From Bdellovibrionota bacterium FG-1 (GTDB lineage Bacteria; Bdellovibrionota; UBA1018): DNA of 64,000 bases. Each line of letters opens with the position of its first letter. Within the stretch, counting starts at the first letter, position 1. Of the stretch, positions 1 through 64,000 are shown in pieces. The position numbers were made by a program, and so were the translations under genes. The notes under the pieces were generated by a model. It had not been told where the DNA came from and ran no database searches. It worked only from the letters and a program-made list of their open reading frames with translations. The stretch is taken from assembly GCA_051382295.1 (NCBI GenBank), contig JBBCAW010000013.1, positions 32,001 through 96,000 on the forward strand, in the 5' to 3' direction.

Positions 1-147
1 GCCCCGCACTTCACTCATCATGAACCGTCGCCGCTCGCCGGACTCTGCTTCAGCGATCACCCAACCTCCGGGCCGAGGGGTAAACTTCCAACTTCCTGCC
101 GCCGGAATTTCAACGCGTTTGCCAGAAATTTTAAAATACTCTTTCAT
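1..147 (-). CDS. 5' part of a gene running off the window edge; probable separate BT/biotin-carrier subunit of methylcrotonyl-CoA carboxylase
   Basis: ATG at 147 overlaps the TGA of the biotin carboxylase (ATGA); open frame MKEYFKISGKRVEIPAAGSWKF... to the edge; upstream carboxylase lacks its biotinyl domain. Confidence 0.5.
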   Translation of the reverse strand, partial: MKEYFKISGKRVEIPAAGSWKFTPRPGGWVIAEAESGERRRFMMSEVRG

Positions 148-1616
148 GAACCGCTCCCTAAACTCGGGATCTTCCAGGGTGAAGGAAATCCTGTTTTCCC
201 CGAAGGATCGCGCTCACTCGATCCTGCCGCCCCGCTACGCCCTAAACCCGCTGTCCGTCCCGCTGCAACCAAGGCGAGCTCTCCCGGAGAAGGAATAGGC
301 GCGAAGGAAGCAAACTCGGTCCCCAAAAATCCCGTATGGACACGCCCCTCAATGACCGCAGGGTGATCGGCCATAGCACGCAAATAGCTCTGATTCGTGC
401 CCATTCCCAAAATCACGGTTTCATCCAGCGCAAAGCGCATCCGAGCCAAAGCGTGCTCACGAGTCGGCGCATGAACAATCAGCTTGGCCAACATCGAATC
501 AAAAGAGGTCCCTACCTTTTGGCGTTCCTCGATCCCACTATCGACGCGAATTCCGGGTCCCGTAGGCCACTTGAGTCGCTCGATGGTTCCCGGCGTGGGC
601 ATGAAATCCTGCGAAGGATCTTCGGCGTAAATCCGGACCTCAATCGCATGCCCGCGCACTGCTGGAATTTCTCGCAAAATCGTATCATTAGGCGCCATGG
701 CCTGCGCGAGCTGCGCCCAGACGAGATCAATCCCGGTCACGCACTCCGTGACTGGATGCTCGACCTGAAGTCGTGTATTCATTTCGAGAAAATAAAAGCC
801 ACCCTGTGCATCCACCAAAAACTCTAAAGTTCCGGCACTCCGATATTTCACGGCCTTCAAAAGCCGAAGAGAGGCCTCGAACAAACCTTCGCGCGTTTGA
901 GCGGATAGATGAGGAGCGGTCGCTTCTTCCCATACTTTTTGATGGCGACGCTGAAGCGAACACTCGCGCTCATGTAAATGAATCCCCCCCCCTCGCCCAT
1001 CGCCAAAAACTTGGACCTCAATATGACGCGGCGCAAGCACGAGCCTTTCTAAAAAGAGCGTGCCATCTCCAAATGACGAAATCGCTTCAGCCGACGCACT
1101 CTCGGCAGCGTTCAGCAAATCCTCTTCGCGATCCACCCGCCGCATTCCTTTTCCGCCGCCGCCCGCCGAAGCCTTGAGCAGCAAAGGAAAGCCCACCTTC
1201 CGTGCGGCAATCCGGACGTCATCACCCTTTTCAACCCGAGCCCAGGGGAGCGTCGGCACGCCCGCGCGAGTGGCCAATTCTTTAGCGGCAATCTTACCGC
1301 CCATGGCCTCCATCGTCTCTGAGCGCGGTCCCACAAAAACCAAACCGGCCTTTTCAACGGCTTCTACAAAAGCCGGACGCTCCGACAGAAACCCATAGCC
1401 CGGATGAATGAGTCGCGCGCCCGATCGGCTTGCCGCCCCAACTACCGCTTGAATATCGAGGTAAGATGCCACGGTCTGGACTTCATCGGCATAAGTGAGA
1501 TGGCGAGCTTCTTCATCTCCCGGGGCGACAATCGCGACGGACTTCAAGCCCATTTCACGGCACGTTTGAAAAACCCGGCAGGCTATCTCAGCACGGTTGG
1601 CAACGAGGACTTTCAT
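144..1616 (-). CDS. liuD: Biotin carboxylase subunit of 3-methylcrotonyl-CoA carboxylase (no C-terminal biotinyl domain)
   Basis: KVLVANRAEIA, IHPGYGFLSE, GGGGKGMR, ERECSLQRRHQK, EMNTRLQVEHPVTE motifs; start moved to ATG 1616 (ATGA overlap with upstream gene); liuC/liuB context. Confidence 0.85.
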   Translation of the reverse strand: MKVLVANRAEIACRVFQTCREMGLKSVAIVAPGDEEARHLTYADEVQTVASYLDIQAVVGAASRSGARLIHPGYGFLSERPAFVEAVEKAGLVFVGPRSETMEAMGGKIAAKELATRAGVPTLPWARVEKGDDVRIAARKVGFPLLLKASAGGGGKGMRRVDREEDLLNAAESASAEAISSFGDGTLFLERLVLAPRHIEVQVFGDGRGGGIHLHERECSLQRRHQKVWEEATAPHLSAQTREGLFEASLRLLKAVKYRSAGTLEFLVDAQGGFYFLEMNTRLQVEHPVTECVTGIDLVWAQLAQAMAPNDTILREIPAVRGHAIEVRIYAEDPSQDFMPTPGTIERLKWPTGPGIRVDSGIEERQKVGTSFDSMLAKLIVHAPTREHALARMRFALDETVILGMGTNQSYLRAMADHPAVIEGRVHTGFLGTEFASFAPIPSPGELALVAAGRTAGLGRSGAAGSSERDPSGKTGFPSPWKIPSLGSGS

Positions 1617-2431
1617 GATGGAGTCCCTAGCCAAGAAGGTTTGCGTTTTTCGAGAAAGGCTTTGACCCCTTCTTGGCCCTCTTCTGAAACCCTCAGATCA
1701 GCCAAGGTTTTTGCCACGTACTCCAAACAATCCCCGTTTTTAGCGCGACGCTCAGGCCACGAAAGATCCAAAACTAATTTTTTAGCGACCGCCATCGCAC
1801 CGGGGCCACACTGTAACACATTGACCAGCACTCGTTCGACGGCGGCCGGCAACGCTGCGGGATCAGCGACGACCTCATGAACGAGGCCGATCGATTTAGC
1901 CTTTTCAGCACTAAACCGCTCCGCGCTCATAAAGAGCCCGCGCGCATGTGAAGCGCCGATCTTGGCGATCACAAACGGACCGATGCAAGCCGGTACAATG
2001 CCGAGCCTGACCTCACTCAAACTCAATTGCGTTTCGCTCGAGGCAATCGCGATATCGCAAATACTCACTAACCCCACCCCGCCCCCAATGGCCGCCCCAT
2101 GAATGGCGCCAATCACGGGCTTAGGAAACTCATTGAGCAACGCAAACATCTTGGCCAGTTGACGGGTATCGCGCAAGTTTTCGCTGTAATCAAAGTGGAT
2201 GGCCTTCTTCATCCAGTTCAGATCTCCGCCCGCACAAAAAGCGGCGCCCTCGCCCCGGAGCACCACCACGCGAGTTTCTTTCTCGGTCGCTTGCCGAGTA
2301 AAAACGTCATGGAGTTCGTCGATCACGACGTCATTGAAAGCGTTTCGAACCTCGGGACGATTGAGGGCGACAGTCAACACCCCGCGAGGGTCCCGCGATA
2401 CCTGAAGAGTCTGATAAGGCAATTGAGTCAT
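1613..2431 (-). CDS. liuC: Enoyl-CoA hydratase family, probable methylglutaconyl-CoA hydratase
   Basis: LNRPEVRNAF, FCAGGDL, GAAIGGGVGL, LSEVRLGIVPA crotonase motifs; beside MCC subunits. Confidence 0.85.
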   Translation of the reverse strand: MTQLPYQTLQVSRDPRGVLTVALNRPEVRNAFNDVVIDELHDVFTRQATEKETRVVVLRGEGAAFCAGGDLNWMKKAIHFDYSENLRDTRQLAKMFALLNEFPKPVIGAIHGAAIGGGVGLVSICDIAIASSETQLSLSEVRLGIVPACIGPFVIAKIGASHARGLFMSAERFSAEKAKSIGLVHEVVADPAALPAAVERVLVNVLQCGPGAMAVAKKLVLDLSWPERRAKNGDCLEYVAKTLADLRVSEEGQEGVKAFLEKRKPSWLGTPS

Positions 2432-2483
2432 AGTAAGAGATTTCGTACCTCAATTGTGGGGTTGGGTAGAAACTAAAAATTAC

Positions 2484-2512
2484 TTGTCTTTTCTTATCAA
2501 CTACTATATAAC
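2484..2512 (+). promoter_or_regulatory. Putative sigma70 promoter, leaderless arrangement
   Basis: TTGTCT-N17-TATAAC ending 6 nt before ATG 2519; no Shine-Dalgarno. Confidence 0.5.
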
Positions 2513-2518
2513 CGCCCC

Positions 2519-3334
2519 ATGTTTAGACTTATCCCTATCACGGCCCTCATCCTCTTGATCCTCACAGCCGGATTAGCCATTCAAGCCCACGCCGACCCTA
2601 TCGAAATGATCGAAGTCAAACCAGCCGCAGTCGAAGCCGGTAATGAGCTCTCATGGGGAGAATGCCCCTGCTTTCGGTGGACCATCCAAGTCCAAGCCGC
2701 CTCGGGCAAAATCGAGACCCAGTCTTTTCTGATCTCCTCGGAGGCACTCTTTCAATTTCGTGAAACCAACAGTGCCAATTTCACGCGCCAACAAAGCCAG
2801 CTTTTCAAAGCCGGCGCAATAGAAGCACTTTGGAAACAAGGCCACGTCGGCCTGAGCTTTGATGGAATCACTTGGGGCAATGATCGTGACCGCAGCTACG
2901 CAGATCTTTTGCGAACCGGCCTCTATGGCCTGATTCAAGTAGTTAAAACAGAAGCCGTCAGCCTGAAAATTCGCAGCGGCTATGTCTTTGAATCTGAGCG
3001 TGTCAATTATGGATCTCAGATTCACCGAGGCACGTTCGAACAGGCCGCGATCCTCAATTGGCATTCACGTCTTTGGAGCGGCCAGGTGAGTGCGCATGTC
3101 GGCTTTGATGATGGCCAATTTCTAGCGCCCTCGCAACCCCGCGTTGGAGCCGAAGTATCTACTCGAGTGCGCTTTCTGAAACTCAGAGATCTGGAAGCGG
3201 GTCTTAATTTTTCCACCTCGGTCGAACACGACCCCTTTCGCACAATCATGGGCCTAAACCCCGACAACCTCATCTTGGGCCTGTCGATGGATTTAACGTA
3301 TGACGTACTGGGAGAACCCAATGCGAATCCTTAA
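2519..3334 (+). CDS. Secreted hypothetical protein, possible outer-membrane beta-barrel
   Basis: Signal peptide ending AHA; alternating-hydrophobic beta-strand pattern in the C-terminal two thirds. Confidence 0.55.
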   Translation: MFRLIPITALILLILTAGLAIQAHADPIEMIEVKPAAVEAGNELSWGECPCFRWTIQVQAASGKIETQSFLISSEALFQFRETNSANFTRQQSQLFKAGAIEALWKQGHVGLSFDGITWGNDRDRSYADLLRTGLYGLIQVVKTEAVSLKIRSGYVFESERVNYGSQIHRGTFEQAAILNWHSRLWSGQVSAHVGFDDGQFLAPSQPRVGAEVSTRVRFLKLRDLEAGLNFSTSVEHDPFRTIMGLNPDNLILGLSMDLTYDVLGEPNANP

Positions 3335-4241
3335 TGGGAGCATCCTCCTGAGTGGCGCTTACGCGGCCCTCTTGCTCTCTGGCTGCGTTCAACAAGATTA
3401 TTATTCGCAAGTTCTTCAGGACTGCAATTATCCTGTCAAAAATCTAGGCACCCACATTCCTGACTCAAAACAAACCGAGACCACACTCACTGACGCATGC
3501 AAAACGGCGCTAGAAGCGATCCTTCCCTACGACGACAGCTTTCAAAATGCACCCACGGGCTTCAAAGACAAAGTCACTGAAGCCTTTCAAGCTTTGATCG
3601 CCTATCCGTTACTCATTCCCAAGGAAAACACGCTCCTAGGCGTGGCCCCTGTCCCCGCGGGCGCTATTGACATGGACCTAATCGACCTTTTTAAGGATTA
3701 TTCCAACCCCAACCAGAGCCTTTTTAACTCTGTTTTGAATCAATTTCGAACCATCACCTTTAGCTCAGATACCAGTTTGCACGCCGACGCGGCATGGGGT
3801 CCCGATGCCGACACCCTCTTTATCAATGGGTCTTTGACGATTTATCCGCCGTTTTGGAACCCTAAATCTTTGCCAGAAGCCTTTGTTAACCCCTTTAATC
3901 GAGCTTCCACGCTTGTGCACGAATCACGACATGCCAACCATTTTGATCACATCGCTTGTAACGATCCGAACTCTCCAGGGTTACGTTGCGACTACGACCT
4001 CAAGGGCGCATGGGGGTTTTCGATCACCTATTTGCACTATCTCCTTCAAGGATCACCCGATCTCCCCCCGGCCAACGTGGCCTTTATAGGAGTCACCCTG
4101 GTCGACATCCTGAAACGCCACGTGAACCACCCATTCTCAGAATTGGCTGATATCATTAGCAAAATAACACCCTTGAACGTAACGGCAGATTGGGTCAGAG
4201 AACACGAAGGATTACCGCCGTATACAAAAAATACCGATTGA
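3321..4241 (+). CDS. Lipoprotein with HExxH zinc-metallopeptidase motif
   Basis: GGAG then ATG 3321; lipobox LLLSG-C; motif TLVHESRHANHFDH. Confidence 0.6.
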   Translation: MRILNGSILLSGAYAALLLSGCVQQDYYSQVLQDCNYPVKNLGTHIPDSKQTETTLTDACKTALEAILPYDDSFQNAPTGFKDKVTEAFQALIAYPLLIPKENTLLGVAPVPAGAIDMDLIDLFKDYSNPNQSLFNSVLNQFRTITFSSDTSLHADAAWGPDADTLFINGSLTIYPPFWNPKSLPEAFVNPFNRASTLVHESRHANHFDHIACNDPNSPGLRCDYDLKGAWGFSITYLHYLLQGSPDLPPANVAFIGVTLVDILKRHVNHPFSELADIISKITPLNVTADWVREHEGLPPYTKNTD

Positions 4242-4272
4242 AAACCTCTGCTTTAGTGAGTAGCTGTGGCGT

Positions 4273-5880
4273 ATGCCTATTTTACGCTCCCATATTCAAA
4301 CTCAATCGGCTGAATTTCAGGAAAACACCAAGCACCATCACAAGCTCGCCCAGGAGCTTGAAGACCGCTTGAGCCAAGTCCGACAAGGCGGCGGAGCGGA
4401 CGCAAGAGCTAAACACGAAAAACGAGGCAAACTTTTTGCGCGTGAACGCATTAAGCACCTGCTCGATCCAGGTACGGCGTTTTTGGAAATCGCGCCCCTC
4501 GCCGCTTGGGATTTGTACGAGGGCGCAGCGCCCGGTGCAGGGGTCATCACCGGAATTGGGGTCGTTCACGGACGCGAAATCCTGGTCGTCGCCAATGATG
4601 CCACCGTCAAAGGTGGCACCTACTTTCCGATGACGGTCAAAAAACATTTACGCGCGCAAGAAATCGCCCGCGAAAATCACCTCCCTTGTGTCTACCTCGT
4701 CGACTCGGGTGGCGCGTTTTTGCCGCTGCAAGCCGATGTGTTTCCGGATCGCGATCACTTTGGCCGTATTTTTTACAATCAAGCGCAGATGTCCGCGCTG
4801 GGCATTCCACAAATCTCCGTTGTCATGGGCTCGTGCACTGCGGGCGGTGCTTATGTTCCCGCGATGTCCGATGAGACCGTGATCGTCAAAAACCAGGGCA
4901 CCATTTTCTTGGGCGGACCCCCACTCGTCAAAGCCGCTACCGGCGAAATCGTGACCGCCGAAGAACTCGGAGGAGGGGACACCCATTGCCGAATCTCAGG
5001 CGTGACGGATCATCTGGCGGACAATGACGAACATGCGCTGGAAATCGCCCGCGAGATTCTCTCTCATCTCAATCGCAAACCGCCGACGTTTATCGACCGC
5101 ATTTCACCGGAAGACCCGCTTTACGATCCTGCCGAAATCGCGGGTATTATCCCGACGGATTTACGCAAACCCTTTGATATTCGCGAAATCATCGCACGCA
5201 CGGTGGATGGCTCGCGGTTTCACGAATTCAAGCAGCTTTACGGCACGACACTGGTTTGCGGGTTTGCCCACATCTTTGGTTACCCGATTGGCATTGTGGG
5301 AAATAATGGCATTCTCTTTAGCGAAAGTGCCCAGAAAGCCGCACATTTTGTGGAACTTTGCGGGCAACGAAAAATTCCACTTCTTTTTCTTCAAAATATC
5401 ACGGGTTTTATGGTCGGAAAGAAATACGAAGCCGGCGGAATTGCCAAAGACGGCGCAAAAATGGTGACGGCGGTTTCGACGGTGCAGGTCCCTAAGTTCA
5501 CGATGATCGTGGGCGGAAGTTTTGGGGCGGGCAATTACGGCATGTGTGGCCGCGCTTATCAACCCCGCTTTTTGTGGATGTGGCCCAATGCCCGCATCTC
5601 GGTCATGGGGGGTGAACAAGCGGGTGGAGTGCTCTCGCAAGTCAAAATCGAGCAGCTCGAAGCGCAAGGCAAAAAACTGTCGGCCGTCGACATCGAAAAA
5701 ATCCAAGCGCCGATCCGCGAGCAGTACGAACGAGAGGGAAATCCCTATCATTCGACCGGTCGCCTCTGGGATGACGGCATCATCGCACCGTGGAAAACCC
5801 GCGAAACGTTAGCCTTAGCGCTCGCTGCTTCACTCAATGCGCCGATTCCGGAGACTAAGTACGGCGTCTTTAGAATGTAA
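4273..5880 (+). CDS. liuB: Methylcrotonyl-CoA carboxylase carboxyltransferase (beta) subunit
   Basis: [47 protein letters not shown]-terminal YGVFRM. Confidence 0.93.
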
Positions 5881-5883
5881 CGT

Positions 5884-7209
5884 TCATTTGGGTTGTGACT
5901 GGGGTAAAGCTGGGTTCAACAAAAACTGTTTCAGAGAAATGGCCTTTGCATTCGGACGATTTTTTGAAAAACATCGAGTCACCAAGATTCCTTTTCCGAA
6001 GCCCTGTTCGATAGACTGAAAATCCCAATCAGAAACCGAGTCCTGAAAATTTACCTCGATCGGAAATCGCATTTTGATCGAACGATCCACCCACAGAAAA
6101 TCGATTTCCTTTCCGGCTTTGCTTTTCCAAGTATAAACTTGCTTGGGAGAGGCTAAGCCTTCCCACAAACGAGGCTCAAGTTCACGAATGAGGGCACTCC
6201 CAACCGAATATTCAGCCAGGGCCTCCGGTAAAGGAGGCTCCCCAACTCTAAGCCAAGAGGCCAAGTAGGCCAAGCTTGGATCCACCCAGTGAAATTTTCG
6301 ATCCTTGCGGGGGGCCACCCGGCCTCGTCCCGTATCAAAGCTCGAAAAAGTCATGAGAAGATAAGAATCACCTAATGCATCCAAATATTTTCGAGCCGTA
6401 TCTCGACTCACGGAAAGATTTTTTGAAAAAGCCTCATAGCTGATCGCATGAGCCCCAACACTGGAGAGTCTGCCGATCACCTCAAGAGCAATATTTCGAT
6501 CTAGCTTTCTTCGATTAAATTCATAAGCAATGATGTCATCGAAAACTTGGGTCGACGGCTCGAGGCGTGAAAGATCTTGTGGATTTTTTAAAAACTCTTC
6601 TACGCGAAAGGGAAATCCTCCTACTTGAAAAAACAGCTCGGGGGACGGTTTAACTCCACAACGAGTGAGTTGATGGGCGAATTCTCGATAATCCATGGGT
6701 AAAAGAATTCGATCGGGTGATTGATAGGTCCCCCGTCTTCCTGCCATTCGTTCGGCACCTTTTTTTAAGTCGTAAGCAGAACTTCCGGTCAAAATCACGG
6801 TGGTGTCTGCCAGACGTCCGGCATCTACCGCCTTCTTGATTACCCTTTGCCAACCGACAACTGAGGTCACCTCATCAATCACTAACAATCGGGGAGCGTG
6901 GTGAGCAAGCACCACATCCAGGTGCGATTCCATCTCAGCCATGTTTTTGATGGTTTCAAGATTGGTCCATACGATGGTTTGAGGATTCCACTTCTTGGAC
7001 TCGATCAACTGAGCAATCAATAATTTCAAACAAACGGTTTTGCCCGCCCGACGTGGGCCTCGAAGAGTGTAAACAGCCGCTGGTTGACAATCGTCCTCTG
7101 AAAATACGAGGGGTCGGTAGAACAAGGACGAGTCTTTGACCCGTTTTAGGTCGACGTCCTGCCAAAGCCCCCCACTCTTCCACCAATCATTATAACTAGT
7201 TAGCCCCAT
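5884..7209 (-). CDS. AAA_14-type ATPase with C-terminal DUF4143-like (PD-(D/E)xK-related) domain
   Basis: Walker A GPRRAGKT, Walker B LLVIDEV, LTGSS, GGFP, central HTH, C-terminal KEIDF...PIEVN. Confidence 0.8.
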   Translation of the reverse strand: MGLTSYNDWWKSGGLWQDVDLKRVKDSSLFYRPLVFSEDDCQPAAVYTLRGPRRAGKTVCLKLLIAQLIESKKWNPQTIVWTNLETIKNMAEMESHLDVVLAHHAPRLLVIDEVTSVVGWQRVIKKAVDAGRLADTTVILTGSSAYDLKKGAERMAGRRGTYQSPDRILLPMDYREFAHQLTRCGVKPSPELFFQVGGFPFRVEEFLKNPQDLSRLEPSTQVFDDIIAYEFNRRKLDRNIALEVIGRLSSVGAHAISYEAFSKNLSVSRDTARKYLDALGDSYLLMTFSSFDTGRGRVAPRKDRKFHWVDPSLAYLASWLRVGEPPLPEALAEYSVGSALIRELEPRLWEGLASPKQVYTWKSKAGKEIDFLWVDRSIKMRFPIEVNFQDSVSDWDFQSIEQGFGKGILVTRCFSKNRPNAKAISLKQFLLNPALPQSQPK

Positions 7210-7270
7210 TTAAACATAATAACATCCCACGTGCGAAAAAGGCATACCTTTTTTACACCTCAACGTGCGT

Positions 7271-9262
7271 TCAAAATGTAACGTTCATATTGCCCATCAC
7301 GCGAGTACCGGCGAGGACATCGCCTTCAAGCGGGATTTCGCCGGTCACGCCGGCCTCAATTTTCGCGCGGGCACTGAGCTGACTGACGACTAAAGTGACA
7401 TCAGCCATCAAAGTAAGAGCAGGATCGACTTTGTAGGTAGCAGAAACGCCGCCATAGGCGGAACTAAACGAGGGACTCCAAACTTTTCCAAATTGTCCGA
7501 TGTTGCGAATGTCTGAAATGCCAAGGGGGTCGAGCTGCACGCCCGCCTTATAAGTCCCGTGGTACTTTCCATCACTCGATCTTTGATTGACTCGAACCTC
7601 AGTCCCTTGCCGCAGGCTAAAACTAGGAGCGATGGCATCCTTCCCATTCATCACCGAAACAATGCCAGCCATCAACGTCGCGGACGAATCAACCTCGACA
7701 GTGACCCCCTTGCCAACCTTGATTGGCGTCGTCGTCAAGTGCTGCTCGGTCTGCAGATAGATCAACCGTGCCAGTTCGTCATTGTCCGTCTGGTAAACCT
7801 GCTTGGGCCGATCTTGAATCCCGGCCACAAGGCCAACTTTGCCCGGAGCACCCGATTGATCCCCCCACTTTGCATCGAGCGCCGTCACCAAATAACGAGA
7901 ACCCACTGCATCCTGTCCCGTTACCAGACGAGCCCCTATCGCTCCATTCTCGCCCGCGCGAGTACCGGCCCCAATCATTGAGCTTGATGCCCGAGCCAGA
8001 GGATCCAAATGGGTAATATTAAAGCTCGCCGCCTCAGCAACAAACTTGCCCATTTCACTCGGTACATCGGTAAGGGAGCGCCCCTCAGGAGTAGAAATAC
8101 GATAATTCATCGTGGCGTCCCAATTACCTTGATGCAAGGCCACGCTCCCATCTTTGTCGCTTACGCCTGCCAGACGCTTGTAATTGAACTGGTAGAGCTG
8201 ATTGGGGCGCACTGGATCTTGAGTGATCACAGTGGTGTGAAGACCCAAACGCGAGGCCCAGGAAATCACAAAGGTATTCTTAAAGCCTCGAGCCTTGAGC
8301 ATCTTGGCTTGAAGAACGGCTATATCGCGACAAACTCCTTCAAAATCTTGAAGGTCACCAGTCGGGTTCGGAAGACCTGAGTGAGCAGCAATCTGTTCAT
8401 CTCCGAGCATCGAATTACGATGGGCCGCGCTCAAAAGCGAATCCCCGCTTACTGCCCCCTGAGCACCGAAAGCCGACGCCGCTCGTTTTTCATCATAATC
8501 ACGCTCAAGGCGATTTGAAACCATTGAAACAAGCCGGAGAAACTGGTCATTAGTGAGGCCATCTTTTTTGGAAGCAACCCAACTCAGTAGGTCCGCCTCA
8601 TTTTTACCGATCGCCATATGGTAGGCCTTCATCAAATTGACTTCAGAAAGGCCAAAATTTTCCGCATTCGAAACACCATAATAATAAGGCAAGGATTTAA
8701 TTAACGCCTGACTCGACTGTTGCCAAAATTTATCATACTTGGCATAACCCTTAGCCGCGCAAGCCTAATTCATGCTTGATGGCACCTTGCCTGGAATTCT
8801 CATCGCATTAACGGTACAACCAGGATTCGCATAACGAAAATTACTCAGATAAAGAGAATCGTGGATCGCCACGAGATCCGGACCGGTATCAAAAACCTGC
8901 CGTTGCGCCCCCTGCGCGATCATTCCTCGAATCACAATATCCGTGAAATTTTTAGGAAGCTTCTCAATCAACCGCTGGCGACATTCCGCAGGGATCAATT
9001 GATTAGCCTGAATCCGCAGGCGCAACGCCTCGAACTTTTCTTGCGAGGCCGCAAAAGCCTTTCCTTCAGTGGAGACCCCAGCAATTCCGACTTCCGCGAC
9101 TTGTGCGGCCAGAGATTGAAATTCGGTAAACGATTGGTATTGATCGCAATTGCACTTTTCATCGGCGAAGCAAGCGCGAGCGGAAATCGCGGATACCGCG
9201 ACCACCGCCATCATTAAAGCCCCCCACCGCTTGAAAAATAGCCTTCCCATACGACATTCCAA
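7271..9262 (-). pseudogene. Secreted transglutaminase-like/beta-barrel protein interrupted by one in-frame TAG (8765-8767)
   Basis: ORFs 8765-9262 and 7271-8692 share a frame; 24 sense codons (ACAAKGYAKYDKFWQQSSQALIKS) link them after the TAG; signal peptide, GVCRDIA...LHTTV motif, beta-strand-rich C-terminus ending in F. Confidence 0.7.
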
Positions 9263-9427
9263 TTATGTCACACAATCTCACAGTGGGTAAGTCCACTTTA
9301 GATTGACCAACCTTTAGACAGTTGCCCATAAAGTGACCCCTAAAATAGCAATCAATATTGTGTAATTATTACCTTTTTACCCTGGTTCAGTTCTTGAAGT
9401 CAGTCCTCTGGAGAGGATGGGTACGCC

Positions 9428-11203
9428 ATGAGGACTTTTGGACCAAAAACAATGAACCGGGCTTTAGTCGTGGCCGGAATGCTCGCAAGCGGGACCGCGC
9501 TCGCGGGGGCGTCCCAGTCCAATCCCATGAATCGTGAGTACTCGATCCAACATGCTGCCGCCATCCACATTACCCCTCGCGGCCAGGAGGGAATCAGCGC
9601 CCGCCTTCCAAAGTTACTAGAAAGCCAAGGCATCAACCTCGAACATCAAAAGCATGACTCGCTCAAACTTCCCGCTACCGAAATTTCACTTCGAAAACTA
9701 CCCTCTCAACTCGGTTCCTATGGGCCTTTACTTCGAGATCTTCAAAAGAATATCACCGACTGGCTATCCTCCTTTACCCTGAAGAATCCAAAAATCATCA
9801 TCGAGGCACTCGCCGCCGGATATGACGCCGAAGGCCTGCAGGTTTCCGTGCGCCCGGATCTCTACAAAACTCAACAATACTTTGGTTCCGAAAGTGGTAT
9901 TGCCCTCACCGTCGAACTCACCGTTCCCACGCTTCGATTGTATGCCAGCCAGGTTCGAACACGTGATCTCAATAACGACTTTCTGAATCGCTATGTCCCG
10001 CCAGTTCCCTTTCCTTCTTCCATCAACAAAAAAAATGCGCGCGCCATGGGTGAGCTGGCCAAGCGGTTTAGCGATACTTTGGTCCTCAATAATCCCTTTA
10101 TGGATCTGAGGGATCCCCGCCCGCTTCGCGCGGCAATCACGGTCCGCGTCCAAATCAACTCAAACGGCCAGATTCTATTTGATACGTTAGAGGCTTCCAC
10201 CAATCTCGACCAGCTCAACTGGATCTACCCGCCCATGCAGATGATTTTTCCTCGAGTGGAACTGCGAGTGAACGACCAAAGATCCTTTCTAGATCCCAAA
10301 CCACTTCAAGACAAAATCAACCAGAACGAAGCCGCCTTAGTTCGTGTTCTACAACATTACCTCAAAGGGTTTATTGAAAAAGAATTCCCCACCTTTCTCA
10401 ATTCTATTGTTTATCCAAAGCTTGCTTCGGCATTTAATACCGTTAGATCGATTGAACCCAGCGAAGGAGATGTCTTTCACACCGGAAGCCAACTCCAACT
10501 GGGCTTCCGACCTTCCCATCTTTCGCTCAATGAACGTTTTTTATCCCTCGACCTGAATGGTTTTGTGGCCGACCCCGATGTCACCTGGGACGAAAAAGTA
10601 GCGCCCACAGCCCGTCCTCGTCCTGCAGCCCTAGAAGCCCTCAGTCCGGAATCTTACGATCTCGCCGTTTCCTTCAGCGAGGACGTTCTGAACCGCATCA
10701 CCGCCTTGGGCTTTCAAAGAGGGGCCTGGCAACACATCGAAACCGGCGACGCGCACTATGGTCGTTTAGCCCGTGCTCCCGTTTTTTCCGCCCTCCGGAA
10801 TGGCCATGGAAATCTCAATATCATCATTGAACTCAACACCCTGGGATTCGAACAGCGCATCGGACTCACCAATCCCTATCAAGTCGAACTAAACCTCGAC
10901 CTTATCATCAGAGCCTCACCTCAAGGGAACGTCTTTAATATTCTCCTCGATCATTACGATGAAAATACCGCACGGATTGACGATCGCTTCTTAACTTCGT
11001 CGCTTTTGCGAGAAAAAGTGAGTACGGCTCTTCGCGATACTCTTCGCGAAATGAATCAAAAAAACGTCCCGCGGCGGATCATTGCCGAGGGCTTAGGCGT
11101 CCTGGATGATCTCTTTGGCTTAAAAATGAGGATTAAATCCGCTGAATACGACCGTTGTGGATTTATCAATCTCTATATGGAATATGAGGGGCCAGCCCGA
11201 TGA
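9428..11203 (+). CDS. Secreted protein, BPI/LBP (TULIP)-like, paralog 1
   Basis: Signal peptide; AIHITPRGQEGI, YDLAVSFSEDVLNRI and terminal GFINLYMEY segments; colinear with the next gene. Confidence 0.55.
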   Translation: MRTFGPKTMNRALVVAGMLASGTALAGASQSNPMNREYSIQHAAAIHITPRGQEGISARLPKLLESQGINLEHQKHDSLKLPATEISLRKLPSQLGSYGPLLRDLQKNITDWLSSFTLKNPKIIIEALAAGYDAEGLQVSVRPDLYKTQQYFGSESGIALTVELTVPTLRLYASQVRTRDLNNDFLNRYVPPVPFPSSINKKNARAMGELAKRFSDTLVLNNPFMDLRDPRPLRAAITVRVQINSNGQILFDTLEASTNLDQLNWIYPPMQMIFPRVELRVNDQRSFLDPKPLQDKINQNEAALVRVLQHYLKGFIEKEFPTFLNSIVYPKLASAFNTVRSIEPSEGDVFHTGSQLQLGFRPSHLSLNERFLSLDLNGFVADPDVTWDEKVAPTARPRPAALEALSPESYDLAVSFSEDVLNRITALGFQRGAWQHIETGDAHYGRLARAPVFSALRNGHGNLNIIIELNTLGFEQRIGLTNPYQVELNLDLIIRASPQGNVFNILLDHYDENTARIDDRFLTSSLLREKVSTALRDTLREMNQKNVPRRIIAEGLGVLDDLFGLKMRIKSAEYDRCGFINLYMEYEGPAR

Positions 11204-12897
11204 GACGGATCCTCCGTTCGGCCGGAATCGCCGCGTTTTCCCTCATTCTAGCGCCTCAATGGTGTCATGCGGCTTCATCAGTAAGTACGCCAATCGACCA
11301 CGCCCTCGGGATTTACATTACTCCCCGGGGACAAAAATACTTCAATCACCATTTGCAAGAAGCGCTTTTTCGCATGCGTGATGGTACCGACTTGAATGAT
11401 GGCGGAATAGAGAGCTGGCAATACGAGGCCAAAGAGCCCATCGACCTCAATCACCTTCCTATTGCATATCAGCAGTTTTCTACCACGCTCGGAAAAATCA
11501 GGGATGCCCTCACTCAATGGCTCAAAGGGTTTTCGCTCAATAATCCACGATTTTCCGCGGATTTCACGAATATCGAATACACGGCAAATTTCAGTAAAAT
11601 GGGGCTTTTTGTCGACCCCGACGCCACCGTATCACTCGGAACGGGACGAGGCATCATCCTCAATTTGATCGCCGAGATTGTGCCGGATTTGAGAATCCAA
11701 GCGGACACCTTACAGGCGCAAGATCTCGATAACCCTTTTTTGAAGTTCTTTGGCGCGACCCAGCTTTGGGCAAAACTCGAGTCCGGTCCGCCCCTGCAAA
11801 TTAAGTCTCAACTCAGCCTCATCATCAATGACCGTGACGAGGTCGAGTTTGAAATGCTGAATTTTGAAACCAATCTAAAAGATGTCAACTTTGATATCGG
11901 CTATACCACGCCGCTTGCGCTCCCGCGGGTACAGGTCACGGTCAACAATCACAAAACGGGCAATCTCAAGCAGGACAAGGTTGAAAAAGTTATTCAGGAG
12001 CACAAAGCCACGCTCACCAAGGCCCTTCAAACTTATTTAGGAGAACTCGCACCTCTCAGTATCCCTGAGGCAGTCAACGCCTCTGTCCACGCCCACTGGA
12101 AAGCGCCGCTCAGCGAAATCAATCAGATGGACCCTCCCGCGGCCGGGGAACATGAAATCGACGTCAATGACAAATACCTCTGGGGCACCAAGGCTGAAGA
12201 AATCCAACTCACGCCGCAATATTTGTTTTTGGGTCTTTCCGCTTTTATCGACGACCCACGCTCGCCGCAACCTTGGGCCGAGGTCTCTCGTGAAATTAGA
12301 AATCGTGCTCCTGTACTTCAAACCAATCCGGCAACCTATGATGCCGCCTTAGCGATTAACCAAAACCTCCTCAACCGCCTCTTAGGACTCGGCTTTGCAC
12401 GAGGGTTTAAGTCGCTCAAAACCATTCCCGTGGACGGCTCCAAGCCGCTTAAAATTCTCGAAGCCCCTGAATTTAAATTTGAGGGTGGCCTAAACAAAAA
12501 TCGCGGAAAATTTCATATCAAAGTCGAACATGAAGCAGATGGATTTTCTGAAAATCTTGCCTTTCGAAAAAACCTCTCCTTTGAAATGGATATTCTCGCT
12601 CGCCTCATCATAACCCAGGACGGACAGAGTTCGATTGTGCTCGATGGCATTGACCTCAACTCTTTGCAGATCGACCTGAAATCGGTCCGAGGGCTTTTCG
12701 AAAGTTCGGTAAAGAATGGCCTCCGTGATAAATTGGTTGCGGCCAATGCTGAACTGCGAAAAAAACCAAAAACCATTGTGGACAGCCTTTTCAGATCACC
12801 CGTGACGATTCGTGGAATTCCCATGAAACTCAGAGGTTTTCAAGCTGACCCCAATGGATACCTCGTCCTTTATTTTAATTATGATTTTGAACAATAA
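11200..12897 (+). CDS. Secreted protein, BPI/LBP (TULIP)-like, paralog 2
   Basis: ATGA overlap; signal peptide; GIYITPRGQKYF, YDAALAINQNLLNRL, GYLVLYFNY. Confidence 0.55.
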   Translation: MRRILRSAGIAAFSLILAPQWCHAASSVSTPIDHALGIYITPRGQKYFNHHLQEALFRMRDGTDLNDGGIESWQYEAKEPIDLNHLPIAYQQFSTTLGKIRDALTQWLKGFSLNNPRFSADFTNIEYTANFSKMGLFVDPDATVSLGTGRGIILNLIAEIVPDLRIQADTLQAQDLDNPFLKFFGATQLWAKLESGPPLQIKSQLSLIINDRDEVEFEMLNFETNLKDVNFDIGYTTPLALPRVQVTVNNHKTGNLKQDKVEKVIQEHKATLTKALQTYLGELAPLSIPEAVNASVHAHWKAPLSEINQMDPPAAGEHEIDVNDKYLWGTKAEEIQLTPQYLFLGLSAFIDDPRSPQPWAEVSREIRNRAPVLQTNPATYDAALAINQNLLNRLLGLGFARGFKSLKTIPVDGSKPLKILEAPEFKFEGGLNKNRGKFHIKVEHEADGFSENLAFRKNLSFEMDILARLIITQDGQSSIVLDGIDLNSLQIDLKSVRGLFESSVKNGLRDKLVAANAELRKKPKTIVDSLFRSPVTIRGIPMKLRGFQADPNGYLVLYFNYDFEQ

Positions 12898-12912
12898 AGC
12901 GGAAAATCAATT

Positions 12913-13482
12913 ATGAATAAGATCGGTTATGGAACTCTCGCCCTCAATCTCTTGCTGTTGGTCACCCCTCATTTTATGCCTTTTGCCCACGCCGCGCCTC
13001 CTGTAGAACTGACACAACCGACCGCGGTCCATGCAATTAAGATTGAAAACCTGCCCCCAGGAAAATTCTTACATGCATTCTATGTGGCAGGTCATGAAAC
13101 TTTTATGCCTCTGGTCGGATCAGTCCTCGAAATCGCGTATATTTTGAAGGCTGTGGACCACATTCAAATCCCAGATAGCGGGATAGTTACGCTTGATGAA
13201 ACAAAAGTACCTAAGGTGAAATATAGCAATAAGTCCTTCAGTTATTTGGTCTTGGCGATTACCGGACCACTCCCTTCCCAGCTTTTTTTTAAAAATATCG
13301 ACGATAACCATCTGGTCATTGACCCACGGGCCACGCCAGAAGATCTTAAGAAAAAGCCAAAAATGGAGTTTAGCTCTGAAAAGATTGGATTTATCGACGC
13401 GTTCAAGCTCAAATCCAAACTTCCTCCGGGCGGATCAACGATTGTAATTGACGCATCGAATTCATCAAAAGATCTAAAATAG
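12913..13482 (+). CDS. Secreted hypothetical protein
   Basis: Signal peptide ending AHA; 15 nt after the previous gene. Confidence 0.65.
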   Translation: MNKIGYGTLALNLLLLVTPHFMPFAHAAPPVELTQPTAVHAIKIENLPPGKFLHAFYVAGHETFMPLVGSVLEIAYILKAVDHIQIPDSGIVTLDETKVPKVKYSNKSFSYLVLAITGPLPSQLFFKNIDDNHLVIDPRATPEDLKKKPKMEFSSEKIGFIDAFKLKSKLPPGGSTIVIDASNSSKDLK

Positions 13483-13520
13483 TAGATTCCAAGGCTGAAC
13501 TTCGCTAAAACCCACAGCGT

Positions 13521-14072
13521 ATGGCAAAACTTAAAATCTGGACGTGGGCATTTCTTTTGTGTTCGGTTTCGGCGTTGGCTTTGGCGACCAATAACGCCAG
13601 CGCTGCGAGTCACGATGAAATGGCTCACCTTTTTAAAGGCCTAGAGGGCCACTGGATCGGTGAAGGTTCAGTCAGACAGACGGATTTTGACGGCACGCAG
13701 ATCACTCACGGTTACCAGATGGATTTGATTTTGAGTCCCGACTCGCTTGCAGCTGATGAAGTCTGGAACGCCACCACTCAACTCAAGTTTGACACGGAGA
13801 TGACGGGCCAAAACAACGTGAGTTTTGCGCTGAATGGTGATCAACTTTTTGTAGGCGGCAATGGCTATTGGGATCCGGTCAATGTTTCTGAATCCACTTC
13901 TTCGACACTCACCTATACCCTGCTCCGCTCTGAGGCCCTCACAGGACGGGTTTATGTGATGGTGTTTCATCAAGAACTCAACCCCACCGAGACCGAACTG
14001 AGCGGCTGGACTCAGATTGAACTCAACGGCATGGTTATTTCAGATGAGGCATTTTCGGCAAGAAGATGGTGA
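13521..14072 (+). CDS. Secreted hypothetical protein, possibly lipocalin/calycin-like barrel
   Basis: Signal peptide; N-terminal LEGHWIGEG (GxW) motif; beta-strand-rich. Confidence 0.55.
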   Translation: MAKLKIWTWAFLLCSVSALALATNNASAASHDEMAHLFKGLEGHWIGEGSVRQTDFDGTQITHGYQMDLILSPDSLAADEVWNATTQLKFDTEMTGQNNVSFALNGDQLFVGGNGYWDPVNVSESTSSTLTYTLLRSEALTGRVYVMVFHQELNPTETELSGWTQIELNGMVISDEAFSARRW

Positions 14073-14220
14073 GGGGCGGGGGTAACTATTACACTGCCCC
14101 ATTTGGCACCGGACTCATTCATTTCTAATTCAATAAATCATTCCTAAATTTTTCGGGCGTATTTTCATACACTTAAAAATGGACTCAAGGTGGTTTCGTT
14201 TTTAACGCAAGGCATGACTA

Positions 14221-14657
14221 TTGTTTAAGGGCGATAGCAGAGTGGATGGAAACGGTCTTGGACTTTACCATGCACGCACCCAGTGCGAAGCATGGGGCGG
14301 AAGGCTCGAGATCACTTCTCAACTGGGAGAAGGAACGACCATTATTCTCAATCTCCCCCGATCGAATCCTCCTGAGTGGTTTGTTGCAGAACTCAAACTC
14401 CTGCCCAACTCGACAGTAGTCGTCCTTGATGACGACGAAAGTATTCACCAGATTTGGAGACAAAGAGCAGATTCGCTGAAATTGGGTGAAAATGGCATTA
14501 CCTTGGCTCACCTCTCTACTCCTGCGGATATTCGCAAATGGTATACTGAGCAGACGCTAACGGGCCCTAAACCCGTACAGTACCTTTGCGATTATGAATT
14601 ACTTGGCTTCAAGGAAACCGGTTTAGACCTCATTGAAGAGCTCGAAATTGCCACTCG
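14221..14657 (+). pseudogene. Fragment of a hybrid histidine kinase (HATPase end plus receiver-like domain), 5'-truncated and cut by the transposon
   Basis: G2 box GNGLGL...WGGRLEITSQLGEGTT, then VVVLDDD and YLCDYEL...GLDLI; in-frame stop at 14215; frame runs into the left inverted repeat. Confidence 0.75.
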
Positions 14658-14683
14658 TGTGGCCGCTCACGCCCAATTTCAGT
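14658..14683 (+). repeat. Left terminal inverted repeat
   Basis: TGTGGCCGCTCACGCCCAATTTCAGT; 21/26 match to reverse complement of 19177-19202; second AATTCAGT at 14710-14717. Confidence 0.88.
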
Positions 14684-14774
14684 ATAGCGGCCTGAATTGC
14701 CCGTCCCCGAATTCAGTGTAGAATGAGAAGAAAGGGTTGGCGTCCAGCGTTGAACGCGCCGGACGCCGTGACCT

Positions 14775-15524
14775 TTGCCTTATGGAACAAGGCCTGGGTC
14801 AAGCATAAGTGTCATTCTCGGCTTTCCAGATTTCAAGAGTTACTTGGAGACGATCGGGCCGAAAATCGGGCGACCGGAGCGGCCATCGTCTTGCCTGGCG
14901 TGTGACTGTTTGAGGATCTGGTTCAATGGATGGCGCAAGGTGCATGCGGTGATCCTGGAGGATGGCAAGCCCGGCCGCAGTGAGGATGGGCTCCTCCTCC
15001 AGCGCGTGGTCTGCTCACAGTGCGGGCTATCGTGGACGTTGCGTCCGTCATTCTTGTACCCGCATCTGTCCATGCAGCCGGATGTGGCCGAGTCGGCCGT
15101 ATTGACGTATCTGAGTGAGCCCGCCGCGACCTATAAACGGGTGGGTGAACGGATCGGCTGCTCCGCCCGTGCCGTGTGGCGATGGGTAGGATGGGTTGCG
15201 CGGTTTTTGGAAGCCGCACAGCTGCTCTCGGAGGCTGAGCTGTCGACCGGTGGCGGGCAATCGGTCACGCTCATCCCGCGAGAGGTCCCGCAGGATCATG
15301 AAAAGGCTTATTCACCCGCGCGGGCCGAAGTTTTACTTCGAGCCTTTCAGGGCGTATCCGCCCTGGTTGCATGGGCACGTGCGCAAGTGGCACCGCCCGA
15401 TGACCCGAGTCCCCTTCGTTTTTGGCTGCTCATGCGATTCCTGGTGTTCCGGGAGATGCACCCCCAGGTGGGGGTACCTCAATCCCCGCCGTTGCCGGTC
15501 GCCCCAAGGGGGCCTCCGGTGTAA
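14775..15524 (+). CDS. Transposon protein with CxxC...CxxC zinc ribbon and HTH (DUF6431-like); start uncertain
   Basis: CLAC and CSQC, then WTLRPSFLYPH, then HTH ATYKRVGERIGCSARAVWRWV. Confidence 0.7.
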   Translation: MPYGTRPGSSISVILGFPDFKSYLETIGPKIGRPERPSSCLACDCLRIWFNGWRKVHAVILEDGKPGRSEDGLLLQRVVCSQCGLSWTLRPSFLYPHLSMQPDVAESAVLTYLSEPAATYKRVGERIGCSARAVWRWVGWVARFLEAAQLLSEAELSTGGGQSVTLIPREVPQDHEKAYSPARAEVLLRAFQGVSALVAWARAQVAPPDDPSPLRFWLLMRFLVFREMHPQVGVPQSPPLPVAPRGPPV

Positions 15525-15534
15525 ATCGGCGCCC

Positions 15535-17217
15535 ATGAGTTGGGATGACGAGATTGATGAGCGAAGGCGCGCAGTCGCACTATTCAGATACGCCGTGATC
15601 GGTGAGTTGGAGTTTGAGGGGCTCAACCGAGGGGAGCTTTCTGCCCGAATCCAGGTACTTTCCGAAAAAAAGTGGAAGATGCCTGACGGAGAAGAGTACG
15701 AATTCACGGCGCGGACGCTTTGGAATTGGTGGATGAATTACAAACGCGAAGGACTCAAGGGGCTGCTCCCCGCGTCGCGAAAGACCGGACCCCGCGAGAT
15801 CAGCCCAGAAGTGCTCAAAGAGGCCATCCAGGCCCGCAAGGAAGTACCCTCACGCTCCACCCGGACCCTGATCCGCGTGCTTGAACTCAAGAACGTCGTG
15901 CCCAGGGGAAAGCTCAAACGCTCCACCTTGGACCGGATTTTAGATGAAGCCGGTGAATCCCGGCGCAAGCTTAAAACCCTGGGCAACAAGCGCTTCACGC
16001 GCCTGCTCTTCTCCCAGCCCAACGAATTCTGGGTTGGGGATTATCACGAGGCGCCGATTCTTTGGGTTCCCGCTCGTCAGACCTACGACACCGTCCACAT
16101 GGGCGCCGTGATCGATCACTACTCAAAGTACGTGCCGCACGGCGAGTGGTACCCAAACGAGCGCATCGCGACCCTGGAGGACACCATTAAGCAAGCTTTT
16201 CTCACGCGCGGGCTGCCGAAAAAAATGTACGTGGACAATGGGAGCGTTTATCGCTCCCATGATTTCGCCTTCGCGCTGACGCACCTGGATGTCCGGCTGG
16301 TCCACTCCAAGGCCTACCAAAGCGAAGGACGGGGCGTCATCGAGCGGTTTAACCGCACGGTTGCGGAGGGTTTTGAGCCGGAGGCCCGCGCGGCCAAGAT
16401 CACGGACCTACCCACTTTGAATCGTTTTTGGATTGCTTGGCTGGAGGAGAGCTACCATCTCGTGATCCACGGTTCGACCGGCGAGAAGCCGATGGATCGT
16501 TTTACGGGAAGCGGGTTTGTCCCAAAATATCCCGACCCCGTGAAGATCCAGGATATTTTTCGCGTGAAGGAAAAGCGCAAGGTCCATCCAAAAACCGGGA
16601 CAGTGGAAGTGGAAACCAAGCTTTTTCAATGTGAAAACTTCCTGCGCGGACGTTGGGTCCAGGTCCTGTTTGATCCCTTTAAACTCGATGACGTGCTCAT
16701 CGTGCTCAAGGGCAAGCATGTCCAGCGTGCGTTTCCCCAGAAAGTGAACGATCCGCAGCCCAAGCCCGAGCGTCCCACCGCGGCTCAGTTGTCGTTTGAT
16801 TATCTGGGCGCACTCCGAGCCGAGTATGATCGGAGAATCGCCATGCAGGCGCGGCATATTTCCGTCACGGACTTTAAACCCAGTCCCGAGTTTTCCTTGC
16901 AACCGTTTCTCGGGCTTTGTGCCCAGATGCTTGGAAAATCGCTGTCCGCTTACGAAAAAGAGAATCTCACGCGTACGTTTAACGGGGTGGGTCCTTTTTC
17001 GGAAAAGGTCGTGCGGCTGGCGCTTGAACACGCCATGAAACTACGCGGGCGGGGGCTCCATGTCTCTGTTTACACGCACTACCTCAAGGTTTTTCACTTT
17101 GCCGCGCTCAATGCCAATCGCGACGAAGCTCAAAATGTTCCTAAAACCGACAAAAAAAAGGAGACCCCTGACCATGATCATCGCAACCCCTCTAAACGTG
17201 CCCCACACGACCCGTGA
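15535..17217 (+). CDS. DDE transposase (integrase core with Mu-transposase-like C-terminal domain)
   Basis: Likely start ATG 15535 (MSWDDEID...ALFRYAVI); HTH; WVGD, IDHYSK, YVDNGSVY, GRGVIERFNRT; RKVHPKTGTV...VLFDPF. Confidence 0.93.
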   Translation: MSWDDEIDERRRAVALFRYAVIGELEFEGLNRGELSARIQVLSEKKWKMPDGEEYEFTARTLWNWWMNYKREGLKGLLPASRKTGPREISPEVLKEAIQARKEVPSRSTRTLIRVLELKNVVPRGKLKRSTLDRILDEAGESRRKLKTLGNKRFTRLLFSQPNEFWVGDYHEAPILWVPARQTYDTVHMGAVIDHYSKYVPHGEWYPNERIATLEDTIKQAFLTRGLPKKMYVDNGSVYRSHDFAFALTHLDVRLVHSKAYQSEGRGVIERFNRTVAEGFEPEARAAKITDLPTLNRFWIAWLEESYHLVIHGSTGEKPMDRFTGSGFVPKYPDPVKIQDIFRVKEKRKVHPKTGTVEVETKLFQCENFLRGRWVQVLFDPFKLDDVLIVLKGKHVQRAFPQKVNDPQPKPERPTAAQLSFDYLGALRAEYDRRIAMQARHISVTDFKPSPEFSLQPFLGLCAQMLGKSLSAYEKENLTRTFNGVGPFSEKVVRLALEHAMKLRGRGLHVSVYTHYLKVFHFAALNANRDEAQNVPKTDKKKETPDHDHRNPSKRAPHDP

Positions 17218-18088
17218 TTACATGCCCGCCACCCCCACGCCGTCCACTGCTCCGGTTGCCGGAACTGCCACCGCTATCGCGCCATCCGACCTGGATCGCT
17301 GGCTGAGTCATTTCAATCTCAGGCAAATGCCGTTCACCCGTGCAATACCGGAGGATGGCTTGCTCCCGCATAAAAGCTTCTCGGAGGCGCTCTCGCGGCT
17401 GTCACTCGGAGTGCAGTCCAAAACACCGACCCTGCTGACGGCGGAGCCGGGCCTGGGCAAATCCACATTGCTTGGGCAATTCTCCGACGGGCTTGATAAA
17501 GGCCGCTACCGGCTGGTGTACACCGCGCTTTGTTCCTGCAAGCCCTTTGGGCTGGTGGGCCAGTTGGCGGCTCGCTACGGCATCAAGGCAGGGCGCTCGG
17601 CCGCGCTCACCGCGCAGCTGATCCTGGATGTGCTGGCCAACTCACAAAAGCACGAAATCCTGGTGCTAGACGAGGGCCAGCGGTTGCCACCGGAAAGTCT
17701 GGACGAACTGCGCCTGCTCTCCAATCTGGATTTTGACCGGACGCCGCCATTTGCCCTTGTATTGGCCGGTCAGCCCGAACTTCGCACAACGCTCCTTGCA
17801 CCCGAGCACGACTCACTTTGGCAGCGCCTGTCGATTCGCGCAACGCTTACTCCGCTTACGGATCGGGAAACCGTCGACTACATCGACCGGCGCGTGAGAG
17901 CGGCCGGAGCCACGGCAAATCTCTTTCGCCCGGGGGCAATCGATAAAATCTTCGAGCGCACCCGGGGTGTCCCCCGGTTGATCAACAACCTCGCGACCGC
18001 CGCCCTGCTGGCCGCCGGCAGCGCCGGAAAAAGGCATGTGGATGTGGCCGAGGTTGAGAACGCGTCCTTTGATCAGGAAAACTCCTGA
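17174..18088 (+). CDS. ExeA-like AAA+ ATPase, probable transposition regulator
   Basis: AAGGAG before ATG 17174; HFNLRQMPF, Walker A AEPGLGKST, Walker B LVLDEGQRL, LAGQPEL, TRGVPRLINNL. Confidence 0.9.
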   Translation: MIIATPLNVPHTTRDYMPATPTPSTAPVAGTATAIAPSDLDRWLSHFNLRQMPFTRAIPEDGLLPHKSFSEALSRLSLGVQSKTPTLLTAEPGLGKSTLLGQFSDGLDKGRYRLVYTALCSCKPFGLVGQLAARYGIKAGRSAALTAQLILDVLANSQKHEILVLDEGQRLPPESLDELRLLSNLDFDRTPPFALVLAGQPELRTTLLAPEHDSLWQRLSIRATLTPLTDRETVDYIDRRVRAAGATANLFRPGAIDKIFERTRGVPRLINNLATAALLAAGSAGKRHVDVAEVENASFDQENS

Positions 18089-19044
18089 TGGACGCCACGC
18101 CGTACGCCACGATCTCAGCCGGAGAACTCGAAACCAAGACCGCCCCCGTTAACTGGATCGTTGAGAACCTGTTTCTCGAAGCGGGGGCGGGCATCCTGGG
18201 TGGCGCGCCCAAGAGCTGCAAAAGCTTCTTCGCGCTGGATCTGTGCGTGGCCATCGCGTCTGGCACGCCCTGCGCCGGGCGGTTGCGGACGTTAAGTCCA
18301 GGCCCGGTCGTGCTTTTATGTGCCGAAGACCCGACGGCGGTCGTTTCCTCTCGTCTGGCCGCGCTTGCGGCCGCACGGGGCCGCAGTCTTTCTGATTTGC
18401 CGATCAGAATTATTGTGGAGCCGCTCGTCAGACTCCCGGAGGGGATTGAACGCCTGGCCGCAACCCTGGTCGATAGTCAGCCCCGGCTGCTGCTGCTTGA
18501 CCCTTTGATCAGGCTGCACAGGGCCGACGAAAACTCCGCCTCCGAGATGAGTGTCATCCTGGATGGCCTGCGGGGGCTGGCCAGGCGGTCAAAAACCGCG
18601 ATCCTTCTGGTGCATCACGCGCGCAAGGCTGCATCAGGCAGTAGCGGGGGCGGCCTGCGTGGTTCATCGGACCTGCATGCATTTGGGGATTCTAACCTCT
18701 ATTTGCGGCGGCTCCAGGATGATGTTCTCGAACTGAAGATTGAGCATCGCGCCGCCGCGCCTCCGGCACCGCTTAAGATCAAACTCGTCGTCAATGAAAA
18801 TGGCCATCAAACCACCGCGCGATTCGAGGTCACCGATCAAACCGCCGCCGATGAGGACCCCGTCGGAACGCACATCCTGGAACTGCTCTCGGGTGCCAAC
18901 CAACCCCTGTCCTCAACCGCGCTTCGCGAGAAGCTAGGCGTCCGCAACCAGACCGTGGCACACGCCCTTGAACAACTGGCGGCCGGTGGCCGCATCCTTC
19001 GCGTTGGTCGTGATGGCTGGCGCTCCATCCAAAAACAAAGCTGA
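18088..19044 (+). CDS. RepA/AAA_25 (RecA-fold, SF4-like) helicase with C-terminal winged HTH
   Basis: TGATG coupling; WIVENLF, GGAPKSCKS, LLLLDPL, LLVHHARK, LRGSSDL; C-terminal SSTALREKLGVRNQTVAHALEQL. Confidence 0.85.
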   Translation: MDATPYATISAGELETKTAPVNWIVENLFLEAGAGILGGAPKSCKSFFALDLCVAIASGTPCAGRLRTLSPGPVVLLCAEDPTAVVSSRLAALAAARGRSLSDLPIRIIVEPLVRLPEGIERLAATLVDSQPRLLLLDPLIRLHRADENSASEMSVILDGLRGLARRSKTAILLVHHARKAASGSSGGGLRGSSDLHAFGDSNLYLRRLQDDVLELKIEHRAAAPPAPLKIKLVVNENGHQTTARFEVTDQTAADEDPVGTHILELLSGANQPLSSTALREKLGVRNQTVAHALEQLAAGGRILRVGRDGWRSIQKQS

Positions 19045-19050
19045 TCAACT

Positions 19051-19089
19051 GTTCCCCGTTCCCGCCCTATACCCTGGGAACGCGGGAAC
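19051..19089. repeat. Palindrome built from four GTTCCC hexamers
   Basis: GTTCCCCGTTCCC-GCCCTATACCCT-GGGAACGCGGGAAC, 6 nt after the helicase stop. Confidence 0.8.
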
Positions 19090-19176
19090 GCTTCCTGCGT
19101 CATATGGAGGCCTCGTCACGCCATGCGCTCAAACTGGGCCGCACTCTGAATTACTGAAATCTGACGCGAGAATGTC

Positions 19177-19202
19177 ACTGAAATCGAGCGTTGGCGGCTA
19201 CA
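19177..19202 (-). repeat. Right terminal inverted repeat
   Basis: ACTGAAATCGAGCGTTGGCGGCTACA; second ACTGAAATC at 19153-19161 (24-bp spacing). Confidence 0.88.
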
Positions 19203-19203
19203 T

Positions 19204-19503
19204 GCTCAATCCTTGAGGGAATATTTCCCTCTCCTCGCGGAGGTAGGCGACGGAGTTTCGGAGTTTCGAAAAAAGCGCCAAGAGATGCGCGATGAGATGA
19301 CAAAGTTTGACTTGGAAAAGGTCGCGGCTATGGATGATGGAATCCTCAGATCTTATCACGAGATTGAGCGCCAGGTTCAAATCACCTTGGAGGAAGTGGA
19401 AGGACTAAAGAGAAGCGGCGATCTACGAGAGAAATATGAGGCGATTCAGACTACGTCAGTAAGATTAGGGCAGGCTTCGACAGTACTACTAAATCAAACT
19501 TAA
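19204..19503 (+). pseudogene. 3' gene fragment encoding a helical/coiled-coil segment, abutting the transposon right end
   Basis: Open frame from the element boundary to TAA 19503; no convincing start or RBS. Confidence 0.5.
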
Positions 19504-19535
19504 CGCGGTGAGCTTCACAAAGTAACCTGATACCT
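19500..19535 (+). repeat. 36-bp direct repeat copy 1 (duplicate of potC 3' end)
   Basis: TTAACGCGGTGAGCTTCACAAAGTAACCTGATACCT; 34/36 identical to 19942-19977. Confidence 0.9.
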
Positions 19536-19674
19536 ACTTTAACGAGATGGGCGTCACAAAATGAGCCGATACGATTTCATCCGGAGTCACCAGCAGGCCC
19601 CAGCCGGCCAAAAGCAGGCCGGTAAGCGCCATCAAGGGAAAGGCGCGGTGCAGTAGGGTTTGTATGAGGATCAT
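19534..19674 (-). CDS. 46-aa single-pass membrane microprotein
   Basis: AGGAGG 6 nt before ATG 19674; MILIQTLLHRAFPLMALTGLLLAGWGLLVTPDEIVSAHFVTPISLK; sigma54 site upstream. Confidence 0.65.
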   Translation of the reverse strand: MILIQTLLHRAFPLMALTGLLLAGWGLLVTPDEIVSAHFVTPISLK

Positions 19675-19744
19675 AAGGGACCTCCTATCACGACAAGGCA
19701 TCGCGGAATTACGCTGGCCATTATGACGAGCGCGTTTGGGGAAA

Positions 19745-19760
19745 AGCAACCCTCGTGCCA
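19745..19760 (-). promoter_or_regulatory. Sigma54 (-24/-12) promoter
   Basis: TGGCACGAGGGTTGCT matches TGGCACG-N4-TTGCW; paired CATTTTGA elements within 19878-19912 are possible enhancer sites. Confidence 0.75.
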
Positions 19761-19941
19761 AACCTTTAAAAACGGGGCGTTAAAAAAATAACGCATGAAA
19801 ACAAATAGATATTAAGGAGAGACCGATCGTCCTCGCTCTTGAGTAGGATCAAACAGTCCGTCTTTATTGAGCCCTAGTGTCATTTTGATCGAATTCTTCG
19901 GGCATTTTGACATTCGCCAAGGGGCGGCCTCTAAATGAAAT

Positions 19942-19977
19942 TTAATGCGGTGAGCATCACAAAGTAACCTGATACCT
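19942..19977 (+). repeat. 36-bp direct repeat copy 2 (spans the potC stop codon)
   Basis: TTAATGCGGTGAGCATCACAAAGTAACCTGATACCT. Confidence 0.9.
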
Positions 19978-20745
19978 TTTAGGTTTGAAAAACACGCCCA
20001 CCAATATCAAAGTCGCGCCCAACATCAAAGTCGACAAGGCGTTGATTTCTGGAGTAACGCCAAATTTAATCATCGCGTAAATTTTGAGCGGCAAGGTATC
20101 CGATCCAACCCCGGCGGTGAAAAAAGTAATCAAAAAATCGTCAAATGAAAGCGTAAAGGCCATCAGCGCACCGGAAAGGATCCCAGGCAAAATCAGTGGA
20201 AAGGTGACACTCCAAAAGGTCTGCCAAGGAGACGCACCCAAATCGTGTGCCGCCTCTTCCAACGAATCGTCAAAACCCTGGAGGCGCGATTTAACCGTGA
20301 TGATGACGTAAGAAACGCTAAACGTCACATGAGCCAAGATAATCGAAAATGCCCCGAGCGTAATTCGGAGGACGACGAACCAAATAAGAAGGGCGAGTCC
20401 TAACACGATTTCCGGCATGATCAGTGGCACGTGAGTGAGTCCATCAAATAACCTGCGCCCCGGAAACCTCATCCGCTCAATCGCAAGCGCAGCCATCGTT
20501 CCAATGCCCGTCGACACCAACGTGCTCCACATGCCCACGTAAAGACTCATATTGAACGAGTCCAGCACTAACCGATTAGTTAAGATTTTGCGATACCACT
20601 GGAGTGTCCAAACTTGGGCACTGCCCGGACCATCGACCGGCCCTAGAAACGAATAAGCCACCAAAGCCATTAACGGGACATAGAGAAGCAAAAAGGCGAA
20701 GACCGTGATCCCTTTAGCAACAGTCGGCGAACGGGGACGAAGCAT
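19957..20745 (-). CDS. potC: Spermidine/putrescine ABC transporter permease
   Basis: LEEAAHDLGAS EAA motif, AFTLSFDDF, TLPLKIY, TPEINALST. Confidence 0.9.
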   Translation of the reverse strand: MLRPRSPTVAKGITVFAFLLLYVPLMALVAYSFLGPVDGPGSAQVWTLQWYRKILTNRLVLDSFNMSLYVGMWSTLVSTGIGTMAALAIERMRFPGRRLFDGLTHVPLIMPEIVLGLALLIWFVVLRITLGAFSIILAHVTFSVSYVIITVKSRLQGFDDSLEEAAHDLGASPWQTFWSVTFPLILPGILSGALMAFTLSFDDFLITFFTAGVGSDTLPLKIYAMIKFGVTPEINALSTLMLGATLILVGVFFKPKRYQVTL

Positions 20746-20748
20746 GGC

Positions 20749-21645
20749 TTACGCCTCCCCTTCAGAAACGACCGTGGCCCGGCTAGCGACCCCTCGCTCC
20801 TCTTGAGAGGTCACGCGCAGGTAAATCATTAAACTCGCCAATACAATCATGATCAAAAGGAGCGAAAGAGCCGAGCCAAACGGCCAGTCGCGCGTTTTCA
20901 GAAATTGCTCAGTGATCAGATTTCCGATCAACATCGTTCGCGCGCCTCCCAGCAGGTCAGGAATGACAAACTCGCCCAGTGCGGGGGTGAACACAAAGAT
21001 CGAGCCAGTAATAATGCCTGGCTTCGTGAGGGGAATCAAAACCTTGAGCAAAATCTTCCATCCAGGCGCGCCCAAATCCTTGGCCGCCTCGAGCAGTGAA
21101 AAATCGAACTTTTCGAGAGCAACATAAAGAGGCAACACCATAAAGGGGAGATAATTGGTGACCATGCCGAGCCAAACCGAAAAGTCGGTATTCGCAAAAA
21201 CAATGGGCTCGTGAATCAAACCCAAAGCCAAAGCAAGCTGATTGACCGGGCCCAGCTCGCCAAAAAGAATTTTAATCGCATAAGCACGTACCACAAAATT
21301 GGTCCAAAACGGGATGACCACCAAAATCAAAAGCGCAGAGCGCACCCGAGCCGAAGAAGTAGCCATCACATAGGCCATCGGATACCCAATGATCAGGCAG
21401 GAAATAGCCGTCAAACTTGCGAGCTTAAGACTGTTCCAAAAAATCCGGAGATAAATCCAATCGGTCGCGCGCACATAATTATCGACCGAAAATCGATAAA
21501 CCACGCCACCATAAGTTCCTTTGGTGGCAAAACTATAAACCGCGACAATTCCTAGGGGAATGAGCAAAAACCACAAAAACCACCCCATTGCCGGCAAAAC
21601 CAACAGAGGCGGCTTATTTTGAACCTGACGATTTCTTTCAGCCAA
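20749..21645 (-). CDS. potB: Spermidine/putrescine ABC transporter permease
   Basis: IPFWTNFVVRAYA, YLPFMVLPLY, LLEAAKDLGA, RDWPFGSAL. Confidence 0.9.
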   Translation of the reverse strand: MAERNRQVQNKPPLLVLPAMGWFLWFLLIPLGIVAVYSFATKGTYGGVVYRFSVDNYVRATDWIYLRIFWNSLKLASLTAISCLIIGYPMAYVMATSSARVRSALLILVVIPFWTNFVVRAYAIKILFGELGPVNQLALALGLIHEPIVFANTDFSVWLGMVTNYLPFMVLPLYVALEKFDFSLLEAAKDLGAPGWKILLKVLIPLTKPGIITGSIFVFTPALGEFVIPDLLGGARTMLIGNLITEQFLKTRDWPFGSALSLLLIMIVLASLMIYLRVTSQEERGVASRATVVSEGEA

Positions 21646-22783
21646 TGGAGGCTCCGTGGTCGGACACCGGCAGCGCCGCCTCGCGGCCCATGAGCAAACA
21701 ATCTTCGGGGGGCCAAGCGACGAACACCTTATCGCCGATCGTAAAATTACGACGAGCGGTGACCGCCGTATTCGGTTGGGAGACGATCAAGAGCGGCCCG
21801 CTTCCTTCTTTAGGCTGCACAAAGAGCTGAGTGACCGACCCCTGATACAGCACTTCGCGGAGTGTGCCCTCAAGGGCGTTTTGCTCGATCCCCGGCGAAC
21901 TTTTGAGCATCTTGAGCTTCTCGGGCCGCACCAAGATCTTGACAGGAGTGCCCGGCAACGCCATCGGCAACGGCCGCGCACCATCGCGCGAGGGCTTGAT
22001 GGTCATCACGCGACGAGAGGCTCCAGACACTAAAATCGCGTCCTGCCGCGCCTCTTTGACCTCGCCTTCGATGGCGTTGATCTGGCCAATAAACTGAGCC
22101 ACAAAAGGAGTTCGGGGGTATTCGTAAATTTCTTGCGCCGTACCCACTTGCTCCACCGCGCCGCCATTCATGACGGCAATACGGTCCGAAAGGGTCAAGG
22201 CTTCTTCTTGGTCGTGGGTGACAAAAATAAAAGTATGCTTCAGGCGACGTTGAAGCGACAAAAGCTCCACCTGCATTTGCTGTCTGAGTTTAAGATCGAG
22301 TGCCGAAAGCGGCTCATCCAACAGCAATACCTTGGGACGATTCACGAGTGCCCGGGCCACGGCTATTCGCTGCTGTTGCCCGCCCGAAAGAGTACTGATG
22401 CCACGAGCACTGAAGGCCTCCATCTTGACCATTCCCAGCGCTTCGCTCACGCGGGACGACAGCTCAGATGAGGGGACTTTTTTCATTCGCAGGCCAAACG
22501 CAATATTTTCCCAAACACTGAGGTGAGGAAAGAGTGCGTACCGCTGGAAAACCATATTGAATTGTCTGCGATTGGCCGGAAGTTGATCGATTCGCACGCC
22601 GTCATGTAAAATTTGGCCGCCTGAGGGTGACTCAAAGCCCCCCAGCATCCGGAGCAAAGTGGTTTTTCCGCAGCCGCTCGGCCCAAGTAGCGAGAAGAAC
22701 TCGCCTTCTTTGATCACCAAGTCTGTTTTCCGGACCGCATGCGTGGATCCGTACTTCTTTTCCAACCCCTTAAGCTCGAGCAT
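21638..22783 (-). CDS. potA: Spermidine/putrescine ABC transporter ATPase
   Basis: GPSGCGKTT, LSGGQQQR, LLLDEPLSALD, VTHDQEEAL, TOBE-like C-terminus. Confidence 0.92.
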   Translation of the reverse strand: MLELKGLEKKYGSTHAVRKTDLVIKEGEFFSLLGPSGCGKTTLLRMLGGFESPSGGQILHDGVRIDQLPANRRQFNMVFQRYALFPHLSVWENIAFGLRMKKVPSSELSSRVSEALGMVKMEAFSARGISTLSGGQQQRIAVARALVNRPKVLLLDEPLSALDLKLRQQMQVELLSLQRRLKHTFIFVTHDQEEALTLSDRIAVMNGGAVEQVGTAQEIYEYPRTPFVAQFIGQINAIEGEVKEARQDAILVSGASRRVMTIKPSRDGARPLPMALPGTPVKILVRPEKLKMLKSSPGIEQNALEGTLREVLYQGSVTQLFVQPKEGSGPLLIVSQPNTAVTARRNFTIGDKVFVAWPPEDCLLMGREAALPVSDHGASIG

Positions 22784-22790
22784 GACGCAC

Positions 22791-22819
22791 CTTATAATGG
22801 ACTCGAGCGTATTTGTCAG
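22791..22819 (-). promoter_or_regulatory. Putative sigma70 promoter of potABC, leaderless arrangement
   Basis: CTGACA-N17-TATAAG ending 7 nt before ATG 22783. Confidence 0.5.
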
Positions 22820-22847
22820 GTTAAAATTCTAGGGCATACATTTTTAC

Positions 22848-23324
22848 TTACCCCACGCGCTTCAGCTGGTCCTTCTTCTCCACCACCCTCAGACCAACTG
22901 ACAGCGTCTCGTTTGATAAACGCGAATCGACACTGACGGCCCCGGAACCATAAATAGCGGTGGTCAAGAGACCTCCCAGGATGGCCATGTTTTTAAGAAA
23001 ATTAACGAGCTGTACCTGAGCCTCTGGTCCCGTGAGGGCCCAAAAATTATGAAAAACAAGAGTGACTGGTACCAAATAACAAAACAACAGGGCACCCGCC
23101 CATCGTCCTTTAAAGCCAACCAGAAGAGCAAAACCGCCGACGAGTTCCACTAATATAGCCAAAGCCAGAAACTGCGGAATCAAGAACATTCCTTTTGCCG
23201 CCATGTACCCCGCCGTCTCGGACCAGGCCATGATCTTATTCGAGCCGCTGAGAATGAAAATGAAAGAAAGCAGAAAGCGAGCGATCGGCGACAAAACCCC
23301 AAATCGAGCCGGTAAAGCATTCAT
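22848..23324 (-). CDS. DoxX family membrane protein
   Basis: ARFLLSFIFILSGSNKI, VELVGG, FHNFW, NFLKNMAILGGLL, GSGAVSVD. Confidence 0.88.
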   Translation of the reverse strand: MNALPARFGVLSPIARFLLSFIFILSGSNKIMAWSETAGYMAAKGMFLIPQFLALAILVELVGGFALLVGFKGRWAGALLFCYLVPVTLVFHNFWALTGPEAQVQLVNFLKNMAILGGLLTTAIYGSGAVSVDSRLSNETLSVGLRVVEKKDQLKRVG

Positions 23325-23383
23325 AAAAAAACCCCTTCCATAGGGCAGGGAGGGTGCATTCACCATGCCGTAGGGAAGGGGTT
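23325..23383 (-). terminator. Rho-independent terminator after the hit-like gene
   Basis: AACCCCTTCCCTACGGCA...TGCCCTATGGAAGGGGTT hairpin running into a T7 tract on the minus strand. Confidence 0.7.
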
Positions 23384-23416
23384 AAACCTTGAGAAAGAAG
23401 GGTGCCGAAAAACTTC

Positions 23417-23665
23417 TTAAGGAGTCGAAACTGGAGCTGAATCCGCCGCTTTGCCGGCTTTTACAGGTTTTTCTGCGGCTGAAACAGCGGCTTCAACTGT
23501 CTTTCCCGAACCATTATATCCACCCGTACATTCAACCTGCTTGCCATTTTCTACCCCATTTTCAGAAATAGGCTTAGCTGCAGGTGGATTATCCGCTCTC
23601 ACCATCGCACTTCCCGATAACCCAACCAATGCCACTGCCATCAAAACCAAATTAAATTTCTTCAT
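23417..23665 (-). CDS. Small secreted low-complexity protein, positional counterpart of Bdellovibrio Hit (Bd0108)
   Basis: AAGGAG RBS; signal peptide VRA-D; A/P/K/G/S-rich mature part with one Cys; directly downstream of the RHS gene and tadB. Confidence 0.6.
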   Translation of the reverse strand: MKKFNLVLMAVALVGLSGSAMVRADNPPAAKPISENGVENGKQVECTGGYNGSGKTVEAAVSAAEKPVKAGKAADSAPVSTP

Positions 23666-23694
23666 AATCTCTCTCTCCTTAATTCCCTGAAATA

Positions 23695-23710
23695 AGCAAA
23701 ACCGGTGCCA
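23695..23710 (-). promoter_or_regulatory. Sigma54 (-24/-12) promoter
   Basis: TGGCACCGGTTTTGCT (GG-N10-GC), 29 nt before the ATG; AT-rich IHF-like tract just upstream. Confidence 0.75.
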
Positions 23711-23816
23711 ATTTGACCACTATTTTAATCAATAATTTCAGCTACTTAAAAAACACTTTCCAACCTATTCCGAGTAAACTCACTCAAGCCTTAGCCAGGT
23801 GTCTAAACCCTAAACA

Positions 23817-25562
23817 CTAAAACGATAAACTCACCCCGGCGGGACGAATGATATCCAACAGATTTTGAAAAGCCGAAGTCACCTGAAGCGCGATCTTACG
23901 ACCCGCCGTGCTCTCGACTTTCTTAATTTCCCCACTATTGGTGTAACTCACCGTAATCGTCCCCAACTGAGGATCTGTGATCTCGACCGGCTTGGAGTTT
24001 TCATTATATTTGAAATCAATCCGACGACGGCTTTGATCAACCAATGACCGAATGCGGCCATTGCCATCATAAAAAAGTTTTACGCCCTTGGTTTCGGAGT
24101 TCTTGGCAAAAACCAAATCCCCCTTTGCGTCGTACTCAAATTGCGACCAGCTGACATCTTTTTTATTGAGCTTAGAGTAACGAACCACTTTACTCACTTT
24201 ACTCACTTTAGGATCGTAAGACAGCTCCGTCACTTCCGTCGGTGTCATCTTTTTGGTCACGTGCCCCTTGACGTCATAGACAAAAGCCGTCTCTTCGCCC
24301 CCGTGTTTAATCAAAAGGGGCAAACCGCAACATTCATTGTAGGTGGTTTCAGTCCGATCGCCGTCGAGCACAGTGACGAGTTTATAGGTCCATTCCTCAC
24401 CATCCGCTTTGTGCTTAATCAAGTATTCGTACTTGCTCGAGGAGATGTCTTTGTGGTCCGATCCTTTGATATTGACCGCCACCCAATAATGACTTTTATC
24501 GGAAGAGTCAGTTTCGTAGGTATACGCAGTCAGCGTTCCATCTCGATCCTTAACCGACTTGACGCTCTCTTGTTTGTCGCGCCCATAGTACTCGATTTGC
24601 ATCGTGGTTTTGTCAGAATAGGCGACTTCCACCATATTGTGACGAGTCCCGCTATCGCCTTTTTTTGCGTTACCATAAACATACTGATAACTATTGCCAT
24701 CCGTGTCTTTGCTATAAACCAGCTCGCTTAGGCCGTTGTATTTAAACTCCGCCTTTTTGCTATTTTCACCGTCAATCTTTTCCAAAAGACCTTGAGCATT
24801 AAACGTAAAGAACATCTTACGATTAAAGTTGTCGATCAGTTTAGCGAGCTTGCCGTCCCGGCCATAACTGAGTTCAATAAAGTTACCGTTCTTATCCAAC
24901 AGTCTTTGCAGCCGACCCTGCTCATCGAATTTCTCTACTTTACCGTTATCAAAGGTGCGAACATAACCACCTTGCACCCGGGTGACATATTGATAGCTAA
25001 AGCGGTTGGAATGGAGCTGCGTGCCCGCGGTGAGTTGCCGCGCCTGAACCTTACCCTGCTTGCGAAATTTTTCCCACTCGTCATTACGGAAGGTTGCATC
25101 ACTCTTCAGTTTGGTCTTATAGGATGCCAGTTGAGCGGCGCTCCCTAACGCGCCGGCCTTTTGCGCAGCCTGACCAATCATATCTACCGCTTGGCCAAGC
25201 TCATCCGATTTGAAAGCCATCGGGCTGAATCGATTTTCCGCGCCGCCACCATACTCATGGACCACCACGCTTCCATCAGCCGAAACGCTCAAAAAAACCT
25301 CGTACTCATTACCCCAACCCCAACCATACATCCCCTTAAACGGTGTTTTCGAGTTGAAAACTCGCTCCATTTTTGGGTCAAAACCTCCGGAGTAAATAAT
25401 ATCGGTGTATCCAACAAAAAAATTGCCATTTTTCAGGCTCACATTGGCCGCCCCATTGACGCTCGCCAGGCCGAATAAAACAAGCATCGCCCAAATAGCC
25501 GATTTTGGAAATTTTTTAACTTTTGCCGCAGTATTTTTCATGATCTTCCCCACCTGTTGCAC
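23817..25562 (-). CDS. Secreted RHS/YD-repeat protein (Bd0109-like)
   Basis: Signal peptide; NVSLKNGNF...RVFNS...YGWGW N-terminal domain; many YD/FD-xxG repeats; no C-terminal toxin domain. Confidence 0.85.
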   Translation of the reverse strand: MQQVGKIMKNTAAKVKKFPKSAIWAMLVLFGLASVNGAANVSLKNGNFFVGYTDIIYSGGFDPKMERVFNSKTPFKGMYGWGWGNEYEVFLSVSADGSVVVHEYGGGAENRFSPMAFKSDELGQAVDMIGQAAQKAGALGSAAQLASYKTKLKSDATFRNDEWEKFRKQGKVQARQLTAGTQLHSNRFSYQYVTRVQGGYVRTFDNGKVEKFDEQGRLQRLLDKNGNFIELSYGRDGKLAKLIDNFNRKMFFTFNAQGLLEKIDGENSKKAEFKYNGLSELVYSKDTDGNSYQYVYGNAKKGDSGTRHNMVEVAYSDKTTMQIEYYGRDKQESVKSVKDRDGTLTAYTYETDSSDKSHYWVAVNIKGSDHKDISSSKYEYLIKHKADGEEWTYKLVTVLDGDRTETTYNECCGLPLLIKHGGEETAFVYDVKGHVTKKMTPTEVTELSYDPKVSKVSKVVRYSKLNKKDVSWSQFEYDAKGDLVFAKNSETKGVKLFYDGNGRIRSLVDQSRRRIDFKYNENSKPVEITDPQLGTITVSYTNSGEIKKVESTAGRKIALQVTSAFQNLLDIIRPAGVSLSF

Positions 25563-25634
25563 GGATAAATCCCACCTCTATCCATTGAAAAGCAAGTCCC
25601 GCCTAAAGTCCAGTCGGAAGCCAATAAGGCCACC

Positions 25635-26507
25635 TCACACATCGATCTTAATCACCTTCATTATGACCACAAATCCCACAATTTCGAGGACCAAAATAAC
25701 CATGATAAACGCCCAGCCGATCGGAGTGACAAATAACGGACGCATAAAATCCGGATCGGTTTGGTAAAATACTGCCCCCAAAACCGCCGGGATCGCCATC
25801 AATACATAACCCTGCACCTTCCCTGAAGCCGTCATGGCATCGATCTTGTTCTCCACTTTAATCCGCTCACGAATCGTGGTGACGATCGTATCAAAGGTTT
25901 CAGCCAGATTACCCCCGGTTTCCTTAAGGATATTAATCGAAGTCACGAACATCTCGACATCATCCGATTTAATGCGCTTGGAAAGATTGGTAAAAGCCTC
26001 TTCCAGCGCCACCCCGAGTTTATTTTCGCTGAGTACGAGGCCAAATTCTTGACGTATCGGATTTTCCATTTCTTGAGTCACCAAGGACATTGCCTGCACA
26101 ACCGAAAGCCCCGATTTAAGCCCATTGGACATCAAACTCAAACCGTCAATCATTTGATGCACGAACTTTTTCACTCTTCGAACGTAAAGCCATTCCACAA
26201 TAGGTTTTGGAATTTTCCAACCTACCACCGTCACGGCCACACCAAACATCAGCCCCGGAATAATATTAGGTAGAAATGCCAAAAACACTAAGGAACCCAG
26301 CCCAAAACTCAAAGAAACCAAACCGATGAGAATTTTTTGCGGCGGAATCTCGATAAACATCATACCAAGCTTTTCGACGATGTAATCTCGAGTGCCCAAA
26401 CTCTGAAAACGAAGCCATTCCAAAAACCGCTTGCTGGAGTGATAGGAAATCCCGAAAGCCCCGACGCCAACTCCGATAATCCCTACAACCTTATACATGG
26501 CCGGCAT
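25635..26507 (-). CDS. tadB: Tad inner-membrane platform protein
   Basis: T2SS-F domain, GLKSGLS, ETGGNLAETF, TM helices; follows the ATPase. Confidence 0.9.
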   Translation of the reverse strand: MPAMYKVVGIIGVGVGAFGISYHSSKRFLEWLRFQSLGTRDYIVEKLGMMFIEIPPQKILIGLVSLSFGLGSLVFLAFLPNIIPGLMFGVAVTVVGWKIPKPIVEWLYVRRVKKFVHQMIDGLSLMSNGLKSGLSVVQAMSLVTQEMENPIRQEFGLVLSENKLGVALEEAFTNLSKRIKSDDVEMFVTSINILKETGGNLAETFDTIVTTIRERIKVENKIDAMTASGKVQGYVLMAIPAVLGAVFYQTDPDFMRPLFVTPIGWAFIMVILVLEIVGFVVIMKVIKIDV

Positions 26508-26519
26508 GGCAAGCCCCTA

Positions 26520-28682
26520 TCATTTCGAGGCAAAAAGGCTACGCGAGATCTTCATCCCCTTGGCCTCCATCTCCTCAACAAACTTAGGAATAAACCCCGT
26601 TGGAACATAACGACCGATCACCTTGCGTTTTTTATCTAACCCCTCTTGCTTATAGATGAAAATATCCTGCAAACTGATCACCTCTCCCTGCATCCCCGTC
26701 ACCTCAGTAATATAGGTGACTCGTCGCGAGCCATCCACCAGACGACTTTGCTGAATCACAATACCCACAGCGGACGCGATCGTCTCCCGAATGGCCTTAA
26801 TGGGAATAGGAAGACCCGACTGCATGACCAGCGACTCACAGCGGGACAGAGCCTCGCGAGGATTGTTCGCATGAAGGGTCGTCAACGACCCCGAATGCCC
26901 AGTATTCATCGCCTGAAGCATGTCAAAGGTTTCGCCTCCGCGACACTCCCCAACCACGATTCGATCGGGACGCATTCGCAGGCAGCATTTAATTAAATCC
27001 CGAATGGTGACCTCGCCTTCGCCCTCGATGTTTTTGGGGCGGGTCTCGAGCCTCACGACATGTTCCTGGCCAAGTTGCAATTCGGCCGAATCTTCGACCG
27101 TAATAATTCGTTCCGATGCCGGAATAAAATTCGACAACACATTCAACAACGTCGTTTTACCTGAACCGGTGCCGCCCGATACAATAATATTAAGCTTAGC
27201 TTCCACACAGGCGCGCAGAAAATCCGAAATTTCTTCAGTCATCGAACCAAAAGCGACCAGATCCTTTTCGGTAATGCGTTTTTTTGGAAATTTTCGAATG
27301 GTAATCGTCGGTCCCCGCAAAGCGAGCGGCGGAATAATAATGTGCACGCGTGAACCATCCTGAAGTCGTGCATCCACAAACGGAACCTTTTCGTCCACCC
27401 GCCGGCCTAAGGGGGTCACAATACGCTCAATGACATTCATCATCTGCTGTTCGGATGAAAACGTCACTTTAGACATTGTGTTTTTACCGGATTTTTCCAC
27501 GTAAATTTGATCACGCGCATTAACCATGATTTCCGTGACCGTCTCATCGGCCAGCAAATCCTCCAAGGGGCCTAAACCCAAGGCCTCATCGAGCACTTCT
27601 TTGACCATTTGGGCTTTGAGTTCCCGCGTCGTCAGGAGACTTCCGGTATCCTCCGTATTCAAAATATCCAAAATTCCTTTTTGGGTTTTTTCACGCAAAA
27701 TCGCACGCTGACGCGTATCGCTCGTGTCCGTGGACATTTTTTTGAGGTCCATTTGCTCGACCAAGGCACGATGCAAACGGAGCTTCATCGCGGTCCAGGG
27801 GTCTAAAACCGCGGTAGCACTTCGCCCTCCAGGGCCAGACCCCGGAGCACCGGGAGAGGCGCCCTCTCCACCGACCTGAGTTGCACCTGCGGCCTTCGCT
27901 ACCACTCCCGTGGGTTTTTTGAGTTTAGCCAGGGTCTCAAGCAGATTCGTTTGTTGAATCTTTCGAACAATATCGTGATAGGCGCGAGAAATAGGCGTAT
28001 TAGCAGCCCCCAAGCAAAGTGGATTACTTCGGGCGAGCGAACCATCACAAGTCGCTACATCCTCTGGGATGGCCGCAAAGATCAGTCGATTCAGATTTTT
28101 TTGAATCATCTGTGGATTGATAATATTATTAGCTGAGTAACGATTAACGACAATTTGCACCATCTCCGGTGGAAACAGAAGCTCCTGTACCTTCGCTAAA
28201 ACGCGCTTGGTCTGGTTAAGAACAATGACGTCGGCCGTAGTCACGACAAAAATAGCCGTTGCAAATTCGAGTGTTTTCAAAGCCCATGGCTCCGCCCCAT
28301 TTCCACAATCGACCACAATGAAATTAAAAACGTTAGTGATCGCCTTCATAAATCGGCCAATTCCATCAACATCCAAGTCGCGGGCCATGATGGCATCACG
28401 GGGGGCCGCAATATAGCTATAGCCCGCTTGAGCATTCACCATAAACGGTGCGAGAGTCTTTGGATCAATCGGACCGCTTTGCAACTTTGAGACATCCACA
28501 ATACTCTTGGGTGGGTTTTGCCCCAAAATGATATTTTGGTCTCCCAGACTTGCCATATCGAGATCCACAATCAATGGTCGCTGTTTAAACTCCTGAAGGT
28601 AGGCAATCGCCAGATTGGCGGCAAAAACACTTTTGCCAACCCCGCCCTTTCCGCCTACCACTGCAATGATATGTCCGGCCAT
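26520..28682 (-). CDS. tadA: Fusion of CpaE/TadZ (MinD/ParA-like) domain and CpaF/TadA assembly ATPase
   Basis: N-terminal deviant Walker A GKGGVGKS; C-terminal LGPLEDLLAD, GGTGSGKTT, LRMRPDRIVVGECRG, MNTGHSGS. Confidence 0.92.
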   Translation of the reverse strand: MAGHIIAVVGGKGGVGKSVFAANLAIAYLQEFKQRPLIVDLDMASLGDQNIILGQNPPKSIVDVSKLQSGPIDPKTLAPFMVNAQAGYSYIAAPRDAIMARDLDVDGIGRFMKAITNVFNFIVVDCGNGAEPWALKTLEFATAIFVVTTADVIVLNQTKRVLAKVQELLFPPEMVQIVVNRYSANNIINPQMIQKNLNRLIFAAIPEDVATCDGSLARSNPLCLGAANTPISRAYHDIVRKIQQTNLLETLAKLKKPTGVVAKAAGATQVGGEGASPGAPGSGPGGRSATAVLDPWTAMKLRLHRALVEQMDLKKMSTDTSDTRQRAILREKTQKGILDILNTEDTGSLLTTRELKAQMVKEVLDEALGLGPLEDLLADETVTEIMVNARDQIYVEKSGKNTMSKVTFSSEQQMMNVIERIVTPLGRRVDEKVPFVDARLQDGSRVHIIIPPLALRGPTITIRKFPKKRITEKDLVAFGSMTEEISDFLRACVEAKLNIIVSGGTGSGKTTLLNVLSNFIPASERIITVEDSAELQLGQEHVVRLETRPKNIEGEGEVTIRDLIKCCLRMRPDRIVVGECRGGETFDMLQAMNTGHSGSLTTLHANNPREALSRCESLVMQSGLPIPIKAIRETIASAVGIVIQQSRLVDGSRRVTYITEVTGMQGEVISLQDIFIYKQEGLDKKRKVIGRYVPTGFIPKFVEEMEAKGMKISRSLFASK

Positions 28683-28684
28683 GA

Positions 28685-30322
28685 TTACTTCACCTTCACT
28701 CTAAAGTTTTTCTTGAGATCTTCGGTCCCTTCGGAGGCATTTTCGACAATCTGAGGGGTTACAAAAATCACGAATTGCGACTTCTTCTTATGGTAATTTT
28801 TAGTGCGCATGAGCGTAAACAGAGGGTCGGTACCCGCATCAAACTGGCCACCTTTGGGGTCGTCTTTATTGAAATCCGTGCCAACGTCTGCTGAAGTCAG
28901 CCCCGCCACCGCCGCGCTCTCACCCGACTTAACATAGAGTTTAGTTTCAACTTTGTGGGACGAAGTCATCGGCGCCGTTCCGGCGGGTTGCCGGCCCACG
29001 ACGTTGGTCTGGTTCATTTTGAGATCCATCGAGATATCCTCGCTCTGTCCGAGAATCTGTGGGGTCACCGCGACCTCAAGCCCCACCTTGGCACTACTGG
29101 CCGCCACCTGGCCATTGCCCGCCTGCACGCCAAAGGGAATATCGGTTTGTTCAACCAAGGTAGCGGGATCACCGCTCTTAACGATCACCGTGCCGGTTTT
29201 AAGAATTCGAGCATAGCCCGATTTCTGCAAGGACTCCAAATGAGGAATTAAACTCGAAATCGTCGCCGTCAAGGACATCCCACTAGCCCCGGCGCCGCCC
29301 TGAGGATTTTGACCGATTGAAATCGATGGGTCAGCCGTAAAACCGGGTTGCCATTTAAAACCAAAAGTCTTGAGGTAATCTTTCGAGAGTTCAACAAAGT
29401 GGACAGTCACGCGCACGAGCTTGACCTGTTTTTTTGCAGGTGGGGGGTTGATCACAATAAAGTTTTGAACCACCGGGCGAGGCGGCGCGCGTTGGGCTGC
29501 CTGATCCTTTTCGATCAGCGGCGCCGGCCTGACTTCGGGCAAATAAAGCGTTGCAATTTTAGCAGCACGATCCGCCTGGTCACGATTATCGACTTGGCCT
29601 TCGAGAAAAATCAGCCCATTCACCACACGAGTTCGCACGTTGGGCGCGAAGGTATTGATGTCCTCCTGCATTTTTTTAGCCAAAACTTGAAGAGCGAGGG
29701 GAGAAAGTGTCGTCAAATTGATGATGTAATCGGCGTAGGTTTTATCGGAAATGACCGTATAGACGCGCCCGTAATCAGCCGGAACTAAGACCTCACCTTC
29801 GACGACCACCTTAGGACCCACAATCCGAATATCCAAGCCTTCGATGTCTCGCAACAAACTTCTCACTTCGCCCGCCACCCGAAGCAGGTTAGATCCCGTC
29901 ACCCGAACCATAAAAATCAGGCGCAAGGTCCCATCGACATCTCGAAGCGTCACAGTCGTCTCGCCGGCTTTAAGTGGCTTAAAAACAATTTGGCGTTTAT
30001 CACCCATTTTAACCAAAGTGGTGGTCGCAATCAGCGGATTTCCGATTGCGATACCATTGCCTCCGGCGTTGACTTCAAAATCCAAATCAACCGCGCGATC
30101 CTCACCCGTGGTCAGCAATAGGCGCCGATGGTCAGCGGCCGCTTCGGATTCATCGCTAGTCAAACGTGAGCGCTGATGTTTGCGCTTTTTCTTAACCGGC
30201 GGGGCGGCATCCTCGGCAGGAGGTTCGGCCGCTCGAGAGACAATAGTCTTCCCTCCTCGAATCTCATCCGAGACCCAAACCAGCACCAACGCAGCAATCA
30301 GAGAAGTCCATTTCACGTTCAT
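28685..30322 (-). CDS. rcpA: Tad secretin (RcpA/CpaC) with BON-like domains
   Basis: Pilus-N domain (KAGETTVTL), VRVTVHFVELSK, GLEVAVTPQI, FVIFVTPQIV. Confidence 0.85.
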   Translation of the reverse strand: MNVKWTSLIAALVLVWVSDEIRGGKTIVSRAAEPPAEDAAPPVKKKRKHQRSRLTSDESEAAADHRRLLLTTGEDRAVDLDFEVNAGGNGIAIGNPLIATTTLVKMGDKRQIVFKPLKAGETTVTLRDVDGTLRLIFMVRVTGSNLLRVAGEVRSLLRDIEGLDIRIVGPKVVVEGEVLVPADYGRVYTVISDKTYADYIINLTTLSPLALQVLAKKMQEDINTFAPNVRTRVVNGLIFLEGQVDNRDQADRAAKIATLYLPEVRPAPLIEKDQAAQRAPPRPVVQNFIVINPPPAKKQVKLVRVTVHFVELSKDYLKTFGFKWQPGFTADPSISIGQNPQGGAGASGMSLTATISSLIPHLESLQKSGYARILKTGTVIVKSGDPATLVEQTDIPFGVQAGNGQVAASSAKVGLEVAVTPQILGQSEDISMDLKMNQTNVVGRQPAGTAPMTSSHKVETKLYVKSGESAAVAGLTSADVGTDFNKDDPKGGQFDAGTDPLFTLMRTKNYHKKKSQFVIFVTPQIVENASEGTEDLKKNFRVKVK

Positions 30323-31152
30323 CGTTTATTTGCGGGCATCCTTACCCTACCGGCATCAGTGCCAAGTACGTCGCTAAAAACCGTTGAGTTTACATTCGTC
30401 CGTTCAGTGTCGTCATTGTTTCGCAATGAGAGCGATAAGCTATTGTCTCCGTTACTGAGCACTAAAGCTAGTGATTGCGCTTGCTCAGGAGTAACTTCGA
30501 GAGTCACTGAGGCAAAACTGGTATCCTCCGCCAGCGATCGGATTTTGTCTTTACCGCCAAAAGCATCCGCTTCCAGGAGTCGGGGTGAGTTGTTCGTCAC
30601 GCTTTTGCCGGTCGATAAAACCACGACGTCCTGAAGGACCGTTTTCGCCACCTTGTTTTCCTTGCCAGCCCCCATATCCAAAACCGCAATCAAATCCACG
30701 CGATCCCCCGGCTTAACCAACTTGGCGACGCCACTCACCTCAGTCACGGGAACGGCAAAAGCCCGACGCCCCGGAGTCACCTGAGGCGCTAAACCTGTCC
30801 GAATGCCGGGTTCTGTAATTTTATTTCGAGCAATTTGCTCACCTTTCAAAATAGGAACCGCCGCGATTGCTCCAATAACTGATTTGCGATCGCGAATCAC
30901 ATCGGGGGTCACTTCTTTGGTGTCCCAGTAGATCGAGGCAGGATCCAAAAATCTCTTTGGAATGAGAACCGTATCCAGCATCGTTTCGTTGATGGTGTCC
31001 ATTTCCTTGATGTTTTGCTTAGCCCGCAAAACAAGAACCTCGGTACCAAACTTTTTCTTAGCCTCATCCTCGATGCTTCCAACGTAGCTTTGGACAAAAA
31101 ACAGCGCAATGAACGCCATCACTATTGAAAGGGTTAGTGCTCGATTATTCAT
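30319..31152 (-). CDS. cpaB: Flp pilus assembly protein CpaB/RcpC
   Basis: SAF domain; PGRRAFAV, VKPGDRVDLI, VLQDVVVL, VTLEVTPEQAQ, LSLRN. Confidence 0.92.
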   Translation of the reverse strand: MNNRALTLSIVMAFIALFFVQSYVGSIEDEAKKKFGTEVLVLRAKQNIKEMDTINETMLDTVLIPKRFLDPASIYWDTKEVTPDVIRDRKSVIGAIAAVPILKGEQIARNKITEPGIRTGLAPQVTPGRRAFAVPVTEVSGVAKLVKPGDRVDLIAVLDMGAGKENKVAKTVLQDVVVLSTGKSVTNNSPRLLEADAFGGKDKIRSLAEDTSFASVTLEVTPEQAQSLALVLSNGDNSLSLSLRNNDDTERTNVNSTVFSDVLGTDAGRVRMPANKR

Positions 31153-31724
31153 GAATCACCTCCCCCCGTCTCGTAAGACATGGGGCTTGAACAGTAATCA
31201 AATTGGTGAGGATCTTCTATCAACTTATAGTTTCCAGCCGGACTGACCGCATTCTTCCCGATGGATTTGACATCCAAAATCGGCGTCATCCCCCCCCCAG
31301 TTTTAATTAAATTCGATTGCGTACAGAGTGTCACCGTATCCCGAATGCGCACCAAGGTCCGCTCGCGAGGCTCCGCCTTTTCTTCACCCGCCGGACTCCC
31401 TTTTTTCCGCGCGATCAGATAGGTTGCAGCCTTAGGGTTGTACTCGCCTGCCGTGGCTTGATTTTCGGAAACCCCGATCACCATTTGGTTATATTGTTTG
31501 GCCGTCAAATGACCCTCTTTAAGATCATGAGCGGGATAAACAGGGCTATTAAAAGTCAACCAAAGCGCCTGAGCCCTCGCATACTGCTGATTATTAATCG
31601 AAATCTGAATGGTGGTATTAATTTTCACCAAAATGACAACTAGGCCCACCATCATCGGGAGCATCAGCAAGAACTCGAGCACACTCTGACCTTGGTCGTC
31701 GGCGAGTTCAACAGCCGTTGTCAT
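31149..31724 (-). CDS. TadE-like pseudopilin
   Basis: DDQG-QSVLEF prepilin motif plus hydrophobic helix. Confidence 0.75.
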   Translation of the reverse strand: MTTAVELADDQGQSVLEFLLMLPMMVGLVVILVKINTTIQISINNQQYARAQALWLTFNSPVYPAHDLKEGHLTAKQYNQMVIGVSENQATAGEYNPKAATYLIARKKGSPAGEEKAEPRERTLVRIRDTVTLCTQSNLIKTGGGMTPILDVKSIGKNAVSPAGNYKLIEDPHQFDYCSSPMSYETGGGDS

Positions 31725-32268
31725 AAATCCTTCCTTTCATCTGAATCAAACAGTCCATAGTAGAAGGTTCCCGCCCCAGCCAACTTTCGGACTTCAGGGT
31801 AATTGAGCTAGCGCCTCCCTTTTGCTGTTTTCTGCCCATGGGGAGCAAAAATAGACGGCTCTTAAATGCATATCGGACTCCCTGCATCCAACTTGAACCC
31901 GGATCAGTTTCTTTAAATTGTTCGGGCTCGGAAATCGAAGCGCCCGTCAAAGTTCCATCACCCCCCTCACCCTTAGCGATGGAAGGAAACCGATCCATAT
32001 TGCCTGATGGTTTTTTAAGCATCCGAGTCAACACAGCCTGTGCCCGTTCAGCCTGATCCGACTTTGAATGCCCTGCCGAAAGATAGGCCCGCGCCGCCAT
32101 AAAAGTGGCGTAATGAGCATAATTTCCAAACGCCATGACTAACGAAAGCTGAATATAAAAAAGCACGAAGCCCAACAAGAGCACCAAAGTCAACGCGAAC
32201 TCAATGGTCGATTGCCCCTGTTCGCCCAACCTTTTTCGGTTTTTATACAGCCCCCAAAAACGCATCAT
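31708..32268 (-). CDS. TadE-like pseudopilin
   Basis: EQG-QSTIEFAL plus TM helix and ATFMAAR. Confidence 0.8.
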   Translation of the reverse strand: MMRFWGLYKNRKRLGEQGQSTIEFALTLVLLLGFVLFYIQLSLVMAFGNYAHYATFMAARAYLSAGHSKSDQAERAQAVLTRMLKKPSGNMDRFPSIAKGEGGDGTLTGASISEPEQFKETDPGSSWMQGVRYAFKSRLFLLPMGRKQQKGGASSITLKSESWLGREPSTMDCLIQMKGRIYDNGC

Positions 32269-32543
32269 TTAAACCTCGGATTGATAAAAACCCTAAAACA
32301 TTCTTCGCATCCTTGAATTCTGGGATGCCGCTTGGGTGTTCCATCATCAAACCCCTGGGCTTTGGGATCACCATATTGATAGGCCCTCGCAAAGTCCGTC
32401 GTAATTGGCTTAGTCATCTTGTCCATAAAACCAAACCGGTTCATCCATCCCACCAACGCCACATAAATCATCACCACGACGCTCAAAAGCAAAATATACT
32501 CGATGACGGCCTGGCCACTTTCGTCGGAATTTATTAGGGCCAT
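32265..32543 (-). CDS. Flp-like minor pilin with C-terminal CxxC
   Basis: DESG-QAVIEYILLL; CEEC near the end. Confidence 0.75.
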   Translation of the reverse strand: MALINSDESGQAVIEYILLLSVVVMIYVALVGWMNRFGFMDKMTKPITTDFARAYQYGDPKAQGFDDGTPKRHPRIQGCEECFRVFINPRFK

Positions 32544-33085
32544 GGCCGAAACCCCCAACTTAAAAGTGGGTGAGAATAGGCCGACCAAACTGCGGCGATC
32601 CCGATAGGCACGCCAAACGGCATCGTAAACTTGCGATCGACCTGTGGCATCTCTAACTCGAGTTCGCGCACAAATAACGTCAGCAAAAATCGCATCATCC
32701 TCCGAGCGAAGTTAACAAAACGCCCCGTCACAATCAGGAGTCCAAGGGCCATGACTCCGCCTAGTAATAGGCCCAGAATGGCTACCTCTTGCGCGTAATG
32801 AAGCCCACCCCACGCGCCCAGCGCCATAAGCCATTTGACATCACCCCCGCCCATAATTCCGAGAGCAAACATCCAGCCGTAAAAAAACAGCCCGCCGGTC
32901 GCGCCGAGCAATGAATCGCCCAGCCCGCCCCATCCGGCCAGCCAGGCCGAAACCGCGAGCCCCAGCAACAACGCCGGAACCGTTTGCCAATTATAAATTC
33001 GCCCACGCGCGAGATCGGTCGCGGCCGCAAACGCCGAAAGCACGGACACCACCGGAAAAAGAAGCTCAGTTTTCCCAAATACCAA
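32534..33085 (-). CDS. cpaA: Prepilin peptidase (A24 family, CpaA/TadV)
   Basis: TDLARGRIYN, MGGGDVK, MPFGVPI. Confidence 0.9.
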   Translation of the reverse strand: MVFGKTELLFPVVSVLSAFAAATDLARGRIYNWQTVPALLLGLAVSAWLAGWGGLGDSLLGATGGLFFYGWMFALGIMGGGDVKWLMALGAWGGLHYAQEVAILGLLLGGVMALGLLIVTGRFVNFARRMMRFLLTLFVRELELEMPQVDRKFTMPFGVPIGIAAVWSAYSHPLLSWGFRPWP

Positions 33086-33302
33086 CTGGCGCCCTCCCCG
33101 TTTTCAGATCTTTTTCGAGCTGACCTCCGAGCCTTTTAATCCCGTTATCTAATGTCTGTAAAATAAGACGAGACAAAGCCCCCGCTGCTACCACGGCCAC
33201 CGAGAGCAATAAGATATACTCCACCGTGCCTTGAGCGCGATCGTCCCGAAGGAAAGAAATAAAAAATTGAATAACAACTGTGAACTGAGACTTCCCCATC
33301 AA
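33066..33302 (-). CDS. Flp-like pilin
   Basis: DDRA-QGTVEYILLL plus TM helix; start may lie a few codons downstream. Confidence 0.75.
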   Translation of the reverse strand: MMGKSQFTVVIQFFISFLRDDRAQGTVEYILLLSVAVVAAGALSRLILQTLDNGIKRLGGQLEKDLKTGRAPVGIWEN

Positions 33303-33351
33303 CTAACCATGATAAACGAAAATTCGTCAAATAGAGACCGGCAAGAATTGC

Positions 33352-33540
33352 TTAGTTATTGCTCATCCCAGTATCAATTTCGCCACTGACCTTATCGACC
33401 ATTCCTTCGATTTTTTTACCAATGGAGGTCTTAAACTTCATCGCGATCATCACCACAACCGACAAAATCAAAATGTATTCAGTCGTGGATTGACCCCGAT
33501 CATCTCTCCAGAGCTGTTTTAGTAAAGTTTTTACATTCAT
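33352..33540 (-). CDS. flp: Flp family type IVb major pilin
   Basis: 62 aa; LWRDDRG-QSTTEYILIL; AAGGAA RBS. Confidence 0.88.
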   Translation of the reverse strand: MNVKTLLKQLWRDDRGQSTTEYILILSVVVMIAMKFKTSIGKKIEGMVDKVSGEIDTGMSNN

Positions 33541-33591
33541 AAGACTTTCCTTCTTCTTTTTATTATGATTATCTTGACTTATTTAGTCAAT

Positions 33592-34335
33592 TTAAAAAAT
33601 AACCAATAAAACCGACGTGTTATCGATATACTCCCTCTGACCCAACAGAACGAGGACCCGTTCCGAGGCTTCTTCCGTACTGAGCTCCCCCCCCTGCTCC
33701 CGGGCAAGTTCACTACGCAGGGCAAGAGGTAATCCATCCGTTTGAAAAACCACCCAATCACCCTTCCGGACACGATATTCAAAAATTTCCGGCTCCAACT
33801 GTTCCGCGAGCCCCAACGCCATAAGCGGGATTTGATGATCTTCCCTGTGCTCCGTCAAAAACGGATCGCAGAGCCGCCCGTAGGTCCGAGGAATCACCAA
33901 ATCGACAATCTTGCCCTGCCTCATCAACCAACCCGTGCACGCCCCCACATTGGCCAATGCGAGCAAATCACCATCCAGATATCCTGCGAGAACGGAGGCC
34001 CCCCCTCGTTCATGAATTCCCTTCTGATGATTGAGCGACTTCACTTTACGATTGGCGTGAATCAAAGCATTAAAAAGTACATTACCCGCGAGCGAATAAT
34101 ACGACCGCAATTCAAAAGGCAAAGTCGCATCCAGATCACCAGCCTCTTTAATCAAAAAACCCTTAATCGCCTCGCAAGCCGTCTGTGCGGCAGTACTCCC
34201 GGGCAAAGGCCCCCCAAAGCCGTCCGCGACGACAAAGATGCCTTTATCCTGAATGCTCAACAAATGGTCTTCCTGGGCCGGCCGCCTCCCCTTGCTCGAA
34301 AATGTTACGACACCCCGAATTTTGGGAAGGCTCAT
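33592..34335 (-). CDS. PP2C/PPM family phosphatase-like protein
   Basis: GRRPAQED, FVVADGFGG, QTDGL, DNTS motifs; NVGACT in place of NVGDSR. Confidence 0.8.
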   Translation of the reverse strand: MSLPKIRGVVTFSSKGRRPAQEDHLLSIQDKGIFVVADGFGGPLPGSTAAQTACEAIKGFLIKEAGDLDATLPFELRSYYSLAGNVLFNALIHANRKVKSLNHQKGIHERGGASVLAGYLDGDLLALANVGACTGWLMRQGKIVDLVIPRTYGRLCDPFLTEHREDHQIPLMALGLAEQLEPEIFEYRVRKGDWVVFQTDGLPLALRSELAREQGGELSTEEASERVLVLLGQREYIDNTSVLLVIF

Positions 34336-36548
34336 GGCCCAACCCCCTCATCTTTAAAAACTTTGAAATAGCGAGCCAACTTGCGAGTCGCGCGGTCGTG
34401 ATAAATGTCCTCAGTTGGAGCCACTTCCAGGCATTCCTGAAATTTCTTCTTGGCCGTCGTAAAATCACTGTAACTTTCCGCGAGAACCGCCTCGGTATAA
34501 ATCGCTTTGGCCCGATTATGTAAGATCCCGCGAATCCGCTCCATTCCCCTATAGCCAGCCGGGTGAGGCGGATCTACCTGCGTGGCCTTTTTATACAATG
34601 CAAAGGCCTGAGGAAATTCGCCGGCATCTTCAGACTGCTTGGCCTTCACTAATAAGGGATCGCGCCGATTTTTGATCGCCGCCCGGCAGGCTCCTATTTC
34701 CTTACCTGCCAGCGCGATGACCCTTTTATCCGATGCGCCGATATCAGCCACTTTTCCAAAAGCCTCAATCGCGGTGTGAAACTTTCCCGTTTTCTTCAGG
34801 CTCAAGGCCTCCTTGAACATTTCCCAGGCGCGTTGATTAATTTCCCCTTGAATCCGCTTGGTATCTTCATCCAGTCTCTTGCGCTCTTCAAAATCCTCAA
34901 TCTCTTTTTTCCACACCGTGATCTGTTGATTGTCAGGATCTAAGATGCTGACCTGGGCAAACAGCTCCCGTGCCTGCTCATACTGCTTTTTATCCATCCG
35001 CTCCTTGCATTCCTCGAGCAGCGACTGAACCTTGGTCTTGAGCTTGGCTTCTTCTTCTTTCTTGTGTTTTTCGTCTTCTAACGCTTCGAGTTTGCGTTTT
35101 CCTTCCTTAGCAAAACGCTGGATATCGCGCGCGTCTTTATAATCCGGAATCAGAGTCCAAATTTTTTCAAGTTCATAAAGAGCCTTATCGTATTCCTTGT
35201 TTTTAAAGTATTCGAAAGCAAGGTTACGTTGGGCCTCCACGAACCTTTGCTTTTCCGGAGAAAGTGACTCAAAGGTCACCATCACCGGACTGTTCGAAGG
35301 TTTCGCGACGACTCCCGGCCTATTTGACTTCTTATTGGCTTTTTTTGTGCCGGCATCTTCATCGAGAAAGTCCAGTGCAAAATAGACTAACGCTGCGCAA
35401 ATGCCGCCGACGATCAATTTGTCTTTATTGGAAAGGGATTTCCAATTTTTTATTTTTGTAAAAAAATCCATTTTACCCGGATCAGATGGACCAATCCCAG
35501 TAATTCCAGGAATCGCGCCGGGCAAAGTACCTTGCGCGACACCCGCTGGCGAAAGCGTGGATGGAGCCCCCATAAAAGCGGGGTCAATCGGCACCGCATC
35601 GCTCATTAAATTTTCAGGTGCGACGGGAAACGCGACTTCCTCCAAGGGGTGCTCCTCGGAAACCGGGATAAATTGATTTTCTCGGGCCAGGTAGTCCGCG
35701 CTCACCACTTTGAAACGAAACTCGACCTCGCCGATTCGGATCAGATCATCCCCAGAAAGCTCCTGTTCGGAAACCCGAGAACCATTCACAAAAGTGCCGT
35801 TAGCTGACTCTAGATCTTTGATGGTAAAACTCAAGCCGGCCCGCCGAATGATTGCATTTTTTCGAGAGGATTTCTTGTCGTTCAGAACAATATCACAGCC
35901 CTTTCCGCGGCCGATCGACACCTCATCTTGGCTGAATTCATAATCCGCGACGTTTGCCATGCCGGGCGGAAACAAAAGCCGAACATTCACTTTAGCCGCC
36001 GGGGTTAACTTAGTTTTAGCATCGTCATCGGCCAGTTCCACCCGGGTGTGCGGCTCGAGTTCGACCGGTGCGGCTATCTGTTCAACCGATCCCTCCGCTG
36101 ACGCTAACGAGGAAAACGGATTTTTAGCCCCTGCATCTTCAATCGCGAGGCTCTCCCCAGCCAGCTCAGACTCGGAAGCCGGAGAATCCACCTCAATGGG
36201 AACCAAAGTCAACACGGGGCGCGCGGCCTCCGGAACCGGCGCTAAAACCGGTGACTTGGAGAGGGTCACTCGAAGTAGATAGGGACCGATTGAGATAATG
36301 TCGGCTTCTTTGACAATCGCGCGAGAGCACTCCGCGCCGTTAATCATCAACGGTGCAAACTCACTCTTTTTTTCGACCTGCACACCTCCCTCGACCACCT
36401 TAAAGACGGCATGCTCCCTGGAAATTGCCCGATCCTCAAGTCGAATGACGCATCCATCGGCGCGGCCAAGGACGGCTTCCCCTTCGATCGGACAGGTCCG
36501 AATCGTCTCACCATTTTTGAGAATAGTCAGCACGGCGACTGCGGCCAT
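34332..36548 (-). CDS. Double-FHA, single-TM, TPR-repeat protein
   Basis: LGR...ISREHA and IGR...SSRKNA...SANGTFVNG; TM LIVGGICAALVYFAL; helical TPR-like C-terminus. Confidence 0.85.
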   Translation of the reverse strand: MAAVAVLTILKNGETIRTCPIEGEAVLGRADGCVIRLEDRAISREHAVFKVVEGGVQVEKKSEFAPLMINGAECSRAIVKEADIISIGPYLLRVTLSKSPVLAPVPEAARPVLTLVPIEVDSPASESELAGESLAIEDAGAKNPFSSLASAEGSVEQIAAPVELEPHTRVELADDDAKTKLTPAAKVNVRLLFPPGMANVADYEFSQDEVSIGRGKGCDIVLNDKKSSRKNAIIRRAGLSFTIKDLESANGTFVNGSRVSEQELSGDDLIRIGEVEFRFKVVSADYLARENQFIPVSEEHPLEEVAFPVAPENLMSDAVPIDPAFMGAPSTLSPAGVAQGTLPGAIPGITGIGPSDPGKMDFFTKIKNWKSLSNKDKLIVGGICAALVYFALDFLDEDAGTKKANKKSNRPGVVAKPSNSPVMVTFESLSPEKQRFVEAQRNLAFEYFKNKEYDKALYELEKIWTLIPDYKDARDIQRFAKEGKRKLEALEDEKHKKEEEAKLKTKVQSLLEECKERMDKKQYEQARELFAQVSILDPDNQQITVWKKEIEDFEERKRLDEDTKRIQGEINQRAWEMFKEALSLKKTGKFHTAIEAFGKVADIGASDKRVIALAGKEIGACRAAIKNRRDPLLVKAKQSEDAGEFPQAFALYKKATQVDPPHPAGYRGMERIRGILHNRAKAIYTEAVLAESYSDFTTAKKKFQECLEVAPTEDIYHDRATRKLARYFKVFKDEGVGP

Positions 36549-37513
36549 CAGAGGCTCCCCCCCTTGCTGGTTTGGGTCTCTAACTTTTCGAGCTGCTCTG
36601 TGGCCTCAATAAAAGCAGGATGCGTTTGTTCCCGAAAAAGAATCCGCAGCACGGCTTCGAAATGCCCTTTAGCCTCCTTGAACTTACCAGCCTCCATGCT
36701 TCGTTTTCCACGTATGAGATGGTTTTCAAATTCCGCTTTGATATCCCGTTCACAATTTTCCAAATACAACGTTGCCAAAGGATGACCTGGCGACATTTGC
36801 AAGACGGTTTCGAATTGTGCCTTGGCTCGAAGGTAATTTCGGGCCATGTATTCACGAAAGCCAGTTTTAAAAAATTGCTCAACCATCCGAGCGGTTACGG
36901 GGTCGGGCGGAGAACCTGGCAAATATTTGCGCAAATCGTCCGGGGTTTCACTTTTTTTCTTACTGGGTTTGGAGCGCGAGGAATCGCCGGGCATCAGATA
37001 AAGAATGATCGCGACCACCCCGATTATCCCAAAGAGCACCAGCCGTCCCTTGGAACCCGATGAATTTCCCTGCGGCGACCTTACTTTTTTGCGTTGATCT
37101 TCAAAAATAGAATTCGCGGCGTTGATTTCCTGCGAACTACGAGGAGGCGCCACCAACATCATCGTTGCCGCGTCGCCCGCTACAAACTCAAAGGTGGTCT
37201 CGCCAAAAGTCAGGGAGTCCCCGTTCTTCAATTGGGCCTCGCGAGTGCTACGGCTGTTATGGAGCAGGCCGTTGGCGCTCCCCAAATCTTTAACGGTCCA
37301 GCCCCCTTGCACAAGGCGGAGTTCCGCATGTCGCCGCGAAGCCTTCAGGTCTGACACCACGATATCGCTCTCTTCGCCGCGACCCAAGGTCGCCTGGGTG
37401 CCCGTGATCACAAAAACAGCCCCGGAGTCGGGCCCCTGCACAACCTTGAGTCGGGCCTGCTCGCCTTGCTGCCGAGGCACACTGACCTGCTTGAATCGAA
37501 CGGCCGCACCCAT
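36548..37513 (-). CDS. FHA, single-TM, TPR-repeat protein
   Basis: LGR...ASRRHA...DLGSANG; TM LVLFGIIGVVAIILYL; start moved to ATG 37513. Confidence 0.85.
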   Translation of the reverse strand: MGAAVRFKQVSVPRQQGEQARLKVVQGPDSGAVFVITGTQATLGRGEESDIVVSDLKASRRHAELRLVQGGWTVKDLGSANGLLHNSRSTREAQLKNGDSLTFGETTFEFVAGDAATMMLVAPPRSSQEINAANSIFEDQRKKVRSPQGNSSGSKGRLVLFGIIGVVAIILYLMPGDSSRSKPSKKKSETPDDLRKYLPGSPPDPVTARMVEQFFKTGFREYMARNYLRAKAQFETVLQMSPGHPLATLYLENCERDIKAEFENHLIRGKRSMEAGKFKEAKGHFEAVLRILFREQTHPAFIEATEQLEKLETQTSKGGSL

Positions 37514-37521
37514 TGAGTCTT

Positions 37522-39144
37522 TTACCCCTCCGTCCTTGCCGCCGCAAAAACATAACAGCGGGCTGGGGAGCCCACCGCCACCGCGCGGCATTGATAAGTC
37601 ACTCCTGAAAAATCGTAATCCTCGGCAGCCTCGCCTCCCGAGGCGCGGTCAAAGATATCGTTAAAAAAGGGCCCTATCGATTGGTCACGGGCAACGGCCG
37701 CAATGGGCTGACCAAGCGCATGATCCGAGCGAATCCCACTCATGTCTTCGAAAAGCGTATTGATGTAAATAATATTTCGATCCGAATCACAAACCAGTAA
37801 ACCCAGTTTAGAAACCCCTCCTAGCATTCGAAACGCGACGACAAAATCCTCGACGCTCTGCTGCGCATTTCCGCCCATACCCCCAAGGAGGCCATCGCCG
37901 CCGCCCCCACCCTGTGGAATTCGCTGCAAAGCCGAGTTAATAATGTCCCAAAGTGGATTTAACTCCTCGAATTTAAACTCATGAGTGACCTGCCCCATTT
38001 CACCTTTCAGTGCCTTATCCATATCTTCGTTCAGCTGGGTGAGGGGCTTTAACGTCAATTTATACAGAATAAGCAAAATCACCCCGCCTAATAGGCCAGT
38101 AAGCACGAGAGTCTCCGAATAAGTCATGCCCATCTCGCCCAGATCTGGCGTCGACAAACTCGTATCAATCGAAACAATGGCCATCCCAACGGTGACGTTG
38201 CGTCCCGCCTGCTGACTCAAGATGCGAACGGGTTCAACCGCGATCACCAAATCGTCCGCCTCGCGCACCAATCCGTTTTCACGCCCGTTGCGAAAAAGGT
38301 CGCGCGCTCGAGTAGAGAAGGCGCCCTCTGGGCCAGCATTAACATATTGATTCAACTTGCTGCCAGGAGCGAGAACCCTGCCGTCTAGATCAGTCAAAAC
38401 GGCGACTCTCACGCCTTCGGCCGATTCAGCGGTGCCGATTTCGGTTTTAGTTTCCATTCGTGAGGCCAAAAAACCGGCATTATGCTCGGCAATTTGCCGG
38501 GCCATAAAGCTTGCGCGCCGGCCGATTTCCTTAACCAAGTGAGTGCGATTTTGTTCGAGCAAGGGATAGACCGAAACCACTAGATTACCGATGGCAAACA
38601 CGGAGAGGGCGGCCACGCAAAGAACGCGCCACTCGTGTCGAAGATTCAAATTGTAAAAAATCGGCATCAGATGATGCTCAAAGGTCCAAAGCAGCCGGCC
38701 TTTAAGGTCCTTGGGCGCGGGGGCCTCCAAAATTCCAGGGGCAGCCCCTAGAGGATTCATGGACGTCGGTATTGCGCCAGTTGCCCCGGGCTTGACCGGA
38801 AATTGCAGCAAATCTCCTAGCTCATTCAAAGCCGGAGCGACGCGCGGCGGACGCGATGGAGGTTGTGAGACCTCGAGGACATACTCGCCAACGCTAATGC
38901 GATCACCCGTGCGTAATTTTTTAGATTTGGCGAGCACTCCATTCACAAAAGTTCCGTTCGAACTACCGCGATCTTCCACGGTCAATTCGCCCTGGCTCAT
39001 GACGAGCACGCAATGACGTTTGGACACTTTCGCGGAAGGCAAAACCACGGTACTACCCGCCTGCCGGCCAATCGAGGTTTCGCCCTCTTGAACCGCAAAG
39101 CTCGTTCCACGACTCGGACCGGCTACGACGGTTAACTTATACAT
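37522..39144 (-). CDS. FHA-domain membrane protein with periplasmic, HAMP-like and PAS-like domains
   Basis: IGR...VSKRHC...SSNGTFVNG; two TM helices; LKPLTQL...EELNPL; GLLVCDSDRNIIYIN...FEDMSG. Confidence 0.8.
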   Translation of the reverse strand: MYKLTVVAGPSRGTSFAVQEGETSIGRQAGSTVVLPSAKVSKRHCVLVMSQGELTVEDRGSSNGTFVNGVLAKSKKLRTGDRISVGEYVLEVSQPPSRPPRVAPALNELGDLLQFPVKPGATGAIPTSMNPLGAAPGILEAPAPKDLKGRLLWTFEHHLMPIFYNLNLRHEWRVLCVAALSVFAIGNLVVSVYPLLEQNRTHLVKEIGRRASFMARQIAEHNAGFLASRMETKTEIGTAESAEGVRVAVLTDLDGRVLAPGSKLNQYVNAGPEGAFSTRARDLFRNGRENGLVREADDLVIAVEPVRILSQQAGRNVTVGMAIVSIDTSLSTPDLGEMGMTYSETLVLTGLLGGVILLILYKLTLKPLTQLNEDMDKALKGEMGQVTHEFKFEELNPLWDIINSALQRIPQGGGGGDGLLGGMGGNAQQSVEDFVVAFRMLGGVSKLGLLVCDSDRNIIYINTLFEDMSGIRSDHALGQPIAAVARDQSIGPFFNDIFDRASGGEAAEDYDFSGVTYQCRAVAVGSPARCYVFAAARTEG

Positions 39145-39494
39145 AGTTCATCCCCTGCGACGATCGCGCAACGATCGATTGTACCCACTGGAAGCTCCAA
39201 CGTGGCTTGCGCGCGTCGATCCCAAACGGGAAATAATTTCCACGGGCGCAGATTTCGGTGCACTGAAGTCACCTCCCACAATGCATCCCCTTGCGATGGC
39301 CGCACAAAAACGACATCGATCGCAATCCGCATGAACCACATATGAATGTCATGACAAGGCGACAACCAAAGTCCCTCCCCCAGCTCAAGCCGAGTTGTTC
39401 CGATTAAACCTTTCAGGCGAGCCCAAAAGTGGTCTGCCACGATACACTTCTCGGCAAGGAGGCTTTTATTTTTGAGGACTTGTATACGAATCAT
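39132..39494 (-). CDS. DUF192 family protein
   Basis: RLKGLIG, IHMWFMRIAIDVVF, TLELPVG. Confidence 0.88.
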   Translation of the reverse strand: MIRIQVLKNKSLLAEKCIVADHFWARLKGLIGTTRLELGEGLWLSPCHDIHMWFMRIAIDVVFVRPSQGDALWEVTSVHRNLRPWKLFPVWDRRAQATLELPVGTIDRCAIVAGDELCIS

Positions 39495-39521
39495 CCCAAC
39501 CCCTTAAATTCATTACATTAA

Positions 39522-40457
39522 TCAAGGAACTCCATTCGGATAGATCTGTTGAAGAGCCACAGGAGCAAAAATCAGGATAAAAACGGCAGGGACAATGAAG
39601 AGCATCATGGGGATCAACATTTTTTGAGCAGCCGCGGCCCCGGCCTTTTCGGCCATGAGCATCCGCTGCACACGAATCCCCTCGGACTGTTGCCGCAGGA
39701 CTTTTCCGATCGAAGCGCCCATCTGGTCAGCTGAGATCAAAATTGCGACAAAGGAGTTCACCTCTTGCACATCAAGACGTGCCGCCATTTCGCGCAAAGC
39801 ATCTTGGCGAGATGAACCCACTTTGATTTCCTTGAGCATTTGGCCCAGCTCTTCTACGAGGGGACTGGGTATCGCCTTTTCGACGACCTTTCCGATGGCG
39901 CCAATAAAATCCAGCCCCGCTTCAGTCGAAAGTGCGAGCAAATCGACGATAAACGGCATGGCTTTGATCACTTGCTTTTGACGGCCCTCGATTCGGCCCT
40001 TGACCCAGATGTCTGGGTAAAACCAACCAACAATACCGGAGGCGACAATGTAAAACCAATCGACATCGAGCATGTCCGCCGCCCGTAAAAAACCGCCGAC
40101 CAACGGGAAAAAGACGATCAAAAAAAGTTTGAACGAAATAAATTCGTCCGAGGTGAGTTCGTCCTTCACCCCCCCCGCAATGATTTTTCGGCGGTATTTT
40201 TTGCGTTGGCGATCCCAAAACGGCTTACCCCGAATCATGGGAACAACGTATTGCGTGAACAGGGGTCGCGTTATCTTAACCAAAAAACTCGAAGACTTTC
40301 GATCACGTTGGTCTTCGAGGTTTTCTTGGGCCACGCGTGTTTCTTGCTCTGCCATGACCATTCGGCCCAGCAAAAAGGCGCCCACAAAAATCAGCACATA
40401 GGCCGCATAAAGGACCAGCTGACCGTTTTCAATAGCCTCGATTCGAATATCCGCCAT
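39522..40457 (-). CDS. tadC: Tad inner-membrane platform protein
   Basis: MPFIVDLLALSTEAGL, DQMGASI, AEKAG...KMLIPM. Confidence 0.9.
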   Translation of the reverse strand: MADIRIEAIENGQLVLYAAYVLIFVGAFLLGRMVMAEQETRVAQENLEDQRDRKSSSFLVKITRPLFTQYVVPMIRGKPFWDRQRKKYRRKIIAGGVKDELTSDEFISFKLFLIVFFPLVGGFLRAADMLDVDWFYIVASGIVGWFYPDIWVKGRIEGRQKQVIKAMPFIVDLLALSTEAGLDFIGAIGKVVEKAIPSPLVEELGQMLKEIKVGSSRQDALREMAARLDVQEVNSFVAILISADQMGASIGKVLRQQSEGIRVQRMLMAEKAGAAAAQKMLIPMMLFIVPAVFILIFAPVALQQIYPNGVP

Positions 40458-40468
40458 AGCTATCCTGC

Positions 40469-40495
40469 TTATCGGTATTTTGGCGGCTTTCTTAA
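40469..40495 (-). promoter_or_regulatory. Putative sigma28 (FliA) promoter heading the tad cluster
   Basis: TTAA-N15-ACCGATAA versus consensus TAAA-N15-GCCGATAA, 11 nt before the tadC ATG. Confidence 0.55.
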
Positions 40496-40500
40496 TGATG

Positions 40501-40529
40501 TTTACTCGAATTCACGAGGCTGGTAAACT
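40501..40529 (+). promoter_or_regulatory. Putative sigma70 promoter, leaderless arrangement
   Basis: TTTACT-N17-TAAACT with TG extension, 6 nt before ATG 40536. Confidence 0.5.
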
Positions 40530-40535
40530 TGACTT

Positions 40536-41267
40536 ATGCCCTTGAAAAGACTTCATTTTATCCTGCCCGCTCTGGGACTACTCCTTCCAGAGCTCGCTTC
40601 AGCCACCGACCGGCTTCTCTGGGATGCCTGGTATACGGTCACCGTCAATAAAACGATGCACTATGAGTATTATAACGAACACGCCGAGATCAAAAAAGAC
40701 CGCGTGGTATTTCAGACTCACGCCTGGAAAAAAGAAGAACACTACATCAACGAGGAACAACTCGGGGCTTTTGCCGCCAATGATCCCGATTTGACCCCGC
40801 TTTTTTTTAATTTTCACTCGAATTACCGAACAACCGAAATCAGTATTGATGGAAACGTGAAAGACGGCAAACAACTCACAGTTCACATTCGCAAAGGCCA
40901 AGCGGAGCCCGCGGTGGTGAAACGCATGGTTCCAAAAAAAACATTTTTAGCTTCGCTGTTTCCGATCTGGCTTGGAAATCATTTGGCAAATTTCAAACCC
41001 GGCCAACTTTACGGCTTTCACAGCATTTTGGAAGATAACCTTGAATCTGGTTTTACGGCCGTCAACGGTCAAGTTCGCAGGGAGCCTGACGATTCATTCG
41101 CTCAAACCACCCACACCCTCCGTCTTCAAGTGATTTATCAAAACCTCAAATCTTTTTGGTGGGTAGAGCCGACGGGTGGGCCCGTGCGGATCGAAATGCC
41201 CTCGCAAAAAACGCTCGTTGAACGAGTGGAACGGCAAAAGGCTGAAACGTTTCTCACCGGAGAGTGA
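40536..41267 (+). CDS. Secreted hypothetical protein
   Basis: Signal peptide ending ASA; beta-rich; heads the permease operon. Confidence 0.7.
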   Translation: MPLKRLHFILPALGLLLPELASATDRLLWDAWYTVTVNKTMHYEYYNEHAEIKKDRVVFQTHAWKKEEHYINEEQLGAFAANDPDLTPLFFNFHSNYRTTEISIDGNVKDGKQLTVHIRKGQAEPAVVKRMVPKKTFLASLFPIWLGNHLANFKPGQLYGFHSILEDNLESGFTAVNGQVRREPDDSFAQTTHTLRLQVIYQNLKSFWWVEPTGGPVRIEMPSQKTLVERVERQKAETFLTGE

Positions 41268-41282
41268 TCGAAAGGCAAAGTC

Positions 41283-42197
41283 ATGACCCGTCTGTTGTGG
41301 GCTCTCGCCATTTTGCTTATTATTTTCGCTAGCACGCGCGCCCTCATTCGTGCCTTGCCCGGCGATCCGCTCGAAACTCTCATCACAGAAAGCGGAACCA
41401 CGCTCTCCGTTGAGGAACTTCGCGCGGACCTCGGACTGGATCGCCCCTTTTTGCCGGCCTTGGCTCACGATCTGAGTCGTGCGATTCAGGGGGATTTTGG
41501 GATTTCTCTTCTAAGCCGCGAGCCCGTGGCACCGCTGATTTCAAAAAGACTGATCAAGACCTTCGAACTCACGAGCCTGGCCCTCGTCCTGACTCTGTTG
41601 ATCAGTATTCCGCTCGGCCTTGCCGCAGCGACCAAGCCTCGAGGCTTTTGGGATCGAGTCTGTGATTTTCATGGTGCGCTGACCGCCGCCCTTCCTACCC
41701 CCTGGCTTGGCCCCATTCTTTTGATTTTATTTGCGGTCAAGTTTCCGATTTTCCCCGCTGGCCAAAGCGTCGCACTTCCCGCGCTCACTTTAGCGCTCAG
41801 CTTTTCAGGACTTTGGGCGCGGTTGATCCGTGAGCGTGTCCGCGACACTCTCGTTCGAGGATCAGCGGATGGCGCGCGAGCGCGTGGGCTTCCCGAATGG
41901 AAGGTCCTGCTCAAATATGGTCTTGCACCCACTTCAGGCTCATTATTGGCTTATCTCGGCACCCAATGGGGCGTCCTACTCGCAGGTGCTTTTGTCACTG
42001 AGGTTTTATTTGATTGGCCAGGAATGGGCTCACTTTTGGTTGAATCGGTTCTTAAACGCGATTATCCCATCGTCGAAAGCGCAACTTTTGTGGCGGCGGC
42101 CGCGTCCTTTTTCGGCACCTGGGCCGGTGATTGGGCTCAATCGTTTGTGGATCCTCGACTCAGGCCTGGAACCCAAACCGTGGCGGCAGGAAAATGA
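41283..42197 (+). CDS. Peptide ABC transporter permease (DppB/OppB-like)
   Basis: LPGDP, LGLDRP, GDFGIS, ARARGL, EVLFDWPGMG, RDYPIV. Confidence 0.88.
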   Translation: MTRLLWALAILLIIFASTRALIRALPGDPLETLITESGTTLSVEELRADLGLDRPFLPALAHDLSRAIQGDFGISLLSREPVAPLISKRLIKTFELTSLALVLTLLISIPLGLAAATKPRGFWDRVCDFHGALTAALPTPWLGPILLILFAVKFPIFPAGQSVALPALTLALSFSGLWARLIRERVRDTLVRGSADGARARGLPEWKVLLKYGLAPTSGSLLAYLGTQWGVLLAGAFVTEVLFDWPGMGSLLVESVLKRDYPIVESATFVAAAASFFGTWAGDWAQSFVDPRLRPGTQTVAAGK

Positions 42198-42991
42198 AAA
42201 ATTTGTCCATTCATTTGGCCCGTCTCTGGCTTGGCCTTTGGTTAATGACGGCACTCCTGATTGGGCTTGGGACAGGGTTAGGATATTTTCCGCACCTCAT
42301 TGAGCATAACCTCCCCCGAACCCTGGGAGGGCCTACTTTTCAACATCCATTCGGTTTTGATGCGTTTGGACGAGATCTTCTTTTGATTACTTTGCAGGCT
42401 TCCTCGATAAGCGCATTTTTTGCGGCTTTTGCCACGCTGACCGCGTCGGGATTAGGCGTGCTACTGGGCACTTGGATCGCCATTTCCCCCCATCGTCTGA
42501 ACTTTTTCCTTTCCCGATGTCTCGAAACAGTGCTGGCCTTTCCCTCATTACTTTTTGCACTCGCTTGGGCCGCCATCCGTGGGCCAGGTTGGGATACTTT
42601 GGCTATGTCACTCCTTTTAGGGAGCGTTCCGGGCCTTACCCGTCTTATTCAAGTACGAGCCCGAGAAATCCTGTCCGAAGACTATGTGCTGGCAGCGCGA
42701 TCCCTGGGCGCCAGCGGGCTTCGGGTGGGCTACCGCCATATTGCCCCTGCCGTAATTTCCTTTTGTCGGATTAAGGCACCCAATCTTTTTGCATCGGCAC
42801 TGATGGCCGAAGCCACCCTTTCTTTTTTAGGCTTGGGAGCCCCTATCGGCCGAGACACCTGGGGGTCACTGCTGGCACAAGGGAAGGATTACTTGATTGA
42901 AGCACCTCATCTTGCCTTTGGGGCTGGGCTTCCCTTGGTTTTGACAGTGCTGAGTGTGCAGATTTTAGCTTCACGACAATCGCGGAATTGA
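42194..42991 (+). CDS. Peptide ABC transporter permease (DppC/OppC-like)
   Basis: ATGA overlap; HPFGFDAFGRDL, DYVLAARSLGA, EATLSFLGLG. Confidence 0.88.
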   Translation: MKNLSIHLARLWLGLWLMTALLIGLGTGLGYFPHLIEHNLPRTLGGPTFQHPFGFDAFGRDLLLITLQASSISAFFAAFATLTASGLGVLLGTWIAISPHRLNFFLSRCLETVLAFPSLLFALAWAAIRGPGWDTLAMSLLLGSVPGLTRLIQVRAREILSEDYVLAARSLGASGLRVGYRHIAPAVISFCRIKAPNLFASALMAEATLSFLGLGAPIGRDTWGSLLAQGKDYLIEAPHLAFGAGLPLVLTVLSVQILASRQSRN

Positions 42992-43007
42992 GCTAGTATC
43001 GGGGACG

Positions 43008-44150
43008 ATGGCTGCTCAACCTCGCAAGTCTCCCGATAAACCCAGTCCCGGCAATCCCACTCAAACAGCTCGTACGGCTTTGGGTCAGCTTTTTATCATG
43101 GGATTCAGTGGCCCGGAACTTTCTGCGGAAACTCAAGCCTTCATCTCCCAGGCGGGAATCGGCGGACTCCTGCTCCAAACCGTGAATTACGAATCACCAG
43201 CACAATTAGCCGAGCTCAGCAATCAAGCTCAGGAATGCAGCAAAGAGTTTCCACTTTGGATCGCAGTGGACCACGAGGGAGGACGGGTTCAAAGATTCAA
43301 AAAACATTTTACGCGAATCCCCGATGCGGCGGTCATTGGCGCCATGAACTCCCCTCGTCTCGCTTTTGAAATTTCCGAGATGGTCGCAAAAGAGCTGAAA
43401 GCGGTTGGCATCAATCTCAACTTTGCACCGGTGGTCGATATCGCCACGGACCCTCGCAACGCAGTCCTCGTCAACCGCGCCTATGGAAACACCGAAGACA
43501 CGGTTTCCAAAATTGCAAACGCCGTTGTGCGAGGCCATGTGGTGCAAGGTGTACAACCCTGCATTAAGCATTTTCCCGGTCACGGGGACACCGGTACCGA
43601 TTCGCATTTTTCACTCCCGCGCGTCGATACAACGCTCGAGATTTTGCGCGAACGCGAATTTAAGCCTTTTACCAAAGCCTTTAAATCTCGTTGCGCGATG
43701 GTGATGACTGGCCACATCGTTTGCACTCGGCTTGACCCTGAATTCCCAGCCACCCTTTCGGCTAAAATTCTTCGGGGAATTCTGCGAACCGAATTACGGT
43801 ATTCGCGGTTAATCATCAGTGACGAAATGGAAATGAAAGCCATTTCTGATCACTATAGTGCTGAACACGCGCCCATCCTTGCGCTCCAGGCAGGTTGTGA
43901 CGTTCTCCTTTACAAAGCCGAAGCAGGTGCACGCCTCGCCTATGCGGCGGTCCTGAAAGCGCTAGATGAGGGTCAACTCGCCCCGGCAATTATCCTCGAA
44001 GCAGCTCGACGAGTGCGCGACTTCAAGCAAAGCACGTTACTTCCCTATCACCCCGCCAAGGTCGCCGACGTGGGAAAAACCGTCGGAATTCCCGAACATC
44101 AGCAGCTGATGGAACAGGTACTCGCAGGTCCGGCTTCGGGCGAACACTGA
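43008..44150 (+). CDS. nagZ: Beta-N-acetylhexosaminidase (GH3)
   Basis: VDHEGGRVQR, NFAPVVD, KHFPGHGDTGTDSH. Confidence 0.9.
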   Translation: MAAQPRKSPDKPSPGNPTQTARTALGQLFIMGFSGPELSAETQAFISQAGIGGLLLQTVNYESPAQLAELSNQAQECSKEFPLWIAVDHEGGRVQRFKKHFTRIPDAAVIGAMNSPRLAFEISEMVAKELKAVGINLNFAPVVDIATDPRNAVLVNRAYGNTEDTVSKIANAVVRGHVVQGVQPCIKHFPGHGDTGTDSHFSLPRVDTTLEILREREFKPFTKAFKSRCAMVMTGHIVCTRLDPEFPATLSAKILRGILRTELRYSRLIISDEMEMKAISDHYSAEHAPILALQAGCDVLLYKAEAGARLAYAAVLKALDEGQLAPAIILEAARRVRDFKQSTLLPYHPAKVADVGKTVGIPEHQQLMEQVLAGPASGEH

Positions 44151-44336
44151 TCCGCTTTAATACGTAAACTGTATTTAAAAACCCCCACCCCAACTCCATC
44201 TACTGCCGCAGCCAGGCAGTTCAGCGATCTCACCCCGACAAAAACCCATTGAGCCTCGCCAAATTCAGCCTACAACTAAAGCTCCTTGCCTTTTTAGACG
44301 CAACGCGTTAACAATCACCCCACTGAGGAGTATCCC

Positions 44337-45097
44337 ATGAAATCCGTGCTCAGTTTCAATGTAATTGCCTCGCTATTAGCTACTTCGCTCGCGCAAGCGG
44401 CGCCGGTTTGTACTGATCCCAATTTTTCAAAAGCGCTGCAACTCATCGATCAAAACGTTGCAGAAATTCAGATCGCTCGCGACCTAAACGCCGCGATTTT
44501 AGCAGATCGAAAACACGATCTCAAAGGGGCCACCACCCTCACTCATACAGCGACCGTATTGACCGCAGTCGATCTTGTCACAATAGGTGTAATCGCGGGA
44601 TGGTACGCAGGTGCCCATTTCATAGGGCCCGCTACCGCTTCAGCCGAAGCTCTAGAAAGAACAGCTAATAGATTCATTCGCGGGCTTGCCGTGTTGGGCT
44701 CGGGCATCGGCGGTGCAGGCGTGGGCGCGGCCAGTGGAATTGGGGCCACTTACTACCTCTACTCCCAGGCTGGCAAAATGGACTTCACACTCGCATTTGA
44801 ATCAATTGAAAAGGGCACCCCCTTTGTCGCGATCAATTCCGGCGACACTCTGTCTCGGGTCCAAGACCTCATTAAACGCTATCGAGAGGTACACAGTAAA
44901 GTAGGACAAATCACGGTGTCTCGTTTGACGGAAATCGAACAAAAAACCACTGGTATAGCCTCGGCTGGGGTGACCTCGCGTCGATCAAAGCCTTGGTCGC
45001 CGAAAATAAAACCCACGTCGAAATCTACGATATCGAGGCCAAGCTATTTCAGGGGCTGAGTAACGAAATCGGAAACCTATGCGGAATTCTCCATTAA
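44337..45097 (+). pseudogene. Secreted helical protein with glycine-zipper segment, apparently frameshifted at the A6 run 44941-44946
   Basis: GAGGAG RBS and signal peptide; annotated frame ends in an atypical S/P/K/R tail; adding one A gives NHWYSLGWGDLASIKALVAENKTHVEIYDIEAKLFQGLSNEIGNLCGILH to TAA 45097. Confidence 0.55.
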
Positions 45098-45693
45098 ACT
45101 CACTCCATTTAGACCGCTTTGATGCTCTCTTGTTTGATCTGGATGGCACGCTCGCTGACTCAATGGAAATTCATAACCAGGCGTGGATTGCGACACTTCA
45201 AGAATTGGGATATCCGATGACTCACGCGATCTTGCAAGAATATGCGGGAATTCCCAATCCAAAAACAACGGAACTTTTTAACGAGCGTTTTGGCTGGAGT
45301 CTCGATCCTCATACAATTTCGATCGATAAAGAATCCCGTTTTTTGAAAAACGTCCAACGCGTCCGCCCGATCCACGAGGTTCTTGAAATTGCCCGGAAGC
45401 ATCACCTCACCAAAGCGATGGCCATTGTGTCCGGTGGCTCCAAAGACTTGGTCCGGCGAATTTTGGCGGCCCTTCAAATCGAAGATCTCTTTCCAGTCCG
45501 CATTTGCGCAGAGGATACCCCCCGCGGAAAACCTCACCCCGATCCGTTTCTTTTCGCCGCTCATCTTTTGAAAGTCAGCCCTGAAAAATGTCTGGTCTTT
45601 GAAGACGGCGAGGCCGGAATTCAAGGCGCCAAAGAAGCGGGAATGGGGATTGTGCACGTTGGAGCGAAGTTTGACTTGACGTTTTTGGGCTGA
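45079..45693 (+). CDS. HAD-superfamily phosphatase (YqaB/beta-PGM-like)
   Basis: FDLDGTLADS, GKPHPD, CLVFEDGEAG. Confidence 0.9.
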   Translation: MRNSPLNSLHLDRFDALLFDLDGTLADSMEIHNQAWIATLQELGYPMTHAILQEYAGIPNPKTTELFNERFGWSLDPHTISIDKESRFLKNVQRVRPIHEVLEIARKHHLTKAMAIVSGGSKDLVRRILAALQIEDLFPVRICAEDTPRGKPHPDPFLFAAHLLKVSPEKCLVFEDGEAGIQGAKEAGMGIVHVGAKFDLTFLG

Positions 45694-45911
45694 AAAAATT
45701 TATTAAACAGCCACTATTGTAAATCAATAGTTGACAACTACAGTTCAAGCCAGTACACCTCCGACCTGTCAGTAATAGACCGATAACCAAAACCTGAAAT
45801 TGAAAAATACCATAATTTCATCAAGTTAAAAAAATAAACCCCCTGCATTTATTCTTTGACTTATTTAATCAACTATTGTATTTTCCACTCCGTCATTTGG
45901 AGGATTTTGCC

Positions 45912-46565
45912 ATGAATCGGAATTCGAAAATTTTGGGAACCGCGATTACTCTAGCCGCCCTCAGTCTCATTTGCCTCGAAGCGATCCACGCCGACGAGGC
46001 ACCCCCCACCGCCCCACTCATACCCGGAAAAATTCTCATTACCATCACCACCGATAAAGACGGAAGTACCCCCCAAAAACTTCACCAGTTTAGCCTGAAT
46101 GTCATCACCAACGAAGCCAATGAAATTCAGGGCATCTTCTACTTTGAAAAAGGCCGCGAACGGATGCCATGTATCAAAAGGGTGTCCTTACAAAATTGTA
46201 TCATTCCCCTTTCGGACATCGGCAAAGAGGGCGCGGTTCTAGAGCGTGCCATCAACCCCATGTCAAGAACCCGCTTTGACGTCATTACCCTCAAGATCAC
46301 CTCACCTATTGATCTGGCCACTTCCTCAGGGACCGTCACCATTCACTATCTCGCACAAGCGATTTCGGCGTTGGACCCCACGCAAGCCGACGTCTACGGT
46401 GACTTTGATATTACGCTCGGCAAAGTGGACGGCGCATGGAAAGCCTTTTTACCCGTCACAGACAAGGCAAAGACCCCCACCTTGATCAATAATCTTTTCA
46501 TGGAAACCTTGTTCTTTCCCTTCGGCCATTATGCCATCGGAATCAAACAGGTGAACCCAAGTTAA
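45912..46565 (+). CDS. Secreted hypothetical protein
   Basis: GGAGG before ATG 45912; signal peptide ending IHA. Confidence 0.7.
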   Translation: MNRNSKILGTAITLAALSLICLEAIHADEAPPTAPLIPGKILITITTDKDGSTPQKLHQFSLNVITNEANEIQGIFYFEKGRERMPCIKRVSLQNCIIPLSDIGKEGAVLERAINPMSRTRFDVITLKITSPIDLATSSGTVTIHYLAQAISALDPTQADVYGDFDITLGKVDGAWKAFLPVTDKAKTPTLINNLFMETLFFPFGHYAIGIKQVNPS

Positions 46566-46602
46566 TCTGGAGTTTTCGGAAGGTCGCAGCTTACAATGAA
46601 TC

Positions 46603-48048
46603 ATGACCTCACGCACGACTCCACCGGCCACCACTCCTCAAGGTAAATTTGTTCAAGGCTTAGGCCTCATGGACGCCACCAATCTCGTCGCTGGCGCGAT
46701 GATCGGCTCCGGTATTTTTGTGGTCAGCCAGGATATCGCACGAACGGTGGGATCACCTGCCATGCTCCTCCTCGTTTGGCTAGTTACGGGCCTGATGACC
46801 TTGGCGGTCGCGCTTTCGTATGGCGAGTTGGCAGCCATGTATCCCAAAGCGGGCGGACAATACGTTTATTTACGTGAAGCTTATTCTCCGATGTGGGGTT
46901 TTCTGTATGGCTGGACTTCCTTTCTGGTCATCCAAACCGGCACGATCGCGGCAGTCGCGGTCGCCTTTGCCAAATATCTGGGAATCCTGATCCCAGCGAT
47001 TTCGACTCAAAACTGGCTCTGGCAAGCCGGCCATTTCAGCTTAGGCGATCACACCGTAACCGTCGGACTCAACACCGCCCAGCTCGTTGGCATTGTGATC
47101 ATTGCAATCCTGACGGCCAACAATTGTATCAACCTCAATGCGGGTAAATGGGTTCAAAACATCTTTACTGTGGCCAAAATCGCCGCACTCGTCGCTCTCA
47201 TCGCGGTCGGGATTTTCTGCATCAGGCCTGACGGAGCCTTACACGAAGTAGGTTTTTTCGAACGACGCACTGGTGGCGACTGGGGGACCATTCCACTTTT
47301 TGCCGCAATGTGGGTGGCGATGGTGGGCTCAATGTTCTCAGCTGACGCATGGAACAATATTACGTTTGTCGCAGGCGAGGTCCGCAATCCGCAACGCAAC
47401 CTCCCGCTCTCGCTCGCTTTTGGCGCGGGAGGCGTGGTGCTTCTCTATTTTTTGGTCAACGTCGGTTACTTGGGCGTACTTTCCTTTGACCAAATTGCGC
47501 ACGCACCAGAATCAAGAGTCGCGGCGGCGGCGATGGGGCAGATCGTTCCTTGGGGTGCGATCGCTATTTCGGTCGTGGTGATGGTTTCGACTTTTGGCTG
47601 CTTAAACGGAATCATTCTGGCCGGACCCCGACTTTATTGGGCCATGGCACGTGATGGACTTTTTTTTAAAGCCACCGGAGAACTCGGAACCCGAAGTGGC
47701 GTGCCTACCAAAGGCCTCATCCTTCAAGCATGTTGGGCCGTGCTATTGACCCTGTCAGGCACCTACGGTGATTTGCTGGATTACGTGATCTTTGCCGCAC
47801 TTTTGTTTTATGTTCTGACCGTCATCGGCGTTTTTGTGCTCCGTCGTAAAGCACCCAAGCTAGATCGGCCTTACCGCGCTTGGGGCTACCCGGTTGTTCC
47901 TACTTTATATATTGGATCAGCCAGCGTCATGATGATCATGTTGCTCATCTACAAACCCCTTTATACTTGGCCCGGGCTTGCCATCGTTGCCCTGGGAGTT
48001 CCGGCTTATGGAGTGTGGCTCAAAATCACTTCACCCAGTTCGCGTTGA
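46603..48048 (+). CDS. APC-family amino acid permease
   Basis: MIGSGIF, YGELAAMYPKAGGQYVYL, GEVRNPQRNLP, RPYRAWGYP; about 12 TM helices. Confidence 0.92.
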   Translation: MTSRTTPPATTPQGKFVQGLGLMDATNLVAGAMIGSGIFVVSQDIARTVGSPAMLLLVWLVTGLMTLAVALSYGELAAMYPKAGGQYVYLREAYSPMWGFLYGWTSFLVIQTGTIAAVAVAFAKYLGILIPAISTQNWLWQAGHFSLGDHTVTVGLNTAQLVGIVIIAILTANNCINLNAGKWVQNIFTVAKIAALVALIAVGIFCIRPDGALHEVGFFERRTGGDWGTIPLFAAMWVAMVGSMFSADAWNNITFVAGEVRNPQRNLPLSLAFGAGGVVLLYFLVNVGYLGVLSFDQIAHAPESRVAAAAMGQIVPWGAIAISVVVMVSTFGCLNGIILAGPRLYWAMARDGLFFKATGELGTRSGVPTKGLILQACWAVLLTLSGTYGDLLDYVIFAALLFYVLTVIGVFVLRRKAPKLDRPYRAWGYPVVPTLYIGSASVMMIMLLIYKPLYTWPGLAIVALGVPAYGVWLKITSPSSR

Positions 48049-49118
48049 AAGCGCGCTTTTGAAAACTCGGCCGCGCGACGACGACAGGCCCGTTCATCGA
48101 TCGTACAACAGCCAGATTCAAGCAGGGTGACGGCCTCCATTAATGCCTGCACTGTTTGAGGCCGAAAGAAAACTCCGGTTTGCTCGGTAACCGTCTCCGA
48201 AGCGCCCCCTTCGCCAAAAGCAATCACAGGAGCACCGCTGGCCATCGCTTCGAGGGGGGTAATCCCAAAATCCTCTTTGCCCGGAAAAATAAACGCACGA
48301 CAGGTGGAAAAAAGCTGCGCAATTTCATCATTTGAGAGCACGCCTCTCCATTCGATCGTGGGCCCTGCCATCGCACGAATCCGCACCTCGTCCTGCCCCG
48401 CACCTACAATGACCAGCGGGAGCTTGAGCTGATTGAATGCCTCAATGGCGAGATCCACTCGCTTGTACGGCGCAAAAGCCCCCACCATCACGTATTGGCA
48501 CCCTGGCGCGCGCGGGCTTGTAAAGCGCGACAAATCGGCAAACGGATAAATCACCCGAGCTCGCCGTCCATAGGCTGAAAATATCTGCTCGGCGATGTAA
48601 TGACTATTGGCCACGATTTCGTCGACCCGATCCGCCTGGCTCACGCGACGATCCCAGTTTTGCAAATAGGGCCGCACTGCGCGAGCGGCCAGCCTGACCG
48701 GGAGCGACGCTTTTTCGGGGCCGAAGTATTCGTCGTAGCGATCCCACATATAGCGCATGGGTGCGTGAACATAACTGATATGGACCGCCCCCGGCGGCTT
48801 GCGAATCCCCTTGGCCACACAGTGAGAACTCGAAACGACCAGGTCAAACCCCGTCAAATCAAAAGACTCGATCGCTCGAGGCATCAGCGGCAAAAAATGA
48901 CGATACCGATGTGCCACACCCGGAAAACGCTGCAAAAAACTAGTATGCTGCTGGAGGGCCGCAAGTCTGGGTGAAATCTTGTCCCGAAAACTGACCAGCG
49001 TGAAAAGCTCAGCCTGAGGAAACATCTCGGCGATGCCCTCAAGAACATACTCCCCCCCCCGCATTCCAGTCAGCCAATCATGAACTAACGCGACTTTTTT
49101 AAATTTCGGCGCATTCAC
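48006..49118 (-). CDS. Glycosyltransferase family 4 (WbaZ-like)
   Basis: VALVHDWLTGMRGGE, EDFGITPLEAMASG; GTGA overlap start. Confidence 0.9.
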   Translation of the reverse strand: MNAPKFKKVALVHDWLTGMRGGEYVLEGIAEMFPQAELFTLVSFRDKISPRLAALQQHTSFLQRFPGVAHRYRHFLPLMPRAIESFDLTGFDLVVSSSHCVAKGIRKPPGAVHISYVHAPMRYMWDRYDEYFGPEKASLPVRLAARAVRPYLQNWDRRVSQADRVDEIVANSHYIAEQIFSAYGRRARVIYPFADLSRFTSPRAPGCQYVMVGAFAPYKRVDLAIEAFNQLKLPLVIVGAGQDEVRIRAMAGPTIEWRGVLSNDEIAQLFSTCRAFIFPGKEDFGITPLEAMASGAPVIAFGEGGASETVTEQTGVFFRPQTVQALMEAVTLLESGCCTIDERACRRRAAEFSKARFQRELGEVILSHTP

Positions 49119-50122
49119 AGCTGGGTCCGAAAATAATCCAAACTCTCTTGAAGGCCAGTTTTCAAATCCACGCGGGGCTCCCAGCCCAAAAGCTTTTGGG
49201 CCCGCGAAATATTGGGACACCGACGTTTAGGATCGTCCTCTCGCGCCGGCACATAAGTCAATTTCGAAGCGGTTTTGGAAAGCTCGATCACGGTCTTGGC
49301 AAAGTCCAACACCGTTCGCTCGACCGGATTGCCGATGTTCACGGGATGAGTGACGGAACTTTCAAAAAGACGAATAATGCCATCGACTAAATCCGAGACA
49401 TAGCAAAAACTGCGGGTTTGTAGGCCATCTCCGTGAAGTGTCAACGGCTGCCCCTTCAAGGCCTGAACGCAAAACTCAGGCACGATTCGACCGTCATCGG
49501 CTCTCATCCGCGGACCATAGGTATTGAAAATCCTGACCATACCGCCATTCAAAGCTTTTCGAGGACTTCCATCAGGGTGCCGTCCTACTCCACGAATCGC
49601 GGTGCTGACATAGGCCTCAGCAAAACGCTTGGTTTCGTCGTAACAGGCCCGAGGGCCTAAGGTATTCACATTGCCCCAATAGTCTTCACTCTGAGGATGA
49701 ACAAGCGGGTCACCATAGATTTCGGAAGTCGATGCCAATAAATAGCGTGCTCCATGGCGAAGCGCGAGGTCAACCGTTTGAGCGGTTCCGATGGAATCGA
49801 CGGCAAGAATTTCGAATGGAATTCGATCAAAATCCACCGGACTGGCCGGACAGGCAAAATGAAAAACACCCTGAAGTCCGTATTGCTCAATGAACGGGAA
49901 AAGAGTGTCTGCCAGCGGCAAACACACGTCACGTTCCACGAGTTGGAATCGAGGATGAGTCAAGACCTGTGAGAGATTTTCGCGCCGTCCAGTGAGAAAG
50001 TTATCCACTCCTGTGACCGCATAGCCTTTGCTCAGCAGCGCGTCCGTCAAATGAGATCCAATAAACCCAGCGGCACCCGTAATAATGACATGTTTTGGCA
50101 TGATGAGACTTTTCATTACCAC
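49115..50122 (-). CDS. UDP-glucuronate decarboxylase-like extended SDR
   Basis: TGAAGFIGSHL, ACPASP, STSEIYGDP, YWGNVN, CYDETKR, QTRSFCYVSD. Confidence 0.9.
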   Translation of the reverse strand: MVMKSLIMPKHVIITGAAGFIGSHLTDALLSKGYAVTGVDNFLTGRRENLSQVLTHPRFQLVERDVCLPLADTLFPFIEQYGLQGVFHFACPASPVDFDRIPFEILAVDSIGTAQTVDLALRHGARYLLASTSEIYGDPLVHPQSEDYWGNVNTLGPRACYDETKRFAEAYVSTAIRGVGRHPDGSPRKALNGGMVRIFNTYGPRMRADDGRIVPEFCVQALKGQPLTLHGDGLQTRSFCYVSDLVDGIIRLFESSVTHPVNIGNPVERTVLDFAKTVIELSKTASKLTYVPAREDDPKRRCPNISRAQKLLGWEPRVDLKTGLQESLDYFRTQL

Positions 50123-50125
50123 AGC

Positions 50126-51223
50126 TCAGCCGACTGAGTCACGGTAGATCTGATCCATCTGAATTCCCAAATTCAGCACGCTATAACGGCGCATCAATTG
50201 CGCGCGACTTTCGCTTGAACTCGGCAAAACCTCGCCCGCGACGGTCCGTGCCAATGCCTTAGCCCAGGCCTCAATATCCATCGGGTCGACCCAAAGTACC
50301 TCGCCCTGAAGCAAATCAGCAAGCGCCTCGCGGTGGGGCGCTATTCGTGAAACCACCAAAGGAATGCCAAGACAAGCGGCCTCGATCGGGGGCAAACCAA
50401 AACCCTCATAAAGGGAGGGGAAAACCACCGCCCCTGCCCCCGCCATCAAGGCACGAGCCTCCTGATCTGGAAGGGCGCCTAGGCAGTGCACACCGGTGGA
50501 GTCACTGCCCTTCATTTCGCCGGGGCTGAGATTCAGCACCAACTCCCAACCCTGCGCGCCCGCGTGCCCGTTGCGATATTTTTCAAAGCCCGCAATGAGT
50601 GTTTTGAGATTTTTATGGGGCTTAGAATTTGAGAGACAGAAAAAATACCGTCTCCGCGAAAGGTTGAATTTTTTCAACACCGGATCAATCTCTTCCTGGT
50701 CAACCTTCTCTAAAAAGCAGGGATCCAACGCATTAGGAATGACTTGAATTTCGCGAGGTCCCAGCCACTGCAATAATTCTTTTTTCGAAAATTCCGAAAC
50801 GGTGGCGATTACTTTTGCCTTCAGTGCAAAGGGTTTCAGTACTCGTTCATAATAGGCCTTTTTTCCTCGACCGCCGAACTGAAGATGGTTGAGATCATGA
50901 ATGGTCACCATCCACGGACAAGGAACCCGGAGCAGCGCCGAAAATGTGGGACTATGATAAAAACGAGCCTCGAGCTTTCGAAGGAGCACCGGAATTTCGA
51001 TGAGTTCCCAGGGACTCAGAAACCCTGACCCAACCCTCACTGTTTCGAAACCCGTAAAGGTTGCCATGGGGGCCTGGCTACTGGTCAAAAACACAGGCGA
51101 GTAAGGCAAGGTCATTCCTCTTTCCACCTGCCTGAGCCCAGCCACCATCAGGGACACGTATCGCCCAAAACCGTGCGGAACTGCCCCCACCATTCGCGCA
51201 TCAATGACAATTCGGGGTTTCAC
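50126..51223 (-). CDS. Glycosyltransferase family 4
   Basis: IVIDAR, VTIHDL, PHKNL, FPSLYEGFGLPPIEA. Confidence 0.9.
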   Translation of the reverse strand: MKPRIVIDARMVGAVPHGFGRYVSLMVAGLRQVERGMTLPYSPVFLTSSQAPMATFTGFETVRVGSGFLSPWELIEIPVLLRKLEARFYHSPTFSALLRVPCPWMVTIHDLNHLQFGGRGKKAYYERVLKPFALKAKVIATVSEFSKKELLQWLGPREIQVIPNALDPCFLEKVDQEEIDPVLKKFNLSRRRYFFCLSNSKPHKNLKTLIAGFEKYRNGHAGAQGWELVLNLSPGEMKGSDSTGVHCLGALPDQEARALMAGAGAVVFPSLYEGFGLPPIEAACLGIPLVVSRIAPHREALADLLQGEVLWVDPMDIEAWAKALARTVAGEVLPSSSESRAQLMRRYSVLNLGIQMDQIYRDSVG

Positions 51224-52482
51224 GAAGAGACCTCCTCGCGGAGCTTTGAACTCTCGGCCCAAAGAAGGATCCAAGCCACTGACCACATCATTTGATGCAT
51301 GACCTTGCCCTCCCAAAAATTAACTTGGGTCAAACCGTTCAGATGAAAACCGATCCACGCAAAAAGCAAACCGGATGAAAACCCCACGGAATTTCGAGAG
51401 GACACCCCGATGATTCGAAACAATAATCCACACCAAAGCAGCCAGGCCAACGCACCCAAAATTCCGGTTCCACCCATCATATCGATCAAATTATTATGTG
51501 CATGCCCGGTAAAAACGGATCCGGCATTGGGCAAGGACTCCAAGTAATAGGATGAAGCCTCGATATTGCGGCGAAAGCCAGTGCCGGTCAAAGGGCGAAG
51601 CCTTAAGAATTCAAGATTGGCCTTCCAAAGCTTCTCACGGTCACCAATACCCATCACAGCGGTGGCGCGTTGTTGAATGGAAGGAAGCTGCGCGATTCCT
51701 CCACCCAAGGCCACTAAAAGAGCGGCGGCGATGACCGCTTGTTTGCGAGGAAGTGCGTGAATCACCCAAATGAGAAGCGCCAGAGGAAGGCTTAACCACA
51801 GCATTCGTGAATAAGTCAGAAACAAAGTCGCAAAACCAAGAACGAGGCTCAAAAGTAAAAACCAGACAGGAAAAAGCCCCTTCAGGCGGGCGGGCCGCAA
51901 ACGAGCGGTCCATTGCTGAGTCACCCAATCGAGCACGGCAAAGAACGGAAAAATGAAAATGCTCGCTACCGAAAGATGATGACCTAAAAAGAGCGTCGCG
52001 TGAAAATGGGTTTCATTTTTCGGAATCGGCTGAGACCTTGGCCAGCCGACAAAGTATTGAAAAATTCCGATAGCTGAAAGCACCGTAAAAGTGATGATCC
52101 AAGTTTTGAGAACGGTCGTCCGCTCGGCTTCATCCAAGCGACGCAGTCCAAGCACGAGCAAAATCGGCCAGGCAAAGTACCAGACCTTCGCCAAATCCCA
52201 CCATTCTGGCTGCACAAAATGCCCGCCCCAACCCACCGGCCAAAACACCGCGCCCAAAAGACTGAGCGCCAGAGCCGCTACGAGCAGACCCGAAGCCCCA
52301 CAAAATCGCCGTACCCAGAATCCGCGCGCCGTCTGAACGCTGGCCTGCCAAAGTCCGCGAGGGCCGCCACATTCCCAGACGAGGGCCGCAAAGAGGATCG
52401 CCGCGCCGATACTCATCACAGCCATCGATATCAAAGTCGATGCCGCATAAAGGGCAAAGGCGAAAGTCAGACCTTTCTTCAT
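51220..52482 (-). CDS. O-antigen ligase (WaaL/Wzy_C) family protein
   Basis: Multi-TM; LTYSR, R..LW, PLTGTG, HAHN...GTGILG. Confidence 0.85.
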   Translation of the reverse strand: MKKGLTFAFALYAASTLISMAVMSIGAAILFAALVWECGGPRGLWQASVQTARGFWVRRFCGASGLLVAALALSLLGAVFWPVGWGGHFVQPEWWDLAKVWYFAWPILLVLGLRRLDEAERTTVLKTWIITFTVLSAIGIFQYFVGWPRSQPIPKNETHFHATLFLGHHLSVASIFIFPFFAVLDWVTQQWTARLRPARLKGLFPVWFLLLSLVLGFATLFLTYSRMLWLSLPLALLIWVIHALPRKQAVIAAALLVALGGGIAQLPSIQQRATAVMGIGDREKLWKANLEFLRLRPLTGTGFRRNIEASSYYLESLPNAGSVFTGHAHNNLIDMMGGTGILGALAWLLWCGLLFRIIGVSSRNSVGFSSGLLFAWIGFHLNGLTQVNFWEGKVMHQMMWSVAWILLWAESSKLREEVSS

Positions 52483-52800
52483 GAGGAGACTATGCCTTTG
52501 GGTATTGCAACCGAACAAGGGTAAAAGCAAAGACCACTATCGCAGCGGCGGTAATTTTTGATAACTATCTGAATTTTATAACAAAAACGACAACCCAAAG
52601 CCCCGTTTTGGCCATCACCTGCCGAGCAAAAGCCCGAGCGCCCCGGTTACAATTCGGCATCGCGACATCACGTCAGGAAAGTATGAGTAGAGTATGGGTG
52701 AAATATCTTGGGTTCGAGCGAAGTCGCCAGTAATTTGACACGCTTTGAAAGTAAGAACACAAATTCAAAAATTTTCGATTTTATTCCGATCAGTTACCAG

Positions 52801-54151
52801 ATGGCGTTGCCAATATTTAAGACGCGGCAAAAAACTTGGCTTTTAGGCCTTTTCATTCTTGCTCTCAAAATTCTTGAAAGCGGGAGTAACTCTCTTTGCC
52901 AAGCCGCCCCCCCTGTCTTTCCACAGGGCCCCGAAGGCTTCCGAATCGGAATGGAAATGGAATTTCTTCCGGAATCCTTTGCGCTTCTCACCCCGTACTT
53001 TGACTTCGACCGACTTCAAAAAGAGCAAGGAAAAGAGATCACGGAATGGTTGCCCAATGCCTTTTGTGAGGACTACCTCAAAAATTCCCCTCAAGCTCTG
53101 GCCGACCTGCCTGCACCGCTTCGGGCCAAATTAACTCAAGGACTGCAGCTCGATTCCATCATCGTGCATGAAAAGCCTATACCTTTATCAACCGGATGCC
53201 TACGGAAAGGGGCTCATCGGTGTCATCAGCAATGATCGCATCGAAGCGAGAGCTCACCACTTAGCATTAAAAGAGGAATTAGAATTTAACATCAAAGCCC
53301 TCTCCCTTGATGAAGACAAAGCCCTTCAGATGATCGATTCTGAGATCAAACATCTCCTGTCGGACTACGTCGTAGACAAAATCGCCGAACTCAAGGTGAG
53401 TTATTTGGTCGACTTTGTCCCCCTCATGAACCACGAACAACTTCGGCGAATTGAGCCAAAGCTCGAACTACTCGACTACCTAAGTAAACTTTCCAGTGGA
53501 AAGGTGCCCAAAGACTTCTGGACCCGTGCTCCCGAATTAATGACCAACTCAGATTCGAGTGTTGGAGAAAAAATTTCTTATTTTTTAAAAAACCAAAACT
53601 CCTGGCCTAACGAATTTTGGGACCACATCCAAAAACTGCTCATGCACCCCAACCCCTCATTTCAAAAAATAGCCTGTTTAGCACTCCAGGGAAATGCGCC
53701 CTGGCCTGAAGAGATCTGGCGCCAAGTTCACGCACTCCTGAAAAGCCCTAATCAAAATTTGAGGAAAAATCTCATCGTTGCCATGAGGGGTCAGTCACAG
53801 CTGCCTGATTTCATTTGGAATGAGCTTCCAAATGTCATGACCTCCAAGCCAGAAGTTCAAGAAGCACTCCTCGTCTTGTTAAAAAAACATGCGCAATGGC
53901 CAGAGCCCGTGTGGGAAATTCTTCCGACTTTAATATCGAAGGCCGACCGCTGGGTCCTTCACTCGATCTTCACTGCCCTTCAAACCCAATCCCACGGCTC
54001 CGAGGATTTTCGGGCTAAATTTCTGTCATTAATGGCAAAACTCCCTGAGAAGACCCGAGACAAAATCCCCGAAAATCTCCGTCTTCAACTCCTGCAACAC
54101 CACGGAGGCTGCCTCTCCCAAGTCAACGCGCTTTTACCGCCGCTGCGATAG
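52801..54151 (+). pseudogene. Secreted protein split over two frames (52801-53235 and 53168-54151) with C-terminal ~33-aa HEAT-like repeats
   Basis: Signal-like N-terminus and FRIGMEMEF; overlapping second frame without a clear RBS; five WPxxxW-type repeats. Confidence 0.5.
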
Positions 54152-54997
54152 CACCGCCCCCTGCTTCAAAATCCCCACCCGCGCGAGCGCAAAATCATAC
54201 CGAACCGGATCCAGAGGATCATAAATTTTGAGGGCGGCTGTGACTTCCAAAGCCGCTAACCATCCCAAGCTCTTACGCTCGGTCAACCTGAGCTGCTGAC
54301 TGATTCGACCGGTATGAGTATCTAAAGGGATCACCAATTGCGAAGACCGCACAAAACGCCCCCCCGTAAAAGTGTGAGCCAGAGGCCCCCCCTCGGTCCA
54401 CAACCCTGGATCAATGCCATCTTTGCGCCCCATCCATCGTAACAACATGCACCAACGCTTGCAGCAACTCCCATCACGCGGCGCGGTTAGCAAATAGCCA
54501 AAGGAGCTAGCAGCCACTTGAGTGTCTAGTTTCACAGCCCATTTACGCCAATGATCCATCAAACTATCCAGTGCAACCGTAATATCCGAAGCGCCGGGTT
54601 CTAAACCCAACACAAACTGCGCCCCCAGCGATCCATGAGTGCGCCAGCTTTGTTCCAAAAGCCTGAACAAAAGCACCAAATCCTCGCCGCGATTAAATCG
54701 GTGAACAAAGCCGACAAACTCGCTCTTTGCATGCCGCACCCCAGCAGCAGTACCCAACCTCTTCACAAAGGCCGATGGAGAATCCGTCCCCATCCTGTTC
54801 AGAGCATCCTGCACCGAGCGTTTGATCTGTTTGACATTTCCATAGGCTAAAAGAGCCGCTAGAACCGCTACAGCCTCCTGATCCCAGGGATCTGAATAGT
54901 GATGAACAAACTCAAGTGGATCACTCGGAAGATAAGCTTCTCGGTGGAATTGTTCCTGAACGGAATTCAATAATTCAGGCAAGGACAGTCTCGGCAT
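54134..54997 (-). CDS. TIGR02757/DUF2400 family protein
   Basis: SDPLEF, LAYGNVKQI, KRWCMLLRWM, DPGLW, IPLDTH, DPVRYDFAL. Confidence 0.88.
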   Translation of the reverse strand: MPRLSLPELLNSVQEQFHREAYLPSDPLEFVHHYSDPWDQEAVAVLAALLAYGNVKQIKRSVQDALNRMGTDSPSAFVKRLGTAAGVRHAKSEFVGFVHRFNRGEDLVLLFRLLEQSWRTHGSLGAQFVLGLEPGASDITVALDSLMDHWRKWAVKLDTQVAASSFGYLLTAPRDGSCCKRWCMLLRWMGRKDGIDPGLWTEGGPLAHTFTGGRFVRSSQLVIPLDTHTGRISQQLRLTERKSLGWLAALEVTAALKIYDPLDPVRYDFALARVGILKQGAVLSQRR

Positions 54998-55105
54998 GGG
55001 TGCCTCATACCAAAATAAGCTCCACTTCGCCCAATTGCTTTACAAGGAATTCACTAGACTGGTAAACCCTCCCAAAGACCCCTTTCTGAGGAGACTCCCC
55101 GCGCT

Positions 55106-58100
55106 ATGAGAACCGACATTCGCAAGATCCTACTCATCGGCAGCGGCCCCATTGTCATCGGTCAAGCGTGCGAGTTCGACTACTCCGGCACGCAAGCACT
55201 CAAGGCTCTTAAAGAAGAGGGTTATCAAGTCGTTCTGGTCAACTCCAACCCCGCAACCATCATGACCGATCCGGAACTCTCGGACCGGGTTTACGTCGAA
55301 CCGCTGACTCCCGAATTTTTAGAACGAATCATCGCAAAAGAACGTCCCGATGCTCTGCTGCCCACGATGGGCGGCCAAACCGCGTTGAATCTAACGATGG
55401 CGCTCCACAAGTCAGGGGTCCTCGCCAAATACCATGTCGAACTTCTCGGCGCTTCGCCCGAAGCAATCCACAAGGCCGAAGACCGCGAAACCTTCAAGGC
55501 CACGATGTCTGCCATCGGCGTCGATAGCGCCAGGAGCGCAGTCGCGCGCAGCCTGGATGACGCTCGTCGCATCATCCAGGAACTTGGGCTTCCACTCATC
55601 CTACGTCCGTCTTTTACCCTGGGTGGCGAAGGCGGAGGGACCGCCCACACTGAAGAGGAGTTTTTAGAAAAAGTCGAACGAGCGCTTTTCCTTTCGCCCA
55701 CCGGCGATGTTTTAGTCGAGGAAAGCCTGATCGGCTGGAAGGAATTCGAACTCGAAGTCGTGCGCGATCGCAATGACAACGTCATCATTGTTTGCTCGAT
55801 CGAAAACTTTGACCCTATGGGAGTGCACACCGGAGACTCGATTACGGTTGCCCCCGCTCAAACACTCACCGATCGCGAGTACCAACATCTCCGGGACCTG
55901 TCGATCCGGATCATCCGCGCGATTGGCGTCGAAACCGGTGGCTCCAACATCCAGTTTGCGGTCAACCCCAAAGACGGCCGAGTCATCGTCATTGAAATGA
56001 ATCCGCGAGTCTCGCGCTCATCAGCACTCGCCTCAAAAGCCACCGGTTTTCCAATCGCACGAGTCGCAGCCAAGCTCGCCGTTGGTTACACGTTAGACCA
56101 ACTCACCAATGACATCACCGGCACCACCCCTTGTTCGTTCGAACCTTCGTTGGACTATGTGGTCACCAAAATTCCGCGCTTTGACTTTGAAAAATTTCGA
56201 CCCACTGAGCCTTTTTTGAGCACACAAATGAAGTCCGTCGGCGAAGTCATGGCCATTGGCCGCACTTTTGAAGAATCACTGGGCAAAGCCCTCGCGGGCC
56301 TTGAAACTGATTCGCCTTGGTTCATGCCCCTCGAAAAACAAAAAGGCCTTCCCCCGGCCCCAGCAGGCTGGATCAAGGGACCACGATGGGACTTAATCGA
56401 AAACCCACACTCACGACGAATTCTCGCCATCGGCGATGCCCTTCGCCAAGGAACCACTCCTGAAGAAATTGCCCGGCGTTCTCATATTGATCTTTGGTTT
56501 CTCCAAAGAATCGCGCTGCTCTTGGATGGTGAAAAGCTCCTAAAATCCCAACCCTGGCCGCTTCCGGCAAAAGAACTCCGGGGTCTCAAGGAGCGCGGGT
56601 GGACTGACCGGGGCATCTCGGGGGTCCTCGGGATTCCAGAGGATCAGATTCGGATCGCGCGCGAAAAATTAGACATTCACGCCGCCTTTCATTCGGTGGA
56701 TACTTGCGCCGCTGAATTTGAGGCAAAAACGCCCTATCTCTATAGTAGTTACCGGGGAAAAGACGAATCTAAAGTTTCCTCTCGCCCTAAGGTCATGATT
56801 TTGGGAGGGGGCCCCAATCGCATCGGACAGGGAATTGAATTCGACTACTGCTGCGTTCATGCCTCCATGGCCTTGCGCGCGATTGGATTCGAAACCATCA
56901 TGGTCAACTCAAACCCTGAAACGGTAAGCACGGATTTTGATATTTCCGATAAGCTTTATTTTGAGCCTCTCACTCCCGAACATGTCCTCAATATCGCACG
57001 AGTCGAAAAACCTCTCGGCGTGATCGTCCAGTTTGGCGGCCAAACCCCGCTAAAAATCGCCAAAGCGCTCGAGCAAGGTGGGCTCCGCGTTCTAGGCACT
57101 ACCACCGAAAGTATCGACCAAGCCGAAAATCGTGGCAAATGCGAAGAACTCGTTCGTTCCTTGCGACCTCTTGGTCTTGAACAACCGGATGCCGCGACTG
57201 CCTTTACCATTGACGAAGCCGTCGAGCGAGCCAATCAACTCGGTTATCCTGTTTTAGTGCGACCTTCTTATGTGCTCGGCGGAAAAGGCATGAAGATTGT
57301 CCACAGCGAGACTTCGCTCAGAGAATGGATCGAAGAAGCCATTCATGTCAGCGACACACACCCCGTCCTCATTGATCGCTTTTTAAATAAAGCCACCGAG
57401 GTCGACGTAGACGCCATCAGTGATGGCCACGAATGCTTTATCGGCGGTTTGATGGAGCATATCGAGGAAGCGGGAATTCACTCGGGCGACAGCGCCTGCT
57501 CACTTCCCGTCGCGACCCTTTCGGTGAGTATCTGTGATCGAATCCGGACCTACACGCGCGAACTCGCTAAACGCCTCAAAGTGGTTGGCCTCATGAACGC
57601 CCAGTTTGCGATTCAAGGGGACCGAATTTTCCTTTTAGAAGTGAACCCTCGTGCTTCGCGAACCGTGCCCTTCATCAGCAAAGCCGTAGGCAAGCCCCTG
57701 GCCAAAATCGCCGCGCAGGTCATGCTCGGCAAATCTTTGCAAGAACTCGGCATTCAAGAAGACCTTGACCTAGGCCTCACGACTTTTAACGTGAAAGCCC
57801 CGGTTTTTCCTTTCAATAAATTTCCAGGTGTTGATGTTCTCTTGGGACCCGAAATGAAATCCACCGGTGAAGTCATGGGGCGAGGGCGAACCTTTGCGGG
57901 CGCTTATGCAAAGGCGCTGGCGGCAGCAGGCATGACTTTGCCCTCAAGTGGAAATGCCTTTTTATCGATTCGCGACGAAGACAAGGCTGAAATTTTGATG
58001 ATCGCCCAAGGATTAAAAGACCTGGGCTTTGAACTTTGGGGCACACACGGCACGGCGTCGTTTCTGAATAGTTATGATTTGGGGTGCACGCCGATCAATA

Positions 58101-58327
58101 AAGTCCGAGATGGATCCCCCCATTGCGTCGATGCCATTCGCGAAGGCCGTTTTGCCCTAGTTATCAACACCACGTCCAACGAAGGCGCAATCAAGGACAG
58201 CTTCTCTATCCGACGGGCCGCGCTTGAACGGAAGGTACCTTATAGCACCGTGACTTCTTCAGCCCGCGCCATGCTCGAGGGCATCAAAGAGCTACGCAAA
58301 GGCCCCCTTGAGATCCTTCCGTTATGA
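55106..58327 (+). CDS. carB: Carbamoyl-phosphate synthase large subunit
   Basis: [18 protein letters not shown], duplicated ATP-grasp domains, [18 protein letters not shown]-terminal MGS-like domain. Confidence 0.98.
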
Positions 58328-59532
58328 TGGGATTTCTTGGCTTCTCACTGGTCAGTTTCATCGCGTTAGTTCGGCTTTTGACACAAAATGTGCCCGGCCA
58401 TTACCGGGTTTTTACGGGTGCCGGCCACGCCATTTGGAATGGCATCAATCCCTATGCTTCCGATTTTGGAACGGGAGTAGGCTATTTTTTTTACTCTCCC
58501 TTTTGCGCGATGACTGTCTTTGGCCCCCTCTCGGTCCTTCCCGAAAAACTCGGCATGGCGATGTACATGCTCATTTCATGGGGCTTTTTTGTCTGGGGCG
58601 TCACCGCTTTTTGGAAAAGATGGGCGCAACCGTCCCACAACCGTTGGCTGCAATGGTTTTGGATCGCAATCGCGCCCCAAATGTTTGGCGGCATCCTCGC
58701 CAGCAAACTAGAAATCATCATTGCCGGACTTCTACTGCTCGCCCTGGCTTGGCTGTATGAGACCCCGAGAAAAACCTGGGCCGCGTGCACTCTGCTAGCG
58801 ATGACCCTCAATTGGAAATTTCAGTCCATCCCAATAGTTGGACTCCTCTCGTTAGCCATGTGGATCATTCGCCGAGATTGGCGAACTCCCGTCCGAATGG
58901 GAGCGATGATTATTGGGCTTTTTCTTTTACCGTTTGCCTTTTTTTCATCCGAGTTTTTGTTTCATGCCCAACAGACGTGGCAATCGAGCCTTTCACGTTT
59001 TGTGGGCGAGGCCTACCTGAATTACGAAAATCTGTTCACCTTCTTACATCAAGGCTTTGGCCTTCCTTTTACCTTCAAAATGACCCAAGTCCTCACCGGA
59101 GTGACGGGTGTCGCCTTTGCCGGCACCTTAGTCGTTTGGCTTCGGACCGTGTCAAAACGCCGGTTCACCCAAGAACAACAGATCCGAGGCGCAATCCTCT
59201 TGGTCACAGCCCTAGGATCCGCCTTCATGACAGCGTTTTCTCCGCTGGGGCAAAACAATGCGTTGATCTTGTATGCTCCACTTTTGCTCATTGGATTTAT
59301 TTTAGGCGCTGATTTGCAGTCCGGGAAAAAAGGTTGGGTCGGGGTCTTAGTCCTGACTTTTGTGGGGATGACGCTACTCTATTCCGACTTAGTACCTTTA
59401 CCCCTCCGAAATGAATTCCGAAACCTTTCCCTCAAGCCGGTTTTTTGCTTGGGCTTGGGAATCGCCATTGTGATCCAAACTTTTTTATTCGCAAAACAAG
59501 GACAAAGAGGGCCAAATCATGTCGCAACCTGA
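58324..59532 (+). CDS. GT-C membrane glycosyltransferase (GT87/DUF2029-like)
   Basis: GINPY...FFYSP motif; many TM helices. Confidence 0.7.
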
Positions 59533-59824
59533 AACGACGACTGGTCATTGTTGGAAATGTGGACAAGCGCTCACGTTACTGGATTATGGCCGGCAGGACA
59601 GCTGCCGAAAATGCGGCTTAGATACCCGGGTTTGTAAGAACTGCATTCATTACGATCTTGACTACAATAATCATTGCCGGGAAAACCAAGCGGACCGTGT
59701 CGTTGAAAAAGAACGCGCCAATTTTTGCGATTATTTTAAGCCGAAAGCTGGCGGTGGTGCGAATGCCCCCACTCGGGATCACCTCAAGGCTGCGGCCGAT
59801 GCCCTCTTCAAAAAGGGAACCTAA
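59519..59824 (+). CDS. Small Cys-rich zinc-finger protein
   Basis: CWKC, CRKC, CKNC, CRE...ANFCDYF. Confidence 0.8.
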   Translation: MSQPETTTGHCWKCGQALTLLDYGRQDSCRKCGLDTRVCKNCIHYDLDYNNHCRENQADRVVEKERANFCDYFKPKAGGGANAPTRDHLKAAADALFKKGT

Positions 59825-59827
59825 TTT

Positions 59828-60511
59828 ATGCCTCTCGTAGAAACCCGAAATATCAAAAAGTCCTACACCCGTGGCCATCAAGCGGTGGACGCTCTAAAAG
59901 GTGTTTCCCTCAGTATTGATCAAGGTCAGTTTGTTTCTATTATGGGACCGAGCGGTTCCGGCAAAAGCACGCTGATGCATATCATCGGTGGCCTGGATCG
60001 GCCCACCTCCGGTCAGGTGATTCTTTCTGGGCAGGGGATCGAGTCCTACTCCGATGACGAGCTTTCGGCCTTTCGGCGGCGAAGGCTCGGATTTATTTTT
60101 CAATTTTTTAACTTGCTCCCCACTCTCAGCGCCCTCGAAAACGTCGCGTTACCCTTGCTCCTCGACGGCAAGCCCATGCGTGAAATCGCACCGAAAGCCA
60201 CTGAATTACTGACCCTGATCGGCCTAAAAAATCGCATTGATCATCGCCCTGATCAGCTTTCAGGTGGCGAAATGCAACGCGTGGCGATTGCCCGCGCTTT
60301 GGTGACTGATCCCCTTTTGATTTTGGCTGACGAACCCACGGGCAATCTCGACACCAAAACGGGCACCACAGTGTTGGAACTCCTCGCACAAATGGCCAAG
60401 GAACGGGGCCACACCATTTTGATGGTCACTCACGATCCTAAAGCGGCGTCCTTTGGAAATCGTCTGATCACTTTACGCGATGGCCTGATCGAGTCTGATG
60501 GTGCGATATGA
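59828..60511 (+). CDS. ABC ATPase, LolD/MacB-like
   Basis: [26 protein letters not shown]. Confidence 0.92.
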
Positions 60512-63108
60512 ACCGCAATCTGTTCCAATACGTCGGTCTCAGGCATCTCAAAATGAAGCCGACTCGAACCATCTTAACGACCATTGGAGTTTCGCTCGGA
60601 ATCGCCCTTTATGTTGGAATCGCCATTATCAATCGCTCCACGTTGCATTCTTTCAAGGAGAGCATTGAAGCCGTCGCCGGCAAGGCGACTTTAATCGTGT
60701 CGGCGGGTGAAGCCGGCTTTCCTGAGTATCGCCTTGACCTGATCAAAAAGGTCCCTGGCGTCAAGTACGCAGTACCCATGGTCGAATCCCGCGCTTATTT
60801 TGCGGGCAACAAGGACTCCAGTGAAACCATCACCATTTTGGGCGTGGACTTACTCCAGGAACAAGCCGTTCGAACCTACAAAACCACTGACGAACAAGTC
60901 ATCGATGACCCTCTCGTATTCTTGAACCAACCTGACAGCATCATCATTACTCGCGCTTTTGCGGCCCAACATCACTTCAAGATCGACTCGACTTTTGCAT
61001 TAGCTACGGCTCATGGCACAAAACGATTTACCGTTCGAGGCATGCTCTCGCCCGAGGGGCCTGCCAAGGCCTATGGCGGTGCCATTGCGATCATGGACAT
61101 CGATGGTGCTCGTATGACGTTCGGCAAGGAAGGCAAGATTGATCGCGTCGACGTCGTCACGGTCGCGGGCGAGGACATCGATCAAGTCGCCCAACGGATC
61201 AACCACGCCGTCGGTAGCGGCTACCGCGCCGAACGTCCCGAAACGCAAAATGAAAACATGGAAAGAATGGTCAAAACCTATCAGGTGATGCTGACCTTTT
61301 TCAGCACGCTTGCGTTGCTTGTGGGCTTATTTTTAGTCACCAATTCCGTGAGCATCGCCGTAGCTGAGCGAAAACGTGAAATCGGCACTTTGCGCGCGCT
61401 CGGCGCGACTCGTGGAGGAATTCTCACCCTCTTTCTCTCCGAAGCCGTCGTCATGGGCGCGATGGGCGCTTTTGTGGGGGCCTGGCTTGGGCGGGGTTTG
61501 GCCGCCGTTTTGCTCAGCTTGGTGACCCGCTCGATGTCGTCTCAATACCTCACGCGCATTGATGTCTCGACCCTCCTCTTCGGGCCTGGCGAGGTTTTGC
61601 GTGCTGTCGCTCTGGGTGCAACGGCGGCCTTTCTGGCCGCGCTGTTTCCGGCCTGGCGAGCAACCACGATTGACCCTCTCGAAGCCATGCGCCACCACGA
61701 GGTCGGCGAAAATGCCAACCAACAGGGCTTTTTTCGATACTCACCCTGGATCGGTGTGGGCCTGTTATCTTTCATGGGTTTAGCAACATGGGCCGGCCTT
61801 CCAGTGCGTTTTCAATGGATCGACACCCTTTGCCAGATCTGCGCGATACTGGGATCCGCGTTGCTCGGCCCGACTTTGGTGGTTTTTCTCATTCGCTTGA
61901 TGCGACCCTTGGTTCTACGAATGGGCGGCACGATTTCGCGCCTCGCCCAAGACAATCTGCTGCGCAATCCCAGACGCACCGGAAGCAATGTCATGAGCTT
62001 AATGGTAGGACTCATGCTGACCATCATGATCGCGATCGTCAATGTGAGCTTCCGCATGACCATCACCGATTGGTTCAACCGTATTCTTCGGGCGGATTTA
62101 TTTGTTTCGTCCACGGGACGTCTGATTTCCTATCAAACCCAACCTCAACATGAAGACCTCGGGCCTGAACTTGAAAAAATTCCAGGCATAAAAATGACCA
62201 ACGGAAAGGGCGCCTACGGAATTCGTTTTATCCACGTCACCTATGAGGGACGGCAGCTCGGGATGAAGGCGTGGGATGAACCTGATCCCGCGGCAAATTA
62301 TTCTATTCTCGATGTGCAAGATCGAACGCCGTTCCAAGCAGGGCGGGACCTTTATCATTCGCCGGACCCTACTGTTTTAGTTTCTGAAAACTTTGTACTT
62401 CATTTCAAAAAGAAAACCGGAGACAGCCTCGACTTAGACACCCCTTCGGGACGAAGTTCATTTCGAATCGTGGGGGTCGTCGTGGATTTTGCAGGACCGG
62501 AGGGTATTCTCTATATCGATCGGCAGCTTTATCGCCGAATCTGGCATGATCCCTTGGTCAGCGCTTTTGGACTCAATCTTGCGCCCGGCGCTGATCTAAG
62601 TACGGTTCGACAGGAGATCGATCGTCAATTTGGGCGGGCAAGAAATATTTCAGTCACCTCCAACGCCGAACTGCGCGACCAAATGGTCAGTGTGATCGAT
62701 CAAAGCTTTGCCTATACCCGCGCTATCGAAGGTGCCGCGCTTTTAGTCGGACTTTTAGGCCTCCTCAATACATTGCTGATTAGCGTCATGGAGCGGATGC
62801 GCGAATTAGGAATGCTGCGCGCCGTCGGAATGTCTCGTAGCCAAGTATCCAAAATGATCCTCCAAGAAGCCCTGGTGCAAGGGGCCTTAGGTGCGGTGGC
62901 CGCGGTTGTTTTAGGGAGTGGAATCGCCTACCTGTGGATTAAGTACAGTTTAGCCCACGTTTTGGGTTGGATGATTCATTTTTACTTTCCATGGCTCGCT
63001 GTCGGAGGCACCGTTTTAGTCGGAACGGCTGTTGCTTTATTTGCCGGCTTCTTTCCAGCTAGGCGAGCTTCCCTTCTTGAGATTTGCGAAGCTTTAGAAT
63101 ACGAATAG
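60508..63108 (+). CDS. FtsX/MacB-type ABC permease with duplicated domains
   Basis: ERKREIGTLRALGA and ERMRELGMLRAVG; two periplasmic domains. Confidence 0.9.
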   Translation: MNRNLFQYVGLRHLKMKPTRTILTTIGVSLGIALYVGIAIINRSTLHSFKESIEAVAGKATLIVSAGEAGFPEYRLDLIKKVPGVKYAVPMVESRAYFAGNKDSSETITILGVDLLQEQAVRTYKTTDEQVIDDPLVFLNQPDSIIITRAFAAQHHFKIDSTFALATAHGTKRFTVRGMLSPEGPAKAYGGAIAIMDIDGARMTFGKEGKIDRVDVVTVAGEDIDQVAQRINHAVGSGYRAERPETQNENMERMVKTYQVMLTFFSTLALLVGLFLVTNSVSIAVAERKREIGTLRALGATRGGILTLFLSEAVVMGAMGAFVGAWLGRGLAAVLLSLVTRSMSSQYLTRIDVSTLLFGPGEVLRAVALGATAAFLAALFPAWRATTIDPLEAMRHHEVGENANQQGFFRYSPWIGVGLLSFMGLATWAGLPVRFQWIDTLCQICAILGSALLGPTLVVFLIRLMRPLVLRMGGTISRLAQDNLLRNPRRTGSNVMSLMVGLMLTIMIAIVNVSFRMTITDWFNRILRADLFVSSTGRLISYQTQPQHEDLGPELEKIPGIKMTNGKGAYGIRFIHVTYEGRQLGMKAWDEPDPAANYSILDVQDRTPFQAGRDLYHSPDPTVLVSENFVLHFKKKTGDSLDLDTPSGRSSFRIVGVVVDFAGPEGILYIDRQLYRRIWHDPLVSAFGLNLAPGADLSTVRQEIDRQFGRARNISVTSNAELRDQMVSVIDQSFAYTRAIEGAALLVGLLGLLNTLLISVMERMRELGMLRAVGMSRSQVSKMILQEALVQGALGAVAAVVLGSGIAYLWIKYSLAHVLGWMIHFYFPWLAVGGTVLVGTAVALFAGFFPARRASLLEICEALEYE

Positions 63109-63113
63109 CCCCC

Positions 63114-63977
63114 ATGTACAAGCACAATCGTCAGCAAGTAGATATCAGTTCCTTGACTGGGTTTGCGGTGCTCGTTTTTGTGAGTTTAACTTTTGCATTC
63201 CTGGCTGTTTGGCATTCTGCAAGAGCAGACTCACTCACGGCTAAGGACATCATGACTCGAAACGAGGACGCCCGCAAAGTCGATGACGTAATTGCGACCG
63301 CTTCAATCACCACAGGGGGGGGGGGCTCCGCCGAAAGGGTCAAAACGTTTACCTGGTGGCGAAAGCTCATGGCAGACCGAGTTCATTTTAACACCCTTAC
63401 GCGTTTCCACACTCCCGCCGAAGTTCGCGGCGAGGGAATTTTATTTGTGGAGCACGATCATGACGAGAACGACGTGCAGATGTACCTCCCCGCCTTCAAA
63501 AAAGTGAGACGGGTGGAGAGCCAAAGCCAAAGTGGCAGTTTCATGGGAAGCGAATTCAGCTATGCTGATATCGCAACCCCTCATGTCGATGATCACCACT
63601 ACTCGTTGCAAAAGGAATCTGAATGCCCCATCGATGGCGGTAAAACCCTGCGCTGTTACGTGGTCGAAGCAACGCCCGTGTCTGAAGCGGTCAAGGAGCG
63701 GACCGGCTATTCAAAAACAATTGAATGGGTTCGACCTGATAACTTTATGGCCGTTAAAGGTGAGTTTTTCGACAAAGAGGGCGTCCTCTGGAAAAAAATG
63801 GAAGCTCATCAGATCAAAGAAGTAGATACCGCCAAGCATAAATACATAGCTCACCAAATCCGGATCGAAAATGCCAAAAGCGGTAAGTTCACCCTCCTGG
63901 AATTTTCGGAAGTCAAGGTCAACACCGGCATTACGGATTCCATTTTTACCGTCCAAAATCTTTCTCGTGAAAAATAA
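63114..63977 (+). CDS. Outer-membrane lipoprotein-sorting (LolA-like) protein
   Basis: Signal peptide; MYLPAFKKVRRV, SFMGSEFSYAD, VNTGI...FT..NL. Confidence 0.85.
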   Translation: MYKHNRQQVDISSLTGFAVLVFVSLTFAFLAVWHSARADSLTAKDIMTRNEDARKVDDVIATASITTGGGGSAERVKTFTWWRKLMADRVHFNTLTRFHTPAEVRGEGILFVEHDHDENDVQMYLPAFKKVRRVESQSQSGSFMGSEFSYADIATPHVDDHHYSLQKESECPIDGGKTLRCYVVEATPVSEAVKERTGYSKTIEWVRPDNFMAVKGEFFDKEGVLWKKMEAHQIKEVDTAKHKYIAHQIRIENAKSGKFTLLEFSEVKVNTGITDSIFTVQNLSREK

Positions 63978-64000
63978 TATCGCCCTTGTTTATGCGGCGC

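Follow-up and report, generated by a model that had tools for sequence, protein, structure and literature searches.

A compact transposon with its own RepA-type helicase raises the question of what a helicase does for the movement of such an element, and whether it belongs to its core. The initial annotation had proposed a core component that may drive replicative transposition or replicate an excised circle. The window, the whole stretch of 64,000 nucleotides of Bdellovibrionota bacterium FG-1 DNA that was analysed, contains an intact TGT…ACA transposon of 4.5 kb (14658-19202). It possesses four genes, all on the + strand, in the order orfA, transposase, ATPase and helicase. It is best explained as a member of a broad, little-studied group with the arrangement orfA, DDE transposase, ExeA-type AAA+ ATPase and a variable fourth position (slot 4), which includes Tn6049. 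Our analysis suggests that related transposons with a helicase, a primase or an SSB-tail-like peptide in this slot help start the DNA copying needed for their movement.

Boundaries and composition of the element

The left terminal inverted repeat starts with TGT (14658-14683, + strand) and was identified by an inverted-pair scan, shuffling and an end motif common to relatives. The right one ends with ACA (19177-19202, - strand) and was identified by the inverted-pair scan and repeat positions. The 26-nt arms are 81% complementary (21/26) and form the longest of 127 inverted pairs found in 14300-19600, while the best 26-nt match in shuffled 400-nt end regions was 19 or less over 200 shuffles. 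The scan and the shuffles agree with the initial annotation of 26-bp inverted ends enclosing four co-oriented genes. The repeat (A/T)TTCAG / CTGAA(A/T) starts at element positions 20, 35 and 54 on the left and at 20, 44 and 52 on the right, and the internal copies mark further putative transposase sites (about 14692-14698 and 14711-14717 on the left, about 19146-19159 on the right). The internal repeats described earlier are therefore present at both ends, but the hexamer alone is not more frequent in the 4.7-kb locus than expected by chance. The end motif TGT(A/G)GCCGC-N10-YTKCAG was found again at the ends of relatives, whose ends were accepted only with this conserved motif or with copy-to-copy boundaries; the calls of an automatic end-finder in many GC-rich loci were rejected as false ends. 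The GC content of the element is 59.5% against 51.3% in the genome, which holds a single copy.

Insertion site

The left flank (14221-14657, + strand) is the remnant of a host hybrid histidine kinase and comprises the end of HATPase_c and most of a receiver-like domain. It aligns to residues ~413-551 of an 870-aa paralog on C21 (74%). The gene is interrupted by the element and its own 5' part is absent too. The right flank (19203-19503, + strand) belongs, by paralog alignment, to the same host gene family and covers its C-terminal part, aligning to residues ~770-866 of the C21 paralog (42%); the value for a further paralog, on C105, is 41%. About 0.63 kb (0.62-0.65 kb) of the host gene is absent between the flanks, a deletion estimated from paralogs and not from an unoccupied site; the gene is itself decaying and the assembly consists of 158 contigs. 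No target-site duplication was found at the flanks of the FG-1 copy. A deletion flush with the element end is the expected outcome of intramolecular replicative transposition, and the arrangement at this locus fits that outcome.

orfA, transposase and ATPase

orfA (14775-15524, + strand) encodes a DUF6431-like protein with a Zn-ribbon of two Cys pairs and an HTH (weak HTH_23 match). Its true start is uncertain, with homology beginning from ~14802. The orfA partners in clade A loci, the clade of the FG-1 transposase, show 45-61% identity. DUF6431 matches among the relatives were weak in two loci (L013 and L022) and over the cut-off in a Pandoraea relative. The second gene (15535-17217, + strand) encodes a TnsB/MuA/IS481-like DDE transposase (rve, 38 bits) with the catalytic triad D169/D234/E270 (DD35E) and a conserved C-terminal extension. 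The Mu-like character attributed to this C-terminus is seen as a Mu-transpos_C match of 17.9 bits, which falls under the cut-off of 21.7. Its best NCBIfam match is IS481 (NF033577), at 137.9 bits against a cut-off of 224. A total of 363 transposase homologs were found, the best 120 of the 363 at 57-100% identity.

The third gene (17174-18088, + strand) encodes an ExeA-type AAA+ ATPase, a MuB/TnsC-like partner that matches AAA_22 and, under the cut-off, the ExeA-like model TIGR03015. Its ATG, preceded by AAGGAG, overlaps the transposase 3' end, and the conserved part begins from ~17288. In a profile search of 401 genomes with the ATPase the seed genome was the sole match. Pfam and NCBIfam profiles detected no TniQ/TnsD, TnsA or resolvase among the four proteins.

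The helicase and its palindrome

The fourth gene (18088-19044, + strand) encodes a RepA(RSF1010)-like RecA-fold helicase/ATPase of 318 aa with a C-terminal winged helix (AAA_25, 119 bits). Its start is joined to the ATPase stop via TGATG, from which the two genes are predicted to be translationally coupled. The sole significant PDB sequence match is RSF1010 RepA (1g8y, E=1.7e-13) and the top Foldseek matches are RepA 1nlf/1olo, while RAD51, DnaB, RadA and KaiC match the fold at similar E-values. K45, E80, D138, H176/H177, R191-G-S-S and R221 are invariant in 11/11 sequences. These features indicate a RepA-type (SF4) helicase with a RecA fold and intact motifs, which would be expected to unwind DNA 5'-3' as a hexamer. 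The earlier reading of an ExeA-like ATPase and a RepA-type helicase-wHTH joined by TGATG is thus borne out by profile, PDB and Foldseek matches. With RepA of the IncQ plasmid RSF1010 the protein has in common the Walker A/B motifs, catalytic Glu, HH motif and Arg finger. The two are ~22% identical and differ in that the FG-1 helicase adds the winged helix, and some of its relatives DnaA_N. The RepB primase and RepC initiator of RSF1010 are absent from the element.

Median dN/dS over 91 pairs was 0.33 for the helicase, 0.36 for the transposase and 0.34 for the ATPase. Mantel correlations over 14 elements were 0.84 for transposase and helicase and 0.92 for ATPase and helicase. Within clade A the helicase is thus under purifying selection equal to that on the transposase and is inherited together with it.

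A pattern search revealed a palindrome at 19051-19089, ~110 bp inward of the right end, in which two GTTCC face two GGAAC across a CTATA-containing spacer. The pattern has a single match in the 4.4-Mb genome. The GTTCC/GGAAC palindrome was found in 19/21 helicase elements and 0/49 non-helicase elements, with a chance expectation of ~0. In transposon-linked helicase loci of other clades, some of them cut short, it was found in 4/12 by the strict and 6/12 by the loose pattern. No Rfam family covers the palindrome or the structured inserts. We infer that it is a putative binding or loading site. Both the palindrome and the absent target duplication were missing from the initial annotation.

Distribution among relatives

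In clade A the helicase lies directly 3' of the ATPase in 29/29 scorable loci (24 distinct), that is, those with sequence present at the slot after the ATPase, while in the sister clade B it was found in 0/26. Helicase-bearing transposases are not monophyletic (AU p=4e-53) and are scattered across at least four lineages, so that the transposase tree calls for a minimum of four gains or losses. Within clade A the helicase is replaced in places by a DnaA_N-type helicase. As the sister clade is without a helicase and the helicase-bearing transposases do not form one clade, the helicase is a swapped module across the wider group. The proposal of a core component holds for clade A, where the helicase is constant and co-inherited, but not for the wider group. 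There, relatives lacking the helicase or carrying other genes in the slot, named in the initial annotation as what would speak against the proposal, were found.

Clade B is multicopy, and in one long-read genome 4/5 copies possess clean 6-bp duplications. Long-read copies of helicase elements showed 5-bp duplications in 3/4 and 2/2 cases, and most of them look like simple insertions; copies without duplication numbered 1/4 for helicase elements and 1/5 for helicase-less ones. Among contigs with both flanks a duplication was present in 1/13 for clade A (6 bp) and 2/7 for clade B. Absent duplications in relatives were discarded as evidence of rearrangement, because element-length short-read contigs may join the flanks of different copies. 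No clade A transposase was found in the viral contigs or phage records searched, and no pair of matching flanks turned up when nine host genomes were searched with the end pattern.

Comparison with named systems

The closest named element is Tn6049 of Cupriavidus metallidurans CH34 (3,517 bp, pMOL28). It shares with the FG-1 element four co-oriented genes, namely a Cys-rich ORF, a DDE transposase, an ExeA/GspA-like AAA ATPase and a fourth ORF (PMC2864759, PMC4739549). Imperfect TGT...ACA ends and the lack of a resolvase are further likenesses, and its transposase is annotated as IS481, although at 129.3 bits it is also under the NF033577 cut-off of 224. The transposases are 22% identical (E=2.5e-17) and fall in separate, fully supported clades; the ATPases are 28% identical over 155 aa. 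The fourth gene of Tn6049 encodes a 71-aa acidic+Phe-tailed peptide instead of a helicase, and no palindrome is present. Its duplication is 5 bp on pMOL28 and reported as 4 bp on pHS87a, while clades A and B show 6 bp. Searches of a mainly open-access literature collection gave no description of the transposon family. The element may accordingly be called undescribed as a formal family, but its core architecture has a named relative in Tn6049. IS1604 of M. tuberculosis, considered as a possible relative, was not confirmed as one by the literature search.

The IS481 family is defined as single-gene elements without an ATPase, from which the FG-1 element differs by its four genes including one. 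No IS21 (NF033546 IstA) or IstB model matched at E<=0.1. An S. aureus plasmid locus (L218), which from its gene order we take to be Tn552-type, likewise has a DDE transposase (22% identity, E=3e-19) with a small AAA+ ATPase after it (22% over 116 aa). It contains a recombinase and bla genes, and is without orfA, helicase and palindrome. Unlike Tn552-like elements, the FG-1 element has no serine resolvase beside the transposase. Mu (MuA/MuB) and Tn5053/Tn402/Tn7 (TnsB/TnsC) resemble it in the DDE and AAA+ pair, TG..CA ends and repeated sites, while the FG-1 element has no TniQ/TnsD, TnsA, resolvase or phage (virion) genes.

Slot 4 and its possible role

Elsewhere in the group slot 4 holds a DnaA_N-helicase fusion (DnaA_N matches of 45 and 35 bits, cut-off 24.6), a Toprim primase-like protein (DUF3991 and Toprim_2 over cut-off) or a short acidic+Phe-tailed peptide. 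Such a C-terminus was found in 25/40 short slot-4 peptides against 16/2845 long ORFs of the FG-1 genome, a contrast whose Fisher p exaggerates its significance as the 40 peptides are mutually related; the other 15/40 are without the tail. The tailed peptides seem to resemble the tail of host SSB, which ends with DDIPF, while the Tn6049 peptide ends with DNDF. From sequence, the slot-4 variety appears to be one of replication-related genes, which keeps the replication idea alive.

From the observed anatomy, conservation, linkage and swapping, we infer that slot 4 serves Mu-type replicative transposition as a module for replication restart, a reading to which we give even chances. Inferring from Mu and Tn5053, the transposase would nick the 3' ends of the element and join them to an ATPase-coated target, and the product would be a Shapiro (fork) intermediate that needs replication to give a cointegrate. 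This route is the most likely one because TnsA and resolvase are both absent; without a resolvase, cointegrates would need RecA. TnsA-less members of the Mu and Tn5053/Tn402/Tn7 systems replicate via the Shapiro intermediate (PMC11406308, PMC8649781), on which host replication restart acts (PMC11406308). Mu and Tn7-type elements rely on host restart proteins, and the cited review passages mention no dedicated helicase (PMC11406308, PMC8649781). The slot-4 product would assist replication of this intermediate. The winged helix may bind the palindrome near the right end, by which the element would load its own helicase and would not wholly rely on PriA-type restart by the host. In other lineages the DnaA_N-helicase fusion, primase-like protein or SSB-tail-like peptide would serve the same step. 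Against a restart module, the wider group can do without the helicase, as clade B lacks it and yet most copies in one of its long-read genomes have clean 6-bp duplications, and most long-read copies of helicase elements resemble simple insertions. More tentative, and somewhat short of even chances, is a group-wide interchangeable replication slot that includes Tn6049, in which helicase plus cis site, DnaA-domain-I helicase fusion, primase or SSB C-terminal mimic would each start replication at the transposition fork.

The simple-insertion-like copies would also suit a copy-out route as in IS3 or IS21, in which helicase and palindrome would serve as origin for the formation or amplification of an excised circle that then integrates. 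An initiator-like helicase-wHTH beside an iteron-like palindrome has the anatomy of a minimal origin, and the top NCBIfam match of the transposase is IS481. The element has no primase, however, and subterminal repeat arrays with an AAA+ partner are nearer to Tn552, Tn5053 and Mu than to IS3. A search of the collected loci for abutted ends gave 3 matches, 0 of them judged true ends on both sides. A public sequencing run holding 5% of the words yielded scattered fragment contigs and no end junction, and is uninformative. Replication of an excised circle is left unsupported, and we regard this route as unlikely. Slot 4 could instead be a TnsE-like target-selection or timing module that steers insertions to replication forks or ssDNA, or ties the timing of transposition to replication, without copying the element. 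TniQ/TnsD occupies the position after the TnsC-like ATPase in Tn5053/Tn7, and slot 4 follows such an ATPase directly, with apparent translational coupling; SSB-tail-like peptides and DnaA_N would dock onto fork proteins. But the palindrome lies in cis and travels with the helicase, which suggests action on the element's own DNA and not on targets, and the module recurs beside ATPases only 24-32% identical to that of FG-1. This role is therefore rather improbable.

The repeated gains or losses, the DnaA_N-type replacement inside clade A and the active sister elements without a helicase could also mean that helicase and palindrome are hitch-hikers from a plasmid or satellite replicon, of which they would be a fragment captured repeatedly and without a role in transposition. 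In more distant homologs (<=35% identity), which belong to other mobile elements, the helicase is fused to a primase; a plasmid search with the helicase gave one weak match. Against this stand the constant helicase slot, where stop and start codons overlap, the selection equal to that on the transposase and the long co-descent. Moreover, 13/18 loci from a helicase-anchored search (helicase identity >=38%) have a transposase or ATPase match within 1.5-kb flanks, scored against the window's own proteins. Such a passenger is poorly probable.

Knowledge of the hand-off from transposition intermediate to replisome comes mainly from Mu in E. coli, in which the restart proteins of the host perform it. 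A 4.5-kb element with its own helicase and site, together with natural slot variants, opens this step to gene swaps. If the group-wide replication slot is real, these elements would provide or recruit the step from recombinase to replisome for which Mu depends on host PriA, and this could account for the spread of the group over phyla. A host-independent restart module could also matter to transposon tools for many hosts. Tn6049, one of the slot variants, is at hand in a cultured model bacterium that has 12 copies of it.

Structure of the element

The TGT...ACA transposon at 14658-19202 is bounded by 26-nt terminal arms (14658-14683 and 19177-19202; 21/26 complementary), the longest among 127 inverted pairs of the region; in 200 shuffles the best match was ≤19. 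Each end carries three short repeats. The four genes lie in one orientation, the first three encoding a Cys-rich/HTH protein, a DDE transposase with an rve domain (D169, D234, E270) and an ExeA-type AAA+ ATPase. The fourth product, the helicase, is an AAA_25 protein carrying a winged helix at its C-terminal end, and its gene is coupled to the ATPase gene by TGATG. The 26-nt ends, the four co-oriented genes and the coupling reported in the initial annotation were thus borne out on re-analysis. The IS481 model gave 138 bits on the transposase, below its cut-off of 224, and the element does not qualify as a member of IS481, IS21, Tn7/Tn5053, Tn552 or Mu. It is present in one copy, with a GC content of 59.5% vs 51.3% for the genome. 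Of 300 other genomes from the phylum, 5 had a transposase homolog, in each case a distant one (27-31%), and in 40 relatives the flanks alone were matched; because of this distribution the element was probably acquired horizontally. Outside the window, at ~140.7-141.5 kb of contig C13 of the genome, lies a second, unrelated DDE transposase frame of 561 codons (23% identity).

Insertion site

The interrupted gene (14221-14657) is one of more than 10 paralogous hybrid histidine kinases of the genome (contigs C21, C105, C59, C33, C10, C23 and others) and additionally lacks its 5' part. No target duplication was found at this insertion. The flanks align to residues ~413-551 and ~770-866 of an 870-aa kinase paralog, in an order identical in a second paralog. 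Because the flanks match separated parts of two paralogs, ~0.62-0.65 kb of host DNA is, by alignment, missing, flush with at least one element end. The loss is accounted for either by an adjacent deletion that the transposase made or by two nearby copies having recombined; it may also be an assembly join. A ~40-nt sequence a short way to the right of the element (~19489-19535) recurs at six further sites of the genome (86-91% identity), one of them ~440 nt downstream of the window copy.

Transposase phylogeny

Among 8000 scored candidates, 363 transposase homologs were identified. The best 120 of them showed 57-100% identity and were mostly on contigs of 2-6 kb, the size expected of collapsed multicopy elements. 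Thirty-nine loci from genomes were fetched, as were the best 80 of the 351 from metagenomes. A tree of 110 transposases was built after removal of every match <330 aa and of 19 loci that were near-duplicate or broken. The window transposase fell in a fully supported clade of 23 rows (clade A) adjoining a 34-row clade B. Named hosts of clade A include Actinomycetota, Acidobacteriota, Chloroflexota, Planctomycetota, Gemmatimonadota and Rokubacteria, and its intact elements measure 4.25-4.76 kb and have an end motif in common. A 6-bp duplication was present in one of 13 clade-A elements with both flanks, and clade B shows the same length. The clade-A row L019 (genome G323) comes from unpublished data; it was included in the counts, the trees, the dN/dS values and the tallies of palindromes, and the conclusions are independent of it. 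The window's own genome also holds a clade-B fragment (contig C90, 1,046 bp), in which a short ORF with an acidic and Phe end comes after an ExeA-type ATPase (40% identical). The clade-B copy L031 (G1077 C3) has an internal inversion and no duplication.

The helicase as a fixed and exchangeable module

The helicase directly follows the ATPase in all 29 loci (24 distinct) with transposase identity ≥55% and sequence past the ATPase, a count that omits six loci ending before or within the ATPase or being tiny fragments. It was found in none of 26 distinct clade-B loci with ≥350 nt downstream. RSF1010 RepA was its sole significant match in a PDB sequence search (E=1.7e-13) and ranked first in Foldseek with the predicted model (mean pLDDT 82), with RAD51, DnaB, RadA and KaiC close behind. 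Walker A K45, E80, Walker B D138, H176/H177, RGSS and R221 are invariant in 11/11 aligned helicases. Across 14 DnaA_N-free elements of clade A, the median dN/dS was 0.33 for the helicase, 0.36 for the transposase and 0.34 for the ATPase; since an uncorrected counting method was applied to GC-rich genes, only the comparison is meaningful, not the absolute values. Helicase and transposase distances are correlated in these 14 elements (r=0.84; helicase-ATPase, r=0.92). At L016 a large insertion splits the helicase gene.

In most of clade A the helicase tree matches the transposase tree, while six elements carry a different, DnaA_N-fused helicase grouping with those of clades D and E, two further helicase-bearing lineages. 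Other transposase lineages, close relatives of Tn6049 among them, also have a helicase behind the ATPase. On 39 chosen transposases the helicase label needed 4 changes, and a single clade of helicase bearers was rejected (p-AU 4e-53). Because of co-descent in clade A, the helicases of other lineages and the DnaA_N-fused replacement, the helicase is, on these trees, fixed in clade A and exchangeable across the wider group. Its earlier designation as a core component therefore holds within clade A but not in the wider group, where clade B lacks it and lineages have exchanged it.

Palindrome beside the helicase gene

A palindrome of GTTCC units opposite GGAAC units lies at 19051-19089 and is the sole match to its pattern in the genome. 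It was present in 17/19 clade-A and 2/2 clade-D elements, the two missed clade-A elements having near variants, and in 0/49 elements without helicase. Twelve more helicase-transposon loci, several of them incomplete, gave 4 strict matches and 6 with a looser pattern. Conservation extends to the letters, beyond mere pairing, which suggests a putative protein site. Many relatives (L013, L021, L054-L057, L065, L069, L045, L049) have a non-coding insert of 100-250 nt in the interval from the helicase to the right end; it is conserved and strongly self-complementary, and is absent from the window copy. An Rfam scan of these inserts from nine loci gave no match; they are possibly a single-strand origin or an RNA.

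Possible role of the gene following the ATPase

The element encodes neither TnsA nor a resolvase. In the accessible parts of two reports, TnsA-less relatives make a Shapiro intermediate, whose replication by host restart proteins yields a cointegrate (PMC11406308, PMC8649781). There is an even chance that the genes in this position (slot 4) serve that step by acting in replication of the Shapiro intermediate; here the winged helix would load the helicase at the palindrome, which lies close to the right end, and the loaded helicase would open the fork of the transposition intermediate. Against such a replicative role, elements without helicase are active and long-read copies mostly resemble simple insertions, with duplications in 3/4 and 2/2 helicase-bearing and 4/5 helicase-free copies.

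Helicase and palindrome could instead form the origin of a circle, but no end-to-end junction was found in the fetched loci, and this is unlikely. Fork-directed target choice by slot 4 is likewise improbable, and least probable is that the helicase, which co-descends with the transposase in clade A, is a passenger.

Other genes following the ATPase

In clade B and others, slot 4 holds an ORF of 60-105 aa, mostly overlapping the ATPase stop. Among 40 distinct ORFs, which include relatives and hence are not independent, 28 have a terminal Phe and 25 an acidic and Phe end, a combination found in 16 of 2845 long ORFs of the window's genome. Among the tails are DEIPF, DEMPF and IDDPF, which are similar to the DDIPF end of the host SSB. 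The SSB tail docks on PriA, RecQ, RecG and primase. No mention of these peptide tails was found in the literature search.

The closest named element, Tn6049 of Cupriavidus metallidurans CH34, has the same layout, but its transposase is 22% identical and it lacks the helicase; its fourth gene encodes 71 aa ending in DNDF. In the portions available of two reports its description is limited to that of a 3.5-kb transposon present in 12 copies and encoding a GspA-like ATPase (PMC2864759, PMC4739549). No published description of the family of the window element was found in the literature, supplements, ISfinder and TnCentral being outside the search. What these results add most clearly is the pattern of genes in slot 4 and, most of all, the SSB-tail-like peptide, which is testable in cultured C. 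metallidurans.

A DUF3991+Toprim_2 primase-like protein occupies slot 4 in multicopy elements of one Bryobacterales genome. Near-identical primase-carrying copies (L036-L044) show apparent target duplications of 4-7 bp. A 361-bp non-autonomous element lies inside such copies (L036:13318-13679; also L039, L042 and L044), its ends 86-89% like those of the transposon. Helicase and primase may also occur together in one element: a Tn6049-like locus has a helicase, the palindrome and then an ORF (L162:1378-1560) that is truncated by the contig end and bears a weak resemblance to the zinc finger of CHC2 primases (E=0.07).
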